Assembly: GCA_965212055.1 (NCBI GenBank)
Contig: OZ243041.1
Location: 484,149 to 548,148, forward strand
From: Fidelibacterota bacterium
GTDB lineage: Bacteria > Fidelibacterota > Marinisomatia > Marinisomatales > Marinisomataceae
Length of the DNA: 64,000 nucleotides
Reading direction: 5' to 3'
Made by a program: the position numbers and the translations under genes. The notes below the pieces were generated by a model. The model was given only the letters and a program-made list of their open reading frames with translations. It ran no database searches and had not been told where the DNA came from. Of the stretch, positions 1 through 64,000 are shown piece by piece. Numbering within the stretch: position 1 is the stretch's first letter; every line of letters begins with the position of its first letter.

Positions 1-1
1 G

Positions 2-883
2 TTTAAAGAGAATATTAACAGGCCATTAGCAGCCATTTTAACCTTAAATACTTTTGCTCACACAATAGGAGCGGCAGGTGTTGGTGCACAAGTGTTGAAG
101 ATTGCAGCGGAAGCTGGAGTATCTGGGGAAGTTTATGTTGCAATAGCGTCAGGGATATTAACCTTCTTGATTCTAGTTTTTTCTGAAATTATTCCTAAGA
201 CATTAGGGAGTACTTATTGGAGAGGGTTAGTTGGTTCTACAGTACGATTTATTCAATTCTTAATTTGGGTAACCTATCCATTTGTTTTATTGGCTGAATT
301 TATCTCTAATTTTGGTTCTGATTCTGCTTCTGTTACAAGGGAGGAAGTAATTGCAATGGCAGAAATGGGTGAAGATGAAGGTGTTTTAGAAGAACAAGAA
401 ACAGATTTAATTGAAAATACTCTCCGTCTAAAAGATATTAAAGTTAACGACGTAATGACCCCAAGAAACGTTATATTCGCCCTTAACAAGGATATGACAG
501 TTGGACAGGTCCTAGAGGAGCATGAAACCCTAGATTTTACCAGAATACCCGTTTTTGACACAAATTTGGATAATATGATTGGTATGGTGAACCGTTATAA
601 TATCATCAATCGTAAAGCAGAAGATCAGTTCAGCACTAGAATGTCAGAGATTATTAAGGACATTCCGTGGGTAAATGAGAATGATTCCATTGATAAAGTT
701 TTAGAATTATTTATTGAAAATAGAGATCATTTATGTCTTGTTAAGGACGATTTTGACACTCTTACTGGTTTAATTACCTTAGAAGATGCAGTCGAAACAT
801 TATTGGGGAAAGAAATTGTTGATGAACATGATTCTGTTGTAGATATGAGAAATCTTGCGGAAACTAAGATAAACAACAATTAA
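2..883 (+). CDS. CNNM/HlyC-CorC-family transporter (DUF21 membrane domain + CBS pair), 5' end cut by window edge
   Basis: The frame of ORF 92..883 stays open back to nt 2 (FKENINRPLAAILTLNTFAHTIGAAGVGAQVLK). LAAIL-x-NT-x-AHT-x-GA is a DUF21 signature. The C-terminal half has two CBS-like modules (VNDVMTPR..., LCLVKDDFDTLTGLITLEDAVE). Confidence 0.8.
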   Translation, partial: FKENINRPLAAILTLNTFAHTIGAAGVGAQVLKIAAEAGVSGEVYVAIASGILTFLILVFSEIIPKTLGSTYWRGLVGSTVRFIQFLIWVTYPFVLLAEFISNFGSDSASVTREEVIAMAEMGEDEGVLEEQETDLIENTLRLKDIKVNDVMTPRNVIFALNKDMTVGQVLEEHETLDFTRIPVFDTNLDNMIGMVNRYNIINRKAEDQFSTRMSEIIKDIPWVNENDSIDKVLELFIENRDHLCLVKDDFDTLTGLITLEDAVETLLGKEIVDEHDSVVDMRNLAETKINNN

Positions 884-946
884 TCATTTGAGTTTTTAAC
901 AAAGTGTACTAAGTTCGGCACCTAATCACTAAAATAAAAATTAATT

Positions 947-1234
947 ATGGCTAAAAAACAAACATTTACTAGCAAATTAGGAAAAGACAAAAAGAAGTTT
1001 AAAGTTGTCAAATATATCCAAACCCTTCTTTCTGAGAAGACAGGACATATCAAATTTTTGTCTAGAATGATTCGTATGGAAGAAGATGAGAATATTGATC
1101 AAGCTTTAAAACGTGAAGAAGAAGAATCTTCTAATGTATTAGCATTTGGGGAACAGCCAGAGGAAGGCAGAAGAACCTGTAGAAGAAGCTCCAGGAAGAG
1201 GAAGCTGAAGAACCTCAAGAAGAACTCCAGCTGA
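947..1234 (+). CDS. small basic protein (N-terminus resembles DUF4295) whose acidic E/P/A-rich tail is interrupted by frameshifts
   Basis: MAKKQTFTSKLGKDKKKFKVVKYIQTLLSEKTGHIKF resembles the MAKK...K-x-IK-x-V-x-x-x-KTG-x-Y-x-F pattern of DUF4295 proteins (from memory, not searched). After about nt 1150 the called frame turns into R/K/S junk, while other frames read EEPVEEAP / EEAEEPQEE / TPAEETQEEAPVEEE up to a TAA at 1484-1486. Confidence 0.45.
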   Translation: MAKKQTFTSKLGKDKKKFKVVKYIQTLLSEKTGHIKFLSRMIRMEEDENIDQALKREEEESSNVLAFGEQPEEGRRTCRRSSRKRKLKNLKKNSS

Positions 1235-1290
1235 AGAAACTCAAGAAGAAGCTCCAGTAGAAGAAGAGCCAACTCCAGAAGAACCATCTC

Positions 1291-1681
1291 TGAAGAAGCT
1301 CCAGTAGAAGAAGAATTAAAAGAGGAACAACCAGCAGAGGAAACTCCAGCTGAAGAAACTCAAGAAGAAGCTCCAGTAGAAGAAGAAACACCTACTGAAG
1401 AGCCAGCAGAAGGAAGTACTCCAGAAGAAGAATCGGCACCTGAAGAAGATTCAGCTGAAAAAGCTGAAGAATCCTCCAAAGAATAATCTGAAGAGCTCCA
1501 GTAGAAGAAGAATTAAAAGCGAACAACCAGCAGAGGAAACTCCAGCTGAAGAAACTCAAGAAGAAGCTCCAGTAGAAGAAGAAACACCTACTGAAGAGCC
1601 AGCCGAGGAAGTATCAGAAGAAGAATCGGCACCTGAAGAAGATTCAGCTGAAAAAGCTGAAGAATCCTCCAAAGAATAATC
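1291..1681 (+). repeat. tandem duplication (about 198 nt + about 193 nt) of the 3' end of the acidic-tail gene, each copy ending in GAATAATC
   Basis: Copy 1 (1291-1488) and copy 2 (1489-1681) align end to end, differing by a few substitutions and small indels (tgaagaagctcc vs tgaagagctcc; aaagaggaacaacc vs aaagcgaacaacc). A 44-nt core, actccagctgaagaaactcaagaagaagctccagtagaagaaga, also occurs at about 1227. Confidence 0.85.
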
Positions 1682-1687
1682 AATTTT

Positions 1688-1775
1688 GGAGAGGTGGCTG
1701 AGCGGCTGAAAGCGCACGCTTGGAAAGCGTGTTTACGTTAATAGCGTAACGTGGGTTCGAATCCCACTCTCTCCG
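1688..1775 (+). tRNA. tRNA-Ser (anticodon GGA)
   Basis: Hand-folded cloverleaf. Acceptor ggagagg/tctctcc (one G-U). Anticodon stem cacgc/gcgtg with loop TTGGAAA. Long variable arm. T arm gtggg-ttcgaat-cccac. Discriminator G. Confidence 0.9.
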
Positions 1776-1821
1776 CGAAATATGAGACAGTTTTTATATA
1801 GAAAATGGAGTATATTAGGCC

Positions 1822-1914
1822 ATGCTAGCTATGGTATTCCTATATTATCTCACTAAAGATATTATTCTCTATATCATTATTCCCTATCTTGTAATGTGGG
1901 GGTATAATATTTAA
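1822..1914 (+). CDS. 30-aa hydrophobic mini-ORF, paralogous to the C-terminus of the next ORF
   Basis: ATG 1822 to TAA 1912-1914 gives MLAMVFLYYLTKDIILYIIIPYLVMWGYNI. It aligns with ..VVIFLYYLIRDVTLYIVIPYLVGKGF of ORF 1918..2124. It is below the ORF-track cutoff. Confidence 0.3.
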   Translation: MLAMVFLYYLTKDIILYIIIPYLVMWGYNI

Positions 1915-1917
1915 GCC

Positions 1918-2124
1918 ATGTTTAAAACATTTCTTAACGCACTAAATGACCTTCGGCTCAATACAAGAAAACACGGTTTACGGTATGCGTTAAAAGATGT
2001 TTTTAAAAAATATGGATGGAAAGCTGGAGTAGTAATATTCTTATATTATCTCATTCGAGATGTGACTCTCTATATCGTTATTCCCTATCTTGTGGGTAAA
2101 GGTTTTATTGATTCAATTAATTAA
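1918..2124 (+). CDS. small membrane protein, unknown function
   Basis: 68-aa ORF with a basic N-terminal half and one C-terminal hydrophobic helix (GVVIFLYYLIRDVTLYIVIPYLV). No family recognised. Confidence 0.4.
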   Translation: MFKTFLNALNDLRLNTRKHGLRYALKDVFKKYGWKAGVVIFLYYLIRDVTLYIVIPYLVGKGFIDSIN

Positions 2125-2612
2125 ATAATTAAATACAATACAAATATTGCTATCAGCAATGATTTCATTGATTTTCCTATTAAGTAACCTAGTGTTGTAC
2201 TTATCGCAATTTGAGTTGCTTCTTGAGAATTTTTTCCTAGATTTTTTTCATTATAATAGGTTACCAAATATGATCCTATAATCAGACCAAGGAATGTACC
2301 AATAATCGGGAGGATGAAACTACCTATAATTGCTCCAATAATTGCACCTAAGATTGACAAAAAAGCTGATGAATTTTTTCCACCTTGAAATTTTACCATA
2401 ACAGCACTCAATAGAAATTCAATAACCTCTAATACTATAAATACGATTAACATGGTTATAAGAAAATTTTCTGGTAATTCTTGATAGTTTGTAAATCGAT
2501 CAATACAGAAAATAGATACCAATAAAACAAAAGTTCCTGGAAGATTAATCCATACCAATATAATTGAAATTATAGCTATTAAAACTATTGTAATCGTTAT
2601 TACATAATCCAC
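2121..2612 (-). CDS. DUF456-family membrane protein
   Basis: 163 aa with four hydrophobic, glycine-rich helices (LPGTFVLL..., GAIIGAIIGSFILPIIGTFLGLIIGSYL), typical of DUF456. Family assignment is from memory. Confidence 0.55.
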   Translation of the reverse strand: MDYVITITIVLIAIISIILVWINLPGTFVLLVSIFCIDRFTNYQELPENFLITMLIVFIVLEVIEFLLSAVMVKFQGGKNSSAFLSILGAIIGAIIGSFILPIIGTFLGLIIGSYLVTYYNEKNLGKNSQEATQIAISTTLGYLIGKSMKSLLIAIFVLYLII

Positions 2613-2637
2613 TTATAGTTCCTTAAATATTTGATGG

Positions 2638-3375
2638 TTATTTTCTTAGCATTCCTGGTACAGAATTCATTTCAAATTCAATCTCTATTTCATCACGAAT
2701 GACCCTATCTTTAGCTGTGTCTCTTGTAGAGCGTAATTTATTCCAAAAAGAATCAGGATTATCCAGATGCATTTCAGCTCGGTATTGAACGCCAAAATCT
2801 GTTCTGTTAAATATTAAGGTTCCAGTTGCTTTTTTCACCTTTGAATCAAGGTTGATTGTTGCATTAAATGTAATAGGTTTTGTGGTAGATTTAATGGTTA
2901 AATCTCCTGTGATTTGAACATTGTATAATCCATCATTAGTTTTCCCAATTAGTTTAGATGATTTGATATCCAATGAGGCAATAGGGAAGTGTTCTACATC
3001 GAAGAAATCTCCAGATCTTAGATGACCAATAAGACGTTCTTTTTTTCCAGGATCACTTAGATCTGTATTGGTCATTGTTGCCATATTAATTTCAATTTTT
3101 CCTCCTGTCAGATTTTTATCTTCCGTCAAAAAAATTCTTCCTTGTCTAATTTTCAAGGTACCTGAATGATTGCTGACAGCGAACTTTAATCCGCCTTTCC
3201 ATTTCAGAATGCTATTTCTTCTATCCAAAATAATTGTTGCAGGAACATCATTTGAAACAAACCCTTGTTGTTTAGGCATAGCTTCTTTTCTTGGAGTTAA
3301 TTTTTGTTCTTTTAAATCTAAGCTTTGTGCGGAGATGGTAGTACATAGAACTAGTAGGTAAATTATTTTTTTCAT
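2638..3375 (-). CDS. YceI-family periplasmic lipid/polyisoprenoid-binding protein
   Basis: Signal peptide, then the YceI hallmark ..RLIGHLRSGDFFDVEHFPIASLDIKS.. and ITGDLTIKSTTKPITF. Confidence 0.8.
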   Translation of the reverse strand: MKKIIYLLVLCTTISAQSLDLKEQKLTPRKEAMPKQQGFVSNDVPATIILDRRNSILKWKGGLKFAVSNHSGTLKIRQGRIFLTEDKNLTGGKIEINMATMTNTDLSDPGKKERLIGHLRSGDFFDVEHFPIASLDIKSSKLIGKTNDGLYNVQITGDLTIKSTTKPITFNATINLDSKVKKATGTLIFNRTDFGVQYRAEMHLDNPDSFWNKLRSTRDTAKDRVIRDEIEIEFEMNSVPGMLRK

Positions 3376-3460
3376 TTGTTTCTCTTTAGTTTTTTATCAA
3401 ATAAATTGCGACGCAAAAAATTACTATATATAAACAAGTCATTCAATTAAATTTAATCTA

Positions 3461-3547
3461 GGAGGCGTGGCAGAGCGGTTGAATGCACTGGTCTTGAAAA
3501 CCAGCAAGGGCGCAAGTCCTTCGTAGGTTCGAATCCTACCGCCTCCG
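3461..3547 (+). tRNA. tRNA-Ser (anticodon UGA)
   Basis: Acceptor ggaggcg/cgcctcc. Anticodon stem ctggt/accag with loop CTTGAAA. Long variable arm. T arm gtagg-ttcgaat-cctac. Discriminator G at 3547. Confidence 0.92.
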
Positions 3548-3549
3548 CA

Positions 3550-4962
3550 ATGAATAAACCTATTGTCAGATTTGCTCCTAGCCCAACAGGATATTTGCAT
3601 ATTGGAGGTGCTAGAACTGCTCTTTTTAATTGGTTGTATGCCAAAAAACATAAGGGAACATTTTTATTGCGTATTGAAGATACCGATACAGAACGTTCTG
3701 AAAAAAAATATATTGATCAAATATCCGATGCATTAGAATGGTTAGGATTACCATGGGATGATGAAATTGTATATCAATCTTCTAATCTTGATCGCCATCA
3801 ATCTGTTGTAAACTCAATGCTGGATGACGGGACAGCCTATCGATGTTTCTTAACGAAAGAAGAACTTGATACGCTTCGTACAGAGGCAGGACAAAAAAAA
3901 GCAGTATTTCGTGTTCCAAAAACCTATCGTGATTATACATCAGAACAACAACAAGAATTGATTGATCAAGGCAAACCATTTACTGTGCGATTAAAGATTC
4001 CTGAAGGAACCACAGAATTTGATGATTTGGTGTATGGAAACATTAAGGTAAATAATAGTGATTTAGATGATTTTATTATCGCAAGATCAGATGGGCTACC
4101 TACCTATAATTTTGTAGTGACTATTGATGATTGTGATATGAATATTACCCATGTTATTAGAGGGGATGATCACTTGGCAAATACACCGAAACAAATCCTG
4201 GTTTATCAAGCACTTGGATTCAATGTGCCTACATTTGCCCATTTGCCTATGATTCTAGGATCTGATAAGAAACGATTAAGCAAACGACATACAGCAACCA
4301 ATGTTCAAGAATATCGCGATAAAGGGTATATGCCAGAGGCGATTCTTAATTATCTTTCTTTGTTAGGATGGAATCCAGATTCTGATCAAGAAATTTTTAA
4401 CCTTGATGGTTTAATCGATGGATTTAATCTAGAACAAGTTCAAAAGAAATCTGCAATATTTGACGAGAAAAAATTATTATGGATTTCTGGTCAACATATG
4501 GCAAATGCTAGTATCGATACTACCATTATAGAGCTTGAAAACTTAAAACCAGATTGGGCTACAGGGCAGACAAGTAGTTATAAAAAAGATGTTTTAAAAC
4601 TAACAAAAGAACGATCAAAAACATTGGTAGATTTAATTGAGATTTCAGAAACATTTTTTAGCAGTCAAATTTCTTATGATACAGATGTCAAAGATACAAT
4701 TTGGAATGATTCATCCAAAAAAATTGTAGAGGACTTATTAAATGCATTAACCATTGAAAATAATTGGGATAAAAAAACATTAGAATCTGTTTTTGAAAAT
4801 CTAATGAATCAACATAATCTATCTCTTGGAAAACTTATCCAACCTATTCGATTTGTTCTATCTGGACTTACCTATGGTCCTGGTATTTTTGATACGATGG
4901 TTTTGCTTGGAAAAGAATCGTGTATTAAGCGATTGGCGGCTGGATTAAAGGAATTAAATTGA
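3550..4962 (+). CDS. gltX: glutamate--tRNA ligase
   Basis: VRFAPSPTGYLHIGGARTALFNWL (HIGH motif), KRLSKR (KMSKS-type motif), 470 aa. The ATG lies 2 nt after the tRNA-Ser discriminator base. Confidence 0.95.
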   Translation: MNKPIVRFAPSPTGYLHIGGARTALFNWLYAKKHKGTFLLRIEDTDTERSEKKYIDQISDALEWLGLPWDDEIVYQSSNLDRHQSVVNSMLDDGTAYRCFLTKEELDTLRTEAGQKKAVFRVPKTYRDYTSEQQQELIDQGKPFTVRLKIPEGTTEFDDLVYGNIKVNNSDLDDFIIARSDGLPTYNFVVTIDDCDMNITHVIRGDDHLANTPKQILVYQALGFNVPTFAHLPMILGSDKKRLSKRHTATNVQEYRDKGYMPEAILNYLSLLGWNPDSDQEIFNLDGLIDGFNLEQVQKKSAIFDEKKLLWISGQHMANASIDTTIIELENLKPDWATGQTSSYKKDVLKLTKERSKTLVDLIEISETFFSSQISYDTDVKDTIWNDSSKKIVEDLLNALTIENNWDKKTLESVFENLMNQHNLSLGKLIQPIRFVLSGLTYGPGIFDTMVLLGKESCIKRLAAGLKELN

Positions 4963-5438
4963 AAAAATATAGTATTGTATTTTTAATTCTGTCTATCGTA
5001 TTTGCACAATCAACTATCCCAAATGCAAAAGTACGTTTACTAAATAATGAAACCATCGATTTACATGAATTAACTGGCGATGTTAGTTTCGTTAGTTTTT
5101 GGGCTACATGGTGCATCCCTTGTATTAAAGAAATGGATGTTTTAAGTGAATTTATTGAAGAGTATGATGACAAAGTATCTGTAATCTTAATCAATACAGA
5201 TGATCCAGGAAAAGTGGGGAAAGTAAAATCGTTTGTGAATTCAAAAAAATACCTCAAAGGAGATATTTATCATATTGTAATGGATTATAATCAGAAACTT
5301 TCTAGACGATTTAATGCCCAACCCATTCCTTTGTCTTTTATAGTTGAGAATAATAATATTATTTATCGGAAACGTGGTTTCATTCCTGGAGATGAAAACA
5401 TATTTAAGAAAGAATTAGACGCAATATTTAATGAATAA
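4959..5438 (+). CDS. TlpA/redoxin-family thiol:disulfide oxidoreductase (secreted)
   Basis: Signal peptide plus the thioredoxin-fold motif FWATWCIPC. The TTG start overlaps the gltX stop (TTGA). Confidence 0.8.
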   Translation: MKKYSIVFLILSIVFAQSTIPNAKVRLLNNETIDLHELTGDVSFVSFWATWCIPCIKEMDVLSEFIEEYDDKVSVILINTDDPGKVGKVKSFVNSKKYLKGDIYHIVMDYNQKLSRRFNAQPIPLSFIVENNNIIYRKRGFIPGDENIFKKELDAIFNE

Positions 5439-7095
5439 ACGTATTATCTCCATTTTTCTATGTACTACTTTAACTGCCCAGGTTGAATATTCAAACAATC
5501 TCAATATCCGTTATGGTGAGGGTGATAATAATTATATTTATGAGGAAATTTATTTTAATACTGGGATAACCTTAAATCGTCCAGATGATAGATTTGAAGC
5601 ATTATTTAGTTTAGAGTTGAGTAATCCCCCTGAGATTGGATTGAAGGAAGAAGGAATTCGCGAATTTTTACTTGGATATTATAATAAAAATTTATCGATT
5701 GAATTAGGAGATTTCTATGAAACATGGGGAAGGGGTCTTATTCTTAACCAAACAGATTATCAGCATTTAGATTTTAATACAGGTGCAACTGGATTAAGCG
5801 TAGGGTATGAAAAAGATTATATTTCATTAAATGTAATTGCAGGTGAGATTAATCCTCGAAAAAGTACTACTTTCCTTGGAGGCTATGATCCACGAGTTCC
5901 GAATTATATTCTTAAACAAACCTTATATGGTTCAGACTTCAGTATTGAGTCATCAGAATCAACTATGGGACTCTCTATATTATTTACAGAAGAAGAGGAA
6001 GCCCCAATCTCTAGCGTTATAGGTGGAATACGTTTTGAAAAACCTTACGACAATGGTGATTTGTTTTTATCATTTATTAGCAAAAGATCCAACCTTGATA
6101 CAGTTGATAGCGATTCAGAGACTGATAAAGGGAATGGACTTTACTTTTCTAACACAAACTATATCAAAGACTGGGCATTGACATCAAATTATAGACGATA
6201 CCGTATAGATGTAAAAGATCCGAGTATGCGAGACAATATATTGAGTAACTATGGACAAGCACTTGATGTTCAGCGTTCACCAACAGGTTATTATCAACAT
6301 AGTTTTAAGTTGCTAAGTCGAAATTCAAAACAGGTGAACTTAAATGATGAAATTGGTTTAGAATTAGAATTAATAGGCCCAATAGATGAAAACCGAACTT
6401 TGTTAGTGAACTATACAAAATCTAGCTCTACAAAAGGATGGCATAATGAATTTGGTTATTGGGAACCTGAACCTCTAACTACCACAAATGGAAATAGTAA
6501 TTCTTTGTTCCCAAGTAGCGATAAAGATTCTTATCCGTTTGATGAACTATTTATTGAGTTGAATGGATACAATAAAGCTCATACTTTATTTTATCGAGTA
6601 GGGTTTGATTATTTCTCTGATACCTTTGCTGTGCTTGCTAATTCAAACACTTCAGAATCATTTGAAGTGAATAAAGCAATTACTTTTCCATTTATGGTAA
6701 ATGTTATTTTGAACGATTTATGGAGCATTGAAGTACAGTTAGAATTACAACGTGCTAAAAAAGGATTTGAATTAACAGTAAATGATGAGTCTTCATTTGT
6801 TTCTTTATTGTCTGACAAGTATCAAGACAATATCTTTTTAGGATTTACGGTTAATCACGCACCATGGTCGCTAACAGTTGCTACAGAATCAACCAATAGC
6901 GATGAATCATCATCAAATTTTGATTCAAATACATGGAATTCAGTAGCATTAACATATAGAATTAAATCAGATAATATTTTGGAAGTTTTTTATGGATCTA
7001 TCAGAGGAGGATTAGATTGTACAAATGGGGTATGTAGGTATATCCAACCATTTAAAAATGGGCTAAGAATTGATTACAATGTTAATTTGAACTAA
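5431..7095 (+). CDS. predicted outer-membrane beta-barrel protein (possibly DUF6029-like)
   Basis: Signal peptide, alternating-polarity strands and aromatic-rich composition. C-terminal GGLDCTNGVCRYIQPFKNGLRIDYNVNL. Family name is from memory only. The start overlaps the upstream gene by 8 nt. Confidence 0.45.
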   Translation: MNKRIISIFLCTTLTAQVEYSNNLNIRYGEGDNNYIYEEIYFNTGITLNRPDDRFEALFSLELSNPPEIGLKEEGIREFLLGYYNKNLSIELGDFYETWGRGLILNQTDYQHLDFNTGATGLSVGYEKDYISLNVIAGEINPRKSTTFLGGYDPRVPNYILKQTLYGSDFSIESSESTMGLSILFTEEEEAPISSVIGGIRFEKPYDNGDLFLSFISKRSNLDTVDSDSETDKGNGLYFSNTNYIKDWALTSNYRRYRIDVKDPSMRDNILSNYGQALDVQRSPTGYYQHSFKLLSRNSKQVNLNDEIGLELELIGPIDENRTLLVNYTKSSSTKGWHNEFGYWEPEPLTTTNGNSNSLFPSSDKDSYPFDELFIELNGYNKAHTLFYRVGFDYFSDTFAVLANSNTSESFEVNKAITFPFMVNVILNDLWSIEVQLELQRAKKGFELTVNDESSFVSLLSDKYQDNIFLGFTVNHAPWSLTVATESTNSDESSSNFDSNTWNSVALTYRIKSDNILEVFYGSIRGGLDCTNGVCRYIQPFKNGLRIDYNVNLN

Positions 7096-7135
7096 ATTCA
7101 GGAAGATATGGGGGGAAACCCATAGGAGATTTACT

Positions 7136-8029
7136 ATGAATAATAAAAATATATTTTTGGGGATAATTGCTTTCGCTCTTTTTGCTTGTAGCGGAGGAGG
7201 AGATAGTGTAACTGCAACCACAGATGGCGGTGGTGGAGAAACTGGTGGAAATACAGGCGGTACGGCACAACCAGTACCAACCAAAATTTTAACTGAATTA
7301 TTTACATCAACAACTTGTGGTCCTTGTACAGCTCAAAATAATACTCTAAATAAGTACTTAGACCCTACATCATCTACATATGCAAGCGATATTGCAGCTG
7401 AATGGATTGTATTACGTTATCATGTTTGGTGGCCTGCTTCTGGAGATCCTTATTATGATTGGAATCAAAATCCAGTGATTGCGCGTGAAGGATACTATAA
7501 TGTCGGATATGTTCCTCATGCTTTTACACAAGGGATGAATGATTCTGGTTCAGGAGCATCTACATGGAGAGTACATGCAAGACAAGTAGATACTACAACA
7601 GCTATTTCTCCGTTTGATGTTCAGATGAATGTAGCATTAGATGGATATAAGTTAACTGGTACTATTACAGTAACTGCTGCAGGCGATGTAAGAAATCTTG
7701 GATTTAAATACTATATTGCTGTCACACATGATGATTCTCAATATGCTGCACCAAATGGACAAACAGTATTTCATCAAACTTTCATCGATTTCCTCAACTA
7801 TGAAACAACCACTGAAGGAATCATAAGTTGGGGTGAATCTCTTAATTTAAATTCAGGTGAAACCAAGACTACAAATATTGATTGGACGTTAAATAGTAAT
7901 TGGCCAAATGATTCTGGAGTTACTTGGTCTCCAAGTGATTTAAATATTCTTGCGTTTGTTCAATTCGATGGTGGTGGAGAAAATGATAAGAAAATCTTCC
8001 AGGTTGAAGAAATAGATTTTGGTTCATAA
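7136..8029 (+). CDS. lipoprotein with a thioredoxin-like CGPC motif (Omp28-related-like)
   Basis: Lipobox LFACSGGG, G/T-rich linker, then ELFTSTTCGPCTAQN (canonical thioredoxin C-G-P-C). Confidence 0.5.
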   Translation: MNNKNIFLGIIAFALFACSGGGDSVTATTDGGGGETGGNTGGTAQPVPTKILTELFTSTTCGPCTAQNNTLNKYLDPTSSTYASDIAAEWIVLRYHVWWPASGDPYYDWNQNPVIAREGYYNVGYVPHAFTQGMNDSGSGASTWRVHARQVDTTTAISPFDVQMNVALDGYKLTGTITVTAAGDVRNLGFKYYIAVTHDDSQYAAPNGQTVFHQTFIDFLNYETTTEGIISWGESLNLNSGETKTTNIDWTLNSNWPNDSGVTWSPSDLNILAFVQFDGGGENDKKIFQVEEIDFGS

Positions 8030-8049
8030 GTTCTCCTCGTTTTACATAT

Positions 8050-8123
8050 GCGCCCGTAGCTCAATTGGATAGAGCGTCTGGCTACGGACCAGAAGGTTGT
8101 GGGTTCGAGTCCTTCCGGGCGTA
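8050..8123 (+). tRNA. tRNA-Arg (anticodon ACG)
   Basis: Acceptor gcgcccg/cgggcgt (G1-U72 wobble). D arm gctc-aattggata-gagc. Anticodon stem tctgg/ccaga with loop CTACGGA. T arm gtggg-ttcgagt-ccttc has one U-U mismatch and one G-U pair. Confidence 0.85.
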
Positions 8124-8126
8124 CTC

Positions 8127-8600
8127 GTGTCTACTAAAATTCAAATAAATAAAATATCTCATGAAGATTGGATGCATCGTGCATTAAAACTCGCAATGCA
8201 AGCCTTTAATGCAGATGAAGTTCCTGTTGGATGTATCATTGTTCACGATAATAAAATTATTGGACAAGGATATAATCAATGTGAATCTTTAAATGACGCT
8301 ACTGCTCATGCTGAAATGATAGCAATTACTTCAGCCTCATCTACATTAGATAATTGGCGTTTAAATGAATGTGCAATCTATGTGACAAAAGAACCTTGTT
8401 CAATGTGTGCTGGAGCCATTGTAAATAGCCGTATTGATAAACTTTATTTTGGATGTTATGATGAAGAATCAGGCGCATGTGGTTCTAGGTTTGAGATTTG
8501 TGGAGGTTCTACTCCTTCTATTGTGAAGGGAAATATACTTGCCAATGAATCTTTATCTTTAATTCAGGAATATTTTATTAGAAAAAGAAAGGAAAAATAG
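8127..8600 (+). CDS. tadA: tRNA-specific adenosine deaminase
   Basis: SHEDWMHRALKLA..EVPVGCIIV..AHAEM..PCSMCAG (the H-A-E and PC-x-x-C zinc motifs of CDA-fold TadA). The track start 8097 lies inside the tRNA. GTG 8127 is the only canonical in-frame start upstream of the conserved SHE-x-WM block. Confidence 0.85.
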   Translation: MSTKIQINKISHEDWMHRALKLAMQAFNADEVPVGCIIVHDNKIIGQGYNQCESLNDATAHAEMIAITSASSTLDNWRLNECAIYVTKEPCSMCAGAIVNSRIDKLYFGCYDEESGACGSRFEICGGSTPSIVKGNILANESLSLIQEYFIRKRKEK

Positions 8601-9333
8601 CCTTTCTTTCTTTTGGGTAATCATCAAATTGTTGATGATACCATTGATGTCCTTTAATAGCTCTTGGAACTAAGTTTGCCATTGTCCATATCATAAAAGA
8701 TAATCCTGCCAAAGACCAAGTCATTAATGCAAATGCAGTCCATTCTAAGATTTCTCCAAAATAATTGGGATAAGAGATGTATTTGAACAATCCTCCTCTT
8801 GGAATTTGGTATCCTTTATTTTCTGATCGTAATTTTAGGAGAATGGTATCCGATTGCATATTGATTACCATTCCTACAGCAAACAAAATAATTCCTAGAA
8901 TAAAATTCCAGTTGGTAGCATAATCAATTAGGTATGGTTCCATAGAGCCTAAGAAATAACCATTAATAAATCCGTTGATAATATTAAACAACAATGCAAA
9001 TACGGCAATAGAAAGGGGCATTTTTGCTGGATTTTTTTGTCGCATAGGATAAATAATGCTTCGATTAGAATAATGACCCATCCAACAGATAAAAAACACC
9101 CATGTAATCCAACTTTTTTCTTCTAATCCAGTAAGAAAAAAATAAGCAAATGCAGCAGGAGAGATAATTTCCATCACAAACCATCCTAATTTGCTTGGAA
9201 TCATTGGTCCCCAATTTGTATTAGCAAATTTTCCATACGGAGCGGGGATTTTTAAAAGAAGAATGAATGTTACAACTCCCAAGATAATCCAAGGCATCAA
9301 AATCATTTCATAAATTTGTAACATCGCCTCCAA
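8578..9333 (-). CDS. 3-oxo-5-alpha-steroid 4-dehydrogenase (SRD5A)-family membrane reductase
   Basis: Polytopic protein. The C-terminal GGLFKYISYPNYFGEILEWTAFAL matches the steroid 5-alpha-reductase C-terminal domain. The 3' end overlaps tadA by 23 nt (convergent). Confidence 0.75.
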   Translation of the reverse strand: MEAMLQIYEMILMPWIILGVVTFILLLKIPAPYGKFANTNWGPMIPSKLGWFVMEIISPAAFAYFFLTGLEEKSWITWVFFICWMGHYSNRSIIYPMRQKNPAKMPLSIAVFALLFNIINGFINGYFLGSMEPYLIDYATNWNFILGIILFAVGMVINMQSDTILLKLRSENKGYQIPRGGLFKYISYPNYFGEILEWTAFALMTWSLAGLSFMIWTMANLVPRAIKGHQWYHQQFDDYPKERKAIFPFFF

Positions 9334-9368
9334 TTTATAATTAATATTGATTCGTTCAAAGAGGGTTT

Positions 9369-10208
9369 ATGAGTGATAAAATTATAGTCATTACTGGTGC
9401 TACTGATGGAATAGGATTGGCTGCTGCAAAAACAATTGCAGGCCAAGGATATCGTATTGGTCTCGTCGGTAGAAATCCTGATAAAGGGAAGCAGGCAATG
9501 GAAGCAATTGTGTCTGAGACCGGTAATGATAAATTAGATTTCTTTCAAACAGATTTAAGTTTGGTGAAAGAAGTTACTTCTCTTTCTAATCAGATAAAAA
9601 ATAAATACTCTCACCTCAATGTTTTATTAAATAATGCAGGAGGAGCTAGTAAGGACAAAATAATTACTAGTGAAGGATTAGAAAGAACTTTTGCTACCAA
9701 TCAAATGAATTATTTTGTGCTTACCACCAACTTAATGGATATGTTATCAACTTCTGAAGGATCTAGAGTGGTCAATGTAGCTTCCAATGCTCATATTGGG
9801 GCAACAATTGATTTCGACAATATTAATTCAGAAAAAAAACATTCATGGTGGAGTACATACTGTGTTTCAAAGCTCATGAATATTATGTTTACTTATCGTT
9901 TAGCGCAGATTCAGAATAAAGTAACTGCGAATTGTCTCCATCCAGGATTTGTGAATACCAACATTGGAGGGAATGAGGGGAATACTATAAAACGTATTGT
10001 CAAATTTGGATCAAATTTATTTGCTAGAACAGTTGAAGATGGAGCAGATTCCAGTATTTATTTGTCAACATCGAATGATATACAAAATGTTTCAGGAAAA
10101 TATTTTTTCAAATGCAAAGAAATTAAATCATCAAAAGAGTCCTATAAACAAGCTCAATGGGACCAGCTTTGGAATGTTTGTAAATCTTATAAGGAACAAT
10201 TATCATAA
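9369..10208 (+). CDS. short-chain dehydrogenase/reductase (SDR)
   Basis: ITGATDGIGLAAA (TGxxxGIG), NNAG, and the catalytic YCVSK (YxxxK). Confidence 0.85.
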   Translation: MSDKIIVITGATDGIGLAAAKTIAGQGYRIGLVGRNPDKGKQAMEAIVSETGNDKLDFFQTDLSLVKEVTSLSNQIKNKYSHLNVLLNNAGGASKDKIITSEGLERTFATNQMNYFVLTTNLMDMLSTSEGSRVVNVASNAHIGATIDFDNINSEKKHSWWSTYCVSKLMNIMFTYRLAQIQNKVTANCLHPGFVNTNIGGNEGNTIKRIVKFGSNLFARTVEDGADSSIYLSTSNDIQNVSGKYFFKCKEIKSSKESYKQAQWDQLWNVCKSYKEQLS

Positions 10209-10642
10209 TGCAAAAAATCTTATCACGATCAGACTATGATTTTTTTACAACTGCGTCAACAAGATGGAGAGATTCAGATACGTTAGGGCATATCAATCAT
10301 ACAATTTATTTAAGCATCCTAGAAACAACACATAAAGATTTTATAGTACATATGTATGGAAAAGAAGCCGCTTTCGGTCTTGATAGCACAAGTGCAGGTT
10401 TATTGGCCTCAATGCAAGTGATGTATATAAAACAATCACATCACCCTGCTAAATTTGATATCGGTTTCCGTATCACTAGAGTTGGTACAAAGAGCTATGA
10501 TGTGCATGAAGCTTTATTTTTAGAAGGAGAAGATACTCCTGTTTTCCAAAGTATTCATACATTTGTGATGTTTAATTTTAAAGAACAAAAGTCAATTCCA
10601 GTAGATGATGTTATTAGAGATAATTTAAGAGCAGTAGAGTGA
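10208..10642 (+). CDS. hotdog-fold acyl-CoA thioesterase (4HBT/YbgC-like)
   Basis: 144 aa. N-terminal WRDSDTLGHINHTIYLSILE resembles the 4HBT catalytic region. Confidence 0.6.
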   Translation: MQKILSRSDYDFFTTASTRWRDSDTLGHINHTIYLSILETTHKDFIVHMYGKEAAFGLDSTSAGLLASMQVMYIKQSHHPAKFDIGFRITRVGTKSYDVHEALFLEGEDTPVFQSIHTFVMFNFKEQKSIPVDDVIRDNLRAVE

Positions 10643-11403
10643 TTACCTTATTATCTCCTTCCAAAAAATTAAATTTTGAACCTCAAAATATAGTTGATAA
10701 TTATACCCAGTGTGAGTTTATCAAAAGTGCTGAAATATTAGCTAATAAAGCTAAAAACTTTACTGAGAACGATCTAAAAGAACTAATGGATATAAGCGAT
10801 AAGCTTGCTCAATTAAATCGAGAACGATTTGATCGCTGGTCACTTCCATTTAATTCTTCCAATGCAAAACAGGCGATTCTAGCGTTTGATGGGGGAGTAT
10901 ATTCTGGTTTAAGAGCAAATACATTTTCTGGTAAAGATTTTGGATTTGCGCAAGATCATCTTCGGATTTTATCAGGATTGTATGGAATTCTAAAACCTCT
11001 TGATCTTATCCAGCCATATCGATTAGAAATGGGAGTTTCATTTCAAAATCCAAAAGGGAAGAACTTATATGATTTTTGGAAACAATCAATAACGGATAAT
11101 TTGAATGATACCCTAGAAAAACATCCATCACCTGTGATTGTTAACTGTGCATCAATTGAATATTTTTCTGCAATTGATTTATCGAAACTCAAAGGAAGCA
11201 TTCTTTCGATCGTATTCAAAGAATATCGAAATGGGGAATTAAAGTTTATCTCATTTAATGCAAAGAAAGCGAGAGGATTAATGACACAGTACATTGTTAA
11301 GAACAAGATAAATGATCATACTAATATCAAAGATTTTAATTATGAAGATTATAAATTTGATTCGAAGCTATCTGAAGATTCAAAATTTGTATTTACACGA
11401 TAA
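10639..11403 (+). CDS. yaaA: peroxide stress protein YaaA (UPF0246/DUF328)
   Basis: LLSPSKKLNF..ISDKLAQLNRERF..AILAFDGGVYSGL..LRILSGLYGILKPLDLIQPYRLEMG is collinear with E. coli YaaA. Confidence 0.9.
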   Translation: MITLLSPSKKLNFEPQNIVDNYTQCEFIKSAEILANKAKNFTENDLKELMDISDKLAQLNRERFDRWSLPFNSSNAKQAILAFDGGVYSGLRANTFSGKDFGFAQDHLRILSGLYGILKPLDLIQPYRLEMGVSFQNPKGKNLYDFWKQSITDNLNDTLEKHPSPVIVNCASIEYFSAIDLSKLKGSILSIVFKEYRNGELKFISFNAKKARGLMTQYIVKNKINDHTNIKDFNYEDYKFDSKLSEDSKFVFTR

Positions 11404-11412
11404 AGGCAGTTT

Positions 11413-12300
11413 ATGAGCTATATTTCTTTTTTTAAAGATCGGTTTATACCTACAGATGAAATTAATCTTAATTTTCGTGATAATTTTCTAAGCATTGTTC
11501 GAGGCTATCAAGTCTTTACATTTTTTAAAACTATAGATGAAGGAAAACCGCTTTTTTTAGATCATCATATTAAACGACTACTAAAAAATACAGAAACAAT
11601 GGGGATGAAGATAAATCAATCACATGATGATGTTAAGCAGTTGGTGTTTGATACCATAGCTGAAAACACTTCTTCTTCAGGTGAGTTTAGTATAATGATT
11701 GCGTTTCTAGGAGGAAAACCCGTTATTGGTTCTGATTTGTATTCAAACAGTCCTATGGATATTTTGGTTTTAGTAAATCCAATAAGAATATATCCAGCAG
11801 AATTTTATGCCAAAGGGATTACTGTTGGTCTTTTTGAATTTCAACGTCATTATGCAGAGATTAAAGCTCCTTTTACATATATAGGAGGGTTATTAGCACA
11901 AAATGCTATAATAAAAAGTGGTGACTATGATGAAGTCTTATATGTTTCAAATGGAAATATATTAGAAGGTACTACATTCTCATTTTTTGCAATTAATAAT
12001 AGTGAAGTTGTGCTAACAGCCCCGGCAGATGGGAATATTTTACGAAGCGTTACTAGGTCGGCTTTACTGAATGTTATAAAGAAAGAAGAGATGAAATTTG
12101 AAGAAAGGGATTTACCAATTGATGAAATGTATAGTTGTAAAGAAGCATTTATTGTGTCTTCCACTCGTGATATTATTCCTGTAGTTTCAGTTGATAATCA
12201 TACAATTGGGGATGGTTTAGTAGGGGAATCAACTAAGAAATTAATGGAACTTTATCAGAAAGAAATATTGGAGCTTGTTTCCAATAGGAACAATGTTTAA
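11413..12300 (+). CDS. class IV (branched-chain/D-amino-acid/ADC-lyase type) aminotransferase
   Basis: 295 aa. Fold-type IV patterns (..NGNILEGTTFSFFAI.., ..ILRSVTR.., ..EAFIVSSTRDIIPV..). Substrate cannot be assigned. Confidence 0.7.
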   Translation: MSYISFFKDRFIPTDEINLNFRDNFLSIVRGYQVFTFFKTIDEGKPLFLDHHIKRLLKNTETMGMKINQSHDDVKQLVFDTIAENTSSSGEFSIMIAFLGGKPVIGSDLYSNSPMDILVLVNPIRIYPAEFYAKGITVGLFEFQRHYAEIKAPFTYIGGLLAQNAIIKSGDYDEVLYVSNGNILEGTTFSFFAINNSEVVLTAPADGNILRSVTRSALLNVIKKEEMKFEERDLPIDEMYSCKEAFIVSSTRDIIPVVSVDNHTIGDGLVGESTKKLMELYQKEILELVSNRNNV

Positions 12301-12340
12301 AATTTTGCGTTTACTTAAGAAACAACATAGAGGTTATAAA

Positions 12341-12730
12341 ATGAAACATACTGGAATTGTTTTATTATTAAGTTTTTCTATTTTTTCATGCAGTGTTCCT
12401 GCAACCGCAACAAACAACGACTTTACGTTAGGAAAAGTTCAAAGCCAATTAAAAGAAGGTATGAGCTCTGCTAGCGTTGTTGAATTGTTGGGATCTCCAA
12501 ATATTGTAACCAATGCGAATGATGGATATGAAGTATGGACATACGACAAAGTTAGTAGCGAAGCAAAAGATGGTTCTGCTATGGGAGCAGGCGTTGTTCC
12601 TGGTGGAAGATTTCTTGGGATATTTGGTGGAAGTCGTAGTAGTAAAAGCAATAAAAATCTAACATTAACCATCAGGTTTACTCCTGCAGGTCTTGTTGAT
12701 AGTTTCAAATACCAAAGCATTAAATACTAA
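12341..12730 (+). CDS. BamE/SmpA-OmlA-like lipoprotein
   Basis: MKHTGIVLLLSFSIFSCS lipobox. GMSSASVVELLGSPNIV...EVWTYDK resembles the SmpA_OmlA domain. The track start 12275 lies inside the upstream gene, so ATG 12341 is preferred. Confidence 0.5.
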   Translation: MKHTGIVLLLSFSIFSCSVPATATNNDFTLGKVQSQLKEGMSSASVVELLGSPNIVTNANDGYEVWTYDKVSSEAKDGSAMGAGVVPGGRFLGIFGGSRSSKSNKNLTLTIRFTPAGLVDSFKYQSIKY

Positions 12731-13392
12731 TGGTTAGACGTATAGCACTTCATCTGGTTGTATTGAGCCATTTGTTTGTTGTTAGTTGTGGTAGCTCTGC
12801 TCCACCTCCTACAACAGCAGTAAAGCGCGCCATTGAGACAAGACAATATAACGTAGATTTTGATACTCTTATGAAAGGTTCAATTGGGGTATTACAAGAT
12901 CTAGGGTATACTATCGATGTACTCAATGACAATTATGGACTCATTACTGCCACCAAACAGACAACTCTAGGAGGTGGATCAGATGAGAAAGAGATGAGTA
13001 AAGGGCAAAAAGCTGCCATTGGAATAGGAGTTATATTAACCTTAGGATTATTAGCAGCAGCAGGTGGTGACAAAGATGATGATAATAATAATGATGATGG
13101 CGGTGGAGATTGTTTGTTCTGTGGTTGGGGCGGTAATAGTTCTAGTAATGATGGACCTAATGTATATAACTTGAAAACAACCATTAATGTTACACAGGAA
13201 TCTGAAGATCCAGTTTCTAGTACTATTCGTACAAATTTTCAAGCCTCTAGAGAACAAGGTGGTTCGGTAAAATATGCAGGAAGTAAACATTCAAATGAAT
13301 TCTTTCAAAGTTTCTTTTTTGCACTTGATAAATCCTTATTTTTAGATACCAATCTAGAAAGTGGAGAAGCTACAGTAATAGAGGAGAATTAA
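12730..13392 (+). CDS. lipoprotein, unknown function, with an internal hydrophobic + D/N/G-rich insert
   Basis: Lipobox VVSCGS. Central AAIGIGVILTLGLLAAAGG is followed by DKDDDNNNDDGGGDCLFCGWGGNSSSNDG. TAATG overlap with the upstream gene. Confidence 0.45.
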   Translation: MVRRIALHLVVLSHLFVVSCGSSAPPPTTAVKRAIETRQYNVDFDTLMKGSIGVLQDLGYTIDVLNDNYGLITATKQTTLGGGSDEKEMSKGQKAAIGIGVILTLGLLAAAGGDKDDDNNNDDGGGDCLFCGWGGNSSSNDGPNVYNLKTTINVTQESEDPVSSTIRTNFQASREQGGSVKYAGSKHSNEFFQSFFFALDKSLFLDTNLESGEATVIEEN

Positions 13393-13428
13393 ACAGCTTC
13401 TAATTAATTATAATTTTTCTTATACTTT

Positions 13429-16400
13429 GTGAGAATAATTATAATGATAAGACAATTAAAATATCTTTTTATAGGGGTTCTTTTACTTTCATTTCTTTTC
13501 CCGTCATCCGGAAGAAAAAGTCATTCTTCAGAGTTGTTAAATAGAGGAAGAACTATTCCAATTGCTTTATCGCAAGATTTCTTAGTAACTGCCAGAACTT
13601 TTTCAACGCTCACTCCTAGAGTAGTCGATATATATGATTTATATAATGGAATAAGTTCATTACAAAAGACTGGAGAATTAACTGCCCCTAACCCAACGGT
13701 AGGAGATGATTTTGGATTTAGTATAGCACTCCATAAAGATTATTTACTTATTGGAGCTCCGGGATCAAATAATGGATATGGAGCAGCATATTTATACCAT
13801 AAAAATTATGAAGGAGATTGGGTTCTGTTTAAGACTTATGAGAACCCCTATTCAGGAGTTTCTCAGAAATATGCTCAAAAATTTGGGTATAATGTTGCAT
13901 TAAATGATCAGTATGTTGTAATTGCTTCGCCATTTTATAATGATGGCAGTGTTTTTATCTATGATTTCAATCCTGATACCGAAGATTTTGCATATCAAAA
14001 TACTCCATTTAAAACGATTGATGTACGGGAATTAGGCGATGTAGAAGGTTGTTATGAATTAGGTCCAAATCAATTTGGATTTGGAGTTTCCCTTTCATTT
14101 AATAATGACAAACTGTTGATTGGTTCACTAAAAGATTTTGTGTATTTGGTTGAGTTCAACAATGGGGCTATACAAGGAGTAGAAATTCCTATTCCTACAG
14201 TAGAAAATGAGTATGATTCTTTTAGAATGCGTTTTGGGCAATCTGTATATGTAGGAGATTCCACTCTTTATGTAAGTGCGTTAGGGTTAAATAGCGGGAA
14301 AGGAAAGGTTTTTGCTTATCCTTATATTGGTTCGTCTAACAAAACGGATGAAAATCCTTGGACAAATTTTTATACTATTCAACCAGATGATTTGCTAGAA
14401 AACAATCATTTTGGGTATCAAATTAGTGAATTCAATAATCAATTAGCAGTTAGTACTTTTAATCAATCTCAAGTTTATTTGTATAGCAAAAACCAAAAAA
14501 ATAATCGATTTGAACTTGGAGAAATCATTACAAACAATGATTATAAAAAAGTAGATCATTTTGGTAGGAACATTACCTTATTAGACAATGCTTTAATAAC
14601 TGATGCATATTATGCCGATGAACTTATTCTATACAGTGATATGAATGTAAATCGATATTCGATACAGAGTCTTTCAACAAAAGGGGAAGTTGTATCAATC
14701 AAGAATAAGATTGAATGTACAGGGGGAGTTGCTGGATCCTATGAATGTAATGAAATTGATCTAATGGCATATATGGATAAAACAGAAATTGGAGGAACCA
14801 ATAATTCTAGTTTAAATGACATTTGGGGATGGACAGATCCAACTAGTCAACGAGAATATGCTTTGGTTGGATTAAGCAATGGAACATCATTTGTAGACAT
14901 AACTGATGCAGACGATCCAGTGTATTTAGGTCGCTTACCAACCCATACAAATAATTCAACATGGAGAGATATTAAGGTATACCAAAATCATGCATTTATT
15001 GTATCCGAAGCTGGAGGCCATGGAATGCAAGTATTTGACTTAACGGAACTCCGTAATGTAAGTAATCCACCGATACAATTTAGTGAAACAGCACACTACG
15101 CTCAATTTGGAAATGCGCACAATATTTTTATTAATGAAGATACTGGTTTTGCTTATGCAATAGGTACAAGTACCTGTGGTCCAGGAGGATTGCATATTGT
15201 TGATATTAGTAATCCGGTAGCTCCAGCAAAAGCAGCATGTATTTCTGATCCTGCAACCGGAAGAAGTGGGACAGGGTATGTACATGATGTTCAATGCGTA
15301 GTTTACAATGGACCAGATACAGAACACGTTGGAAAAGAAATTTGTGTTGGATCAAATGAAACAAATGTCTGGGTAGCCGATGTCAGTACGAAGAGTGATG
15401 ATTCTAGTGGAGACAAGACGATTGGTCTTGGTTCATATGATGATTACTATACGCACCAAGGGTGGCTTACAGAAGATCATCGATATTTTGTTCAAAACGA
15501 TGAATTAGATGAAAATAATGGTGCTGTTAATAGTACACGAACTTTAATATGGGATTTACAAGATTTAGATAATCCAGAGATTGAGACAACATACTTTGGT
15601 CCAACCTCTTCCATTGATCATAATAATTATATTATTGGTGATTATGTATATATGTCCCATTATACAAGTGGATTGCGCATTTTAGATATTAATGATATCG
15701 CTAACCCATCTGAAGTGGCATTTTTTGATGTATATCCATCTAATAACAATACTAGCTTTGATGGTACTTGGAGTAACTATCCTTATTTTGATAGCGGAAA
15801 TGTAGTGGTTACTAGTATTGATGAAGGTTTGTTTGTTCTTCGTCCAACTTTTAATATTAATCAACCTTCTGTGCCAACAGGTATCTCATACTCTATTCCA
15901 ACTGATGGTACTGTAACTTTCTCCTGGAATATTGGTATTGATTCATCAATAAGCTTTAGAGTATATCGAGATGAAGAGCCAGGATTTACTCCTTCATCTT
16001 CAAATTTGATTGCAGAATTGGCTTATCCGGCAGCAACCTATTCGGATGAGAATCTAGATACAAACAAAATTTATTATTACATACTATCTGCTGTGAATCA
16101 AGAAGGTACTGAGAGTGATTTTTCTTCAGAATTTAAAATTACACCTTTAGTATATGTTAATGTTCCACCAACCATTGATACAGTTTCAAATGTCCAAATA
16201 AATGAAGATGGATATACCGTAGCTCTTCTTACAGGAATTTCTTATGGTGGAGATGTAAATTCTCAAGATATTGAAATTTCAGCTTATACAGCGGATACAA
16301 ATTTATTTTCTAATTTAACTGTAGATTACAATAGTCCGTCCACCACAGGATCACTTGATTTAGTTCCAGAAGCAAATGCAAATGGATCATCTGTAATTCA

Positions 16401-17175
16401 TATTACAGTTAAAGATAATGGTGGAGTCGAAAATGGGGGAATTGATTCAGTGAGGGTATCTTTTAATGTGGATGTATTAGCAATAAATGATGCTCCAAAT
16501 TCTTTTACTGCTCAAGGAGAATATTTACTCAATATTATTGATGGTTCTGGATCATTTTTAACAACAGAATATTTATTTATTACCCCAGAAAACGAACAAG
16601 ACTCATTGCGATTTATGTGGAATCCATCTATTGATGTTGATGGAGACAATGTTCAATATCGTATGCTTGGTTATGAAGATTTAGAGTTTCTAACAATGAA
16701 TACATGGGTTGATGATACAGCTATAACATGGGCAATTAAAGACTTAGCATCCCAAACAGATACGGTAAATGTATCAGAAGGTGCATGGTCTGTAATTGCT
16801 ACTGATGGACAATCCTTTAAGACAGCAAGTACTGGTAGTATAGGCGATTTAAAGATTGATGCAAGGGCATTGATACCTGATGTTTTTGATTTACGTCAGA
16901 ATTATCCTAATCCTTTTACTAATTCAACTACGATTGAATATGATGTACCTGAAGCACAACAAATTGTGCTCCGTATATTTAACATTAGAGGACAATTAGT
17001 AAAGACATTGGTAGAAGAAGAACAATCAGCAGGTTATAAGTCTGTTACATGGGATGGAACCAATAATAATGGTGATTCAGTAAGTGCTGGAATATATTTC
17101 TGCCAAATGTATACTCCGGCCAATCCATATGGCGGACAATTTGTTCGAACCAAGAAAATGCTACGATTAAGGTAA
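13429..17175 (+). CDS. large secreted multidomain protein: FG-GAP-like repeats, choice-of-anchor-B/LVIVD-type beta-propeller region, Fn3/cadherin-like Ig domains, T9SS C-terminal sorting domain
   Basis: GDDFGFSIALHKDYLLIGAPGSNNGYGAAYLY (FG-GAP-like). LNDIWGWTDPTSQREYALVGLSNGTSFVDITDADDPVYLG and WRDIKVYQNHAFIVSEAGGHGMQVFDL (choice-of-anchor B / LVIVD-like). C-terminus NYPNPFTNSTTIEYDVP...IFNIRGQLVKTL...WDGTNNNGDSVSAGIYFCQM...KKMLRLR is a Por_Secre_tail-type CTD (about nt 16890-17172). ATG 13444 (MIRQLKYLF...) is an alternative start. Confidence 0.75.
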   Translation: MRIIIMIRQLKYLFIGVLLLSFLFPSSGRKSHSSELLNRGRTIPIALSQDFLVTARTFSTLTPRVVDIYDLYNGISSLQKTGELTAPNPTVGDDFGFSIALHKDYLLIGAPGSNNGYGAAYLYHKNYEGDWVLFKTYENPYSGVSQKYAQKFGYNVALNDQYVVIASPFYNDGSVFIYDFNPDTEDFAYQNTPFKTIDVRELGDVEGCYELGPNQFGFGVSLSFNNDKLLIGSLKDFVYLVEFNNGAIQGVEIPIPTVENEYDSFRMRFGQSVYVGDSTLYVSALGLNSGKGKVFAYPYIGSSNKTDENPWTNFYTIQPDDLLENNHFGYQISEFNNQLAVSTFNQSQVYLYSKNQKNNRFELGEIITNNDYKKVDHFGRNITLLDNALITDAYYADELILYSDMNVNRYSIQSLSTKGEVVSIKNKIECTGGVAGSYECNEIDLMAYMDKTEIGGTNNSSLNDIWGWTDPTSQREYALVGLSNGTSFVDITDADDPVYLGRLPTHTNNSTWRDIKVYQNHAFIVSEAGGHGMQVFDLTELRNVSNPPIQFSETAHYAQFGNAHNIFINEDTGFAYAIGTSTCGPGGLHIVDISNPVAPAKAACISDPATGRSGTGYVHDVQCVVYNGPDTEHVGKEICVGSNETNVWVADVSTKSDDSSGDKTIGLGSYDDYYTHQGWLTEDHRYFVQNDELDENNGAVNSTRTLIWDLQDLDNPEIETTYFGPTSSIDHNNYIIGDYVYMSHYTSGLRILDINDIANPSEVAFFDVYPSNNNTSFDGTWSNYPYFDSGNVVVTSIDEGLFVLRPTFNINQPSVPTGISYSIPTDGTVTFSWNIGIDSSISFRVYRDEEPGFTPSSSNLIAELAYPAATYSDENLDTNKIYYYILSAVNQEGTESDFSSEFKITPLVYVNVPPTIDTVSNVQINEDGYTVALLTGISYGGDVNSQDIEISAYTADTNLFSNLTVDYNSPSTTGSLDLVPEANANGSSVIHITVKDNGGVENGGIDSVRVSFNVDVLAINDAPNSFTAQGEYLLNIIDGSGSFLTTEYLFITPENEQDSLRFMWNPSIDVDGDNVQYRMLGYEDLEFLTMNTWVDDTAITWAIKDLASQTDTVNVSEGAWSVIATDGQSFKTASTGSIGDLKIDARALIPDVFDLRQNYPNPFTNSTTIEYDVPEAQQIVLRIFNIRGQLVKTLVEEEQSAGYKSVTWDGTNNNGDSVSAGIYFCQMYTPANPYGGQFVRTKKMLRLR

Positions 17176-17181
17176 ATTGCG

Positions 17182-17889
17182 TTGAATTGGTTACGTAGGT
17201 TATATGACTGGATACTTTCTTTAGCAGATAGCGCTTATGGAGTTGTTGCGCTGTTTCTTGTTTCCTTTGCAGAATCCTCTTTTTTCCCTATTCCAGCTGA
17301 TCCTTTATTAATAGCATTAGCATTAGGAAAGGTAAAACGTGCATTCTATTATGCTTTTGTTTGTACTGCTGCCTCTGTGTTTGGTGGAATGTTTGGCTAT
17401 TTTATTGGACAGTATATCTGGTATGACCCTTCAGATCCTTCAGGATTTTCAGAGATAGCAAGATCTATCTTTGATAATGTACCATGGATTACTGCGGAAA
17501 AATTTGAAGTTGCACAAGATTGGTATAAATGTTATGATTTTTATGCAATTTTTATCGCAGCTTTTACTCCAATTCCTTATAAAATTTTTGCTATTGCTGC
17601 CGGAGTAGCTGGAATTAATTTACCAACCTTTATTTTGGCATCTATAATAGGTAGAGGGTTGCGTTTTTATATTCAGAGCACATTGATATGGTTCTTCGGT
17701 CCCACTATTAAGAAAATGATGGATAAATATTTTAATTGGTTTATCATTATTTTGACTATTATTTTTGTTTTAAGTTATTTTTTTATTGGATATATGTCAG
17801 AATCAACAGTATTTTCTTGTCCTCAAGGGGAAGAAACAATAACAACTCAAGAAGAAGCATTGGTGGAGGAATTGAAATATCCAAAATAA
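17182..17889 (+). CDS. YqaA/DedA-related (VTT-domain) membrane protein
   Basis: LFLVSFAESSFFPIPADPLLIALAL is the YqaA-type motif. Multiple TM helices. TTG start. Confidence 0.65.
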   Translation: MNWLRRLYDWILSLADSAYGVVALFLVSFAESSFFPIPADPLLIALALGKVKRAFYYAFVCTAASVFGGMFGYFIGQYIWYDPSDPSGFSEIARSIFDNVPWITAEKFEVAQDWYKCYDFYAIFIAAFTPIPYKIFAIAAGVAGINLPTFILASIIGRGLRFYIQSTLIWFFGPTIKKMMDKYFNWFIIILTIIFVLSYFFIGYMSESTVFSCPQGEETITTQEEALVEELKYPK

Positions 17890-17890
17890 C

Positions 17891-19135
17891 ATGAAGTATT
17901 TTCTTAATCTATTTATTCTTATTTTTCTTACTGCTTGTGATACTAGTATCCCTGAAATAAAATCGACAAATCAAGATATTACCACTGGTGATCTTCAAAA
18001 TCATATTACTTACTTGGCTTCTGATGAATTAGAAGGAAGGAGTTCTGGTACTCAAGGGGATGAACTTGCCAAGGATTATATTGTAAACCATTTTACAAAT
18101 GCAGGCTTGCCAACTGAACGAGTAGTTGAAGTTCAAGAACATTATGTTTATAAAGATAGAAGAAACAAAAAAAATAAGGTATTAACCTATAATATTATCG
18201 CAACTCTTCCTGGAACTGATGACAAATTAAAAGAGGAGTATGTAGTGATTGGTGGGCACTATGATAGTGTTAATAATAAGTTAGATAAGATTCATAATGG
18301 TGCAGATGATAATGCATCTGGAACCTCTATGGTTTTAGAATTGTTTGAGAAATTTGCAGCATCTAATACACATAAAAGAACGTTAGTTTTTATGGCATTT
18401 GGAGGGGAAGAACTAGGATTACTTGGTTCGAAACATTTCGTTAACAATCCAACTATTGATCTTCAAAAAGTTCAATTGATGGTGAATCTAGATATGGTTG
18501 GTAGATTAGATAATGAAAAAAATCTTCAATTAGGAGGAACATTAACTGCAGTAGATTTTGATAAAAAACTTGAGCCTTTTTTAGATGAAGTAGAAAACAG
18601 ATGGCAAAATAATTTAAATATCACAGAGCTAGGGAAAGGAATTTTTAAGCGTTCAGATCACTATAGTTTCTATTTAAAAGATATACCAGTATTATTCTTT
18701 TTCACCGGATTGCATGAAGATTACCATGGTCCTACCGACGATTCTAATAAAATTAATTATCAGGGAATGAAGGTTATTTCAGATTTAGTTCATCCGATTA
18801 TGGAAGAATTTGCAAATACACCAGAAAAATTAATCTTTCAACCAGTTGAATTAGAAGAACAGAGTATGCCAACTGCTAAAATGAAGGTTACTTTAGGTGT
18901 AATGCCTGACTATGCACATGAAGGAGATGGATTAAAGATTGATGCAGTTATTGACAATAGACCAGGGGGAGAAGCAGGAATGCTTGCTGGGGATATTGTT
19001 ATAGATATTGGTGGTACTCCTATAAAAGATATATATGCTTATATGAAGATATTATCCCAACTGAGTCCTGGTGATAAAGCTGAAGTGAGAGTATTACGTA
19101 AGGGTTCAGAAGTAGTATTGCAGGTTCAGTTCTAA
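17891..19135 (+). CDS. M28-family aminopeptidase with a C-terminal PDZ domain
   Basis: GGHYDS...GADDNASGTSMVLEL...FGGEELGLLGS (M28 metal ligands). C-terminal GMLAGDIVIDIGGTPIKDIY...GDKAEVRVLRKGSEV is PDZ-like. Confidence 0.8.
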   Translation: MKYFLNLFILIFLTACDTSIPEIKSTNQDITTGDLQNHITYLASDELEGRSSGTQGDELAKDYIVNHFTNAGLPTERVVEVQEHYVYKDRRNKKNKVLTYNIIATLPGTDDKLKEEYVVIGGHYDSVNNKLDKIHNGADDNASGTSMVLELFEKFAASNTHKRTLVFMAFGGEELGLLGSKHFVNNPTIDLQKVQLMVNLDMVGRLDNEKNLQLGGTLTAVDFDKKLEPFLDEVENRWQNNLNITELGKGIFKRSDHYSFYLKDIPVLFFFTGLHEDYHGPTDDSNKINYQGMKVISDLVHPIMEEFANTPEKLIFQPVELEEQSMPTAKMKVTLGVMPDYAHEGDGLKIDAVIDNRPGGEAGMLAGDIVIDIGGTPIKDIYAYMKILSQLSPGDKAEVRVLRKGSEVVLQVQF

Positions 19136-20250
19136 TGAAACAAGTTCTGTTAGCTTTAATGCTAATTAGTGTAGTATATAGTCAACAAGATATGATTACC
19201 AGTGATCCGTTTCCACGATGGGAGAATGATGTAATTGATCTTTTAGAAGAAGTCGATAAAAATAACGAGTATAATTCTACCAATAAGAATTTTGTTTTAA
19301 AAGATATAAGACAATTAACATTTGATGGAGATAATGGAGAAGCTTATTTCTCTAAAGATGCTAGTCAACTTATCTTTCAATCAAAACGCAATGGAAATGA
19401 ATGTGATAAGCTTTATACAATAAGTATTGACGGAAGCAACCTTAAAGAGTTTCCAATACAAGATGGAGCATTTACATGCGCTTATTATTCACATGATAAT
19501 AAATTTATCTTTTTTTCCTCTACTTTACATGATGGAGTTGGATGTCCAGAAATATATAAACATCCAAATCCTCGTAAATATATTTGGCCATTAAGAAACT
19601 TTGAGATTTATCGATGGGACGGAGATAATCTAAAACAATTAACCAGTGTTCCAGGGTATAATGCTGAAACCACAATTCATCCAACAGAAAAGAAAGTAAT
19701 TTTCACTTCTATGCGCGATGGAGACATTGACTTATATGAAATGGATTATAATGGTAACAATGTTAAACGTATTACTACTGAATTTGGATATGATGGTGGT
19801 GCATTTTATTCTCCAAATGGAAAAAATATTGTTTGGCGTGCATGGTATCCTAAAAACGAAGAAGAGAAGGAAAAATGGTCTTTTAACTTAAAGAATCGTT
19901 ATATCGATGCTGTCCCATTAGATATTTATGTTGCAAAGAGGGATGGATCTAGTAAAAAACGATTAACGAGTAATGGAGCTACTAATTGGGCTCCTTCTTG
20001 GCATCCTGATGGAAAACATATTATTTTCTCATCCAATATGGATGATTGGAGGGAAGATTATAATGCATTTGGAAGTAATTTTGAGCTTTATATAATTAAT
20101 ATTCGCACTTTAAAACTTACACGTCTCACGCATAATGATACCTTTGATTCATTTCCAGTTATTTCTAAAGATGGAAAGCTTGTTTTTGCTTCCAATAGAA
20201 ATGCTAAAAACCCACGTCAAACCAATATTTTTATTGGAATCTTAGACTAA
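19135..20250 (+). CDS. TolB-like beta-propeller protein (PD40/WD40-like repeats)
   Basis: Repeated F/YSxDGKxIxFxS motifs (FYSPNGKNIVW, WHPDGKHIIFSSN, ISKDGKLVFASNR). TAATG overlap with the M28 gene. Confidence 0.7.
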   Translation: MKQVLLALMLISVVYSQQDMITSDPFPRWENDVIDLLEEVDKNNEYNSTNKNFVLKDIRQLTFDGDNGEAYFSKDASQLIFQSKRNGNECDKLYTISIDGSNLKEFPIQDGAFTCAYYSHDNKFIFFSSTLHDGVGCPEIYKHPNPRKYIWPLRNFEIYRWDGDNLKQLTSVPGYNAETTIHPTEKKVIFTSMRDGDIDLYEMDYNGNNVKRITTEFGYDGGAFYSPNGKNIVWRAWYPKNEEEKEKWSFNLKNRYIDAVPLDIYVAKRDGSSKKRLTSNGATNWAPSWHPDGKHIIFSSNMDDWREDYNAFGSNFELYIINIRTLKLTRLTHNDTFDSFPVISKDGKLVFASNRNAKNPRQTNIFIGILD

Positions 20251-20261
20251 GAAACTATCCT

Positions 20262-20332
20262 ATTGAGATTTATTCTCATTAATTATTTGCTTCTATTTAT
20301 TTTTAGTTATATAATTGAGACAACTTCTCAAT
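20262..20332. promoter_or_regulatory. two copies of a 19-bp dyad (ATTGAGA-N5-TCTCATT and ATTGAGA-N5-TCTCAAT); candidate operator upstream of the TonB-dependent receptor
   Basis: Site 1 at 20262-20280 (6/7 symmetric). Site 2 at 20314-20332 (perfect 7+7 inverted repeat), ending 16 nt before ATG 20349. The sites start 52 bp apart. Confidence 0.4.
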
Positions 20333-20348
20333 AAAAAAATAGGGGCAC

Positions 20349-22724
20349 ATGAAGAGAGTAGTATCAATCTTATTGTTTTTAACATTAGTTATTGGACAAA
20401 ATCAAATAACAGGTTCAGTCACTGATGTTAATAATAATCCAATTGCTGATGCAAATATTATATTAGAAAATGGAATGGGATTGATCAGTAAAGACGATGG
20501 AAGTTTTGTACTTAATGTAGACGAGCTTCCTTTTTTATTAACTGTATCAGTTGTAGGGTATGATGATCTTACAGTATGGGTAAAAGAGAATAATATATCT
20601 CTTAAATTAAGCGATAGTCCTATCTTATTAGATGCAGTAAATGTTTTGGCTAATTCAGCCAGTATTACCTCTGGAATGTTTTTACGATCAGTTTATCCAA
20701 GTGCTGTGGTATCTGAATTAGAATTAAGACAATTTGATGATACTGATATTCATCGTGCTATTGCAAGGATTCCTGGTGTATATGTTCAGGAAGAAGATGG
20801 GCTTGGATTACGACCAAATATTGGAGTACGTGGTACTGGTTTATCACGTATGGAAAAACTAAATGTAATGGAAGATGGTATTCTTATTGCACCAGCACCA
20901 TATGCTTCTCCAGCTGCATATTATTCTCCAACAATGGGAAGAATGCAAACATTGGAAGTTCGTAAAGGATCTAGTCAGATTAAATATGGTCCATTTACTA
21001 CTGGAGGATCTTTGAATTATGTTTCTACTGGCATTCCTGAAACAATGACAAGTAATCTAGAATTAAAAACAGGAAGTTTTGGTAAAACAGTTCTACATCT
21101 TAAACATGGTTCTACGGAAGGTCAGTGGGGATATTTATTGCAAGTTTTTAATGATCAAACAACTGGATTTAAAGAATTAGATGGCGGTGGAGATACTGGA
21201 TACACAAAAGCAGATGTGTTAGCAAAAGTGCGTTACAGTATGAATAAAAATCATGCATTAGAATTTAAATATTCTATAACTGATGAAGTTTCAGATGAAA
21301 CTTATCTTGGTTTAAGTGATGAAGATTATGATAGAAATCCATTAAGAAGATATCGTGCATCACAATTAGATGAGATGGATGCAGATCATAGTCAAGTTGT
21401 ACTTTCTTATGCAGGAAAATTATCAGATAATATGTCTATGGCTGTATCACTTTATAATAATGAATTCGCAAGAAATTGGTATAAACTAAATAAAGTCAAT
21501 GGTGCAAAGCTTAGTGTAGTAGCTGATCCATCTTCTGATGCGACTACTTTTGCGCTAATGGATGCATTAGATAGTGATCCCGATATGTATCGAATTAAAG
21601 CAAATAATCGTGAATATTTATCAAGCGGTCTTCAAGCAGTGTTAAGCTGGAGTGTTGATAATCATAGTTTGCAAGCTGGAATGCGTATTCATTCCGATGA
21701 AATGGATCGTTTTCAGTGGGAAGATCGATATCAGATGGTTGCTGGTAATTTAAATATGACCACGAAAGCCACACCAGGTTCTGATTCAAATCGAATTGAC
21801 TCTGCAGAAGCTAACGCTTTATTTATAGAAGATAGATATACTTCAGGAGCTTGGACGGTGACAGGTGGCTTACGCTATGAATCAATTACTGTTAAAAGAG
21901 AAGATTGGGGTAAATCAGACCAGTTCCGTATTACAAATCCATCAGTAAAAGAACAAGATTTTAATGTAGTAGTGCCAGGTGTTTCTGTTGAATATGCATG
22001 GAAACCAACTACAACGTTATCTTATGGTTTACATAAAGGATTTGCTCCTCATGGTCCGGGCGGTGTTAAAGTTATAGATGGTGTTACGCAAGACGTAAAA
22101 CCAGAAACAAGCATGAATCATGAATGGACAATAAGACATTATGAAGGTCTATCTGGAGTTGAGCTTACATATTTTATAAACCAATATGATAATCTTTTAG
22201 GAGCAGATACTGCAGCTTCCGGTGGAGGGACAGATGAACTTTACAATGGTGGAGCTGTTGATGTATCTGGAGTGGAATTATATCTTAGACATATGTTAGA
22301 GGCTAGAGATATGCAATTTCCTCTTGAACTTGCATATACCTATACAAATACAGAATTTAAAGAATCGTTTGATGGTGATTTCTGGGGAGATGTATCATCT
22401 GGTGATGAACTTCCATATGTTCCTAGTGATATGTTATATCTGAATGTTGGAGTCAATGCTGGTTTAGTATCGGGAAATGTATCCTTAAAACACACCGCAA
22501 AGATGAGAACAACAGCGGGATCAGGTAGTTTGGATGAATCAAGTTTCACAGATGCATTTACTGTGGTTGATGCTTCTGTTAATTATAATCTTAAAAACAA
22601 TGTAATTTTCTCATTACATGTTAAGAATTTGCTTAATGATAATGAAGTTGTTGCAAGAAGACCATATGGAGTTCGTCCAACTATGCCTAGAACAGTATCT
22701 CTTGGGCTTTCATACACTTTTTAA
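20349..22724 (+). CDS. TonB-dependent receptor with CarboxypepD_reg-like N-terminal domain
   Basis: N-terminal ITGSVTDVNNNPIADANIILE. Plug-like region (IPGVYVQEEDGLGLRPNIGVRG). Long barrel ending in ..LGLSYTF (terminal aromatic). Confidence 0.9.
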   Translation: MKRVVSILLFLTLVIGQNQITGSVTDVNNNPIADANIILENGMGLISKDDGSFVLNVDELPFLLTVSVVGYDDLTVWVKENNISLKLSDSPILLDAVNVLANSASITSGMFLRSVYPSAVVSELELRQFDDTDIHRAIARIPGVYVQEEDGLGLRPNIGVRGTGLSRMEKLNVMEDGILIAPAPYASPAAYYSPTMGRMQTLEVRKGSSQIKYGPFTTGGSLNYVSTGIPETMTSNLELKTGSFGKTVLHLKHGSTEGQWGYLLQVFNDQTTGFKELDGGGDTGYTKADVLAKVRYSMNKNHALEFKYSITDEVSDETYLGLSDEDYDRNPLRRYRASQLDEMDADHSQVVLSYAGKLSDNMSMAVSLYNNEFARNWYKLNKVNGAKLSVVADPSSDATTFALMDALDSDPDMYRIKANNREYLSSGLQAVLSWSVDNHSLQAGMRIHSDEMDRFQWEDRYQMVAGNLNMTTKATPGSDSNRIDSAEANALFIEDRYTSGAWTVTGGLRYESITVKREDWGKSDQFRITNPSVKEQDFNVVVPGVSVEYAWKPTTTLSYGLHKGFAPHGPGGVKVIDGVTQDVKPETSMNHEWTIRHYEGLSGVELTYFINQYDNLLGADTAASGGGTDELYNGGAVDVSGVELYLRHMLEARDMQFPLELAYTYTNTEFKESFDGDFWGDVSSGDELPYVPSDMLYLNVGVNAGLVSGNVSLKHTAKMRTTAGSGSLDESSFTDAFTVVDASVNYNLKNNVIFSLHVKNLLNDNEVVARRPYGVRPTMPRTVSLGLSYTF

Positions 22725-22759
22725 GCTGTATTTATTAAAAAAAAGTATTATTATCACGG

Positions 22760-24964
22760 GTGCATAACAAGCTCATATATATCTTATTTCTCGGATTTTT
22801 ATACTCTCAAAGTTTTTTAGACTTAACTCCGCGTCCATCATATAATATCAATAAAATTGATACCCCAATTACGCTTGATGGTCAACTGGATGAAGAAAGC
22901 TGGGGGTTAGCTCAGATTGCCACAGGGTTTACTGATACTAGAGCTTTTGAAGGCGATCCCGCTGCATTTAAAACAGAAGTAAAGTTATTATATGATGATA
23001 CAAATCTCTATGTAGGATTTATTGCATATACGCCTCCAGAAAAGATTAGAACTTCACTCTCAAAAAGAGATCATCTCAATGACGATGATAATTGGGTTGG
23101 AGTTGACATAGATCTATTTGATGATGAAGCTCTTATCTATGCATTTGGATCAAATCCATCTGGTACACAGATAGATGGGCGTGGTGGATATCGTCTTGAT
23201 AGATCTTTAGATTTAATTTTTGATGTCAAAACAAGCATTACAGACTATGGTTATATTGTAGAGTTTGCTATTCCGTTTTCAAGCTTAAGATATTCAGTTG
23301 GAAAAAATCAAAATTGGAGGATTAATTTCCTTCGTAGTTACACGACAGATGACGAAATAGAACATAAAGTTGTTTGGGCATCAAATATTCAAGGAATTGA
23401 ATGTCATACCTGTCAGATGGCTTTTTTAAAAGGTCTTGAACCTCCAAAACAAGAAGCTGGAAATATTGAATATATTCCTTCATTAGTTGCTGGATATTCT
23501 GAAGATTTTAACAATGATTCAAGTAGCAACAATACTGAACCATCCTTATTTGTTAAATATCCTGTTTCTTCTGTGGATTTACTTGAGATTGCAATCAATC
23601 CAGATTTTAGTCAAATCGAATCAGATGATATTAAAAATGATATCAATACAGTAAATGCATTGTATTTCAGAGAAAGAAGACCCTTTTTTAGTGAAGGAGC
23701 TGAATTATTTAAATTTGACCCAAATCGCGGATTTATTAATTTATTCTATTCAAGAACCATTAATGATCCATCTGTAGCAGTAAAATACACAGGAAAAGTT
23801 GGAAAAACATCGTATGGGGTAATTAGTGCTATAGATGAATCGTCTCCATTACTTTTACCTTTTGAAGAATCAAGCACTATTGTACAAATGGGTGAAAGCA
23901 CATCCAATATTGTACGTGTAAAACGTATGTTAAAAAATGCAAGCTCCATTGGGGCAATTATTACTAATCGTACCTTTGATGAAGGTGGGGATATGACTAC
24001 AGGAGGGATAGATTTTCATTATCATCCTGGAAAGAATTTACATTTAACTCTTCATGCTACTGCATCAATTCATAATGAACCTGATTCTCTATCAACAATA
24101 TTTGATGATAATCCTTACACATTTGATAACCATACTGCCAAATTTGACGGAGAAGAGATTACAGGAAATGCATTAGGGTTTAGTTTATCAAAAATGGATA
24201 GAACTGATACTACAGGTTTAACCATACGTCTTCGTTCTCCAGGATTTCGAACCAGTAATGGATTTGAGAAAAATAATTCCACAAAGTGGATAAAGCTGTC
24301 TAAAGGAAAAGGTATTTTCTATGATAACCATCCACGATTGTTGGCATCAGGACATAGAGTTAGTATGGTTCATAAAACAAATTATGATGGCGATATTAAA
24401 AAACAAGAATTTGAATTCAACAATGAGTTTAATTTTTTAAATGGATATGTGTTACAAATTGGGACTGAGATTGAGAATGAACTCTTTCGTGGAGTGCAAT
24501 TTGATAATATGTTTGATATGAATATTAGTGTTACTGGTAAACTAAATGCCAAGACAAAAATTCATGGAGGAATTGCTGGTGGTGAGACAATTATCCGATA
24601 TTTAGATACTCCAGAACAAACCGATTCCTATGGAATTTGGAGCTATGTTGAATATAAAATTTCAGATCAAGCGAGTACCGGTACTGGAATACAATATGAG
24701 GATGCAAAAAATTATTATGATGGTTTTCTACTTAATTCATGGTATACACATTCTTTCACATCGAAACTGTCTTTAAGAACCAAGATACAGTATAGCGATT
24801 TTTCTCATAATTGGTTTATTGAACCAATGTTGACCTATCAACCAAATGCATTCTCCGCATTATACTTTGGAATTAATGAACTTCTTTCTACAGAAGATGA
24901 TATGTTCTCAAATTTAACTGAGTCAGAACGTCAATTATTTGTTAAGTTTCAATACTTGCTTTAA
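22760..24964 (+). CDS. DUF5916-like outer-membrane protein with CBM9-like N-terminal domain
   Basis: IDTPITLDGQLDEESWGLAQ..TGF (family-9 CBM-like ligand-binding module), then about 500 aa of barrel-like sequence ending FVKFQYLL. GTG start. Family assignment from memory. Confidence 0.55.
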   Translation: MHNKLIYILFLGFLYSQSFLDLTPRPSYNINKIDTPITLDGQLDEESWGLAQIATGFTDTRAFEGDPAAFKTEVKLLYDDTNLYVGFIAYTPPEKIRTSLSKRDHLNDDDNWVGVDIDLFDDEALIYAFGSNPSGTQIDGRGGYRLDRSLDLIFDVKTSITDYGYIVEFAIPFSSLRYSVGKNQNWRINFLRSYTTDDEIEHKVVWASNIQGIECHTCQMAFLKGLEPPKQEAGNIEYIPSLVAGYSEDFNNDSSSNNTEPSLFVKYPVSSVDLLEIAINPDFSQIESDDIKNDINTVNALYFRERRPFFSEGAELFKFDPNRGFINLFYSRTINDPSVAVKYTGKVGKTSYGVISAIDESSPLLLPFEESSTIVQMGESTSNIVRVKRMLKNASSIGAIITNRTFDEGGDMTTGGIDFHYHPGKNLHLTLHATASIHNEPDSLSTIFDDNPYTFDNHTAKFDGEEITGNALGFSLSKMDRTDTTGLTIRLRSPGFRTSNGFEKNNSTKWIKLSKGKGIFYDNHPRLLASGHRVSMVHKTNYDGDIKKQEFEFNNEFNFLNGYVLQIGTEIENELFRGVQFDNMFDMNISVTGKLNAKTKIHGGIAGGETIIRYLDTPEQTDSYGIWSYVEYKISDQASTGTGIQYEDAKNYYDGFLLNSWYTHSFTSKLSLRTKIQYSDFSHNWFIEPMLTYQPNAFSALYFGINELLSTEDDMFSNLTESERQLFVKFQYLL

Positions 24965-25420
24965 TTGATGAAAAAAATATTAATACTATCCCTTCTATTA
25001 ACATTCTATGGATGTGCTATTTCTATCGGCAATAAGGTTGCAGATGTTTCAGATGATAATAATGTAGTCACAAATGGAAATAGTGTATATCATTCGAATG
25101 GGAATTCTATGATTGCATTTAATAAGATTTCCCCCAAGAAACGTGGCGCATTTGAAATGTTGAACAAAACCATTATTATGCCAGCAATTGAACGTGCAAA
25201 TCTACCTGTATATAATAGCTTAACTTTCTTAGCACCAGACGAGCAAAATGAAGATGGAACATATACTTTTCTTTATGTCGCAAGTCCTTATTTGGAAAAT
25301 GAAGATTACGATATTTTATCTATGTTGATTGCAGTGCATGGCAGGCCAAGAGCAGAGGAATATTTTCAACTATGGCTAGATTGTTTTGCTGAAGAACAAA
25401 AAACATTATTGTTTAAATGA
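24965..25420 (+). CDS. lipoprotein, unknown function
   Basis: MMKKILILSLLLTFYGCAIS lipobox. No family recognised. Confidence 0.45.
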   Translation: MMKKILILSLLLTFYGCAISIGNKVADVSDDNNVVTNGNSVYHSNGNSMIAFNKISPKKRGAFEMLNKTIIMPAIERANLPVYNSLTFLAPDEQNEDGTYTFLYVASPYLENEDYDILSMLIAVHGRPRAEEYFQLWLDCFAEEQKTLLFK

Positions 25421-26133
25421 TAAAATCGTGTCTTTTTGATTCGTTCTGTATTAAATTTTTTCAAATGCAAATCCAAAAGAATTTTTTTATTACACTTCTC
25501 AGTTGTTCGTTTGTTTTTGCTCAAACCTTACAAGTCAATGATGCGACCCTTTCTTCAGGAGATTACAATACTGGAACTACGCTCGGTATAACTGACTCGG
25601 ATGTTTTGATTTATTCCAATGCGCTTGTGCACAATTTATATGTGTGGGGAATTCCTTGGTATACAGACACAAAAACTTTTCCAGCCCAAATCACACTACC
25701 GATTGATAATAGAGCTTATATAATAAGTTTATATAAGAAATCAATATATCAATCCGTTTCTGCAGAGTTACAAACTTTTGATTTCGACAATAGGCCAGTG
25801 GAAGAATTTGAGGCGTTACAAGATGAGCTTCAGCGTATGAAAATTGGTACAAAATTGGTTAGACCAATACCTGGAAAATCAGAGTCTGTATTTCTTGTAT
25901 ATTGTCCAGAAGAAGATATATCATGTGAGGAAGGACTACACTGGCGAGATGGTTTTTCAGCAAAATTTTATGATCAACAACAAGAAGTATATATGCATTC
26001 ACAATTAAATAAACCTAGTGAATACCTTAGTGAAGAAGAGGAACAGTTAATTAAAAGACATCGTGGAGGTGTTGGGATGTTAGTTGGTTTTTTCTCAATG
26101 GGTATATGGTTACTTGATAGGTCCTTACAGTGA
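25417..26133 (+). CDS. secreted protein with C-terminal TM anchor, unknown function
   Basis: An internal ATG at 25465 gives a good signal peptide (MQIQKNFFITLLSCSFVFAQ). C-terminal hydrophobic GVGMLVGFFSMGIWLL. The 3' end overlaps the thrS start (GTGA). Confidence 0.4.
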   Translation: MIKSCLFDSFCIKFFQMQIQKNFFITLLSCSFVFAQTLQVNDATLSSGDYNTGTTLGITDSDVLIYSNALVHNLYVWGIPWYTDTKTFPAQITLPIDNRAYIISLYKKSIYQSVSAELQTFDFDNRPVEEFEALQDELQRMKIGTKLVRPIPGKSESVFLVYCPEEDISCEEGLHWRDGFSAKFYDQQQEVYMHSQLNKPSEYLSEEEEQLIKRHRGGVGMLVGFFSMGIWLLDRSLQ

Positions 26134-28070
26134 AAAATATTTCCATTAATATTATTGGCGCTTCTACTGGATCTTATCCAGCTGGGATTACTCCTTTAGA
26201 AATTTCAGAATCTGTAAAGGAAATACCAAAAAATGTTGTGATCTGTAAGGTTGATGATGTGTTAACTGATTTAAATGAACCTTTGGCTAAAGATGCAACC
26301 ATCCAATTTTTAGACGCAAAAAGCAAAGATGGTCATAGTGTTCTGTTGCATAGTACTGCACATTTAATGGCACAAGCAGTAAAAAGACTTTTTCCTAAGA
26401 CTAAAGTAACAATTGGTCCATATCTGGATAACAAATTTTACTATGATTTTGATGTTGAAACTCCTTTTTCTGAAGAAGATTTAAGCAGTATTGAAAAAGA
26501 GATGCATAAGATATCTAAAGAGAATCTTGAGATTACACATGAGGTAAAATCAAGAAAAGATGCAGTAAGCCTCTTTAAAAAGATGAAAGAGTCTTATAAA
26601 GTTGAGATTATTAATGATTTAGAAAAGAGCGAAGTATTAAAAGTTTATTCACAAGGAGAGTTTACTGATCTTTGTAGAGGACCACATGTTCCTTCAACTG
26701 GTACCATCAAACATTTTAAATTACTTTCTTCTTCAGCTGCTTACTGGAGAGGAGATGAAAACAATCAGACATTGCAACGGGTTTATGGAACATCTTTTCC
26801 TAGTGAGAAAGATTTAAAAAAATATCTAACAATGTTGGAAGAACAAAAGAAACGTGATCATCGTAAGATTGGAAAAGAACTTGATTTATATTTCCATGAT
26901 GATGAAGTAGGCCCTGGACTACCGCTATGGACTCCGAATGGTGCAGTTATTATTGATGAATTAGAGGCATTAGCAAAAGAGAAAGAAGATGCTAGTGGAT
27001 ATAAACGCGTCCGTACACCGCATCTAACAAAAGGAGCCTTATATGAAAAATCTGGTCATCTGGAACACTATACTACAAGTATGTATCCTGCAATGGATGT
27101 AGATGGCCTAGACTATTATATAAAACCAATGAATTGTCCTCATCATCACAAGATTTATGCTAATAGGCCAAAGAGTTACCGAGATCTACCTTATCGTCTA
27201 TCAGAATACGGAACATGTTATCGTTATGAGAAATCAGGTGAACTTTTTGGATTAATGCGTGTAAGAAGTATGCAGATGAATGATGCACATATCTATTGTA
27301 CAGAGGATCAATTCAAAGAAGAGTTTATTGGGGTATGTAAACTATATATGGAATATTTTAAAATTTTTGGTATTGAGAAATATGAAATGCGACTTGGTCT
27401 TCATGATCCAAAAGGGTTAGGTAAAAAATATATTAATAATCCTAAGCTATGGAAAAAAACAGAAGAAGATGTTAGAAATGCGCTAAAGGATGCTGGATTA
27501 AAATTTGTTGAATCAGTTGGAGATGCAGCATTTTATGGTCCAAAAATTGATGTGCAAGTATGGAGTGCAATTGGAAAAGAATTTAGCCTTGCAACTAACC
27601 AAGTTGATTTTGCAGTTCCTGAACGTTTTAATTTGACTTATACTGACAGTGATGGTTCATCTAAAACACCATTATGTATTCATAGAGCTCCACTTGGAAC
27701 ACATGAACGTTTTATCGGATTTTTAATTGAGCATTTTGGTGGAGACTTTCCATTATGGTTGGCACCTAAACAAGTATCCATTTTACCCGTTTCTGATAAA
27801 TACAATGCTTATGCTGATCAAGTGTGTAGTGAATTAAAAAAACAGGGAGTAAGGGCTGAAGTAGACAATCGTTCAGAAAAAATTGGTGCTAAAATTAGAG
27901 ATGCAGAACTACAAAAAATTAATATTATGCTAATTGTTGGAGAAAAAGAAGTTGATGGTAAAGTAGTAACAGTTAGAAGAAGATTTGTTAAAGAACAAGA
28001 AACACTTTCATTGGATAAATTTTCCAATGGAATTAGAAAAGAAATTAATGAAAGGAGTGTTACGAATTAA
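26130..28070 (+). CDS. thrS: threonine--tRNA ligase
   Basis: 646 aa with TGS, second-additional-domain, class II core and anticodon-binding order (HSTAHLMAQAV, DLCRGPHV, MNCPHHHKIY, FRVRSMQMNDAHIY-type motifs). Confidence 0.95.
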   Translation: MKNISINIIGASTGSYPAGITPLEISESVKEIPKNVVICKVDDVLTDLNEPLAKDATIQFLDAKSKDGHSVLLHSTAHLMAQAVKRLFPKTKVTIGPYLDNKFYYDFDVETPFSEEDLSSIEKEMHKISKENLEITHEVKSRKDAVSLFKKMKESYKVEIINDLEKSEVLKVYSQGEFTDLCRGPHVPSTGTIKHFKLLSSSAAYWRGDENNQTLQRVYGTSFPSEKDLKKYLTMLEEQKKRDHRKIGKELDLYFHDDEVGPGLPLWTPNGAVIIDELEALAKEKEDASGYKRVRTPHLTKGALYEKSGHLEHYTTSMYPAMDVDGLDYYIKPMNCPHHHKIYANRPKSYRDLPYRLSEYGTCYRYEKSGELFGLMRVRSMQMNDAHIYCTEDQFKEEFIGVCKLYMEYFKIFGIEKYEMRLGLHDPKGLGKKYINNPKLWKKTEEDVRNALKDAGLKFVESVGDAAFYGPKIDVQVWSAIGKEFSLATNQVDFAVPERFNLTYTDSDGSSKTPLCIHRAPLGTHERFIGFLIEHFGGDFPLWLAPKQVSILPVSDKYNAYADQVCSELKKQGVRAEVDNRSEKIGAKIRDAELQKINIMLIVGEKEVDGKVVTVRRRFVKEQETLSLDKFSNGIRKEINERSVTN

Positions 28071-28575
28071 GAGACAAAGAATAAGAGTAAATAAAAGAAT
28101 CTATGCAGACGAAATCCGTTTGATTGATAACAATAAAAACCAAGTAGGGGTTGTCAAAGTCCCCGAGGCATTAAGGTTGGCAGAAGAAGCTGGCCTTGAT
28201 TTAGTCGAAATCTCACCGAATGCCAAACCACCTGTGTGTAAAATAATGGACTATGGGAAATACAAGTATGAAGAAAAGAAAAAAGCACAACAGGCTCGTA
28301 AAAATCATCATATAATTAAAGTAAAAGAATTAAGAATGAGACCTAATATTGGAGATCATGATTTAGAGAATAAATTAAAAATGGGAAGAAAATTCCTAAA
28401 TGAGGGTTGTAAGCTCAAATTGAGCATCATGTATCGTGGTCGAGAAATGTCCAGACAAGATTTAGGTGATGCACTTTTAGAAAAAGTTATGTTAAATTTA
28501 AGCGAAGTTGCAGAAATGGAGAAAGATAGTCCTATGATGGGAAGAAAAAAATCTATAATATTAGCTCCTAAATAA
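28066..28575 (+). CDS. infC: translation initiation factor IF-3 (probable AUU start)
   Basis: ..[52 protein letters not shown].. is typical IF3. AAAGGAG (28051-28057) sits 8 nt before in-frame ATT 28066, which overlaps the thrS TAA. In-frame ATG 28048 is the alternative. The track start 27985 lies deep inside thrS. Confidence 0.85.
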
Positions 28576-28585
28576 GGGTATTTTA

Positions 28586-28780
28586 ATGCCAAAACAGAAA
28601 ACAAGAAAAAGCGTATCAAAACGATTTAAACTGACAGGAAGCGGAAAAGTTAAACGCAACCGTGCAGGGCATAAGCATATGTTAATCCGTAGAGATAAGG
28701 ATACAAAACGCGCAGCAAAGAAATCAATCCTTGTTGCACCTTCTGACAAGAAAAAAGTCATAAAAATGATGGGAAAATAG
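28586..28780 (+). CDS. rpmI: 50S ribosomal protein L35
   Basis: [29 protein letters not shown], 64 aa, in the infC-rpmI-rplT context. Confidence 0.95.
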
Positions 28781-28787
28781 GTTAACA

Positions 28788-29135
28788 ATGCCAAGATCTA
28801 ATAGTTCAGTTCCAAGACATAGACGACATCGTAAGACTGTCAAATTAGCCAAAGGATACTTTGGTGCAAGAAGTCGTAATTATAAAGCGGCTAAAGATGC
28901 GGTGACAAAAGCAGGGTTGTATGCATATAGAGATCGAAGACAGAAGAAACGTCAATTTAGACGTCTGTGGATTATACGTATTAATGCTGCTGCAAGACTG
29001 AATGGATTATCATATTCAAATTTTATATATCTATTAAAGGAGAAGGGCGTTGATTTAGACAGAAAGGTATTAGCAGATTTAGCTGTTAATAACCCATCTG
29101 TTTTTGAAGACCTCGTAAAATATCTGAAAAAATAA
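28788..29135 (+). CDS. rplT: 50S ribosomal protein L20
   Basis: MPRS...[20 protein letters not shown]...[23 protein letters not shown], 115 aa. Confidence 0.95.
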
Positions 29136-29143
29136 AATAAAAG

Positions 29144-30127
29144 GTGTCTATGGATAAAGCTATTAATAAGGTTAAGACATCTTTTCACTCAGAACTGGAA
29201 TCTTGTAAAACATCAGAAAATCTTGAACAGCTTCGTATTAAATATTTAGGTAGAAAAGGACAACTAACTGATTTGTTTAATCAGTTTGGTGCTCTTAGCA
29301 ATAAGGAAAAACCTAAATATGGAAAAACTTTAAATATTCTTAAGTCAGATCTTACAGCATCCTATAATAACAAACTTGCTACATTTAATTCAGATCAAGG
29401 AAGCGATGACAGAAGAGATTTTTCATTACCAGGGTATGCACTACCAAAAGGGAATATCCATCCTCTTGAACATGTTACTGATGAGATAAAATCTATCTTT
29501 CAATCTATTGGATTCTCAGTGGCTTATGGTCCAGAAATTGATGATGATTACCATAATTTTGAAGCACTAAATGTGCCTAAACACCATCCTGCAAGGGATA
29601 TGCAAGATACCTTTTTTATTGATTCAGATGTAGTATTACGTACCCATACTTCCAATGTCCAGATTCATTTGATGGAAAATCAAGATCCGCCTCTCCGACA
29701 TATTTGTTGTGGAAGAGTATTTAGAAATGAAGCAGTCAGTTATAAGAGCTTTTGTTTATTCCATCAAGTAGAAGGATTGGTTATTAATGAATCATCTTCA
29801 TTTGCAGAGATGAAAGGAACCTTAGAATATTTTGCAAAAGAAATGTTTGGGAAAGACACAAAAATGCGTTTTCGACCAAGTTATTTTCCGTTTACAGAGC
29901 CAAGTGCAGAAGTTGATATCTGGAATGATAAATTAAACCAATGGATGGAAATTCTTGGATGCGGAATGGTTAACCCAAATGTTTTAGAAAATGTTGGATA
30001 TGATAGTGAAAAATATCAAGGATTTGCCTTTGGTATGGGAATAGAACGTATTGCAATGATTAAATATGGCATTAGAGATATCAGACTATTTTATCAAAAT
30101 GATAAACGATTTTTGGAGCAATTTTAA
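29144..30127 (+). CDS. pheS: phenylalanine--tRNA ligase alpha subunit
   Basis: HPARDMQDTFF, RTHTS, FRNEAVS, and the class II motif 3 region GFAFGMGIERIAM. ATG 29150 (6 nt after AAAAGG) is a likely true start. Confidence 0.93.
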   Translation: MSMDKAINKVKTSFHSELESCKTSENLEQLRIKYLGRKGQLTDLFNQFGALSNKEKPKYGKTLNILKSDLTASYNNKLATFNSDQGSDDRRDFSLPGYALPKGNIHPLEHVTDEIKSIFQSIGFSVAYGPEIDDDYHNFEALNVPKHHPARDMQDTFFIDSDVVLRTHTSNVQIHLMENQDPPLRHICCGRVFRNEAVSYKSFCLFHQVEGLVINESSSFAEMKGTLEYFAKEMFGKDTKMRFRPSYFPFTEPSAEVDIWNDKLNQWMEILGCGMVNPNVLENVGYDSEKYQGFAFGMGIERIAMIKYGIRDIRLFYQNDKRFLEQF

Positions 30128-32799
30128 TGAAAGTATCTCTTCCATGGCTTAAGCGTTTTGTAAACTTCAAACAATCTGCATCTGAATTAGCTGATTTATT
30201 AACAATGTTGGGATTTGAATCTGAAGTTGTGACCGATTTTTCTGTACTTAAAAATATTGTTGTAGGAGAAGTAGAATCATCCAAAAAACACCCCAATGCA
30301 GATAAATTAAAGTTCTGTATAGTAAACGATGGTAAGATGACCCATGAAGTTGTATGTGGTGCACCTAATGTTGCTACAGGCCAGAAGATTGTTTTTGCTA
30401 AAGTTGGTGCAGTATTACCGGGAAATTTCAAAATTGGTAAGGCAAAAATTCGAGGAATTGAAAGCAATGGAATGATTTGTTCAGAAAGAGAACTTGGAAT
30501 TTCAGAAGAACATGATGGAATTATGGTATTGGACCCAGGAGTAAAAAATGGTACTAATGTTGCCGACATCTTAGGACCAATGTATGATGCAATTGATATT
30601 GATATTACTCCCGACAAAGCGTTTGCATTAAGTCATCGTGGTATTGCTAGAGAACTTGCAGCAAAATTCAATAAAAAACTTAAAAGCCCACTTAATGCAA
30701 AAAGAGTTATTCCGGATTCAAAAGAGAAGGTAAAAGTTATCTTAGATAAGAAAGGTGGATGTCCCCGTTATGTTGCAGGAATTGTTAATAATGTAAAAGT
30801 AGGACCTTCACCACAATGGTTATCCGATTATTTAAAGTCAGTTGGACAAAAAAGCATTAATAATCTAGTTGATATTTCAAATTTTATGTTACTTGAAATT
30901 GGACATCCGACCCATATCTTTGATTTAGACAAGTTATCTGAACCAACTATTGAGGTAAAATGGGCAAAAAAAGGAGAAAAATTTGCTGCTCTTGATGAAG
31001 AATCATATATATTAGATTCTGATCATTTAGTTATTACCGATTCGGTTAATACTGTTGCTTTAGCGGGAATTATTGGTGGAAAAGATAGTGCCGTTTCAGA
31101 TACGACAACCAATGTATTGATTGAAAGTGCTTATTTTGATCCTATTGTCGTCAGAAAAGGATCAAAAAAATTAAATTTATTATCAGAAGCTTCTAGAAGA
31201 TTTGAGCGAGGAGCAGACCCAGATGCTACTTTGGATGCATTCTATATGATTGTTAGACTGATGGAAGAGGTTGCTGGTGGGGAATTAGGGTCTATTGTAA
31301 CAGACCAATGTACATTTGATTTAAAACCACGTAAGATAACACTTTCACATAGAAAATTATCAAAATATACTGGATTTAATATTCCCAATAAGAAAGTAGA
31401 ACATATTCTTTCTGGATTACAGATTGGTTGTCAAACAAGGGGAGAGAGCGTTATTCCTATGAATGTAGCAGAAATTCTTTCAAACTCGAATAAACTAGAG
31501 TCTATGAGAATAAGAACGGAATTTAGACCCTTTATGCGCAATATTGTGGATCACTTACAAGTTATTGGTGAGATTACAAGGAAAAATGCAAGCAGTTATC
31601 GTCGTGATATTAGGTTTGGATCAAAAGAAACCTTATCAGAATTAGCCAAAGTACTTAAGAAAAATCATTCTGACAGTCTTCCAAAAGAATTTATTCCTAA
31701 AATAGCAGGGAAAAAGTCCAATAAAAGTGTTGATACACAGAAGTGGATTTGCACGATTCCTTCCTTTAGGGGAGATCTTGTAAATGAAGCTGATTTAATT
31801 GAAGAAATATTGCGTTGTTATGGGTATGATAATATTGTTCCATCCTACAGTTTCTCCTCTCAAATGCAGTATGCAGAAGATGAAGAACGCCCACTATCTC
31901 ATTTAAAGAAGTATTTATCCTCTATTGGATTTCAACAATGTTACAATAATTCCCTTGAAGAAAGAGATAGTATAGCAAAATTCGGAGTAGAATCTCTATC
32001 TGTTATGAATCCTTCTTCTGATAGAATGAATGTTTTACGAACCTCGTTACATCAAGGATTGCTCAAAACGCTTGATTTTAATTACAAAAATGGTACACAA
32101 GATATATTAATCTATGAGCAAGGGACGATATTTGAGAAAAAAGGGGATACCTTGGATGACATTGAGCAAAAAAATGCTTTTTCTTGTCTAGTACATGGTG
32201 ATTTTGCTGAGCCAAATGTTCATTTTAGCCCGATTGAAGGAAATTTCTTCTTATTAAAGGGATTAGCAGAAAATATTTTTAACAATTTATTGAAGATAAA
32301 AATAAAATTTATCAAAGAATCACATTCATATTGTGGTACTTTTTATAACATAGTAGATTCTCAAAAGAATTCAGTTGGATCGCTAGGTATTATAAACGAA
32401 GAATTCTTAAAGGAAATGGATATTTTACACAGGACAGACGTATGTATTATGGATATTAATACAGAAAATTTTAAAGAATGTTTTAATTATAATATTAAAA
32501 CAGAAGATATTGTGTTATATCCGATAGTAAACAGGGATTTAAATTTTATAATGGATAACAGCATAGAATTAGCACAAGTATGTACTACGATAAAGAATGT
32601 CAACCAATCTTTATTAAAGGAAGTAGTTCCTGTAGATGTGTTTGAATCAAAAGAGCTAAAAAATGAGAAAAGTGTGCTGTTTAAGTTGTACTTTCAGAAC
32701 CCTAAGAAAACACTTGAAGATAATGAAGTAAATTCTATTATTGCTGAGATTATAGATATTGTTTTGAAGAAATTTAATGCTAAATTAAGAGACCAATAA
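30127..32799 (+). CDS. pheT: phenylalanine--tRNA ligase beta subunit (with about 100-aa lineage-specific insertion)
   Basis: N-terminal tRNA-binding domain (VVGEVESSKKHPNADKLKFC), B3/4, B5, and IPSFRGDLVNEADLIEEILRCYGYDNI. 890 aa, against roughly 790-810 aa recalled as typical for bacterial PheT. Confidence 0.93.
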   Translation: MKVSLPWLKRFVNFKQSASELADLLTMLGFESEVVTDFSVLKNIVVGEVESSKKHPNADKLKFCIVNDGKMTHEVVCGAPNVATGQKIVFAKVGAVLPGNFKIGKAKIRGIESNGMICSERELGISEEHDGIMVLDPGVKNGTNVADILGPMYDAIDIDITPDKAFALSHRGIARELAAKFNKKLKSPLNAKRVIPDSKEKVKVILDKKGGCPRYVAGIVNNVKVGPSPQWLSDYLKSVGQKSINNLVDISNFMLLEIGHPTHIFDLDKLSEPTIEVKWAKKGEKFAALDEESYILDSDHLVITDSVNTVALAGIIGGKDSAVSDTTTNVLIESAYFDPIVVRKGSKKLNLLSEASRRFERGADPDATLDAFYMIVRLMEEVAGGELGSIVTDQCTFDLKPRKITLSHRKLSKYTGFNIPNKKVEHILSGLQIGCQTRGESVIPMNVAEILSNSNKLESMRIRTEFRPFMRNIVDHLQVIGEITRKNASSYRRDIRFGSKETLSELAKVLKKNHSDSLPKEFIPKIAGKKSNKSVDTQKWICTIPSFRGDLVNEADLIEEILRCYGYDNIVPSYSFSSQMQYAEDEERPLSHLKKYLSSIGFQQCYNNSLEERDSIAKFGVESLSVMNPSSDRMNVLRTSLHQGLLKTLDFNYKNGTQDILIYEQGTIFEKKGDTLDDIEQKNAFSCLVHGDFAEPNVHFSPIEGNFFLLKGLAENIFNNLLKIKIKFIKESHSYCGTFYNIVDSQKNSVGSLGIINEEFLKEMDILHRTDVCIMDINTENFKECFNYNIKTEDIVLYPIVNRDLNFIMDNSIELAQVCTTIKNVNQSLLKEVVPVDVFESKELKNEKSVLFKLYFQNPKKTLEDNEVNSIIAEIIDIVLKKFNAKLRDQ

Positions 32800-32810
32800 A
32801 AGGAAAAATT

Positions 32811-33101
32811 ATGGAAAACAAAGAACCAAAAAGTATAATGGTTAAGATTTTTGGAAGAGATTATCCGTTTAAAGCTACTACAGACGAAGACAGTATTAAG
32901 GAAGCGGCTAGACAAGTCGATAAGAAAATGAAAGATATATCAAGAGAAGCTCCTAATTTGTCTACAGAAGATATTGCAATATTAGCAGCAATGCATCTTT
33001 CTGATAATTTAAATAAAACAAGTAGAGGAGATAGTTCTTTTAAATATCAAATTGAGTCAAGAATTGAATCTTTAATTCAACGCATTGATCAAGTTATTTA
33101 A
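32811..33101 (+). CDS. zapA: cell division protein ZapA
   Basis: VKIFGRDYPFKATTDEDSIKEAARQVDKKMKDI matches the ZapA pattern. Located downstream of pheST as in many bacteria. Confidence 0.8.
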   Translation: MENKEPKSIMVKIFGRDYPFKATTDEDSIKEAARQVDKKMKDISREAPNLSTEDIAILAAMHLSDNLNKTSRGDSSFKYQIESRIESLIQRIDQVI

Positions 33102-33120
33102 GTAAAAAGGAGAAGTTTAA

Positions 33121-33993
33121 GTGTCTGATACAGTAATTTTATCAGGATTAGAAGCGAGTAATGCATTGTATGATAGTTTGCATGCAAGGATAGATGCGTT
33201 AAAATCAAAGCAAATTACTCCTGGATTAGCAGCTATTCTTGTCGGAGAAAACCCTGCTTCTCAGATCTATATTCGTAACAAAACGAAAAAATTTGATTCG
33301 CTTGGGTTAAAATCAGAAATCTATCGTCTTGAAGAAGGGGTATCAGAAGAAGAATTATTAAGGTTAATTGATCAAATTAATAATGATGATACATTTCATG
33401 GAATTTTGGTACAATTACCGCTTCCAGACCATATTGATAGCCAGAAAGTAATTCACGCAATTAGTCCTACAAAAGATGTAGATGGATTTCATCCTGAGAA
33501 TGCTGGATTATTGTCAATAGGAACACCAAGATTTGTTCCATGTACTCCTAAAGGCATCATGTATATACTAAAACATTTTAATGTTGAATTAGATGGAAAA
33601 CATGTTGTAGTGGTAGGAAGAAGTAATATTGTTGGTAGGCCGGTATCTGTACTTTCAAGTCTTAAATCATTAGGAAATGCAACAGTAACGATATGTCATA
33701 GCGGAACTAGCGACCTAAAACAATTTACAACCCAAGGAGATATTGTTGTGGCTGCAATGGGTTCACCAGAATTTTTAGATGCCTCTTTTATTAAAGAAGG
33801 GGCTTGTTTAGTAGATGTTGGAATTAATCGTATAGAACGTGATGGAAAATCAACCATTGTTGGAGATGTTAATCAGGCAAGTGTGATGGGGAAAGCAAGT
33901 GCATTAACTCCCGTACCAAAAGGAGTTGGTCCAATGACAATAGCGATGTTAGTAGAAAACACCGTTTTATCCGCGGAGCTGTCTTTAAACTAA
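33121..33993 (+). CDS. folD: bifunctional methylenetetrahydrofolate dehydrogenase/cyclohydrolase
   Basis: PGLAAILVGENPASQIYIRNK, HGILVQLPLP, VDGFHP, GRSNIVGRP, PGGVGPMT-type C-terminus. GTG start after AAGGAG. Confidence 0.95.
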   Translation: MSDTVILSGLEASNALYDSLHARIDALKSKQITPGLAAILVGENPASQIYIRNKTKKFDSLGLKSEIYRLEEGVSEEELLRLIDQINNDDTFHGILVQLPLPDHIDSQKVIHAISPTKDVDGFHPENAGLLSIGTPRFVPCTPKGIMYILKHFNVELDGKHVVVVGRSNIVGRPVSVLSSLKSLGNATVTICHSGTSDLKQFTTQGDIVVAAMGSPEFLDASFIKEGACLVDVGINRIERDGKSTIVGDVNQASVMGKASALTPVPKGVGPMTIAMLVENTVLSAELSLN

Positions 33994-34003
33994 AGGAAGA
34001 ATT

Positions 34004-35788
34004 ATGAAGAAATTTTTTATACTTTTATTATTATTTTTTATCGGATGTACTGGGACAAACGTCAGTGATGACGAGGTCAAAAAAGCTAACCAATTCTTTG
34101 AATCTATCTTTTTAGATCAAGTACAAGATAGTCCTGAATTTCAGACACGTTTAGGGTATAAATCTAATTATGATCAATGGGATGATATTACTTGGGAAGA
34201 ACGTAGAAGAAAGACAAAAAAAGCCACGCATGACTTAGAATATCTGCACGATAATATTGATTATGAAAAATTGGATGAACCTGCCAAAATTAGCTATCGA
34301 TTGATTGAAAGAAGATTTGAAAGACAAATCGAATCTAGTGACTATATTTTTAATTCATATCCAATCACACACCGAGGAGGAAAACACTCTTCGATTCCAT
34401 CTTTCTTGATTAATTATCACAAAGTTGATGACGAAGATGACGTCAAAGACTATTTAAAACGATTACGCAATATTGAACCATTGATAGACGATTTAATTAA
34501 AGAGTTAGAATTAAGAGAAGATTTAAATATTCTTGCTCCAAAATTTGTGTATCCGCAAGCAATTAAAGTTTCTCAAAATATCATTGCTGGATACCCATTC
34601 GAAGATGTCAAAAAAAGAAATGTTATTTTTGATGATTTTAGTAAAAAACTTGATAAGCTAGATCTATCTGGTCCTGTTAAGACTCGTTACTCAAGTGAGG
34701 CAGAAGCGATTCTTGTAACGATTGTAAATAGTTCTTATCGAAAATTAATTGATTTTCTTTCGATACAAGAAACAAAAGCAACTGATAATTTTGGGGTATG
34801 GAAATACACCAATGGAGCAGAATATTATCAATTCCAACTTGATGGGTTTACAACACTTGGGTTAACCCCTGAGCAAGTACATGCAACTGGATTACAAGAA
34901 GTAGAACGTATTCATCAGGAAATCTATGGCATTATGGAAGAAACCCAATTTGAAGGAACATTACAGGACTTCTTTGAATTTATGCGTACAGATCCACAAT
35001 TTTACTATCCAGACAATCAAAAAGGGCGCGAGGCATACCTGAACCAGGTAAATGTAGTTATGGACACATTAACCGCTAATATTGATCAATTATTCAATGG
35101 ATTGCCGAGCATTCCGTTTGTTGTAAAGGCAGTAGAGCCATATCGTGAAGAATCTGCTGGCATTGCATTCTATCAACGCGGAAAAGCCGATGGAAGTAGA
35201 CCAGGGATTTATTATGCTAATTTGTATACCATGCAGGATATGCCAACGTATAAACTAGAGAATTTAGCGTACCACGAAGCAATCCCAGGGCATCATATGC
35301 AAATTTCAATTGCTTTAGAAACCAAAGGCATGCCTAGTTTTAGAAAATATGGTGGATATAGTGTATATAGCGAAGGATGGGCATTGTATTCAGAAACCCT
35401 TCCTAAAGAAGTAGGCTTATACAAAGATCCTTATTCTGATTTTGGACGACTATCTGGTGAATTATGGAGAGCATGTCGTTTGGTAGTAGATACTGGGATT
35501 CATCACTATCGTTGGACCAGGGAAGAAGGGATTGAATATTATCGTAGCAATACTGCTAATCCAGAAGGGGAATGCGTAAAAATGGTAGAACGCCATATTG
35601 TATGGCCAGGCCAGGCAGTGTCTTATAAAATTGGGATGTTAAAAATTCAAGAATTACGTGAATATGCTGAAACAGCATTAGGAGAAAAGTTTTCTCTACA
35701 AGATTTTCATGACATTGTATTAAAAAATGGTGCTATGACAATGGATGTCCTACACGATGTGGTATACCAATGGGTAGAAAACCAGTAA
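34004..35788 (+). CDS. DUF885-family lipoprotein (metallopeptidase-like)
   Basis: Lipobox FFIGCTG. HEAIPGHHMQ motif characteristic of DUF885. 594 aa. Confidence 0.8.
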   Translation: MKKFFILLLLFFIGCTGTNVSDDEVKKANQFFESIFLDQVQDSPEFQTRLGYKSNYDQWDDITWEERRRKTKKATHDLEYLHDNIDYEKLDEPAKISYRLIERRFERQIESSDYIFNSYPITHRGGKHSSIPSFLINYHKVDDEDDVKDYLKRLRNIEPLIDDLIKELELREDLNILAPKFVYPQAIKVSQNIIAGYPFEDVKKRNVIFDDFSKKLDKLDLSGPVKTRYSSEAEAILVTIVNSSYRKLIDFLSIQETKATDNFGVWKYTNGAEYYQFQLDGFTTLGLTPEQVHATGLQEVERIHQEIYGIMEETQFEGTLQDFFEFMRTDPQFYYPDNQKGREAYLNQVNVVMDTLTANIDQLFNGLPSIPFVVKAVEPYREESAGIAFYQRGKADGSRPGIYYANLYTMQDMPTYKLENLAYHEAIPGHHMQISIALETKGMPSFRKYGGYSVYSEGWALYSETLPKEVGLYKDPYSDFGRLSGELWRACRLVVDTGIHHYRWTREEGIEYYRSNTANPEGECVKMVERHIVWPGQAVSYKIGMLKIQELREYAETALGEKFSLQDFHDIVLKNGAMTMDVLHDVVYQWVENQ

Positions 35789-35791
35789 GAA

Positions 35792-36130
35792 ATGATTATT
35801 ATTAAAACCACTTCCGATAGCCATAAGACTATTAAGTTGATAGCAAATACGTTGCTTAATAAACGATATGCGGCGTGTGTTAATATTCTTCCACGCATTC
35901 GTTCTAAGTATATTTGGGAAGGACGTATTGTGGAATCACGAGAAAGTGCACTATTGATTAAAACGGTAGCGAAAATGGAAAAGAAAGTGTATACCACAAT
36001 TAAAAAATTACATAACTATGATGTACCGGAAATTACCACAATTGAAACAAGCAATGTTGATGCAGATTATTTAAATTGGGTAGAAGGTTCGTTAAAAAAT
36101 AAATCAAAAAAGGAGAAGGTTAAAAAATGA
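35792..36130 (+). CDS. cutA: divalent-cation tolerance protein CutA
   Basis: ..LLNKRYAACVNILPRIRSKYIWEGRIVESRESALLIKT..LHNYDVPEI.. is the CutA1 pattern. Confidence 0.85.
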   Translation: MIIIKTTSDSHKTIKLIANTLLNKRYAACVNILPRIRSKYIWEGRIVESRESALLIKTVAKMEKKVYTTIKKLHNYDVPEITTIETSNVDADYLNWVEGSLKNKSKKEKVKK

Positions 36131-36234
36131 GTAATGTAGGACTATTGGAGCTCTTGATTTTAGGAACTTTGTTTCTTGGTCTGATAATAGCAGTAATAGT
36201 TTTTTTAATTATTTTTATTAAAAAGTCAAAATGA
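36127..36234 (+). CDS. 35-aa single-TM mini-protein (below ORF-track cutoff)
   Basis: ATGA overlap with the cutA stop. MSNVGLLELLILGTLFLGLIIAVIVFLIIFIKKSK. Confidence 0.4.
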   Translation: MSNVGLLELLILGTLFLGLIIAVIVFLIIFIKKSK

Positions 36235-36374
36235 ACGATAACAATTATAAAGAATCTACATGGTATAAAATTGAGAGATTTTTTGATCGACACAATCATC
36301 TGATGGAGTTTATCAGAACAATATTGGCACTGCTTGTGTTGAGTCTACAGCTTTATATCATTTCAAGATTATAG
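36231..36374 (+). CDS. 47-aa mini-protein with C-terminal TM helix (below ORF-track cutoff)
   Basis: ATGA overlap with the previous mini-ORF. MNDNNYKESTWYKIERFFDRHNHLMEFIRTILALLVLSLQLYIISRL. Confidence 0.4.
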   Translation: MNDNNYKESTWYKIERFFDRHNHLMEFIRTILALLVLSLQLYIISRL

Positions 36375-36388
36375 AAAAGGGAGAGTTA

Positions 36389-37381
36389 ATGTCTAAGAAA
36401 TTAGAACTATTGCTTGCATTTTTAGCAATGGTAGCAGGATTAACATTTTTAGTATATACCATAAATGATGTTTTTTTCACCGAAGATGATGGGGTGGAGA
36501 TGATTACTATTGATGGAGGCCATCAAGTCTGGACACAGAAAGTAGGGGATAATCCATCTGTAAAGATACTGTTACTTCATGGGGGACCAGGTGCTACCCA
36601 TGAATATTTCAAAATTTTTGATGAATATTTCCCAAATGAAGGCATTGAATACTATTATTATGATCAATTAGGGTCTACGAACAGTGATCCAGCAAACGAC
36701 CCAAGCTTATGGACTATAGAACGCTTCGTAGAAGAAGTAGAAACAGTCAGAAAAGCATTAGACCTAGACAAGTCAAATTTTTATGTTTTAGGGCATTCAT
36801 GGGGCGGTATTCTTGGCATGGAATATGCCCTCAAATATCAAGATAATATGAAGGGATTAATCGTATCTAATATGATGGCAAGTATTCCTGCATATAACAA
36901 GTATGCTGACGAAGTATTGGGTCCACAAATGCCACCAGAAGTGTTGGCAGAAATTCAAGCATTCGAAGCAGCAAAAGACTTTACAAATCCTCGTTATATG
37001 GAATTGTTATTACCACACCATTATCAAACACATATGTTGCGAATTCCTCTCGAAGAATGGCCAGATGAAGTCAACAATGCATTCGCAAATATTAATCAAG
37101 ATATGTATGTTGCGATGCAAGGACCGAGTGAATTTGGAGCGTCTGGATTACTAGAATTTTGGGATATTACAGACAAGCTATCTACTATCACCATTCCAAC
37201 ATTGGTTATTGCAGGAACCCATGATACCATGGATCCAGAACATAAAGAATGGATGGCAAATGAATTTCCTAATGGAGAATATCTTTTGTGTCCAGATGGA
37301 AGTCATATGGCCATGTGGGATGATACCGACACTTATATCAATGGTGTATTTAATTTTATAGAGAAGGTAGAGGGAAACTAA
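36389..37381 (+). CDS. proline iminopeptidase-family alpha/beta hydrolase (membrane-anchored)
   Basis: LLLHGGPGATHEY, nucleophile elbow GHSWGG, and C-terminal DGSHMAMWD. N-terminal TM helix. Confidence 0.8.
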   Translation: MSKKLELLLAFLAMVAGLTFLVYTINDVFFTEDDGVEMITIDGGHQVWTQKVGDNPSVKILLLHGGPGATHEYFKIFDEYFPNEGIEYYYYDQLGSTNSDPANDPSLWTIERFVEEVETVRKALDLDKSNFYVLGHSWGGILGMEYALKYQDNMKGLIVSNMMASIPAYNKYADEVLGPQMPPEVLAEIQAFEAAKDFTNPRYMELLLPHHYQTHMLRIPLEEWPDEVNNAFANINQDMYVAMQGPSEFGASGLLEFWDITDKLSTITIPTLVIAGTHDTMDPEHKEWMANEFPNGEYLLCPDGSHMAMWDDTDTYINGVFNFIEKVEGN

Positions 37382-37414
37382 ATCAAATTAGAACATCTAA
37401 CTGAAGGAAAAATT

Positions 37415-38482
37415 TTGAAGTATCTTGCCATGTTTTTCATGGGATTAGTACTAGTCACTGTTTTGGTGGTTTTTGTTATTAAATCTCCAAAACAAGTCAT
37501 GGATGAATTGGTACGAAGAGGGGTGGAAGAACTATTAGTAGTGGAAGAAGACCCTAAAGATGTGATGCGAGTCATTTTTAATGGTACAGGAACTCCACTA
37601 GCAGCACAATTTGCATCCCAAAGTACGGTTATTGCCATCAATGATAATATATATGTTTTTGATGTTGGACCACGTTCGAATGCAAATCTTGTTATGAATA
37701 TGACCTTAGAACCTGCCTTTGTTAAAGCCGTATTTATCAGCCATACCCATTCTGATCATGTAGGAGATTTAGGGCAATTGAATTTAGCATCTTGGGTGCG
37801 TGGAAGAGAGGGACCATTACAAGTATATGGAACTGAAACAGTACAAGATTTGGTCGATGGATATAACTTAGCATATGCACCAGATCGAATGCACCGTGTT
37901 GCCCATCATGGAGCAGATTTGATTGATCCAGAAGTAGGATTGATGGAAGCCAATATTTTTAATACGGATGACGGGGAAGTATTAGTGTATAAAGATGATC
38001 AAATTGAAGTATCTGCATTCTATGTACCGCATGATCCAGTTACAGGAGCAGTAGGATATCGTATTACATGCCAAGATCGTTCAGTGATTATTTCAGGTGA
38101 CACGGCGTTAATGGATGATTATAGTTATGCCAATGGAGCGGATTTACTGATTCATGAAGGAATTTTCCACCAAGTAAACACCCGTATTGCTAGAATTGCA
38201 GAAAGAGTTGGAAAACTCCGTATGATGCAAATATTTGACCATATTAATCATTACCATACCAATATGATTGATTATGAAGGAGAACCTGGATTATTAAGCC
38301 GTATGGAAGGGATTGACATTGATATGTTGGTCTTAACCCATATTATTCCTACAAGAGACAATTTCTTAGTCAAACGCAAACTCAAAGAATTTATTTCTAA
38401 ATCTCCAGTAGAAACGATTGTGGTACAAGACAATGATGAAATTCATCTTCCATTAGGATCAGATGAGATTATCGTAAAATGA
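37415..38482 (+). CDS. MBL-fold metallo-hydrolase (RNase Z/ElaC-like fold), N-terminal TM anchor
   Basis: ISHTHSDHVGDL (HxHxDH) with downstream His/Asp ligands (..VPHDP.., ..SGDT.., ..LTHI..). TTG start. Confidence 0.75.
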   Translation: MKYLAMFFMGLVLVTVLVVFVIKSPKQVMDELVRRGVEELLVVEEDPKDVMRVIFNGTGTPLAAQFASQSTVIAINDNIYVFDVGPRSNANLVMNMTLEPAFVKAVFISHTHSDHVGDLGQLNLASWVRGREGPLQVYGTETVQDLVDGYNLAYAPDRMHRVAHHGADLIDPEVGLMEANIFNTDDGEVLVYKDDQIEVSAFYVPHDPVTGAVGYRITCQDRSVIISGDTALMDDYSYANGADLLIHEGIFHQVNTRIARIAERVGKLRMMQIFDHINHYHTNMIDYEGEPGLLSRMEGIDIDMLVLTHIIPTRDNFLVKRKLKEFISKSPVETIVVQDNDEIHLPLGSDEIIVK

Positions 38483-39138
38483 GCATTATTCATAGCCTAG
38501 AGTGGCGTTATGCTACGAAAAAATTTGACCCGAATAGAAAGGTAAGTAATCAAGATATTAGTACCTTAAAACGTGCCATTCAACTTGCACCATCTTCCTA
38601 TGGATTTCAGCTATACAAAGTTATTATCGTGAAAGATCAAGCAACCAAAGAAAGCTTGGTAAAACACTCCTATTATCAGTCCCAAGTTCGTGATTGCTCA
38701 CACTTGTTTGTTTTTTGTAGTTATAAGACTGTGAAACCAGAACATGTGGATGAATTTATTGATTTAATGAAAGAAGCGCGTACCCATGATAAAGAAGGGA
38801 TGAAACAAAAACTGAAATCCACCGCAAAAATGAAAGCGTATAGCGTAATTGCTAAAACAGATTTAGGAAGTCGTGATCCAAAGGATGCGGAAGAATGGAT
38901 GAAAAGACAATGTTATATTGCCTTAGGAAATCTAATGGCAACCTGTGCAGAAATGCGCATTGATTCGTGTCCGTTTGAAGGATTTAAATCAAAAGAATAT
39001 GACCGTATTTTAGGACTAACTGATCGCAATTTAACCAGCGCAGTATTATGTCCTGTTGGATACCGATCACCTGATGATCATCATCAACATCGTACCAAGG
39101 TTCGCAAACCAAAAGAACGATTATTCGAAGAGAAATAG
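38479..39138 (+). CDS. NAD(P)H nitroreductase-family flavoprotein
   Basis: LEWRYATKKFD..., APSSYGFQLYKVIIV, RIDSCPFEGF are nitroreductase-fold motifs. Confidence 0.8.
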   Translation: MSIIHSLEWRYATKKFDPNRKVSNQDISTLKRAIQLAPSSYGFQLYKVIIVKDQATKESLVKHSYYQSQVRDCSHLFVFCSYKTVKPEHVDEFIDLMKEARTHDKEGMKQKLKSTAKMKAYSVIAKTDLGSRDPKDAEEWMKRQCYIALGNLMATCAEMRIDSCPFEGFKSKEYDRILGLTDRNLTSAVLCPVGYRSPDDHHQHRTKVRKPKERLFEEK

Positions 39139-39139
39139 T

Positions 39140-39730
39140 ATGAGCCTTATTGATCCTATTCATACGATTGAAGATGCCGAAACCAAAGAGCTGGTAAAAT
39201 TCTTTAATGAAACCTTAGGATTTTGTCCAAATTCGGTTCTAACCATGCAAAAAAATCCAGCCCTTGCCAAAGCATTTATCAACCTCAATATGGCAGTGAT
39301 GGAGAATCATGGATCTTTAACCAGTGAGTTTAAACGTTTGATTGCATTTATTAGTAGCAATACCACCGGATGTAGGTATTGTCAGGCCCATACAATTAGA
39401 GCAGCGGAACGATACGGCGCAAGCAAAGAACGCCTTGACAATATTTGGAATTTTGAAGAAAGCGATTGTTTTTCTGATCAAGAAAAAGTCGCGCTTAAAT
39501 TTACTAGGGAAGCAAGCAAAGTTCCTGTAGCAACCACCAAAGAACTGGAAGAGGAGTTAAAGCAACATTGGAGTGAGAATGATATCATTGAAATTATGTC
39601 CGTGATTGCTTTATTTGGCTATTTAAATCGATGGAACGATGTGATGGGGACTTCTTTGGAAGAGGATGCGGTAGAATCCGCCAATCAATATCTCAAAGAT
39701 AAAGGGTGGGATATTGGAAAACACCATTAA
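39140..39730 (+). CDS. AhpD-like / carboxymuconolactone decarboxylase-family peroxidase-related protein
   Basis: TGCRYCQAH (CxxC) in an AhpD-like helical context. ATG 39140 starts 2 nt after the nitroreductase stop. The track start 39056 is inside the upstream gene. Confidence 0.7.
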   Translation: MSLIDPIHTIEDAETKELVKFFNETLGFCPNSVLTMQKNPALAKAFINLNMAVMENHGSLTSEFKRLIAFISSNTTGCRYCQAHTIRAAERYGASKERLDNIWNFEESDCFSDQEKVALKFTREASKVPVATTKELEEELKQHWSENDIIEIMSVIALFGYLNRWNDVMGTSLEEDAVESANQYLKDKGWDIGKHH

Positions 39731-39732
39731 AC

Positions 39733-39762
39733 AAAAAAGGCACTTTTCAGTGCCTTTTTTTT
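39733..39762. terminator. bidirectional rho-independent terminator between convergent genes
   Basis: AAAAAA-GGCACT-tttc-AGTGCC-TTTTTTTT: perfect 6-bp GC-rich stem flanked by A and T runs. Confidence 0.8.
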
Positions 39763-39811
39763 ATGAATAAACGTATCCAAGAGAATTGTAGCCGTCAGAG
39801 AAGGATGCCGT

Positions 39812-40633
39812 TTATTCTTCTTCATCAACAATGATTCGTTGTTGTTGAATGCCTGTAGATGCAATTTCATTAGTAGTACCTTCTTTTGTGCCTCTTATGA
39901 GATCAAAAGATACTTGTGTGTCTTCATCAGCTGCATATACTTTGATATGAGATCTGTCTACTCTTTCTTCAGTATCCACAATTGATTGATTGTCTTCATC
40001 AACTGTTACTACGTTTGCAACAACAATAGTATCTTCATAGAAGTAATTGGTGGTATACAATCCACCTTCCCATTCAAATACTTGTCCCGCACCTAAGTCA
40101 CTACGTGCTTTTAAGAATGCCACTTTAAACGTGTCGCCTTCATAGCTTTTTACAAGAGCCCAATCGATTGTTTTAAGTTCACTTTTATCTTCCAAGATTT
40201 CTTCATACCATAAATTGGTGGTATACATCATTCCTTGCCACTTAAAGGCTCTTCCAGGTCCTAACATTCCGCGTGCTGCAGCAAAGGCCTCTGGAAAGGT
40301 TTCTTGATCAAAACTGTAATGTTCTGGTTCAGATGATTCTGTCAACAAACTAGGATCATTCTTTGGTGCAGTTACACCATCGATCAGATTGCTTTCTGCT
40401 GTAGGTTTTATTTCTGTCACCCCACCAGCTAGTGTTCGTAATTCAGGGTTACCATTATCTTCAGTCGCATCTACTGTAGTTGCTACTTCTTGCGAAACAA
40501 CAGAGTCGGTTTCTGAGAGGGCAGAGCCTAGTTGGATATCTTTGGTGGAATTCATGAATAAGATTAAAAGCGTTACTCCAAGAGCAACCGCTCCAAATGT
40601 GATTTTTTCAAATATGCTATACATTATTTTCAT
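39812..40633 (-). CDS. membrane-anchored protein with an internally duplicated about 40-aa module, unknown function
   Basis: N-terminal TM anchor. YSFDQETFPEAFAAARGMLGPGRAFKWQGMMYTTNLWYEE and KSYEGDTFKVAFLKARSDLGAGQVFEWEGGLYTTNYFYED share 20/40 identities by hand alignment. Confidence 0.45.
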   Translation of the reverse strand: MKIMYSIFEKITFGAVALGVTLLILFMNSTKDIQLGSALSETDSVVSQEVATTVDATEDNGNPELRTLAGGVTEIKPTAESNLIDGVTAPKNDPSLLTESSEPEHYSFDQETFPEAFAAARGMLGPGRAFKWQGMMYTTNLWYEEILEDKSELKTIDWALVKSYEGDTFKVAFLKARSDLGAGQVFEWEGGLYTTNYFYEDTIVVANVVTVDEDNQSIVDTEERVDRSHIKVYAADEDTQVSFDLIRGTKEGTTNEIASTGIQQQRIIVDEEE

Positions 40634-40804
40634 CTCCGTCTTTGTACCATCTTTTTCGCTTTCCCGTAGTAGTATATGTCTTATAAATGGAATGGTTTCA
40701 AGTTTTTTTGTAAATTATCCTAGAATATAAAAAGTGTAGACACATAACTGAGGAGTTTGAAATGTCTGATAACAAACATGAAGAGCAAATCCTGATTAAG
40801 GTAT

Positions 40805-40832
40805 TTTGCGCATAATATATATTATGTATAAT
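40805..40832. other. dif: candidate dif site (XerC/XerD chromosome-dimer resolution site)
   Basis: TTTGCGCATAA TATATA TTATGTATAAT versus E. coli dif GGTGCGCATAA TGTATA TTATGTTAAAT gives 23/28 identical. The spacer and 9/11 of the right arm also match B. subtilis dif. It lies at the gene-orientation switch of the window. Confidence 0.6.
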
Positions 40833-40839
40833 TGATGAG

Positions 40840-41547
40840 ATGAATAAAAATAGACTAGTAAAACAAACAAGATGTGCCCTATTACTCTACATTGTAGCAA
40901 TATTTGTAGCAATGCCCCTTTATGCTGGCGGAACCTATGCTATTAAAGATATTGCTACCTTCTATAATTTCTGTACTAATTTTCTAAGCGATCTTGGAAG
41001 AACTACTAGTCATTCTGGTGATTTAAACTTCTTTTCTAGTTTTTTATTTAATAATGCTATGGTTATTTTCGGAATCTTTTATGGTCGATTTATATACCAT
41101 ATGACAAATTATCTTAATGATATAGATCAAAATATAGCTTCTTTGGCCAAAATTGCATCAATAATCGCCTGTTTTTCTACAATTGGGGTTGCATTAACCC
41201 CCGCAGATGTTGATTCCTTATATCTTGCTCATATCCTGTTTGCTAACAATATTTTCTATTTTGGGTGTTTTGGGACTGCTCTTTTTGGATATTTATTTCT
41301 GAAATCAAATGCAATTGATAATAAATATGGTTGGATACTACTATTTTATTCCTTTGCTACCATTGGTTACATCTGTGTAATGTGGTATGGTCCAAAACCA
41401 TTCTTCGTATTAGCCGATGGATCAATATCGCCATCAGCCCATGGATTAATGGTGCAAGCCTCTGCACAAAAGATCATCTTCTTAATTGGATTCTTCTCGA
41501 ATTGGATGACGGTTAAAGCAATAGGTTTACTTGACAACAAAGTTTAG
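40840..41547 (+). CDS. polytopic membrane protein (possibly DUF998-like)
   Basis: Six or so hydrophobic helices. The FLSDLG motif resembles DUF998 (weak, from memory). The 3' end overlaps leuS by 21 nt (convergent). Confidence 0.4.
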
Positions 41548-43965
41548 TAATCTATTCGGTATATAGATTGTTTTTACAATAGATCCTTTTGAAGTATAAT
41601 TTTCTACTTTTTCAAGCGCTAATGCTGCATCCACAGCAGTCGTTTCATCAGAATCTTTTGCTAAAGTAATATTTGCCCTCAATTTGCCGTTTACTTGTAC
41701 CACAACTGTCACTTCATCAGTCTGAGTTAGTTGTTCATCGTAATCAGGCCAATTTTCGTATGCAAGAGAGTCTTTATTGCCTAATAATGACCAGAATTCT
41801 TCCGAAAGATGTGGCATAAATGGTGATGATGCTTTAACAAGATCTACGATCAAATCTCTTGAAATCTTGTTACATTTTTGTAGATGATTGCAATAAATCA
41901 TTAATTGAGAAACCGCAGTATTAAAGTGAAGATTTTCAATATCATCCCCCACTTTTTTAATGGTAGTATGATGGAGATGTAATGTTTCTTTGTCTGGAGT
42001 AACATCTTCTGCTATTTTTGAGGACAACTTCCCTTCTTCATCGACAATAATAGCCCATAATTTGTTGACAAATCTGTAACATCCTTGTAATCCTTTAGTA
42101 TTCCATGGTTTTGATTTATTGAGTGGTCCCATAAACATTTCATATAATCGCATTGAATCGGCACCGTATTCATCGATAATATCATCAGGGTTAACAACAT
42201 TTCCTCTTGATTTACTCATTTTGGCTCCATCATCTCCTAAAATCATTCCCTGATTGTATAATTTTTTAAAGGGTTCTTTCGTTGATACAAGACCTAAATC
42301 GTGTAATACATGGTGCCAAAATCTTGAATATAATAAATGCAGTACAGCATGTTCTTGTCCTCCAATATATAAATCAACTGGCATCCAGTATTTTTCTTTC
42401 TTTTTAGACCATGAATTATCTCTATTTAATGGGTCAATAAAGCGCAAATAATACCAACAGGAACCAGCCCATTGAGGCATCGTGTTTGTTTCTCTAAGTC
42501 CAACAATATTACCCGATGAATCTTTTATTTCAACCCAACTTTCGATAGTAGAAAGTGGAGATTTTCCATCATCTGATGGTTTGTAATTTTCTACTTCTGG
42601 CAACATAACAGGGAGATCTTCTTCTTTAACCGTTTCTAATCCGTCATCTGTATGAATAATTGGAAAAGGTTCTCCCCAATAACGCTGTCTAGAAAACAAC
42701 CAATCTCTTAGCTTATAATTGACTGCTCCAGTACCTAATCCTTTTTTTTCAATATATTGAATTGTTTTCTTGATAGCTTTTTCAACTGTTAATCCATCAA
42801 TTGAGAGTGTATCTGGGTGTGAAGAATTCACAATTATAGCATCACCTTTGTCTATAAAAGCTGCTTTTGTAACGTCTCCCCCCTTCACCACTTCTTTAAT
42901 TGGTAAATCATATTTTTTTGCAAACTCCCAATCACGTTCATCGTGTCCAGGAACCGCCATAATTGCTCCTGTACCATAACTAATAAGTACATAGTCAGCA
43001 ACCCAGATTTCCATTTCTTCTTTACTAAGAGGATTAATAGCATAGGATCCTGTAAAAATACCTGTTTTATCTTTATTAATTTCTGTTCTATCAAAGTCAG
43101 ATTTTTGCTGTGTTTCTTTAATATACTTTTCTACTGCTTTTTTTTGCTTTTCTGTGACAATTGTATCAACAAGTGGGTGTTCCGGTGCTATGACCATATA
43201 TGTTGCTCCAAATAACGTATCTGACCTAGTTGTGTACACTTTAATAGGTTCTTCTGAAGAATCTTTGATAGAAAAGTTGATTTCTACTCCTTCGGATTTT
43301 CCAATCCAATTTTTCTGGAGTTCTTTAATATTCTCTGGCCAATCTAAATCTTCAAGCCCATTTAATAAAGATTCAGCGTATTTAGTAATTTTTAATACCC
43401 ATTGCTTCATTGGAGTTCGATAGACAGGATGTCCTCCGATATCTGATTTCCCATCTACCACTTCTTCATTTGCAAGTACAGCACGTAGTTCTGGACACCA
43501 ATTAACCGCTACTTCTTCTTGGTAAGCAAGTCCTTGGTTATATAATTGAAGAAAAATCCATTGGGTCCACTTATAATATTCTGGGTCAGTAGTATTAATC
43601 TCTCTGGACCAATCATAAGAAAATCCAAGTTGATTAATTTGTCGTTTAAAATTTTGAATATTTTGTGAAGTAGTAACGCTAGGGTGAGTTCCTGTTTTAA
43701 TTGCATATTGTTCTGCTGGAAGCCCAAATGCATCCCATCCCATAGGATGCAATACATTAAATCCTTTCATACGTTTAAATCGTGCAATAATGTCGGTTGC
43801 AACATAGCCAAGAGCATGTCCTACATGTAATCCTGAACCGGATGGATAAGGAAACATATCTAAAACGTAGTATTTTGGCTTACTGTCTTCTGAGGTTAAA
43901 AAAGTATTATTATTTGTCCAGTATTCCTGCCATTTTGGTTCAATTTTTTTATGATTGTAACTCAA
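41527..43965 (-). CDS. leuS: leucine--tRNA ligase
   Basis: [18 protein letters not shown] (HIGH), KMSKSRGN (KMSKS), CP1 editing domain. 812 aa. Confidence 0.95.
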
Positions 43966-43967
43966 AA

Positions 43968-44498
43968 TTAATAGAAGCTTTCAACTTGTTTTATCCAATC
44001 TAAAATAATAGCATTTATCTCAACGGGCCTTGTATCATCTGTATTCCATCCACTACTTCCTCCTCCACTTTCAAATCCGCTTGAGAAAGAACTGGTCATT
44101 GGTCCAGATACCTCATCATCTTGAAGAATTGAATTCGTATAGAATTTTGCAAATACTTTTTTGGTTGTTGGATCTCGAAACAAGATATATGATTTCTTTG
44201 GATCAGCGGTATCTCCATAGTATGGATCAAAATTAAAATCTTCAAATAGAATTTCTATTTCTACATTCCCATCAGTATCTGGAGGTAAAATTTCAAATCC
44301 AATCTTTACCAACTCTGATTGAAGAGCTTGAATATGTTGTACCATAAACGGGTCCTGAATGTAGTCGTTAATGAATTCTTCAATCTTGTTATTGTCACTT
44401 AGTTTGACTTTTTTTCTTCTAAATTGTCCTTGTAAATCTGATGTAAAGACAATCAACAATACAAACGCTAATAAATATGTAAATCTTTCTAATTTCAT
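43968..44498 (-). CDS. secreted protein, unknown function
   Basis: Signal peptide [24 protein letters not shown]. No family recognised. Confidence 0.4.
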
Positions 44499-44514
44499 TT
44501 TGGTCTCCTATGTT

Positions 44515-45072
44515 CTATATCGCGCAACCGTTTATTCCCCTCTTTTTATAATAATCTTGATGATAATCTTCTGCATCATAAAAATCATTCACCGGTTCGA
44601 CTTCTGTTACTATTTTTGTTCTAAATTTACCGGATTCATTTACTGCATTAATTATCTTTTCAGCCAATTCTTTTTCATTATCATTGCCATAAAATATAGC
44701 AGATCGATATTGGGTTCCAACGTCTGGCCCTTGTCTATTGGGTGTCGTTGGATCGTGTAATTCAAAAAAAGTATTTAGAAGATTCTCGTATGATATGACA
44801 CTTGCATCATACACAACCTTAATAGCTTCTGCATGTCCTGTAATCCCAGTACACACAACTTCATAAGAAGGATTCTCCGCATTTCCTCCTGTATACCCCA
44901 CCGTTGTAGAAACTACTCCTTCAAGTGATTGGAAAGTAGATTCTACTCCCCAAAAACATCCTGCAGCAAAAAATGCGTTATTATGATTTTTACTTTCTTG
45001 TGCCATAACTATGCTAAATAAGCTAATTGAAAATAATGAAAAATTATATAAAGTACTATTTCTTGTAATCAT
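44515..45072 (-). CDS. msrA: peptide-methionine (S)-S-oxide reductase, secreted form
   Basis: FAAGCFWGVE active-site motif, GYTGG, HAEAIKVVYD. The ATG at 45072 (MITRNSTLYNFSLFSISLFSIVMA) gives a signal peptide. The track TTG start is at 45090. Confidence 0.9.
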   Translation of the reverse strand: MITRNSTLYNFSLFSISLFSIVMAQESKNHNNAFFAAGCFWGVESTFQSLEGVVSTTVGYTGGNAENPSYEVVCTGITGHAEAIKVVYDASVISYENLLNTFFELHDPTTPNRQGPDVGTQYRSAIFYGNDNEKELAEKIINAVNESGKFRTKIVTEVEPVNDFYDAEDYHQDYYKKRGINGCAI

Positions 45073-45190
45073 AATATATCCACGCTCCAATTAGTCCCAT
45101 AGGGATTGATATAATTACACCAATAACAGGAATCAGAATGGATGCAAAAGAAATTCCTACTCCTACTAATAGTGAATTTAATATCCTCAT
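45056..45190 (-). CDS. 44-aa hydrophobic mini-protein (below ORF-track cutoff)
   Basis: ATGA overlap with the stop of gene 45187..45639. MRILNSLLVGVGISFASILIPVIGVIISIPMGLIGAWIYYDYKK (probable two-helix hairpin). Confidence 0.4.
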   Translation of the reverse strand: MRILNSLLVGVGISFASILIPVIGVIISIPMGLIGAWIYYDYKK

Positions 45191-45639
45191 TGAGAATCAT
45201 CATTATCTGATTCACTATAATTAAATTCAACCCGGATCCAATCTAAAGACGTATTACCTGCGTAATCGCTTACCCATGCTTTAACAATAAAACTATTCTC
45301 AGTAGTAGCACCACAGTTAGAACTACAAAAACTTGTTGAATCAAATGCATAATTAGTTTGAAATGTTGTGATAAGAGAATCTGTGCTCATATCATTGCTA
45401 AGAAAGATTTCAATCCCATCAATTTCCAAGAAAACAGCTAATATTGCAAGATCATCGCTTGCAGTGATATCAAAATCAATTGTTTGTCCTGTCACATAGA
45501 TTGAATCTGTTACAGGCTGATTAATGGTAATAGTTGGAACTTCCATATCTATATCAGTTATTGGAAGCGATACACTTACTTGTTCATCTACATCACAAGA
45601 TAATATAAACAAAAATACGAGTCCTAGTATTTGTCTCAT
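45187..45639 (-). CDS. lipoprotein with Ig-like beta-sandwich character, unknown function
   Basis: Lipobox FILSCDV. ITINQPVTDSIYVTGQTIDFDITASDD resembles Ig-like/BACON-type folds (weak). Confidence 0.4.
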   Translation of the reverse strand: MRQILGLVFLFILSCDVDEQVSVSLPITDIDMEVPTITINQPVTDSIYVTGQTIDFDITASDDLAILAVFLEIDGIEIFLSNDMSTDSLITTFQTNYAFDSTSFCSSNCGATTENSFIVKAWVSDYAGNTSLDWIRVEFNYSESDNDDSQ

Positions 45640-46874
45640 CTTGCTGTCCTTGGTTGGTTAAATCCTAATGAAAGAACCGATGCTACAATTAATGCTATAA
45701 TAGTATGAGCTAAAATTAAGTATACAAAATTGGTAAAAAATCCTAGATATATAAATACAAGAACAGCACATGCTCGTATCACCTCTACATTATTAGCATA
45801 ATTTCTTCCATCAAGCAATAGTGCGTTTGATATTGCTAATGTTGATACCAATATTGCAACACCAGCCATCTCTGGATAGGAAAATTTCTCAACATTAAAT
45901 AGCATTAATATTGTAAGACCATTTATCATACTAAATTGAAAGAATGCAAACACTTTTTCCATAGTTGTGATTTCTGGATCATATTTTTCAAAATTGTCCA
46001 AATCATTCTTATGAACAGGATATTTTTCTACAACATCATCTGGTCTCCATGCAGGAGGAGAAAACCATACACGTATTTTATCTTTAAACCTTTTTGTTCG
46101 ATAGGAATCTAAAATCATTTGATAAAAAACCTCAACATTCGCCCATAAAGGATTAAATGTCTTTAATGGCTTTACTGTACCATAAACAGGCTTTAAATCT
46201 TCTCTTTCGTCAATAAAAGTTCCAAAAATGCGATCCCAAATTATAAAAACACCTCCATAATTTGCATCTAAATAATCATCGTTTTGAGCGTGATGTATTC
46301 TATGATTTGATGGAGTTATAAATATGTACTCTAAAACTCCCAACCTTCCAATATGCTCAGTATGTACCCAGAATTGATAGATCAAATTTATTCCGGCCAC
46401 TGTAACAAAAACATTTGGTGGAATTCCTATAAGAAACATTGGTAGAAAGAATATCCACTTCCAAAGAAAGCCAGTACTAGTCTGTCTCATAGCTGTCGAT
46501 AAATTAAATTCTTCTCCATGATGATGAACTACATGCGTTGCCCAGAAAACCTTTACTTCATGGTGTAAACGATGCATCCAGTAATAACATATATCATACA
46601 TGAAAAAAGCAGTTACCCAAACCCAAGTTTCCGTTGAGTTTAGCAAACTTAAGTTAAACTCTTCAGCAACATAAGTATAGACGACATACTGAAAACCCAA
46701 CGCGAGCAATGGGACAAATCTACTGATTAACCCCAATGACATACTGGCTAGTGCATCATTTATTCTGTAATTATTTTCTCTTTTAATAAGTCCATAAACG
46801 AACTCAATACCGACTAAAAGCATAAAGAATGGAATCGCATAAGTAATAAGTGGTGAGCTATCTTGACCAAACAT
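45636..46874 (-). CDS. fatty-acid hydroxylase / sterol desaturase-family membrane protein with extra C-terminal TM domain
   Basis: His boxes HRLHH, HVVHHH and HRIHH, spaced as in the FA_hydroxylase superfamily. Confidence 0.8.
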   Translation of the reverse strand: MFGQDSSPLITYAIPFFMLLVGIEFVYGLIKRENNYRINDALASMSLGLISRFVPLLALGFQYVVYTYVAEEFNLSLLNSTETWVWVTAFFMYDICYYWMHRLHHEVKVFWATHVVHHHGEEFNLSTAMRQTSTGFLWKWIFFLPMFLIGIPPNVFVTVAGINLIYQFWVHTEHIGRLGVLEYIFITPSNHRIHHAQNDDYLDANYGGVFIIWDRIFGTFIDEREDLKPVYGTVKPLKTFNPLWANVEVFYQMILDSYRTKRFKDKIRVWFSPPAWRPDDVVEKYPVHKNDLDNFEKYDPEITTMEKVFAFFQFSMINGLTILMLFNVEKFSYPEMAGVAILVSTLAISNALLLDGRNYANNVEVIRACAVLVFIYLGFFTNFVYLILAHTIIALIVASVLSLGFNQPRTAR

Positions 46875-46912
46875 ATTAAGATAATTTAATGATTTTTTTT
46901 ATCATAGAAACC

Positions 46913-46953
46913 AAAAAGTCTCTCAGTGAATAATGCTATCCACTTGAAGAGAC
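46913..46953 (-). terminator. probable rho-independent terminator downstream of the MerR-family gene
   Basis: On the - strand: GTCTCTTCAAGTG-loop-CACTGAGAGAC followed by TTTTT. The stem is imperfect (bulges). Confidence 0.45.
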
Positions 46954-47005
46954 CTTTGGTTGACTACATAATCTTTAAAAAGATATAAACAATGTTGTGT
47001 AATTG

Positions 47006-47356
47006 TCAATGTCTATTTAATTCATTAAGTATGCTATTAAGTTCATTACGAACTTCGTGAAGAACAGATTTATCACGTTCTTTTACCTCTCTTACCCTTG
47101 AATGTTCATGAGAAGCGTTTTTTAATTCTTCAATTGCGCCCTTGATAGTAAATTTTTTGTCATATAATAATTTCTTAATATTTAAGATCACCGAAATATC
47201 ATTTTGTTTATAGGTGCGATTTCCTGCTCTATTCTTTGATGGCTTTAATGATGGAAATTCAGACTCCCAATATCTTAAGACATAAGGTTTAAGCTTGGTT
47301 AGTTCACTTACTTCTTTAATGCTGTAATATAATTTTGAACTTGATTCATGCATCAC
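47006..47356 (-). CDS. MerR-family transcriptional regulator
   Basis: YSIKEVSELTKLKPYVLRYWESEFPSLKPSKNRAGNRTYKQNDI is a MerR-type winged HTH. Coiled-coil C-terminus. Confidence 0.85.
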   Translation of the reverse strand: MMHESSSKLYYSIKEVSELTKLKPYVLRYWESEFPSLKPSKNRAGNRTYKQNDISVILNIKKLLYDKKFTIKGAIEELKNASHEHSRVREVKERDKSVLHEVRNELNSILNELNRH

Positions 47357-47367
47357 TTTAATTAATC

Positions 47368-47415
47368 CATTACTTTAACTACTTTATACACATAAATTAT
47401 ATCATTAAAGTAATG
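47368..47415. promoter_or_regulatory. 11-bp perfect inverted repeat (CATTACTTTAA-N26-TTAAAGTAATG) between ald and the MerR-family gene
   Basis: Arms at 47368-47378 and 47405-47415. The repeat starts 12 nt upstream of the MerR gene start and ends 16 nt after the ald stop (- strand). Confidence 0.3.
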
Positions 47416-47430
47416 CTTTAATAATGAAAT

Positions 47431-48531
47431 TTAAAGAATTTTATTTAGATCAGTGTGATTAAGGCTATGAGCTTCTGCTACTTCCCTATTTAGGAGGTGT
47501 CCTTTATGCGTATTTAAACCCATTTTTAATTCAGAGTTATCTTCTAAACCAACTATACCTTTATTAGCTAAATGCAATATATATGGTCGTGTAGCTTCGT
47601 TTAATGCATCTGTAGCAGTAAATGGTACCGCAGATGGAATATTCTTAACACAATAGTGAATAATATCATCAACTTCATAAGTAGGATTATCATGGGTTGT
47701 TGCTTTTGATGTTTCAAAACAACCTCCTTGATCAATTGAGACATCAGATAAAATACTCTTTGGCTGCATTAATTTTAACATTTCTCTTGTAATAAGAGTT
47801 GGAGGTTTTGCTCCTACCGTCAAAACTGCTCCAACAACAATGTCTGCATTAGGAAGAAGCTTATTTATGGTTTCTGAGGTTGAGATAGCAGTGTTTGCTT
47901 TAGGATAGGCCTCCTTGATGGCAAGTAGGCGTTCTTCATTAATATCTAAAATAGTTGTATTTGCTCCTAATCCTAAGCTTATTTCTAGTGCATTAACCCC
48001 AACAATACCTGCTCCAAGAATTATTACATTTGCAGGATCGGCAAGTGATGTACCTGATATCAGTTTTCCTTTTCCCTGATTACTCTTTTTTAGAAGTGAT
48101 ATACAGTCTAAGATTGCTAATCTACCCGCAATTTCACTCATTGGTTTTAACATTGGTAATTCATTATCAATGCTAACAGTTTCATAAGCAATGCTTGTGG
48201 TATTACAATCAAGTAGTTTTTCGGTTAATTCTTTGGAAGAACTTAAATGTAGATAGGTGAAAATTGTTTTATTTTTTAAAAGCTCTACTTCCTCAAAAGA
48301 AGGTTCTTTTACTTTAACAATTAGTTCTGCAGCATCAAAAACATCTATAGCTTCATCTAGGATAGTACAGCCAACTTGCTGATAATCAGAATTGCTGTAT
48401 CCACTATGGATTCCAGCATTATTCTCAACAAATACTTCATGTGAATTGTCTACGAGAAGTTTGGCAGTTTTAGGATTGATCCCAACACGATATTCTTGTG
48501 AAATAATTTCTTTAGGAACACCAATTTTCAT
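47431..48531 (-). CDS. ald: alanine dehydrogenase
   Basis: MKIGVPKEIISQEYRVGINP, the NAD-binding VIILGAGIVG, and 366 aa, collinear with bacterial Ald. Confidence 0.9.
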   Translation of the reverse strand: MKIGVPKEIISQEYRVGINPKTAKLLVDNSHEVFVENNAGIHSGYSNSDYQQVGCTILDEAIDVFDAAELIVKVKEPSFEEVELLKNKTIFTYLHLSSSKELTEKLLDCNTTSIAYETVSIDNELPMLKPMSEIAGRLAILDCISLLKKSNQGKGKLISGTSLADPANVIILGAGIVGVNALEISLGLGANTTILDINEERLLAIKEAYPKANTAISTSETINKLLPNADIVVGAVLTVGAKPPTLITREMLKLMQPKSILSDVSIDQGGCFETSKATTHDNPTYEVDDIIHYCVKNIPSAVPFTATDALNEATRPYILHLANKGIVGLEDNSELKMGLNTHKGHLLNREVAEAHSLNHTDLNKIL

Positions 48532-48552
48532 GAAGATCTACCTTTTTATTTA

Positions 48553-50628
48553 TTATTTAGGTTTATCTTTTACAAGTTTCATGCTAAAATTTAAACGACC
48601 TTGTTTATCAATTTCGAATAATTTTACTTTAACTTTGTCTCCCACTGATACCACATCTCTTACTTTATCCACTCTTTTCCAATCTAAGTGAGAAATATGA
48701 ACCAATCCTTCTCTCCCTGGGGCAAATTCGACAAATGCACCAAAATCAAGAGTTTTGGTAACTTTTCCATCAAATATAGAGCCAACTTTAGGATCTTCGG
48801 TAACTGCTTTAACTTGATTAACAGCATTATCAAGCGCTTTTCTATCTGCCGCTGACACACTAACAGTTCCGTCGTCTTCAATATTGATAACACATTCAGC
48901 GCTTTCTTGAATTGCTTTAATGTTCTTTCCTCCTGGACCAATAAGGGCTCCAATCTTCTCTTTATCAATCTTGAAAGATTCGATCTGTGGTGCATATTGA
49001 GACAATGCATCTGGAGAGCTTATTGCTTTATTCATTTCATCTAGAATATGCAACCTTCCCTTATTTGCTTGCTCTAACGCTATAGATAAAATTTCCATTG
49101 GAAGTCCAGGAACTTTTAAATCTAATTGGATAGCACTAATACCATCTTTAGTTCCAGCAACTTTAAAATCCATATCTCCATAGAAATCTTCAGTTCCCAA
49201 AATATCACTTAATACTGCATGATTTTCACCGTCAGTGATTAATCCCATTGCAATACCAGCAACATGCTCTTTAATAGGCACTCCTGCGTTCATCATAGCT
49301 AATGAACCACCACAAACTGATGCCATAGAAGAAGATCCATTTGATTCTGTAATTTCTGACACAACACGTATTGTGTATGGAAACTCCTCAGATGAAGGCA
49401 ATATAGGTTTTAGCGATCTTTCTGCTAAATGACCATGGCCAATCTCTCTTCTATTCGTGAAACCAATTCTTCCAGTTTCTCCTACACAGTAAGGAGGGAA
49501 ATTATAGTGCAACATAAATGATTTTTTATAATCACTCGTCATTGAATCTATAATCTGTTCATCTCTAGCATTACCCAAGGTAAGCGCAACGATTGATTGC
49601 GTTTCACCTCTAGTGAATAAAACAGATCCATGAACTCGAGGCAATAATGATGGGACAATACTAATTGCTCTAATATCGTCTAATCCTCTACCATCAACTC
49701 TAACTTTTTTCTCTAATACAGTTTTTCTCACTGCATTTTTAAACATAGTTTTAACATATTCTTTTACTTCAGAATATATCTTTTCATCTTCTAAATGTGG
49801 GTCTGATGCTTCTTTAACTATGTCGTTATACGCATTTTCTCTCTCTTTTTTGCCTTCGATATCAAAAAGTTTATCAATCTTTGATGAATAGGTTTTATCG
49901 AGAGATTTTTCAATCTCATCACTCAATGGTTTTGAATCATCAATTTCATAAGAATTATCAAATTGATCTTCAAATTCTAACTGTAAATCCACAATATCAT
50001 TAATACCTTCCATTGCAATATCTAATGCTTCTAAAATTGTTTTTTCAGGTACAAAGTTAGAACCACCCTCAATCATACAAATTTTATCTTTTTTACCGGT
50101 TACCATCAAATCTAAATCAGATGATTCCATTTGTTCTAGTGTAGGATTTAAAACATATTCTCCGTCTACTAATCCTACTTTAACAGAAGCTATTGGACCA
50201 TCAAATGGTACTGGTGATAATAACAATGCTGCAGAAGCACCAATTGCTGCTACTACATCCGGTGTATTTACACCATCATAAGACATTGTGGTTAACATAA
50301 TCTGTAGTTCATTTCTATAATTCTTAGGAATTAAAGGTCTAATTGGACGATCTGTTAGACGTGAAGTTAAAACTTCAGCATCTGTTGGTTTCGCCTCTCT
50401 TTTAAAGAAACCTCCGGGTATTTTTCCACCCGCATAATGTTTTTCTCTATATTCAACCTGCATTGGAAGAAAGTTTATACCTTCTCTCGGTTCAGATGAA
50501 CAACATACTGCTGCAAGCATTGCAGTGTCTCCATACGTAATAAATACGGATCCACCCGCTTGTCTTGCTATTTGGCCAGATTCAATCTTTAATAGTCTGC
50601 CAGCTATATTTTTTTCTACTTTTATCAT
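48553..50628 (-). CDS. pnp: polyribonucleotide nucleotidyltransferase (PNPase)
   Basis: Two RNase PH domains plus KH and S1 (GKVTKTLDFGAFVEF). 691 aa. rpsO-pnp context. Confidence 0.95.
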   Translation of the reverse strand: MIKVEKNIAGRLLKIESGQIARQAGGSVFITYGDTAMLAAVCCSSEPREGINFLPMQVEYREKHYAGGKIPGGFFKREAKPTDAEVLTSRLTDRPIRPLIPKNYRNELQIMLTTMSYDGVNTPDVVAAIGASAALLLSPVPFDGPIASVKVGLVDGEYVLNPTLEQMESSDLDLMVTGKKDKICMIEGGSNFVPEKTILEALDIAMEGINDIVDLQLEFEDQFDNSYEIDDSKPLSDEIEKSLDKTYSSKIDKLFDIEGKKERENAYNDIVKEASDPHLEDEKIYSEVKEYVKTMFKNAVRKTVLEKKVRVDGRGLDDIRAISIVPSLLPRVHGSVLFTRGETQSIVALTLGNARDEQIIDSMTSDYKKSFMLHYNFPPYCVGETGRIGFTNRREIGHGHLAERSLKPILPSSEEFPYTIRVVSEITESNGSSSMASVCGGSLAMMNAGVPIKEHVAGIAMGLITDGENHAVLSDILGTEDFYGDMDFKVAGTKDGISAIQLDLKVPGLPMEILSIALEQANKGRLHILDEMNKAISSPDALSQYAPQIESFKIDKEKIGALIGPGGKNIKAIQESAECVINIEDDGTVSVSAADRKALDNAVNQVKAVTEDPKVGSIFDGKVTKTLDFGAFVEFAPGREGLVHISHLDWKRVDKVRDVVSVGDKVKVKLFEIDKQGRLNFSMKLVKDKPK

Positions 50629-50637
50629 ATTCTTTCT

Positions 50638-50907
50638 TTATAATCCTCTTATGGATAGTTTTTCTATTAATTCATCATAACTATCACTATTCGTTTTTCT
50701 TAAATACTTTAATTGTTTTTTTCTTTGTGACACAAGTTTAACCAAACCATGTCTAGAATGAACATCTTTTTTATTATCTTTAACATGCTCAGTTAATGAT
50801 CTGATACGATCAGTAAGAAGCGCTATTTGGGCTTCACTACTACCTGTGTTTTTTTCATCTAATCCAATGTCTTGGATAAGCTTATTTGTTTCTTTACTAT
50901 ATTTCAT
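50638..50907 (-). CDS. rpsO: 30S ribosomal protein S15
   Basis: 89 aa. GSSEAQIALLTDRIRSLTEHVKDNKKDVHSRHGLVKLVSQRKKQLKYL. Confidence 0.95.
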   Translation of the reverse strand: MKYSKETNKLIQDIGLDEKNTGSSEAQIALLTDRIRSLTEHVKDNKKDVHSRHGLVKLVSQRKKQLKYLRKTNSDSYDELIEKLSIRGL

Positions 50908-51847
50908 AATTCTCCTTGGAAGAATCTATCAATTTAATACATACTTCCTTGTCTTTTTCAATTTGTTTGACCAATGTTTCTTTATTGTCAAACTTCTTTT
51001 CATCTCTAATTTTTAATAAAAATTCGATATAAAAACTCTTATCATATAAGTCGCTGAATTTATTAGATAATATGTGAACTTCCATAACAAATTTTTTTTC
51101 ATTAAAAGTAGGTCTAAACCCAATATTGCACATGCCAAAATATTTTTCTCCCTCTAAAGTAACCCTTGAGAAATATACTCCATCTTGAGGAAGGACTTGA
51201 TGCTTATTAATTGCAACAAAATTTGCAGTAGGATAATTCAATGATTTTCCTCTATGTGAACCATGAACAACTCTTGCTTTAAATCCATAGAATCTCCCTA
51301 ATAGCGATGGTACAATATCTAATTTTCCATCTCTGATTAACATTCTTATTTCTGTGCTTGAGATTATTCTATCATCAGTCTTTTTAGTCTTTGGAGTAAA
51401 TAGATCAATATTCTTATCTAAACAAAATTTGACAAGAAAATCTAAGTTTCCTTCTTTCTTAAAACCAAAGTAATGGTTTTCTCCAACAGCAATTAATTTA
51501 GGATTAAATGTTTTGCTAATGATTCCATCTGCAAAATCAGCAGCAGTGACTTTTGAAAATTTTTCTGTAAAAGGTATAACAAGTACTTTATCAACACCCA
51601 TTTTTTCTAATGCTTTTAATTTTGATTCCGTACTTTGAATGTTGATTGGACTGCCTTCATCTCTTAGGATATAATATGGATTTGGATCAAATGTAATAAC
51701 ACATGACGGAATTGCATTCTTTTTACCAAATGCAACGATATAATTGATAACATCTTGATGACCTAAATGAATACCATCATAGTTTCCAACAGTAAGAACC
51801 GACGATTTAAGTGGTTCTAAATCTTTAAGCGATTTTATAACTTCCAT
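50897..51847 (-). CDS. ribF: bifunctional riboflavin kinase / FMN adenylyltransferase
   Basis: VGNYDGIHLGHQ N-terminal nucleotidyltransferase motif. The C-terminal riboflavin kinase region (GRFYGFKARVVHGSHRGKSLNYPTAN). Confidence 0.92.
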   Translation of the reverse strand: MEVIKSLKDLEPLKSSVLTVGNYDGIHLGHQDVINYIVAFGKKNAIPSCVITFDPNPYYILRDEGSPINIQSTESKLKALEKMGVDKVLVIPFTEKFSKVTAADFADGIISKTFNPKLIAVGENHYFGFKKEGNLDFLVKFCLDKNIDLFTPKTKKTDDRIISSTEIRMLIRDGKLDIVPSLLGRFYGFKARVVHGSHRGKSLNYPTANFVAINKHQVLPQDGVYFSRVTLEGEKYFGMCNIGFRPTFNEKKFVMEVHILSNKFSDLYDKSFYIEFLLKIRDEKKFDNKETLVKQIEKDKEVCIKLIDSSKENYEI

Positions 51848-52476
51848 TTTTCTTCAAATTTTTCTACTGTGATCGATTCTTTTATCTCGAAAGGACCTAC
51901 TTTTGTTCTTGTTAACTCAACTAGATGTCCTACAGTCCCAATTTGTGAGCAAATATCTTCAGCTAAAACTCTAATATATGTTCCTGAAGAACATTTAACT
52001 TCTATTGCTAGCATGTCCTTATCATGTAAAGAACAGTGCAGATCTTTGATTTCAATCTCTTTTGGATTCCTGTCTACAGAGATATTTTTTCGAGCTAGTT
52101 TATAAAGACGAACTCCATTGATTTTTCTTGCAGAATACATAGGAGGTTTCTGCATATGTTTTCCAATAAACGACTTAGCCAGTGCATCCAAATCAATATC
52201 CTTAATCTCTGGAATATCTTTTTTCTCTATAACGGTCCCTGTAAGGTCTTTTGTATCAGTCTTCTCCCCTAATTTTATAAGTCCTCTATACCTCTTATCA
52301 TATTCTATAATCTCTGATAATTTCTTTGTTGATTTTCCGATACCTAATATCAATACTCCATCAGCAAATGGATCTAAAGTTCCAGAATGTCCAACTTTTT
52401 CGGATGTAATTTTTTTTACTTGTTTGACTATGCTAAATGAAGTATAGCTTTTTGGTTTATAAAGATTGTATATCAC
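51835..52476 (-). CDS. truB: tRNA pseudouridine(55) synthase
   Basis: KVGHSGTLDPFADGVLILGIGKSTK (catalytic Asp motif). Short form, 213 aa. Confidence 0.9.
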   Translation of the reverse strand: MIYNLYKPKSYTSFSIVKQVKKITSEKVGHSGTLDPFADGVLILGIGKSTKKLSEIIEYDKRYRGLIKLGEKTDTKDLTGTVIEKKDIPEIKDIDLDALAKSFIGKHMQKPPMYSARKINGVRLYKLARKNISVDRNPKEIEIKDLHCSLHDKDMLAIEVKCSSGTYIRVLAEDICSQIGTVGHLVELTRTKVGPFEIKESITVEKFEEKWKL

Positions 52477-52477
52477 T

Positions 52478-52825
52478 TTAATTAATTTTATTTATCAGGT
52501 TATTTATTTTCTCAAACTCCTCAAAAGAATTATCATATATAAATTTTAACGTAGGGGTAAATTTTAATCTAATCTGTGCTGCAACATGTTTACGAAAAAG
52601 TGGTACCATATTGTTTAATTCTGTATTAATTAATTCAATTTCTTTCGTAGGATTGATGATGCTATAAAATATGTTAGCATGTTTTAAATCTGCAGTCATC
52701 TTGATAGAAGAAAATGTTAAAAAACCATACTTCCGTAAATCAATATCTTTAGATAAAATTTGATTCACAATTTTTAAGAGTTCTTGTTCAACTCTTTCTA
52801 CTCTAGAAAATGGTTTTATATTCAC
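52478..52825 (-). CDS. rbfA: ribosome-binding factor A
   Basis: RVERVEQELLKIVNQIL...ADLKHANIFYS, 115 aa, in the infB-rbfA-truB context. Confidence 0.9.
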   Translation of the reverse strand: MNIKPFSRVERVEQELLKIVNQILSKDIDLRKYGFLTFSSIKMTADLKHANIFYSIINPTKEIELINTELNNMVPLFRKHVAAQIRLKFTPTLKFIYDNSFEEFEKINNLINKIN

Positions 52826-52827
52826 GT

Positions 52828-55140
52828 TTAAGATAGTTTTCTTTTAATCTCATTAATCTTGTATGCAATGATCTTATCTCCAGGAAGATATTTCTTTATT
52901 CCCTCAATCGCTATACCACACTCTAACCCTGTTTCAACAGTACTTACATCATCTTTAAAACGTTTAAGTGATAGAATTTTCCCATCTTTAATAATTTCTT
53001 CTTCTTCTCTAACAAGTTTAACGAGAGAATCTCTAGTAATTGTACCGCTCTCTACTTGAGATCCTGCAATAAAGCCAATTTTTGGAATTTTAAATGTTTC
53101 TTTGACGATTGCTTCTCCAACGATTTCTTCAACAAGATCTGGTTTTAACAGTCCTTCTACCGCTAATTTTAGATCTTCTACAGCTTGATAAATAATATTA
53201 TAAGACCTTATCTCAACATTGCTTTGATCTGCCTGTAATCGCGTATTTGAAGGTGTCTGTACATTAAACGCTAAAATAACAGCATTAGATGCTTCTCCAA
53301 GCAATACGTCTGATTCTGTAACATTTCCAACACCTTTGTGAACAATGTCTACACCAACTTCATCATGTTTTATTTTCTCCAAACTCTCACCCAACGCTTC
53401 AATAGATCCATCAGAATCAGCTTTAATAATGATATTTAAATTATTTACATCCCCTTCTTTAATTTGAGCTGAAATAGAATCTAGAGTATTCTTCTTTACT
53501 GTTGAAAATTCAATTTCTCTTTTAATTCTTTGTCTTTCATTTGCAATTTTCTTTAAATCAGATTCATTTTCAACTTCTGCAAAAATATCTCCAGATTGAG
53601 GAACTTGATCAAATCCAAGTACTTGCACTGCATCTGAGGGTTCTGCTGATTGAATACGATCATTTCTTTCATTCATAATTGCTCGTACTTTTCCTGGAAA
53701 ATTATTACATATAAATGGTATTCCAATCTTTAGAGTACCTTTCTTAACTAATACTGTAGCAATAGGCCCTAATCCTTTGTCTAATCTGGAATCAATCACA
53801 ATTCCTTTAGATAAAATTTCTGTATTTGCTTTTAGATCTAAAACTTCAGATTCCAATAAAATAGCCTCCATTAGCCCTTCAATTCCTTCTCCTGTTTTCG
53901 CAGAAGTATTAATAGACTGTATTTTTCCGCCCCAATCTTCTACAAGAACATCTTTCTCCGATAATTCTCTTTTTACTTTTTCAATGTCTGCTTCTGGTTT
54001 ATCAACCTTATTAATTGCAACAATAATTGGAACTTCAGCTGCTTTGGCATGATTAATTGCTTCAATAGTTTGTGGCATAACGCTATCATCTGCTGCTACT
54101 ACAAGAATAACAATATCAGTAGATTTTGCTCCTCTAGCTCTCATTGAAGTAAATGCTTCATGTCCTGGAGTATCTAAAAATGTAATTTTATTATCTTTAT
54201 AATCAACTTGATATGCACCAATTCTTTGGGTAATTCCTCCAGACTCACCTGCTACTACATTTGTTTCTCTGATATGATCTAAGATAGATGTTTTACCATG
54301 ATCTACATGACCCATGATAGTAACAACTGAAGGACGACTAATAGCATTCTTTAATTCTTCATCAGAATGTGCTGTAACAAACAAATCATCAACCACTTCT
54401 TCAAATCTTTTTAGCTCACAACCATACTCTTCTGCAATAAGTTCAATAATTTCCCATTCTAGTCTTTGATTCACGGTTGCTAGATAACCCATTTGTAAAC
54501 ATTTTGCAATAATTTCACTTGAATTAACATCAAGTACTTTAGCAATTTCATCTACGCTAGCATATTCTGCCAACTCTATAACTCTCTTACCGTCTGTTGC
54601 ATCTACTTCTACTTCTTTTTTAGTCTTTTTATAAGATTTTTTCTTACGGCTTGTATCAATCTCTGCTAATGTTTGTTTTAATCTTTTTTCTGCAGATGTA
54701 TCAGTTTTTACTGTAGTTTTTTTAGTTTTCTTTTCTTTTCTAGGAGAGAGTTCTGTTAACGTAATTTTCCTAAGTTTCTTTTTTGGTTCAACTTTCTTTG
54801 ATGTTTTCTTTTCTTCTTTATCTGTTTTTTTCTCTGCTTCTTTTTTCTCTTCTTCTTTTTTCTCATCTTTAACAGATAGAATCTTAAATTCCTTAATAGA
54901 TTTGGTCTCCATTACTATTTTAGAGTCATGAATTTCCTTTCTAACTTGTTCTTTTCTATCTCTCTCTGCAGATTGTCTATCTTTGGCAAATTCAGTATAA
55001 ATTAATTGTTGAGTTTTCCCATCTACTGGTGACATTGGACTCGTGGCTGATATTTTATTTTCCTTTAGAAACTCTATTATATCAGTATGAGATATGTTTA
55101 ATTCTTTCGCTAAATCAAAAACTTTTTTTGAATCGCTCAT
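52828..55140 (-). CDS. infB: translation initiation factor IF-2
   Basis: K/E-rich N-terminus. GTPase motifs [18 protein letters not shown]. 770 aa. Confidence 0.95.
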
Positions 55141-55149
55141 TAATTATTT

Positions 55150-55410
55150 TCCTCTTCCTCAACTGGAGCTTCTTCTGCAACTTCTTCCTCAACTGGAGCT
55201 TCTTCTTCGGCTGGAGCTTCTTCTGCAACTTCTTCCTCAACTGGAGCTTCTTCTGCAACTTCTTCCTCAACTGGAGCTTCTTCTTCGGCTGGAGCTTCTT
55301 CTGCAACTTCTTCCTCAACTGGAGCTTCTTCTTCGGCTGGAGCTTCTTCTGCAACTTGGAGCTTCTTCTGCAACTGGAGCTTCTTCTTCTTCCTCAACTG
55401 GAGCTTCTTC
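55150..55410. repeat. coding tandem repeat (30-nt and 48-nt units) encoding VAEEAPVEEE / VAEEAPAEEEAPVEEE acidic modules
   Basis: GGAGC anchors at 55165, 55195, 55213, 55243, 55273, 55291, 55321, 55339, 55358, 55376 and 55400. The spacings are 30, 18, 30, 30, 18, 30, 18, 19, 18, 24. Confidence 0.9.
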
Positions 55411-56664
55411 AGGTTTATTTAGATCTATAAATTTATCTACTGCAACACTTATAGAATTTATTTCATCAACAGATAACTCTAATTCATCAACAAGGACTTT
55501 TTTCTTGGCTGACAAATAATCTGCTACTGAAACAATATCAACTCCTGCAAGCTTCTTAATTACTGCTTTTTTAATACCTTTTAGACTATCTAAGTCAGTT
55601 TTCTGATTTAATAATACTTCCTCATATTCTTTCTCAGTGTATGCATCAATAGTGTATTCGGTCAATTTTGCTGCTAGATTAATATTAACACCACTTCTAC
55701 CAACTGCACTTTCAAGTTCTCCCTCATTGAAAATAGCAATACAATATTTTCTATCATCATCTATGTATAAATCAATTGGTTTTGCTGGAGAGAGTGCTCT
55801 TGTAATAAAGATTTCAGATCTTTCAGTAAAATTAACGATATCAATTTTTTCGTTATTTAATTCTCTAACGATTGCTTGAATACGACTTCCTCTCATTCCA
55901 ACACAAGCTCCTACCGCATCAATTCTCTTGTCAATAGAATGAACAATAATCTTACTTCTTTCTCCAGGTTTTCTTGCAATCCCTTTAATTTCAATAATTC
56001 CATCTTCAATTTCTGGAACTTCCATTTCAAATAATTTATATAGGAATAAATCATCGCTTCTTGAAATAATAATATCTGGTCCTTTAGGCGTTACGTCAAC
56101 AGACTTAATCAGAGCTCTAATAGTATCCCCTCTTCTAAATCTTTCTGAAAATATTTGTTCAGTACGTGGCATTCGTAGTTCAGTGTGCTCAATATTAACA
56201 AAGGTATTCTCTCTATGAACTTGATGGACGGTTCCTATAACAACTTCCCCAATTCTTTGGATGTAATCTTCGTATATATATTGTTGTTGTACTTCTCTTG
56301 TTCTTTTATTTAAGAATTGTCTAGCATTTGAGATTAATCTTCTACCAAACCTTGCAGGATCAATTACTTCGACAAAAGTATCTCCAAGCTTTAAATCAGA
56401 TAATTCTGGTTCAAGCTCTAAGGCTCTCTCAAGAGTAATATCAAAATGATCGTCATCGACATGATCAACAATTGTTTTTTCAACATAAATTTCTATCTCA
56501 CCCTTATCAAGATTGACAATAACACTGCAATTCTCTGAATCCCCTGTTTCTTTATCGATAATAAATAAAAACAAGTCTTCAATTATCGTTCCTAATTCAG
56601 AACGTTCAATATTTTTCTCTCGAGCAAGCTCAATAAAAATGTCAATCAAATCTCTATTTATCAT
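55315..56664 (-). CDS. nusA: transcription termination/antitermination factor NusA (C-terminal acidic tail apparently frameshifted; the likely true end is 55140)
   Basis: N-terminal domain, S1 (GEVVIGTVHQV), two KH domains (GACVGMRGSRIQAIVREL..). The called ORF ends ..EEAPSCRRSSSRRRSSS, while another frame continues the acidic repeat to a TAA overlapping the infB ATG (TAATG). Confidence 0.9.
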   Translation of the reverse strand: MINRDLIDIFIELAREKNIERSELGTIIEDLFLFIIDKETGDSENCSVIVNLDKGEIEIYVEKTIVDHVDDDHFDITLERALELEPELSDLKLGDTFVEVIDPARFGRRLISNARQFLNKRTREVQQQYIYEDYIQRIGEVVIGTVHQVHRENTFVNIEHTELRMPRTEQIFSERFRRGDTIRALIKSVDVTPKGPDIIISRSDDLFLYKLFEMEVPEIEDGIIEIKGIARKPGERSKIIVHSIDKRIDAVGACVGMRGSRIQAIVRELNNEKIDIVNFTERSEIFITRALSPAKPIDLYIDDDRKYCIAIFNEGELESAVGRSGVNINLAAKLTEYTIDAYTEKEYEEVLLNQKTDLDSLKGIKKAVIKKLAGVDIVSVADYLSAKKKVLVDELELSVDEINSISVAVDKFIDLNKPEEAPVEEEEEAPVAEEAPSCRRSSSRRRSSS

Positions 56665-56690
56665 ATACCATCCTTATTTTTTACTATAAC

Positions 56691-56709
56691 AAAAATGGGC
56701 CGTAGCCCA
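56691..56709 (-). terminator. small rho-independent terminator between the TPR-like gene and nusA
   Basis: On the - strand: TGGGC-TACG-GCCCA followed by TTTTTG. Confidence 0.5.
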
Positions 56710-56760
56710 CTCAAAATACCATTGGAATATATTTATTAAAATTCGTTTAAACAAGAAAAC

Positions 56761-57495
56761 TTAGCTGAGCATCCACAGCAATGCTATAACAGCAACTGCT
56801 GCTATACCTACCCACGTCCATGTACCAATGCCACTGCCATCAGATGTTGCTTCTTCTGCACCATGTCCATCTGCCATTGATGATGCCATCCCATATGTAT
56901 GCTCAAACATTTCTTTATAAGCGTTATTTTCAAGTTCAATAGCGTCTAGGATTTCTAGCGCTTCTTCTTTATTGTTATCATTAATCATACGTTTTGCTTT
57001 AAGAATAGAGATATAATTTTTCTCGGTTTGAGAAATGGTAGCTTTTTGTGCTGAATTAAGAAGATGCATTGCTTTTTTGGAATCTGTTTCCATATGTGCT
57101 AACATGATATATGCTTCTGTTTTCAGGTTTGGGTACTCAAGATTTTTTACTGATTCTTTGAGAAGAGTAGAGGCTTTATCAGTATCATTATTAATAAATG
57201 CAATTCTTCCAAGATAAAACTTGGCATGATCGGCTGATTTGGTTCCACTATAGTCCTCTACTATCATCGATAATTGAAGCTCTGAATTATCAAAATCTCC
57301 TCTTTCAAGATGCACTAGTGAATTACTAAGTTGTTCATGTGCTTCTAACTCTTTTTTATCTACTGATGAAGTCCAGATGACTCCCGAAACAAATCCTACT
57401 ACAACACTGACTAGAAATATGTTTATAGTTCTTTTATTGTCTTTATAGTAGGCACTAATTTGTTTTAAATAATTTTCCATTATCGTTATTTCCAA
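56761..57495 (-). CDS. membrane-anchored TPR-like (YfgM-like) protein
   Basis: N-terminal TM (IFLVSVVVGFVSGVIW), helical repeat region (AKFYLGRIAF..., EAYIMLAHME...), C-terminal TM (WVGIAAVAVIALLWML). Weak family assignment. Confidence 0.4.
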   Translation of the reverse strand: MEITIMENYLKQISAYYKDNKRTINIFLVSVVVGFVSGVIWTSSVDKKELEAHEQLSNSLVHLERGDFDNSELQLSMIVEDYSGTKSADHAKFYLGRIAFINNDTDKASTLLKESVKNLEYPNLKTEAYIMLAHMETDSKKAMHLLNSAQKATISQTEKNYISILKAKRMINDNNKEEALEILDAIELENNAYKEMFEHTYGMASSMADGHGAEEATSDGSGIGTWTWVGIAAVAVIALLWMLS

Positions 57496-58268
57496 TAATT
57501 AAATAATTGATATAGTTTTGGTTTAATTTTAGATGACAATTTACTACTAGAAACGGTTTTCGTAACATCTTTTCTTAGTTCTTTTTGTGTCTGTATATCT
57601 AATTGTGCAAAATCCTTACAGTCCTCTGAACAACAGCCATTATATGTTGTTTTACAATTATCACATTGAATAAATAGAATATGACATGCATCGTTTGCAC
57701 AATTCGTATGTGAATCTGCTTTGTGTCCACATTGATGACACTTTCCAATTATATGGTTAGTGACCTTTTCTCCTAGACGATTATCAAATACAAAATTTTT
57801 GCCTATAAATTTTGATGGAAGGTTCTCTTTTTTAATATCATGTGCATATTGAACAATTCCACCATCAAGTTGGTATACTTCTTTAAATCCTTGTTTTAGA
57901 AGGTAAGAACTCGCTTTCTCACATCGAATACCCCCTGTACAGTATAAATGAAGTTTTTTATCCTTTTTATCGGCTAATAATTGTGCTACTTCAGGAAGCA
58001 ATTCTTTTGAACGGTCTACATCTGGTGTAATTGCCCCTTCAAACTTTCCTACTTCGCTTTCGTAATAATTACGAATATCTACTACAATAGCATCCTTTTG
58101 ATCAATAGAGGCGTTAAATTCTTGTGCTGACAAGTGTTTCCCCACTTTATTCATATCATAGGTATCTTTTGGTAGATTGTATGCAACAATTTCTTCTTTT
58201 ACCTTAATAGTCAATTTTAGGAACGATAATCCTTCTTGGACTGCTTTTTTAAGCTTCATTCCCTTCAA
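57486..58268 (-). CDS. trhO: rhodanese-domain tRNA uridine(34) hydroxylase TrhO/YceA (UPF0176); the called ORF lacks the N-terminal domain because of a frameshift
   Basis: LYCTGGIRCEKAS, FIGKNFVFDNRLGEKV, CHQCGHKADSHTNCANDACHILFIQC are collinear with E. coli YceA. The same frame stays open upstream to 58475 (RIFQRITCSFYRYCAIDNPEGLRNQLYQDLSDLKILGRVYVAEEGINAQISVP) with no start codon. Confidence 0.85.
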   Translation of the reverse strand: MKGMKLKKAVQEGLSFLKLTIKVKEEIVAYNLPKDTYDMNKVGKHLSAQEFNASIDQKDAIVVDIRNYYESEVGKFEGAITPDVDRSKELLPEVAQLLADKKDKKLHLYCTGGIRCEKASSYLLKQGFKEVYQLDGGIVQYAHDIKKENLPSKFIGKNFVFDNRLGEKVTNHIIGKCHQCGHKADSHTNCANDACHILFIQCDNCKTTYNGCCSEDCKDFAQLDIQTQKELRKDVTKTVSSSKLSSKIKPKLYQLFNYWK

Positions 58269-58375
58269 AATAGATGATGTATCGATATAATCCTTAAAAC
58301 TGTCCCATTTATGGTCAGGAACGCTAATTTGGGCATTAATTCCCTCTTCAGCGACATATACCCTCCCTAAAATCT

Positions 58376-58558
58376 TTAAATCGGATAAATCTTGATATAA
58401 TTGATTTCGTAATCCTTCTGGATTATCAATTGCACAATATCGATAAAAAGAACACGTAATACGTTGAAAGATTCTTTATCTAAATCTTTTCTTAACTCAA
58501 ATTTTGATTCTTTATCTAAATCTTTTCTTAATTCAAATTTTGATTTTTTGTTAAACAT
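58376..58558 (-). pseudogene. trhO: N-terminal fragment of trhO in a different frame (start codon plus duplicated 12-aa segment)
   Basis: MFNKKSKFELRKDLDKESKFELRKDLDKES, then out-of-frame junk. Joining to the 57486..58475 frame needs a 1-nt correction near 58467-58470. Confidence 0.6.
58471..58542. repeat. 2 x 36-bp tandem direct repeat (1 mismatch) inside the trhO 5' region
   Basis: 58471-58506 attctttatctaaatcttttcttaaCtcaaattttg and 58507-58542 attctttatctaaatcttttcttaaTtcaaattttg. Confidence 0.95.
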
Positions 58559-58598
58559 GATTGGATTTTAATAGAAAAAGGATTGGTTATCAATCATT

Positions 58599-59558
58599 TT
58601 AAAGAACACTTTTAACATCGTGTAATTTGTTAGTATTCCCTTTATATAGCGCATATTGGAATCCTTTCTGGATAGATGCATACCCAATACTTCCATCTTT
58701 TCCTAATGCAATATATCCAACTTGTAACTTGGTTTTACCGCCTTCTTGTTTAATAATACGATCAACTGCTTCCTTACAAGCTTCCATGGCAGAATACCCG
58801 TGGCGCATTAATTCTACTACTAAAAAACTACCACATGTTTTAATTACCAATTCTCCAACACCAGTTGCACCTGCAACCCCTACTTCATTATCAACATACA
58901 TTCCTGCACCAATAATTGGGCTATCTCCTACACGTCCATGTAATTTATAAGCTAAGCCGCTTGTCGTACATGCGCCTGATAAATTGCCTTCATTATCTTG
59001 TGCTAATGAAGTAATGGTATCATGATCATCATTTGGTCCCCACGAATCTTTAATATTGTTGTTTTTCTTCCATTCTAACCATCCTTTTTTTGATTTTTCA
59101 GTTAGAAGGTTTTCTTTTTTGAATCCATTTTCTAATGCAAACTTCAAGGCACCTTTGCCTGCTAACATTACATGATCTGTTTTTTCCATTACTTTTCTTG
59201 CAACAGAAATTGGATGTTTAATATTTTGTAAAAACGCAACAGCGCCTGCATTCCCATCCGAATCCATGATACATGCATCTAAAGTAACATTTCCTTCTCG
59301 ATCAGGTCTTCCGCCTAATCCAACAGATTGATTCTCAGCATCTGCTTCGGTCACTTGGACACCTGCTTCTACTGCATCTAATGCCGAACCATTCTTTTTT
59401 AATATTTTCATTGATACTTCATTGGCCGGCATTCCATGAGACCATGTTGAGATTACAATAGGGTTATTCTTATTTACTTTCATATTCTTATTCCCCGCTA
59501 AAAGAATAGGGCTTGCTAATCCAGCTGCTCCTACTTTGATAAAATTTCTTCTTTTCAT
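58599..59558 (-). CDS. N4-(beta-N-acetylglucosaminyl)-L-asparaginase / isoaspartyl peptidase-family Ntn hydrolase with Tat-type signal
   Basis: MKRRNFIKVGAAGLA (twin-Arg signal). HDTITSL autoprocessing site. TTSGLAYKLHGRVGDSPIIGAGMYVDNEVGVAGATGVGE matches glycosylasparaginase/Asparaginase_2. Confidence 0.85.
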   Translation of the reverse strand: MKRRNFIKVGAAGLASPILLAGNKNMKVNKNNPIVISTWSHGMPANEVSMKILKKNGSALDAVEAGVQVTEADAENQSVGLGGRPDREGNVTLDACIMDSDGNAGAVAFLQNIKHPISVARKVMEKTDHVMLAGKGALKFALENGFKKENLLTEKSKKGWLEWKKNNNIKDSWGPNDDHDTITSLAQDNEGNLSGACTTSGLAYKLHGRVGDSPIIGAGMYVDNEVGVAGATGVGELVIKTCGSFLVVELMRHGYSAMEACKEAVDRIIKQEGGKTKLQVGYIALGKDGSIGYASIQKGFQYALYKGNTNKLHDVKSVL

Positions 59559-59573
59559 AACATCATAATTTAG

Positions 59574-59613
59574 GAAAAAAAAGAGCCTACCAACTATACA
59601 ATTGATAGGCTCT
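59574..59613 (-). terminator. rho-independent terminator after gene 59641..60396
   Basis: On the - strand: AGAGCCTA-16 nt loop-TAGGCTCT followed by TTTTTTTT. Confidence 0.6.
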
Positions 59614-59640
59614 CTATAATCAAAATAAGATTAATTTAAA

Positions 59641-60396
59641 TTAATCCATTGTTGTACTTAATTCTGGTCTAAATCTCCAGGTTTCACTCCAAATCCAACT
59701 CCATCCACCTCTGACTTTGGAATCTAGATCTGAATCTTCATCATACATTTTTTGAAGTGTTTCTCCAAATTCTGCTTGATGTGGACCTAACATCTCAGAC
59801 ATAGTCATGTGAGGTGTTGAATATGAATACACTGAAACATTTCCTCCTAATGTCTTTGTCATTGCTACCCAAGGTCTTTTGCTATCACTTTGTTTTGCAA
59901 TTTCATTGAATTTTGAAAACACATATTCTGTATTCGCAGTTCCTCCTTGTTGAACTCCATAGTAGTATACTGTAATAAAATTTGGAGGTCCTTGATTGTT
60001 AACATTAGCACCGTCCACAGTAGGCATGTTTCTACTTAAGTCTGGACGAATTGTCCAAAATTCCATACCTCCAATTTGCTCAATCATACTATCATTCCAT
60101 TTATCATATGGAACTGGATCGTGATTAGACATAGCATCATATACACTATCTACCATATCTAACGGGGTTGGCCACTGAGCAGCTGCAACTCTTACATACT
60201 TTCCAGCATTAGGTCCATTCACAATTGAAAATGTATTTACGGCTCCCAAACCTGTATGAGCTTTATTATGGTGGATCATTCCTTTTTCAAAATCAGCTAC
60301 TCTTACACCTTCTTCAACACCTAAGACGCTCTGCATGTGATATGCCTGTCCAAATGCTAAAGTAGAAAAAATAACTGCTATTAATAGTTTCTTCAT
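59641..60396 (-). CDS. secreted protein, unknown function
   Basis: Signal peptide MKKLLIAVIFSTLAFGQA. 251 aa. No family recognised. Confidence 0.4.
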   Translation of the reverse strand: MKKLLIAVIFSTLAFGQAYHMQSVLGVEEGVRVADFEKGMIHHNKAHTGLGAVNTFSIVNGPNAGKYVRVAAAQWPTPLDMVDSVYDAMSNHDPVPYDKWNDSMIEQIGGMEFWTIRPDLSRNMPTVDGANVNNQGPPNFITVYYYGVQQGGTANTEYVFSKFNEIAKQSDSKRPWVAMTKTLGGNVSVYSYSTPHMTMSEMLGPHQAEFGETLQKMYDEDSDLDSKVRGGWSWIWSETWRFRPELSTTMD

Positions 60397-60465
60397 GATT
60401 TCCTCACTTTATTGTTAACATTAATATCTTAATAAATATTTGCCTGAATCAAAATAATAACAATA

Positions 60466-61380
60466 TTAAAGATTAAAAATATTCCCTCTCTCCACTATAT
60501 TAAACCCATTATAAATTATTTTTTTGTATTCATTTGAATTTTTGTTTAAAGCAGGATTTGTATGGTTAAGATGAATAAAATGTATAGAATTTCTATATAT
60601 TGAATCTTCAAAAATTTCCATTGTTTCAATGATAAATGGATGCGGGATTTTTGACATATCTCTACCTGGTAATTCATTAATATCATAAAAAGTACCATCA
60701 AGCAAACTATAATCATTGTCTTCTACTAATTCTTTAATATTTGATTCCCATTTATCCCATTTATCAATATCAGGAATGAAAATTAAAGATTTATTAGGGC
60801 CTTGTACTTTATATCCTACTGTTTCTGAGTACTCATCGCGGTGCGGTACTAAAAATGGAACAATAGATAATCGTTCATTTAATTGCACTACCCCATTATC
60901 GTTAATCTCTTGAATTGATATATTGCCTAGATTAACTAATTGATTCCAAGGACCATTTGTTTCTAAAAATTGCTTCATTCTTGGCATTGCATACACAGGA
61001 ACCTCTTTTGCCCCCATTACTTCTCTTCCAAGATGTATAAGTCCTGTGTAATGACCAATATGAGCATGGGTTAAAAAAACACCACTCAATTGATTGTCAA
61101 TGGCTGTTAGTTGTAGTGCAAAATCAGGGGTTGCATCAATTATCCATGACTCTTCTGTAACTGGATCAACAATAGCAATACTTGATACTCTTGCATGTTG
61201 GGTAGGATCATCCCATTTCTCCTCACAACATTCCTTTATGCAACCAGCATGAGGAGCACCACCATCTTGAGCAATTCCTAGAACAATAACATAAGGATTG
61301 GTAGAACTTTTATTTATATTTGCGGCAAAAAATATTGAGAATATTACTAGGAAAAGTACTATACGGTCAAAATTTTTCAA
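60466..61380 (-). CDS. MBL-fold hydrolase, PqqB-like
   Basis: VLGIAQDGGAPHAGCIKECC (PqqB-like N-terminus). FLTHAHIGHYTGL metal motif. Confidence 0.65.
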   Translation of the reverse strand: MKNFDRIVLFLVIFSIFFAANINKSSTNPYVIVLGIAQDGGAPHAGCIKECCEEKWDDPTQHARVSSIAIVDPVTEESWIIDATPDFALQLTAIDNQLSGVFLTHAHIGHYTGLIHLGREVMGAKEVPVYAMPRMKQFLETNGPWNQLVNLGNISIQEINDNGVVQLNERLSIVPFLVPHRDEYSETVGYKVQGPNKSLIFIPDIDKWDKWESNIKELVEDNDYSLLDGTFYDINELPGRDMSKIPHPFIIETMEIFEDSIYRNSIHFIHLNHTNPALNKNSNEYKKIIYNGFNIVERGNIFNL

Positions 61381-61398
61381 GGCGGATTGTCTTAACCG

Positions 61399-63258
61399 CT
61401 ATACACCGACAGGTCGCTTGTCAATATACATTTCATCGATTTCAGCTTGGTGTTTTTCAGTAACAACTTTACGTTTAATAGATAGCTTAGGAGTTAATTC
61501 TCCAGCTTCAACTGTCCATTCTTCAGGAATTAATGTAATTTTTCGAATTGATTCATAACGAGAAAACTTGCTCATAGCTTCTTCAACAATGTCATTATAC
61601 ATATCATAAGTTTTTTGATCTGCACAAAGACTTTCATAATCCATTGATTCCATGCCATTTTTTTCTGCCCATGCAATCAAATTCTCTCTACTTGGAACAA
61701 CCAAAGCAGAAATAAAGTTTCGATCATCACCAATTGCTAAGCATTGTTCAATATACTTATTTGAAGTCAAGGTCACTTCCATTGGTTGTGGTGCAACATT
61801 TTTACCACCGGATGTCACTATTAAACTCTTTTTTCTATCTGTAATCTTTAATAATCCATCTTCATCAAACATTCCAATGTCACCGGAATGGAACCATCCA
61901 TCTTTCATAACTTCAGCAGTAGCTTCAGGTTCTTTATAATATCCCTTCATTACATTGTGTCCACGACATAAGATTTCTCCATCTTCTGCAATCTTAACTT
62001 CCACGCCTGGAATTGGCTTTCCAACGGTACCATATTTAAAGAATTCAGGATGTCCTACGGTCATCACAGGACTTGTTTCTGTTAGTCCATATCCTTCTAC
62101 GATTGAAATCCCAATACCACAAAAGAATGATCCAACTTCTGGAGATAGTGCTGATCCACCGGAAGATGCAGCTGCAACTCTACCGCCTAAAATTGCTCTA
62201 AACTTACTTAAAACTAATTTGTCTGCTAAATTCCACTGCAACCCAAGTAGGAATGGTAATTTTTCATCCCTTTGAAAGTATGGTGCCGCTTTTAATCCAA
62301 CATTAATAGCCCAATTAGCAAGCACTTTCTTTATTCCAGTAGCTTCATCAACACCTTCCATAATTTTTGCATGAATCTTTTCAAAAATTCTTGGAACAGC
62401 AGTCAAAAATGTTGGCCTAACTTCCTGAATATTAGGAACAACAAAGCTCATATCTGGTAAATTTTCTGCATAATAAATTTGCATCCCTGCATTAAAACAA
62501 CCGTAATGTCCTCCCACTCTTTCAAAGCTATGTGCAACTGGCAGGAAGGATAAAAATGCTTTTTCTTCCATACCGTATTTGTCTTGAATAAGATCAATTA
62601 ATTCTCCAATAGATAACAAATTTCTACAAACATTATCATGAGTTAACATTACTCCTTTTGGAAGACCAGTTGTTCCACTTGTATATATTAAAGTTAACAA
62701 ATCATCAGGTTGAACAGTTTCAGCTATTGCTTTAATATCATGAGTAGTATTATTTAAAGATACTATTTTTGAAAAATGAGTAGCATGTTCACCAGAATAG
62801 CTTTCATCCATAATAATAATTTTATTTAAATGACACTCATCATCGCTTAATAGTGGTAAAATTTTATCTAACTGTTCTTTGTCTTTAACAATAGCAATTT
62901 TACTCTCAGAATGTTTTACAACATATTGTGATTGTTCAGCAATAAGAGTTGGATAAACTGGAACAGAAACAGCACGAATGTGTGCGATAGCAAAGTCAGA
63001 AGTACACCACTCAGGAGAATTTGTTCCAACAATTGCTACTTTATCATGTTCATTAATTCCAAGATTCTTTAAACCGTTTGCAAAACCTTCTACGCGTGCT
63101 TGCAATTCGTTAAATGTTTGCCCTTTCCATTGACCATCTTTTTTAACAAAATATGTTTCAATATCTTGGTTTTCGGAAACAACGCGTTGAAACATTTGAG
63201 GAATAGTGGCAAAAGTAGCTTCTACCCCTTTGTAACCTGGATGTGGATTCTTGCTCAT
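61399..63258 (-). CDS. long-chain-fatty-acid--CoA ligase (AMP-forming)
   Basis: YTSGTTGLPKGVMLTH (AMP-binding), GYGLTETS, SGDIGMFDEDGLLKITDRKK. 619 aa. Confidence 0.9.
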   Translation of the reverse strand: MSKNPHPGYKGVEATFATIPQMFQRVVSENQDIETYFVKKDGQWKGQTFNELQARVEGFANGLKNLGINEHDKVAIVGTNSPEWCTSDFAIAHIRAVSVPVYPTLIAEQSQYVVKHSESKIAIVKDKEQLDKILPLLSDDECHLNKIIIMDESYSGEHATHFSKIVSLNNTTHDIKAIAETVQPDDLLTLIYTSGTTGLPKGVMLTHDNVCRNLLSIGELIDLIQDKYGMEEKAFLSFLPVAHSFERVGGHYGCFNAGMQIYYAENLPDMSFVVPNIQEVRPTFLTAVPRIFEKIHAKIMEGVDEATGIKKVLANWAINVGLKAAPYFQRDEKLPFLLGLQWNLADKLVLSKFRAILGGRVAAASSGGSALSPEVGSFFCGIGISIVEGYGLTETSPVMTVGHPEFFKYGTVGKPIPGVEVKIAEDGEILCRGHNVMKGYYKEPEATAEVMKDGWFHSGDIGMFDEDGLLKITDRKKSLIVTSGGKNVAPQPMEVTLTSNKYIEQCLAIGDDRNFISALVVPSRENLIAWAEKNGMESMDYESLCADQKTYDMYNDIVEEAMSKFSRYESIRKITLIPEEWTVEAGELTPKLSIKRKVVTEKHQAEIDEMYIDKRPVGV

Positions 63259-63311
63259 GATTATATCATTGACAAAATAACTACTTTAAGCCAAATTAGT
63301 CAATTGTTTTT

Positions 63312-63395
63312 GCCGGGGTGGCGGAATTGGTAGACGCGCTGGTCTCAAACACCAGTGAGGATTTCCTCATGTCGGTTCGAGCCCGACCCTCGGTA
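63312..63395 (+). tRNA. tRNA-Leu (anticodon CAA)
   Basis: Acceptor gccgggg/cctcggt (two G-U pairs). Anticodon stem ctggt/accag with loop CTCAAAC. Long variable arm. T arm gtcgg-ttcgagc-ccgac. Discriminator A. Confidence 0.88.
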
Positions 63396-63430
63396 CAAAA
63401 AAAAAGGGCTTTATTTGAAGCCCTTTTTCT
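63396..63430. terminator. bidirectional rho-independent terminator
   Basis: AAAAAAAA-AAGGGCTT-tatttg-AAGCCCTT-TTT, immediately 3' of tRNA-Leu and 3' of the convergent - strand gene. Confidence 0.75.
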
Positions 63431-63522
63431 TAATTATGTTAACTTATTAAAACGTTATTACTTTTTCTCCGCTTCTTCTTCTGGAGGAAATACTTCATCA
63501 CTTAGTGTCTTAATTTCTTTCT

Positions 63523-63951
63523 TCAACTTAGTAATATCTCTTCAACTTGATTATTACGTATCTTTCTATTCAGATTGTCTTCTACTCCCTCAAGATCACG
63601 TTCGACATTTTTTATCTTCTTTGATAAATCACGATCAACGCGTTTAATTTCATATGCTAAATCATCTATTAAATCTCCAAGTGAATCAGCTTTCGCATAA
63701 ATTAATTTTGTGTTCGCAAGAATCATTTGTCTTCCTTCTTGGATTTTCTTTCCTTGACCAATATTATCAAGCTCAACATTCTTAACTCTTTCTCTAAATT
63801 CTGTATTAACATCGTCTACATGTTCTTTATGATCAGCTTCTAGTCTTACCATTTCTTCCATTGCAGATTTTGTTTGAAAAAATGAACCAGCAACTGATAC
63901 AACAAGAAATAACATGAGGACACTTAAGACTTTTTCTGTGTTAGTTAACAT
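63523..63951 (-). CDS. membrane-anchored coiled-coil protein, unknown function (C-terminus possibly extended to 63457 by a frame change)
   Basis: N-terminal TM (VLSVLMLFLVVSVAGSFF), then heptad-like K/E/D/L-rich sequence. Confidence 0.45.
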   Translation of the reverse strand: MLTNTEKVLSVLMLFLVVSVAGSFFQTKSAMEEMVRLEADHKEHVDDVNTEFRERVKNVELDNIGQGKKIQEGRQMILANTKLIYAKADSLGDLIDDLAYEIKRVDRDLSKKIKNVERDLEGVEDNLNRKIRNNQVEEILLS

Positions 63952-64000
63952 ATTGTATTATCCCTTTCTTTGTTTTGAGATGATTGAAACTAATAAATGA

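Follow-up and report, generated by a model that had tools for sequence, protein, structure and literature searches.

In E. coli, the thrU-tyrU-glyT-thrT-tufB operon is transcribed from a promoter upstream of its tRNA genes, and the tRNAs are cut out of a tRNA-mRNA precursor. The tufB gene itself lies approximately 100 nucleotides from the last tRNA and has its own ribosome-binding site. In bacteria, TadA deaminates A34 of tRNA-Arg(ACG) to inosine, and to our knowledge tadA is not adjacent to the gene for this tRNA in E. coli, S. aureus or B. subtilis. In S. pyogenes, tadA belongs to an SPy_0208-tadA operon (PMC11472039). A tighter packing of tRNAs and coding sequences is found in animal mitochondria, where tRNAs lie directly beside the coding sequences and the mRNA ends are set as RNase P and RNase Z cut the tRNAs out. 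Human mitochondrial mRNAs begin at the start codon or a few nucleotides from it, and their translation proceeds without a Shine-Dalgarno sequence (Montoya et al. 1981, as cited in PMC4633059); a related case is that of the t-elements of plant mitochondria (PMC1920247). Bacterial leaderless mRNAs (Actinobacteria, Deinococcus, and lambda cI in E. coli) have a start codon near the 5' end and no Shine-Dalgarno sequence. In mycobacteria, leaderless translation requires no more than an AUG or GUG at the 5' end (PMC4633059), and the leaderless starts of P. acnes are 68% AUG and 29% GUG (PMC3848588). In the classical leaderless mRNAs transcription initiates at the start codon, and the message carries a 5' triphosphate.

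Here we describe a locus in a 64,000-nucleotide stretch of DNA from a Fidelibacterota bacterium (hereafter the window) in which a tRNA-Arg(ACG) gene is followed almost immediately by tadA. The arrangement resembles the tufB operon in that a promoter-like element precedes the tRNA, the transcript would include a gene of the translation apparatus, and the tRNA would be excised from it. It differs from that operon in its spacer of one to three nucleotides, in the lack of a Shine-Dalgarno sequence, and in that the protein encoded downstream is the one that modifies this same tRNA. As in mitochondria, the tRNA directly flanks a coding sequence; however, the host is a free-living bacterium with ordinary promoter and terminator organisation and partial Shine-Dalgarno usage, only some of its genes are punctuated in this way, and on its upstream side the tRNA is 20-62 nucleotides away from the preceding coding sequence, a gap that holds the promoter-like element. 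The proposed tadA message shares the start codon position and the missing Shine-Dalgarno sequence with leaderless mRNAs, but its 5' end would be made by processing and carry a monophosphate, with 0-3 nucleotides of leader left. The enzyme family and the anticodon loop (U33-A34-C35-G36) are the same as in E. coli, S. aureus and B. subtilis.

The tRNA-Arg(ACG) gene occupies positions 8050..8123 of the forward strand. It is accepted by both programs that were applied: ARAGORN calls it at 8050..8124, and the Rfam model RF00005 matches 8050..8123 over its full length (62.8 bits, E = 1.2e-12; gathering score 29). The discriminator A is at 8123, the end given in the sequence-only reading, and CCA is not encoded. 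The anticodon (8084-8086) lies in a seven-nucleotide loop, CUACGGA, with U33; A34, the target of TadA, is at 8084. The acceptor stem has a G1.U72 wobble pair, and the T-stem (GTGGG/CCTTC) has the U-U mismatch pointed out earlier, which we place at U50.U64 (8100/8114), beside a G.U pair. Throughout the clade the tRNA is identical save for two T-loop positions, while the adjoining TadA diverges to 65% identity. Despite the U50.U64 mismatch, the gene is thus under purifying selection and is not a pseudogene.

The tadA gene (8127..8600, forward strand) has 157 codons, from a GTG to a TAG at 8598-8600. Its product matches Pfam PF00383 (1.4e-31) and PF14437 (2.7e-38). Against the NCBIfam TadA profile NF008113 it scores 148.6 bits, 1.4 bits under the equivalog cut-off of 150, and the next profile, RibD, scores 49 bits. 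E. coli TadA (1z3a) is matched with an E-value of 4.8e-36 (residues 9-156 aligned to 6-156), and S. aureus 2b3j and Aquifex 1wwr are matched as well; the similarity to experimentally characterised TadA is full-length, with the C-terminal helix included. The zinc-binding and catalytic motif HAE (residues 61-63) and the PCxxC motif (residues 90-94) are present, and H61-A62-E63, P90-C91 and C94 show little or no variation in the alignment. The product is a TadA-like deaminase, with a predicted A34-to-I34 activity on tRNA-Arg(ACG). A terminator-like hairpin (8584..8609, forward strand; a 9-bp stem with three G-C pairs and a weak T tail) spans the stop codon, in the 23-nucleotide overlap of tadA with a convergent steroid-dehydrogenase-like gene (8578..9333, minus strand).

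Three nucleotides, CTC (8124-8126), separate the discriminator from GTG 8127, as first proposed, and so short a spacer leaves no room for a promoter, a terminator or a Shine-Dalgarno sequence in front of tadA. We compared this junction with 14 distinct junction haplotypes from relatives whose TadA identity goes down to 65%. In all 14, (A/G)TG TCT stands exactly 3 nucleotides past GGGCGTA; the spacer always begins with C (CTC, CTA, CAA or CAC). The same 3-nucleotide junction is found in 16 of the 18 evaluable clade loci. A spacer of 7 nucleotides is present in L168 and L169. Among tRNA junctions outside the clade, a long open reading frame starts within 8 nucleotides in only 4 of 69, and the tRNA/tadA junction is therefore beyond chance.

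The arrangement is not restricted to tadA. Upstream in the window, tRNA-Ser(UGA) (3461..3547, forward strand; from ARAGORN and the sequence) ends with a discriminator G at 3547, followed by CA (3548-3549) and by the ATG of gltX (glutamyl-tRNA synthetase; 3550..4962, forward strand), two nucleotides past the discriminator. The gltX translation is MNKPIVRFAPSPTGYLHIGG, with the HIGH motif from residue 16, and its homologues carry Pfam tRNA-synt_1c. In relatives the spacer between tRNA-Ser(UGA) and gltX is 2, 2, 2 and 1 nucleotides, and a tRNA-Ser(GGA) gene precedes a GNAT gene by 2 nucleotides or a DUF6122 gene by 7. CCA is unencoded in all 21 distinct tRNA junction sequences of the clade (six tRNA species), and a C always directly follows the discriminator. 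The ancestral layout is tRNA-Ser(UGA)-gltX-tRNA-Arg(ACG)-tadA, of which tRNA-Arg-tadA is the distal half. Because gltX (1-2 nucleotides) and GNAT (2 nucleotides) abut tRNA-Ser in the same way, the near-zero spacer is a lineage-wide placing of coding sequences after tRNAs and not a device specific to tadA. Two further candidates were set aside: a decayed GNAT gene after the window's own tRNA-Ser(GGA) is unconvincing, as only its first 20 or so nucleotides resemble the L163 gene, and TTGCGA-17-TATAAA, seen by eye upstream of tRNA-Ser(UGA), is weak and was not flagged by a consensus scan.

How widely are the two genes linked? The tight junction is a feature of one clade of uncultured marine SAR406 bacteria. 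In a survey of 80 species-level genomes across phyla, with tRNA-Arg required to lie at most 600 nucleotides upstream of tadA on the same strand, a looser adjacency of tRNA-Arg(ACG) to tadA (8-355 nucleotides) is found in 11 genomes from at least six phyla, and 2 more genomes have a UCG-derivative tRNA-Arg in this position. The linkage noted in the window is thus conserved in its clade and recurs in other phyla. A literature search, TadA papers included, found no paper on tRNA-Arg/tadA gene linkage, an absence that is no proof of novelty; the linkage is apparently unreported. Downstream of the pair, relatives have a dnaX-ybaB-recR neighbourhood, which we take to recall the tadA-scr-dnaX-yaaK-recR order of B. 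subtilis.

Abutment could nevertheless have no function for tadA. It would then be a by-product of streamlining, and the linkage across phyla would be synteny inherited from an old cluster of Ser and Arg tRNAs, not a selected coupling. The genome is compact, with genes overlapping or near-touching, and the non-cognate pairs described above (tRNA-Ser with gltX, GNAT or DUF6122) are equally tight. Residence in a tRNA cluster is suggested by the tRNA-Ser genes that follow tadA in 18 of the 80 genomes and by the Clostridia, in which tadA is placed after Ser-Ser-Arg-Arg tRNAs. Moreover, most Marinimicrobia have no tRNA-Arg/tadA adjacency, and in L086 and L091 two open reading frames are inserted between the tRNA and tadA without loss of tadA. 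However, it is specifically tRNA-Arg(ACG) that recurs upstream of tadA in such distant phyla, where we infer a chance expectation of approximately 1e-4 per genome; this suggests that selection has kept the two genes together over such distances. The junction has also stayed invariant to the nucleotide while TadA diverged. We regard a functionless by-product as a real possibility, though one somewhat on the improbable side.

A candidate promoter lies just upstream of the tRNA. The promoter-like module (8004..8032, forward strand) consists of a -35 element TTGAAG (8004-8009), a 17-nucleotide spacer and a -10 element TAAGTT (8027-8032); the open reading frame at 7136..8029 runs into it with its last codons and its TAA stop (8027-8029). 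Of 18 distinct upstream sequences, 16 have the form CAGGTTGAAG-N17-TAA(G/C)TT, which occurs in two contexts, either in non-coding DNA after gltX or within the 3' end of a lipoprotein open reading frame. Immediately 5' of the tRNA is a conserved TTTACATAT (8041..8049, forward strand), invariant in 16 of the 18, presumably a transcribed 5' leader that is cut away by RNase P. The whole module, TTGAAG-17-TAAGTT-TTTACATAT, accompanies tRNA-Arg. A consensus promoter scan did not flag TTGAAG-17-TAAGTT because its -10 element matches the consensus at only three of six positions. The promoter and terminator scans found no promoter-like or terminator-like site between tRNA-Arg and tadA and no promoter inside the tRNA, which excludes an intervening promoter, given the 3-nucleotide spacer. 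After tRNA-Leu(CAA), which has no coding sequence downstream, there is a strong terminator 4 nucleotides away.

From this arrangement we strongly infer co-transcription of tRNA-Arg(ACG) and tadA. On balance we think it probable, with considerable room for doubt, that the two genes form one transcription unit with its promoter just upstream of the tRNA, and that the transcript is processed to a near-leaderless tadA mRNA. The primary transcript would consist of a leader of approximately 10 nucleotides, the tRNA, CUC and the tadA reading frame from GUG 8127. RNase P would take off the leader, and an endonucleolytic 3' cut at the discriminator or 1 nucleotide past it would free the tRNA for CCA addition. 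RNase Z is the expected route for tRNA genes that lack CCA. This cut would leave a tadA mRNA with a 5' phosphate and a leader of 2-3 nucleotides; the cut site and the leader length are uncertain by 1 nucleotide since a C always follows the discriminator. The message would then be translated by Shine-Dalgarno-independent initiation of the leaderless type. The 5' coding region of tadA is predicted to be unstructured (centroid -0.6 kcal/mol), in line with this reading. In L086 and L091, where the two inserted open reading frames part tadA from the tRNA, tadA has acquired its own 5' region of approximately 35 nucleotides and an N-terminus four codons longer, which also supports it. Shine-Dalgarno-like motifs are present in 14 of 44 genes (about a third) against a background of 9.5%, so that initiation without them is not the default of this genome. 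A TATAAT-7 nt-ATG arrangement before the open reading frame at 40840 was rejected as evidence for leaderless transcription; it is a dif-like recombination site at a GC-skew switch. E. coli translates leaderless messages poorly when they start with GUG or carry additional 5' nucleotides. Plausibly, a weak leaderless GUG start keeps TadA output low despite a promoter of tRNA strength.

The maturation of the tRNA could also work against the message. In tRNA maturation of the E. coli type, a downstream cut by RNase E is followed by exonucleolytic trimming back to the tRNA; 3' maturation of this kind would make tRNA production destroy the mRNA. If this route applies here, the 5' end of the message would be lost, and tadA would be translated only from the unprocessed precursor, or tRNA maturation and tadA expression would be mutually exclusive, with the junction acting as a partitioning or attenuating device. 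A 30S subunit placed on a start codon so close (3 nucleotides) to the acceptor stem would collide with the folded tRNA, again an either/or situation. A predicted pairing between the leader and the start codon would likewise occlude the start in the precursor: ACAU of TTTACATAT can pair with (G/A)UGU. This pairing has only 4 bp and a z-score of -0.52, and since U can pair with G as well as with A, covariation cannot speak for or against it; we rejected it as a regulatory helix. Against mutually exclusive fates, the tRNA genes of the clade lack CCA, and such genes normally rely on RNase Z, whose cut at the discriminator leaves the trailer intact. The same architecture serves GluRS, which is essential and moderately abundant, and this speaks for a productive route. 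In addition, the spacer is held tightly at 1-3 nucleotides, a constraint that makes sense if the message has to begin at its start codon but would not be expected of a trailer that is simply degraded. We therefore consider such an either/or device unlikely.

The near-leaderless message depends on the start codon of tadA. The start at GTG 8127 in the sequence-only reading is confirmed by the comparison of relatives, although GTG 8127 is not, as stated there, the only canonical start upstream of the SHEDWM block; TTG 8097 is also in frame. A start at the internal ATG 8172 would make 8124-8171 an A-rich 5' UTR of 48 nucleotides with ordinary leadered, Shine-Dalgarno-poor initiation. ATG is the commoner start codon, 8124-8171 is A/U-rich and unstructured, and many proteins of relatives are called at the internal Met (e.g., P0019 and P0025, 145 amino acids). 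Yet L081 and L082, whose proteins are called in this way, carry the same GTG at +4, and the +4 start codon is kept in 14 of 14 haplotypes, switching between GTG (loci at least 82% identical, the subclade of the window) and ATG (65-75%) in place. The SHEDWM block ahead of the internal Met is protein-conserved, its S-H-E-D-W across phyla, and lines up with the N-terminal end of E. coli TadA. The NCBIfam alignment begins at profile position 3 and that of E. coli TadA at residue 9. The Ser codon before H-E-D-W varies synonymously (TCT, TCG, TCC, TCA), and the one indel downstream of the start among relatives is a whole codon, in frame. Codon-position bias in the N-terminal extension is weak (9, 5 and 9, and 5, 5 and 8 variable sites), the peptide itself being fast-evolving, and the case for its translation therefore rests instead on the start codon, on the indel that keeps the frame and on the H-E-x-W-M block. 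These findings make a start at ATG 8172 highly improbable. Least credible of all is a start at TTG 8097, within the tRNA gene and overlapping it by 27 nucleotides: the frame is open from 8073 and protein P0061 is called with a tRNA-encoded N-terminus (GSSPSGRT), but the frame of P0061 through the tRNA differs from that of the window and is not conserved, the 7-nucleotide spacer of L168 and L169 shifts it, L086 and L091 still start at the equivalent GTG TC(A/T) with no tRNA upstream, and nine loci have ATG for GTG at +4. A start fixed at +4, with GTG and ATG exchanged in place, rules out both of these sites.

Processing to a near-leaderless mRNA has a parallel in organelles. The tRNA-Ser-gltX-tRNA-Arg-tadA layout is best read, by analogy, as a bacterial counterpart of organellar tRNA punctuation; for bacterial leaderless mRNAs punctuated by tRNAs, our literature search found only organellar and archaeal precedents. 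It is tempting to go further and to view the SAR406 pre-tRNA-Arg(ACG) as a 5' module that the tadA message cannot do without, whose 3' cleavage licenses the leaderless mRNA, with punctuation of the mitochondrial style being regular for genes of the translation apparatus (gltX, tadA). The folded tRNA would then block initiation, and each message for the enzyme would be born with one substrate molecule; before it is processed, the precursor could also bind TadA at its anticodon arm, with feedback on processing or on translation. This extension is speculative, and we think it doubtful.

Gene callers place the starts of such genes wrongly, either at an internal Met or within the tRNA, and annotation pipelines should therefore allow starts that abut tRNAs. 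The linkage joins an editing enzyme to its single substrate tRNA, with patchy conservation over at least six phyla, and it offers a handle on the co-evolution of tadA and tRNA-Arg(ACG), including lineages in which the linked tRNA is now UCG. If the proposed unit is true, natural bacterial mRNA 5' ends would be made by tRNA excision with essentially no leader, an arrangement regarded as organellar. It would bear on Shine-Dalgarno-less and leaderless initiation in bacteria other than Actinobacteria, and on the way in which streamlined ocean bacteria do without intergenic signals. In these bacteria, the synthesis of TadA would be hard-wired to the transcription of its substrate tRNA.

The loci closest to the window are Candidatus Neomarinimicrobiota/Marinimicrobia (SAR406) MAGs and Tara Oceans contigs, and the G+C content is about 34%. 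We took tRNA junctions from 80 species-level genomes, 80 metagenome contigs and contigs with specific homologues (loci carry L numbers), and we define the clade by a TadA identity to the window of at least 65% (18 evaluable loci). A 28-nt sequence in the window, TTTGCGCATAATATATATTATGTATAAT (40805–40832), resembles the XerC/D dif site of E. coli. It probably marks the replication terminus, because it sits exactly where GC skew and gene orientation switch sign (at about 40 kb).

ARAGORN identifies four tRNA genes in the window, among them tRNA-Arg(ACG) on the forward strand (8050–8124). The Rfam tRNA model also accepts this gene and is matched end to end at 8050–8123 (62.8 bits, E = 1.2e-12). 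Its discriminator is A 8123, with no encoded CCA. In the T-stem, GUGGG/CCUUC, a U50.U64 mismatch (8100/8114) adjoins a G.U pair. All clade members keep this T-stem, and position 50-64 is paired in all other tadA-linked tRNA-Arg genes of the data set compared. The clade tRNA varies at no more than two T-loop positions, even as TadA identity falls to 65%. The mismatch reads as a derived feature, selected or at least tolerated, rather than as a sign of decay. The affinity of EF-Tu is tuned by T-stem pairs 49-65, 50-64 and 51-63, and such tuning is one conceivable reason for the mismatch.

The gene that follows, tadA, runs on the same strand from GTG 8127 to TAG 8598–8600 and encodes 157 amino acids. 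The product matches Pfam MafB19-deam/dCMP_cyt_deam_1, scores 148.6 bits against the NCBIfam TadA equivalog NF008113 (cut-off 150; profile positions 3–154 covered) and matches E. coli TadA (1z3a) at E = 4.8e-36. Its KISHEDWM segment aligns to EFSHEYWM at the extreme N-terminus of the solved E. coli protein.

Where does tadA start? The deaminase frame is open from 8073 and offers three canonical starts: TTG 8097 (within the tRNA), GTG 8127 and ATG 8172. The sequence-only reading had taken GTG 8127 as the sole in-frame start upstream of the conserved block and overlooked TTG 8097; the rest of its description of the locus (tRNA, spacer, ORF, T-stem mismatch) is accurate. TTG 8097 is excluded for want of a conserved frame through the tRNA (L168/L169 have a 7-nt spacer, and catalogue protein P0061 reads the tRNA in a frame differing from the window's); in addition, L086/L091 have no tRNA directly upstream of tadA and still begin at the equivalent GTG. 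ATG 8172 is ruled out by the residues that precede it, whose conservation as protein extends across phyla. The same tRNA stands at a fixed distance from tadA in 16 of the 18 evaluable clade loci, representing 14 distinct junction haplotypes, all of which read ...CCTTCCGGGCGTA, then C-N-N, then (A/G)TG TCT, so that the start codon begins at position +4 after the discriminator. Members of the window's subclade (at least 82% identity) use GTG there, and all more distant ones (65–75%) use ATG. From the start codon to the H-E-x-W-M block the peptide varies freely and is 12 or 13 codons long, owing to an in-frame indel, and the Ser codon before the His shows synonymous variation (TCT/TCG/TCC/TCA). 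Fixed position despite GTG-ATG exchange is the classical signature of a true initiation site, and here it falls on GTG 8127. Gene callers differ, choosing the +4 start (P0001–P0016) or an internal Met (P0019–P0053); where the internal Met was called, the DNA (L081/L082) still carries that GTG at +4.

L086 (636–1500) and L091 (380–1100) represent a natural uncoupling of the pair. Between tRNA-Arg(ACG) and tadA they carry two inserted small ORFs, for a 143 amino acid zinc-ribbon-like protein and a 67 amino acid membrane protein; tadA there comes with a 5' region of its own, about 35 nt long, and is four codons longer at the N-terminus (MSVKINTENQLG...).

Is the short spacing peculiar to tadA? 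It is a habit of the lineage. In the window, tRNA-Ser(UGA) (3461–3547) ends in discriminator G 3547, followed by CA and by ATG 3550 of gltX, a 470 amino acid ORF beginning MNKPIVRFAPSPTGYLHIGG, a glutamyl-tRNA synthetase N-terminus with the HIGH motif; in relatives the gene matches Pfam tRNA-synt_1c, and the junction keeps its 1–2 nt spacing. From discriminator to start codon the distances are 2, 2, 2 and 1 nt for tRNA-Ser(UGA)-gltX, 3, 3, 3 and 7 nt for tRNA-Arg(ACG)-tadA, and 7 nt for tRNA-Ser(GGA) and a DUF6122 gene. Outside the clade, by a method biased towards short distances, just 4 out of 69 distinct tRNA junctions have a long ORF starting within 8 nt. In L163/L164, tRNA-Ser(GGA) (L163 3723–3815) stands 2 nt before a gene for a 149 amino acid GNAT acetyltransferase. 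The window (1677–1790) has the same tRNA, beginning 8 nt past the stop codon of the ORF before it, and lacks the GNAT gene, of which only about 20 nt of similarity are left.

The less rearranged loci L165–L169 have the order YceI (reverse strand), tRNA-Ser(UGA)-gltX, about 60 nt with a promoter-like module, tRNA-Arg(ACG)-tadA and a steroid dehydrogenase gene (reverse strand), which points to tRNA-Ser-gltX-tRNA-Arg-tadA as the ancestral operon. In the window's subclade, genes for AhpC, DUF6029 and a lipoprotein are inserted between gltX and the module. The module, CAGGTTGAAG-N17-TAA(G/C)TT-N8-9-TTTACATAT directly before the tRNA, is common to 16 of 18 distinct upstream sequences, both where the tRNA comes next after the gltX stop codon, which leaves the module non-coding, and where the three genes intervene. 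In the window (8000–8032) the last ten codons and TAA stop of the lipoprotein-like ORF (7136–8029; no family match) overlie it; in relatives without the insertion the same sequence is non-coding. We read the module as a putative promoter (-35 TTGAAG, 8004–8009; -10 TAAGTT, 8027–8032; leader about 10 nt). The call rests on conservation, since the -10 has 3 of 6 matches and a generic promoter scan does not flag it.

The scan found no promoter- or terminator-like signal between tRNA and tadA, and the 3-nt gap is too short for one. A weak hairpin (8584–8609) spans the tadA stop, within the 23-nt overlap (8578–8600) with the 3' end of a convergent 3-oxo-5-alpha-steroid 4-dehydrogenase-like gene (8578–9333, reverse strand). 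By contrast, tRNA-Leu(CAA) has no CDS after it and a 12-bp terminator 4 nt later. The upstream module and the absence of intervening signals strongly suggest that tRNA-Arg and tadA are co-transcribed.

In the clade, 21 distinct tRNA junction sequences (six tRNA species) all lack an encoded CCA, and in every one the discriminator is immediately followed by C, most often as CA (e.g., window 1776, 3548, 8124, 63396). This C, found also in 33 of 46 CCA-less tRNA genes sampled from other lineages, may mark the 3' processing site. In bacteria, as known from B. subtilis, RNase Z cuts CCA-less precursors at the discriminator and CCA is then added. Such a cut would free tRNA-Arg for CCA addition, and its trailer would be a tadA mRNA with a 5' phosphate, starting C-U-C-G-U-G or U-C-G-U-G. 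The coding sequence that follows is A/U-rich and essentially unstructured. SD-like motifs precede about one-third of the window's genes (9.5% background), which counts against near-leaderless translation of tadA, as does the poor performance of E. coli-type ribosomes with GUG and extra 5' bases on leaderless mRNAs. In the main rival account, any one transcript gives rise to a tRNA or to a translatable message, but not to both; the constrained 1–3 nt spacer and the same design for GluRS favour a productive pathway. In mycobacteria, AUG or GUG at the 5' end is enough for leaderless translation (PMC4633059). Human mitochondrial mRNAs released by tRNA excision likewise begin at or a few nt from the start codon (Montoya et al. 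1981, cited in PMC4633059). Given these parallels, the CCA-less precursors and the unstructured coding sequence, we favour processing-generated, near-leaderless translation of tadA. The gene anatomy of the unit is secure, and its expression mechanism is a proposal.

Beyond the clade, 11 of 80 species-level genomes have a same-strand tRNA-Arg(ACG) no more than 600 nt upstream of tadA, with spacers of about 8 to about 355 nt: Marinimicrobia (L001, L002, L021), Ignavibacteria (L028), an unclassified MAG (L022), Elusimicrobia (L051), Omnitrophica (L061), Clostridia (L067) and Planctomycetota (L068, L071, L075). Metagenome loci L135 (about 8 nt), L118 and L146 add to these. Adjacency does not always mean co-transcription, because L118 has a terminator-like hairpin between the two genes. 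The adjacency is missing from most other Marinimicrobia (TadA below 60% identity). We estimate the chance of one tRNA species in that position at roughly 1 in 10,000 for genomes of a few megabases; the linkage is therefore non-random, through either ancient synteny or selection. The tadA gene often lies within a Ser/Arg tRNA cluster, since tRNA-Ser(CGA) and/or tRNA-Ser(GGA) occur within 700 nt downstream in 18 of the 80 genomes, from several phyla (L004, L018, L022, L025, L026, L053, L068, L071, L072, L074, L078 and others).

In Ignavibacteria-like genomes a homologous tRNA-Arg(UCG) takes the place directly upstream of tadA (L014 1325–1399 and L033 2869–2943, two more species-level genomes; metagenome loci L120, L138, L139), recalling the ACG-to-UCG transition of Mollicutes. 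In L014 (1400–1475) the 3' half of this tRNA recurs directly after the gene (AAGGGTTGAGGGTTC...AATCCTTCCGGGCGTAC), interrupted in the T-loop; the repeat looks like a leftover attachment-site duplication of an integrated element. A few genes downstream of tadA, L163 (14853–17259), L165 and L168 carry dnaX-ybaB-recR, which recalls the order tadA-scr-dnaX-yaaK-recR of B. subtilis.

Full-text searches turned up no description of tRNA-Arg/tadA linkage and no bacterial tRNA-punctuated leaderless mRNAs; they covered tadA with tRNA-Arg, gene neighbourhood, co-transcription, SAR406, tRNA punctuation, leaderless mRNA and tRNase Z. In S. pyogenes the operon partner of tadA is SPy_0208 (PMC11472039), and a study of tadA/tRNA-Arg co-evolution in Mollicutes does not discuss gene order (PMC3711424). 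As an enzyme-substrate gene linkage, the pair is apparently unreported. Its interpretation as a substrate-enzyme unit is supported, with the short spacing now extended to the whole lineage, and the unit is a variation on known things: tRNA-mRNA operons, leaderless mRNAs and organellar punctuation.

Follow-up and report, generated by a model that had tools for sequence, protein, structure and literature searches.

Sites of the dif type have been predicted in 16 phyla, in positions close to skew shift-points or correlating with them (Kono et al., 2011; PMC3025954), and in 14 strains of Bacteroidetes the prediction was made via a proteobacterial profile (PMC3025954). [quoted passage not shown] We found no paper on dif in Marinimicrobia/SAR406. 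This lineage ranks among the most abundant groups of uncultured bacteria in the dark ocean.

The stretch of DNA analysed here (64,000 nucleotides, referred to below as the 64-kb window) comes from a bacterium of this lineage (SAR406/Marinimicrobia, Fidelibacterota). A 28-mer at positions 40805–40832 of its + strand is very probably the chromosomal dif site of this SAR406 bacterium, at which two replichores meet; a dif site at the replication terminus is an expected feature.

Sequence and uniqueness of the site

The 28-mer, TTTGCGCATAATATATATTATGTATAAT, can be read as TTTGCGCATAA-TATATA-TTATGTATAAT, that is, as a putative XerC-binding arm (40805–40815), a central region (40816–40821) and a putative XerD-binding arm (40822–40832), all on the + strand. 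Its layout is the canonical 11-6-11: two 11-bp arms of partial dyad symmetry, with an inner CATAA/TTATG dyad and two different outer arms, surround a 6-bp centre, and the whole resembles the dif consensus. The self-symmetry of the arms, counted by hand from both sequences, is 7/11, as against 6/11 in E. coli dif. The site agrees with E. coli dif at 23 of 28 positions (9/11 in the left arm, 5/6 in the centre and 9/11 in the right arm) and with B. subtilis dif at 20 of 28 (5/11, 6/6 and 9/11). A reading made earlier from the sequence only had already given the same counts, arm by arm, for E. coli and had described a likeness to the spacer and right arm of B. subtilis dif, which was reproduced; its placing of the site in a 206-bp gap was also confirmed, the gap lying between a 273-aa ORF and a 235-aa ORF.

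The 28-mer is present as a single copy in the 64-kb window, even when three mismatches are allowed, and the window holds no meaningful second copy of either half-site. Related loci carry one site each (flanks of up to 14 kb, about 0.4 Mb of related loci in total). The genome is AT-rich (33% GC) and other parts of the window match dif sequences at 19–20/28, the runner-up to E. coli dif scoring 19/28, as could be expected if the site were a chance AT-rich palindrome lying near a convergent gene pair by accident. However, when the window was simulated 300 times under a first-order Markov model, the top score against E. coli dif was 17–22 and never reached 23, and relatives with GC contents of 31–51% retain the 28-mer at 26–28 of 28 positions, while the adjacent non-coding DNA diverges. 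The conservation data already refute an origin by chance, the probability of which is negligible.

Position of the site at a switch of strand bias

The window comprises the ends of two replichores. In the left-hand one (1–40804), the G-rich leading strand is the + strand and nearly all genes lie on this strand; in the right-hand one (40833–64000), the G-rich leading strand is the − strand, which carries all genes from leuS onwards. Gene orientation converges on the site, with a run of + strand genes at 9369–39730 and a run of − strand genes at 41527–63951. A lone − strand ORF called within the former (28561–28794) was rejected as spurious, rpmI filling that gap on the + strand. The last conserved gene of the + strand run encodes an AhpD/CMD-family protein (39140–39730) and is followed by a bidirectional intrinsic-terminator hairpin (39733–39762), which closes the conserved left-hand core. 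The hairpin is not listed by a simple consensus terminator scan and is supported by folding, with energies of −14.3 and −16.2 kcal/mol on the two strands (z-scores of −4.8 and −5.1).

GC skew stays positive until about 39.6 kb and is negative past there, the sign changing within 39.6–41 kb. The maximum of the all-site cumulative skew, at 39.8 kb, lies 1 kb off the site because the gene encoding the 273-aa protein is counter-oriented. A change-point model of G/C at third codon positions places the maximum likelihood at 40,571–40,622, with a 2-lnL support interval (40,058–40,959) that contains the site. The two counter-oriented flanking genes have opposite GC3 skews on the + strand (+0.20 for the left-hand gene and −0.29 for the right-hand one; Fisher p = 0.0097), which places the flip in mutational skew between 40,633 and 40,840, whatever the coding strand. 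The site is, thus, located at the terminus, where GC skew shifts.

These results bear out most of what the sequence-only reading had said about the surroundings of the site. It had proposed a probable replication terminus at the orientation switch, where a + strand run (9369–39730) meets a − strand run starting at 41527, and both GC skew and gene orientation do reverse there, the gene calls reproducing the two runs; the strong bidirectional terminator that it placed at the junction folds on both strands. It had also called for a skew extremum near 40.8 kb, and within the window the support interval of the GC3 change-point includes the site, the all-site maximum lying slightly to the left, as described above. 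Its expectation that skewed words would switch polarity held in part: GAAGAAG is found on the two strands at a ratio of 37:5 to the left of the site and 2:34 to its right, and related purine-rich words also switch, but the one copy within a counter-oriented gene tracks the coding strand, so that this polarity is fully confounded with coding strand and provides no independent evidence of the KOPS type. KOPS are FtsK-orienting polar sequences. The E. coli KOPS GGGNAGGG and the B. subtilis SRS GAGAAGGG each occur once in the window, and are thus essentially absent from it. The window contains neither xer (tyrosine recombinase) genes nor ftsK.

By analogy with the XerCD-dif-FtsK system of E. coli, a XerC-type recombinase would bind the left arm, TTTGCGCATAA, and a XerD-type recombinase the right arm, TTATGTATAAT. 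When homologous recombination fuses sister chromosomes into a dimer, two copies of dif would meet at the division septum, and strand exchange over the 6-bp centre would restore the monomers. We infer from the same analogy that the site is bound by XerC and XerD and depends on FtsK.

Conservation of the site and its occurrence in other genomes

To the right of the site, 40840–41547 (+ strand) is occupied by a gene, referred to here as F1, that encodes a conserved 235-aa multi-pass membrane protein with an invariant NF(L/I)SDLGR motif and no Pfam or NCBIfam match. It is followed by leuS (leucine--tRNA ligase, 41527–43965, − strand), the first gene of the right-hand replichore; L104, L177–L185 and CP070638 (L056) share with the window this linkage of leuS to the site. 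No tRNA or Rfam element was found close to the site. All the relatives just named retain it at the orthologous position. In L104, from another Marinisoma species (76% nucleotide identity in leuS), TTTGCGCATAATATATATTATGTATCAT occupies the same place and the intergenic DNA around it is otherwise unalignable to the window. In the Fidelibacterota chromosome CP070638 (51% GC), ATTGCGCATAATATATATTATGTATAAT is found about 125 nt past the 3' end of leuS, which it adjoins, F1 being absent. Nine loci were fetched via F1 homologues (37–38% identity), without use of the motif. All nine have a dif-like site 2–9 nt upstream of F1, with an invariant XerD arm and changes confined to the XerC arm and the centre, and in all nine the skew goes from positive on the left of the site to negative on its right. 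The XerC arm and centre also hold a disproportionate share of the polymorphism within one species (4/17 versus 54/1211, p = 0.0067), which is indirect evidence of site-specific recombination.

Conservation alone leaves room for a regulatory role, because the site is directly upstream of a conserved gene. In all SAR406 loci with F1, the XerD arm and the ATG of this gene are 2–9 nt apart, the arm ends in TATAAT, like a −10 box, and the site is a palindrome, like many operators; the 28-mer could, therefore, be primarily the promoter or operator of F1, its likeness to dif being an incidental product of AT-rich dyad symmetry. We consider this extremely unlikely, given that CP070638 has the site beside leuS without F1, that the skew change-point coincides with the site, that a scan for consensus promoters reported no sigma-70-type promoter there, and that the 20-nt core of the site recurs in over 100 unrelated genomes, among different neighbouring genes and preferentially at skew switches of the terminus type. 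A role as dif and a role in the regulation of F1 are nevertheless compatible rather than mutually exclusive.

The genomes with the 20-nt core belong to at least 119 species, mostly Pseudomonadota (Proteobacteria). Skew was counted in the 75 that provide at least 1.5 kb on either side of the core: 33 have a terminus-type pattern (left positive, right negative) and five the reverse, and the left skew exceeds the right in 56 of the 75 (p = 2e-5). The left-positive, right-negative pattern is unchanged by reverse complementation, and the count therefore tests terminus against origin, not the orientation of the site. A check of site orientation against skew in E. coli was uninformative. The exact 28-mer is also present in alphaproteobacterial loci of the PS1 clade. 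The skew over 8 kb around it there lacks the terminus pattern (L038), and its neighbours encode ABC-transporter permeases, an MBL-fold hydrolase and TatD, with no recombinase beside the site. In 24 of 35 whole-contig metagenome matches, no more than 111 nt separate the site from a contig end.

The dif site as described here would give SAR406 an anchor for its replication terminus, as well as a dif consensus with a lineage-invariant XerD arm, TTATGTATAAT, of use for orienting and closing metagenome-assembled genomes, for coverage-based estimates of growth rate and for explaining assembly breaks at this locus.

The strain-variable segment and its relation to known systems

The stretch of about 1 kb between the terminator and the site (39763–40804) is a strain-variable segment, which in related populations expands into a restriction-modification/defence island, and dif is its fixed right-hand border. 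The sequence-only reading had missed this variability. In the window, it holds the orphan gene for the 273-aa protein (39812–40633, − strand) and a stump of about 82 nt (40723–40804) with a ribosome-binding site and a mini ORF of 17 codons (40763–40816). This mini ORF takes its stop codon, TAA, from the XerC arm and has no homology to island genes elsewhere. Exact-sequence look-ups of the 273-aa ORF and of an over-long call of the CMD ORF found neither on record. On the left, the strain contigs L004 and L003 part from the window at 39730–39734, and L006, L008 and L009 end at 39823. The outer edge of the XerC arm is the exact point at which homology between strains gives way, which is again indirect evidence of recombination at the site. 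Homology to the window is lost at 40799–40802 in L001/L002, at about 40722 in L158/L166 and at 40679 in L003. Contigs with right-hand sides 99.2–99.8% identical carry an identical 28-mer preceded by one of three different left flanks, and across SAR406 populations the DNA to the right of the site is conserved, whereas that immediately to its left differs in almost every contig. These left flanks contain mostly restriction-modification and other defence genes in related populations, the stop codon abuts the site without a spacer in many alleles, and island gene families recur in contigs of different lineages. Each locus has a single copy of a small hairpin motif, which lies at the site.

Hypervariable left flanks that abut the site exactly would also be expected of an attB site for mobile islands with an integrase of their own, the variable flank being the integrated element and the site serving no Xer-mediated resolution of dimers. 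Three viral contigs, moreover, bear the site or a near copy of it (L175 the exact 28-mer), and L174 has phage-like genes. Most of the 87 left-flank ORFs, however, match protein families, and there is no integrase among those listed (25 of 62). A search of up to 14 kb leftward in the related loci yielded no further att-like or dif-like copy: no match there reaches 21/28, and the best, at 19–20/28, score no higher than chance would give in DNA this rich in A and T. Nor did 163 kb of left flanks show any enrichment of half-sites. The L177 lineage has the site and no island, and the sequence belongs to the dif family and is situated at a skew switch. An attB of this kind is, therefore, very unlikely. 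A match at 40715, on the left border of the island (19/28 to B. subtilis dif), was discarded, as it scores 16/28 against the genome's own site (hand count), which is chance level.

Island turnover is most parsimoniously explained by replacement and indel evolution between conserved flanks, with dif as the border on the right. Xer-mediated exchange at the site possibly aids this turnover, and its participation would widen the known ways in which mobile DNA exploits dimer resolution. A more specific proposal, which we consider tentative and rather unlikely, is that the SAR406 dif acts as a single-site docking platform for swapping blocks of restriction-modification and defence genes, with a Xer crossover in the site forming one junction, homologous recombination in the left-hand core forming the other and the conserved hairpin motif beside the XerC arm, xCTGTT-N5-6-xCTGTTTATCAGx', acting as an accessory element. 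Whichever way it is renewed, the island next to dif is a concrete and easily found hotspot of strain variation, which could serve phage-host studies in this phylum.

Single-recombinase Xer systems (XerS/difSL, XerH/difH and XerL) have an atypical site geometry and usually an adjacent recombinase gene; this locus has the canonical layout with two different outer arms, and its neighbours are an orphan membrane protein, leuS and the orphan 273-aa protein, not a recombinase. An integron platform consists of an intI integrase, an adjacent attI and cassettes each ending in attC. This model was also rejected, as no integrase figures among the families mentioned above and no repeated cassette-end sites were found.

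The closest counterpart is the dif of E. coli and other proteobacteria, with which the site shares its 28 bp, 11-6-11 layout, 23/28 identity, CATAA/TTATG dyad and asymmetric outer arms, its location at a GC-skew shift-point, its single copy (here in the window and related loci) and an XerD arm better conserved than the XerC arm. It differs in its host, a member of Fidelibacterota rather than Proteobacteria, in its centre, which is TATATA, as in the dif of Firmicutes, rather than TGTATA, and in its XerD arm, which ends in TATAAT rather than TAAAT. A dif of proteobacterial or Firmicutes type near a skew shift-point outside Proteobacteria is in line with the predictions for Bacteroidetes, Chlorobi and other phyla, in a survey that included no SAR406/Marinimicrobia genome (Kono et al., 2011; PMC3025954). 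As in IMEXs, foreign DNA is joined exactly at dif, presence or absence in the population exposes the site, and viral contigs (three here) carry the site or a near copy of it. Unlike in IMEXs, no second dif-like site was found within up to 14 kb on the left, half-sites are not enriched, and the genes are restriction-modification and defence genes rather than phage or conjugation genes; judged from sequence, the SAR406 island is not a classical IMEX, because no second dif-like site was found. The pdif modules of Acinetobacter similarly tie accessory genes to sites of the XerC/D type, but they are bracketed by inversely oriented pairs of sites and are mostly plasmid-borne (PMC11705084, PMC12907356), whereas this locus has one chromosomal site and no internal sites. 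Capsule loci, O-antigen loci and restriction-modification 'defence hotspots', which change by homologous recombination between conserved flanks, have the same sharp borders at conserved flanks, many unrelated alleles in one species and gene families recurring between lineages; here, one border is a recombination site instead of a gene, and the stop codon of many alleles abuts it. If the docking proposal were true, island turnover would stem incidentally from the dimer-resolution machinery, not from dedicated integrases, and would differ in mode from IMEXs and pdif modules, both of which leave two sites.

Gene layout and sequence of the site

The layout of the window was obtained by combining a simple ORF map with Pfam and NCBIfam scans and with annotation precomputed for matching contigs. 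An unbroken gene run on the + strand (9369-39730), including thrS, infC-rpmI-rplT, pheST, zapA and folD and ending with genes for a nitroreductase and an AhpD/CMD-family protein, meets an unbroken run on the - strand (41527-63951) that begins with leuS, msrA, pnp, rpsO, ribF, truB, rbfA, infB and nusA; the ORF map thus agrees with the convergence described in the sequence-only reading. Between the two runs lie a hairpin (39733-39762) that folds well on both strands, in keeping with the bidirectional terminator proposed there, an orphan gene of 273 aa (39812-40633, - strand), a 206-bp gap (40634-40839) and F1, an orphan gene for a 235-aa membrane protein (40840-41547, + strand). The candidate dif site (40805-40832) falls inside this gap, as had been claimed. 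No recombinase or ftsK gene was detected within the 64-kb window by the scans and annotation. Exact-protein look-ups and the genome scan placed the window in SAR406/Marinimicrobia, a phylum also named Marinisomatota and now Fidelibacterota (PMC11652737). Its relatives include L005 (GCA_045560335.1; 98.8% identity) and L104, a 'Candidatus Neomarinimicrobiota ... Marinisoma' MAG with 76% identity across leuS and neighboring genes.

The site reads TTTGCGCATAA-TATATA-TTATGTATAAT on the + strand (putative XerC arm, centre, putative XerD arm). A recount reproduced the reported match to E. coli dif of 23/28 positions (9/11, 5/6 and 9/11) and gave 20/28 for B. subtilis dif (5/11, 6/6 and 9/11), bearing out the likeness noted for its spacer and right arm. 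The runner-up match to E. coli dif within the window scored 19/28, and the best scores in 300 first-order Markov simulations of the window were 17-22, with 23 never attained. The 28-mer, which had been expected to be unique, has no other copy in the 64-kb window, even at three mismatches, and neither half-site has a meaningful second copy there. As in E. coli dif, the arms share an inner CATAA/TTATG dyad and differ in their outer six bases; this dissimilarity points to two distinct proteins binding the arms, rather than a homodimer.

Strand asymmetry at the probable replication terminus

Between about 4 kb and about 39.6 kb, GC skew on the + strand lies at +0.05 to +0.21; further right it is negative (-0.04 to -0.27), and the raw cumulative maximum falls at 39.8 kb. 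Because coding-strand composition distorts raw skew, third codon positions were used alone. Their cumulative G-C maximum lies at 40,562 and the maximum-likelihood change-point at 40,571-40,622, with a 2-lnL support interval (40,058-40,959) that includes the site; the extremum predicted near 40.8 kb was thus recovered within the 64-kb window. Both genes flanking the site run against their replichore but carry the skew of their side (GC3 skew on the + strand +0.20 for the left gene versus -0.29 for the right; G:C counts 42:28 versus 24:41, p = 0.0097), so the mutational asymmetry flips between 40,633 and 40,840. Given that skew is positive on the left and negative on the right, and that the genes converge, the locus is a terminus rather than an origin. 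GAAGAAG and related words have +:- counts of 37:5 to the left of the site and 2:34 to its right, a distribution confounded with gene orientation. As genes and replication are co-oriented and a GAAGAAG copy inside the counter-oriented 273-aa gene tracks the coding strand, these words were not counted in favor of FtsK-orienting motifs.

About 58 of the 61 called genes in the window are co-oriented with replication, an extreme gene-strand bias. They include essential operons (infC-rpmI-rplT-pheST and nusA-infB-rbfA-truB-ribF-rpsO-pnp) and four aminoacyl-tRNA synthetase genes; all of these sit within 25 kb of the terminus, an unusual placement for highly expressed genes.

Conservation of the site and its right flank

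A scan of genome collections with a 20-nt core (GCGCATAATATATATTATGT) gave at least 119 matches. Those listed are nearly all from Pseudomonadota (Halieaceae, SAR86, Pelagibacteraceae, PS1 and others); other phyla contribute a few, one being the closed Fidelibacterota chromosome CP070638. For the 75 listed matches with at least 1.5 kb per side, skew was positive on the left and negative on the right in 33 and the reverse in 5, and left skew exceeded right skew in 56 (p = 2e-5); this pattern is independent of site orientation and therefore tests terminus versus origin only. L104 carries TTTGCGCATAATATATATTATGTATCAT, directly followed by an F1 homologue and leuS. CP070638 (51% GC) has ATTGCGCATAATATATATTATGTATAAT about 125 nt past the 3' end of leuS, and F1 is absent beside the site at this locus.

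F1 homologues were also searched to avoid motif ascertainment, and loci were fetched for two of 37-38% identity. In each of the nine loci obtained in this way, a dif-like site lies 2-9 nt ahead of F1 and the skew is of the terminus type. Their XerD arm, TTATGTATAAT, is unchanged throughout; they vary solely in the XerC arm and centre (TTTACGCATAA, TTTACGTATAA, ATGTCGCATAA-CATATA and a TATAGT centre). F1 and its homologues (P0001-P0042) are orphan membrane proteins of about 225-235 aa with an invariant NF(L/I)SDLGR...H motif and no match in Pfam or NCBIfam. The F1 ATG is always 2-9 nt from the XerD arm and the gene is head-on to replication. The promoter of F1 must be located in the site or beyond it, and F1 may thus be co-transcribed with the island genes to the left.

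A metagenome scan with the exact 28-mer yielded 43 loci, 35 of them whole contigs. Once the loci are oriented on the site, their right flanks invariably hold the first part of an F1 homologue and then leuS, except in three loci and in five from PS1-clade Alphaproteobacteria (L134, L141, L143, L144 and, from the genome scan, L038). In the PS1 clade, the identical 28-mer lies between genes for an ABC-transporter permease and an MBL-fold hydrolase on the same strand, with both flanks conserved; local 8-kb skew in L038 (-0.11 left, +0.03 right) is not terminus-like. The site or a near copy is also present in three viral-classified IMG/VR contigs: L175 has the exact 28-mer and a second ATTATGTATAAT 19 nt downstream, and L174 has ATTGCGCATAATATATATTATGTATAAT beside phage-like genes (GP88, primase-helicase, PD-(D/E)XK nuclease). 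Either Xer-exploiting phages or mis-binned host DNA could account for the three contigs (L173-L175).

The variable left flank and known dif systems

On the leuS side, two contigs (L001 and L002) share 99.2-99.8% identity with the window; their homology stops altogether at 40799-40802, where the XerC arm has its outer edge, and the DNA beyond is different in each. For contigs with a match on the left side, the point of divergence or the contig end lies at 39730-39823 or at 40679. The left flank is unlike in almost every contig and is hypervariable among SAR406 strains (L001-L004, L130-L172, L178-L185). In 24 of the 35 whole-contig metagenome matches (L130-L172), the site is at most 111 nt from a contig end, so SAR406 short-read assemblies break systematically here. 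Restriction-modification and phage-defence genes fill this island in most contigs: DNA methyltransferases account for at least 20 of the 87 ORFs, and other products include HsdR, GmrSD, AIPR, Z1, Schlafen/DndB-like, HNH, GIY-YIG and MazG-like proteins. The F1-ascertained loci have the same defence-type content. Sizeable island ORFs are all on the + strand, many with a TAA stop abutting the XerC arm.

The island of the window has shrunk to about 82 nt (40723-40804), apparently what remains of a lost gene. There, a strong GAGGAG ribosome-binding site precedes a 17-codon mini ORF (40763-40816, + strand; MSDNKHEEQILIKVFCA), which stops at the TAA of the XerC arm; no homologue of it was found in the other loci, and it probably represents the surviving 5' end of an island gene that was deleted. 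The sole sizeable gene in the window's strain-variable segment is the 273-aa gene. Members of its orphan family (F30), without a match in Pfam, carry a membrane anchor at the N terminus and an FxxAFxxARxxLGPxxxFxWxGxxYTTN domain in one or two copies, and the homologues in L104 (280-702, - strand) and L132 (9343-9831, + strand) sit among the outer left-flank ORFs. L177 has no island (CutA1, K+ channel, site, F1, leuS). In L002, L145, L162 and L177, one of the two genes closest to the site on its left encodes a K+ channel (Ion_trans, or Ion_trans_2 plus TrkA domains), which may be the ancestral neighbor on that side.

An accessory motif, xCTGTT-N5-6-xCTGTTTATCAGx', precedes the XerC arm by 0-5 nt in at least 16 SAR406 loci (L130, L131, L132, L142, L145, L147, L157, L159-L162, L164, L165, L167, L168, L170, L171) and is absent from the window. 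The 14 loci with its strict form have it solely at the site. The motif folds into a 5-6-bp hairpin, the proximal inverted repeat being 95% paired with compensatory changes in 3/5 pairs (covariation 0.433 versus 0.160 in shuffles, 0/500), and its distal, upstream direct copy also co-varies with the hairpin.

[quoted passage not shown] None scoring at least 21/28 was found within left flanks of up to 14 kb in related loci, half-sites are not enriched across 163 kb of left flank, and there is no integrase family among the best 25 of the 62 families matched by island ORFs, these 25 being matched by most of the 87 ORFs. Sharp borders as such also arise when homologous recombination between conserved flanks replaces the DNA between them; such replacement is still the most economical explanation of the variable locus. 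A role for Xer in island turnover is kept open by the three viral contigs and by polymorphism within one species (identical F1 protein), where 4 of the 17 positions of the XerC arm plus centre segregate, against 0 of 11 in the XerD arm and 54 of 1200 in the right flank (p = 0.0067 for the excess in the XerC arm and centre). This excess could equally result from generally weaker constraint on XerC arms.

The defence island anchored at dif and the hairpin motif beside the XerC arm are the parts of the locus that deserve closer attention. No literature on dif in the SAR406/Marinimicrobia phylum was found. Predictions of dif sites span 16 phyla, among them Bacteroidetes, for which the proteobacterial profile was used (PMC3025954), and mobile elements inserted at dif have revealed it in other groups (PMC9765430). 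The site has the sequence, geometry, position and conservation of XerCD-type dif, which supports the interpretation, first made in the sequence-only reading, of a dif site at the replication terminus; it is a further example of this already known kind.
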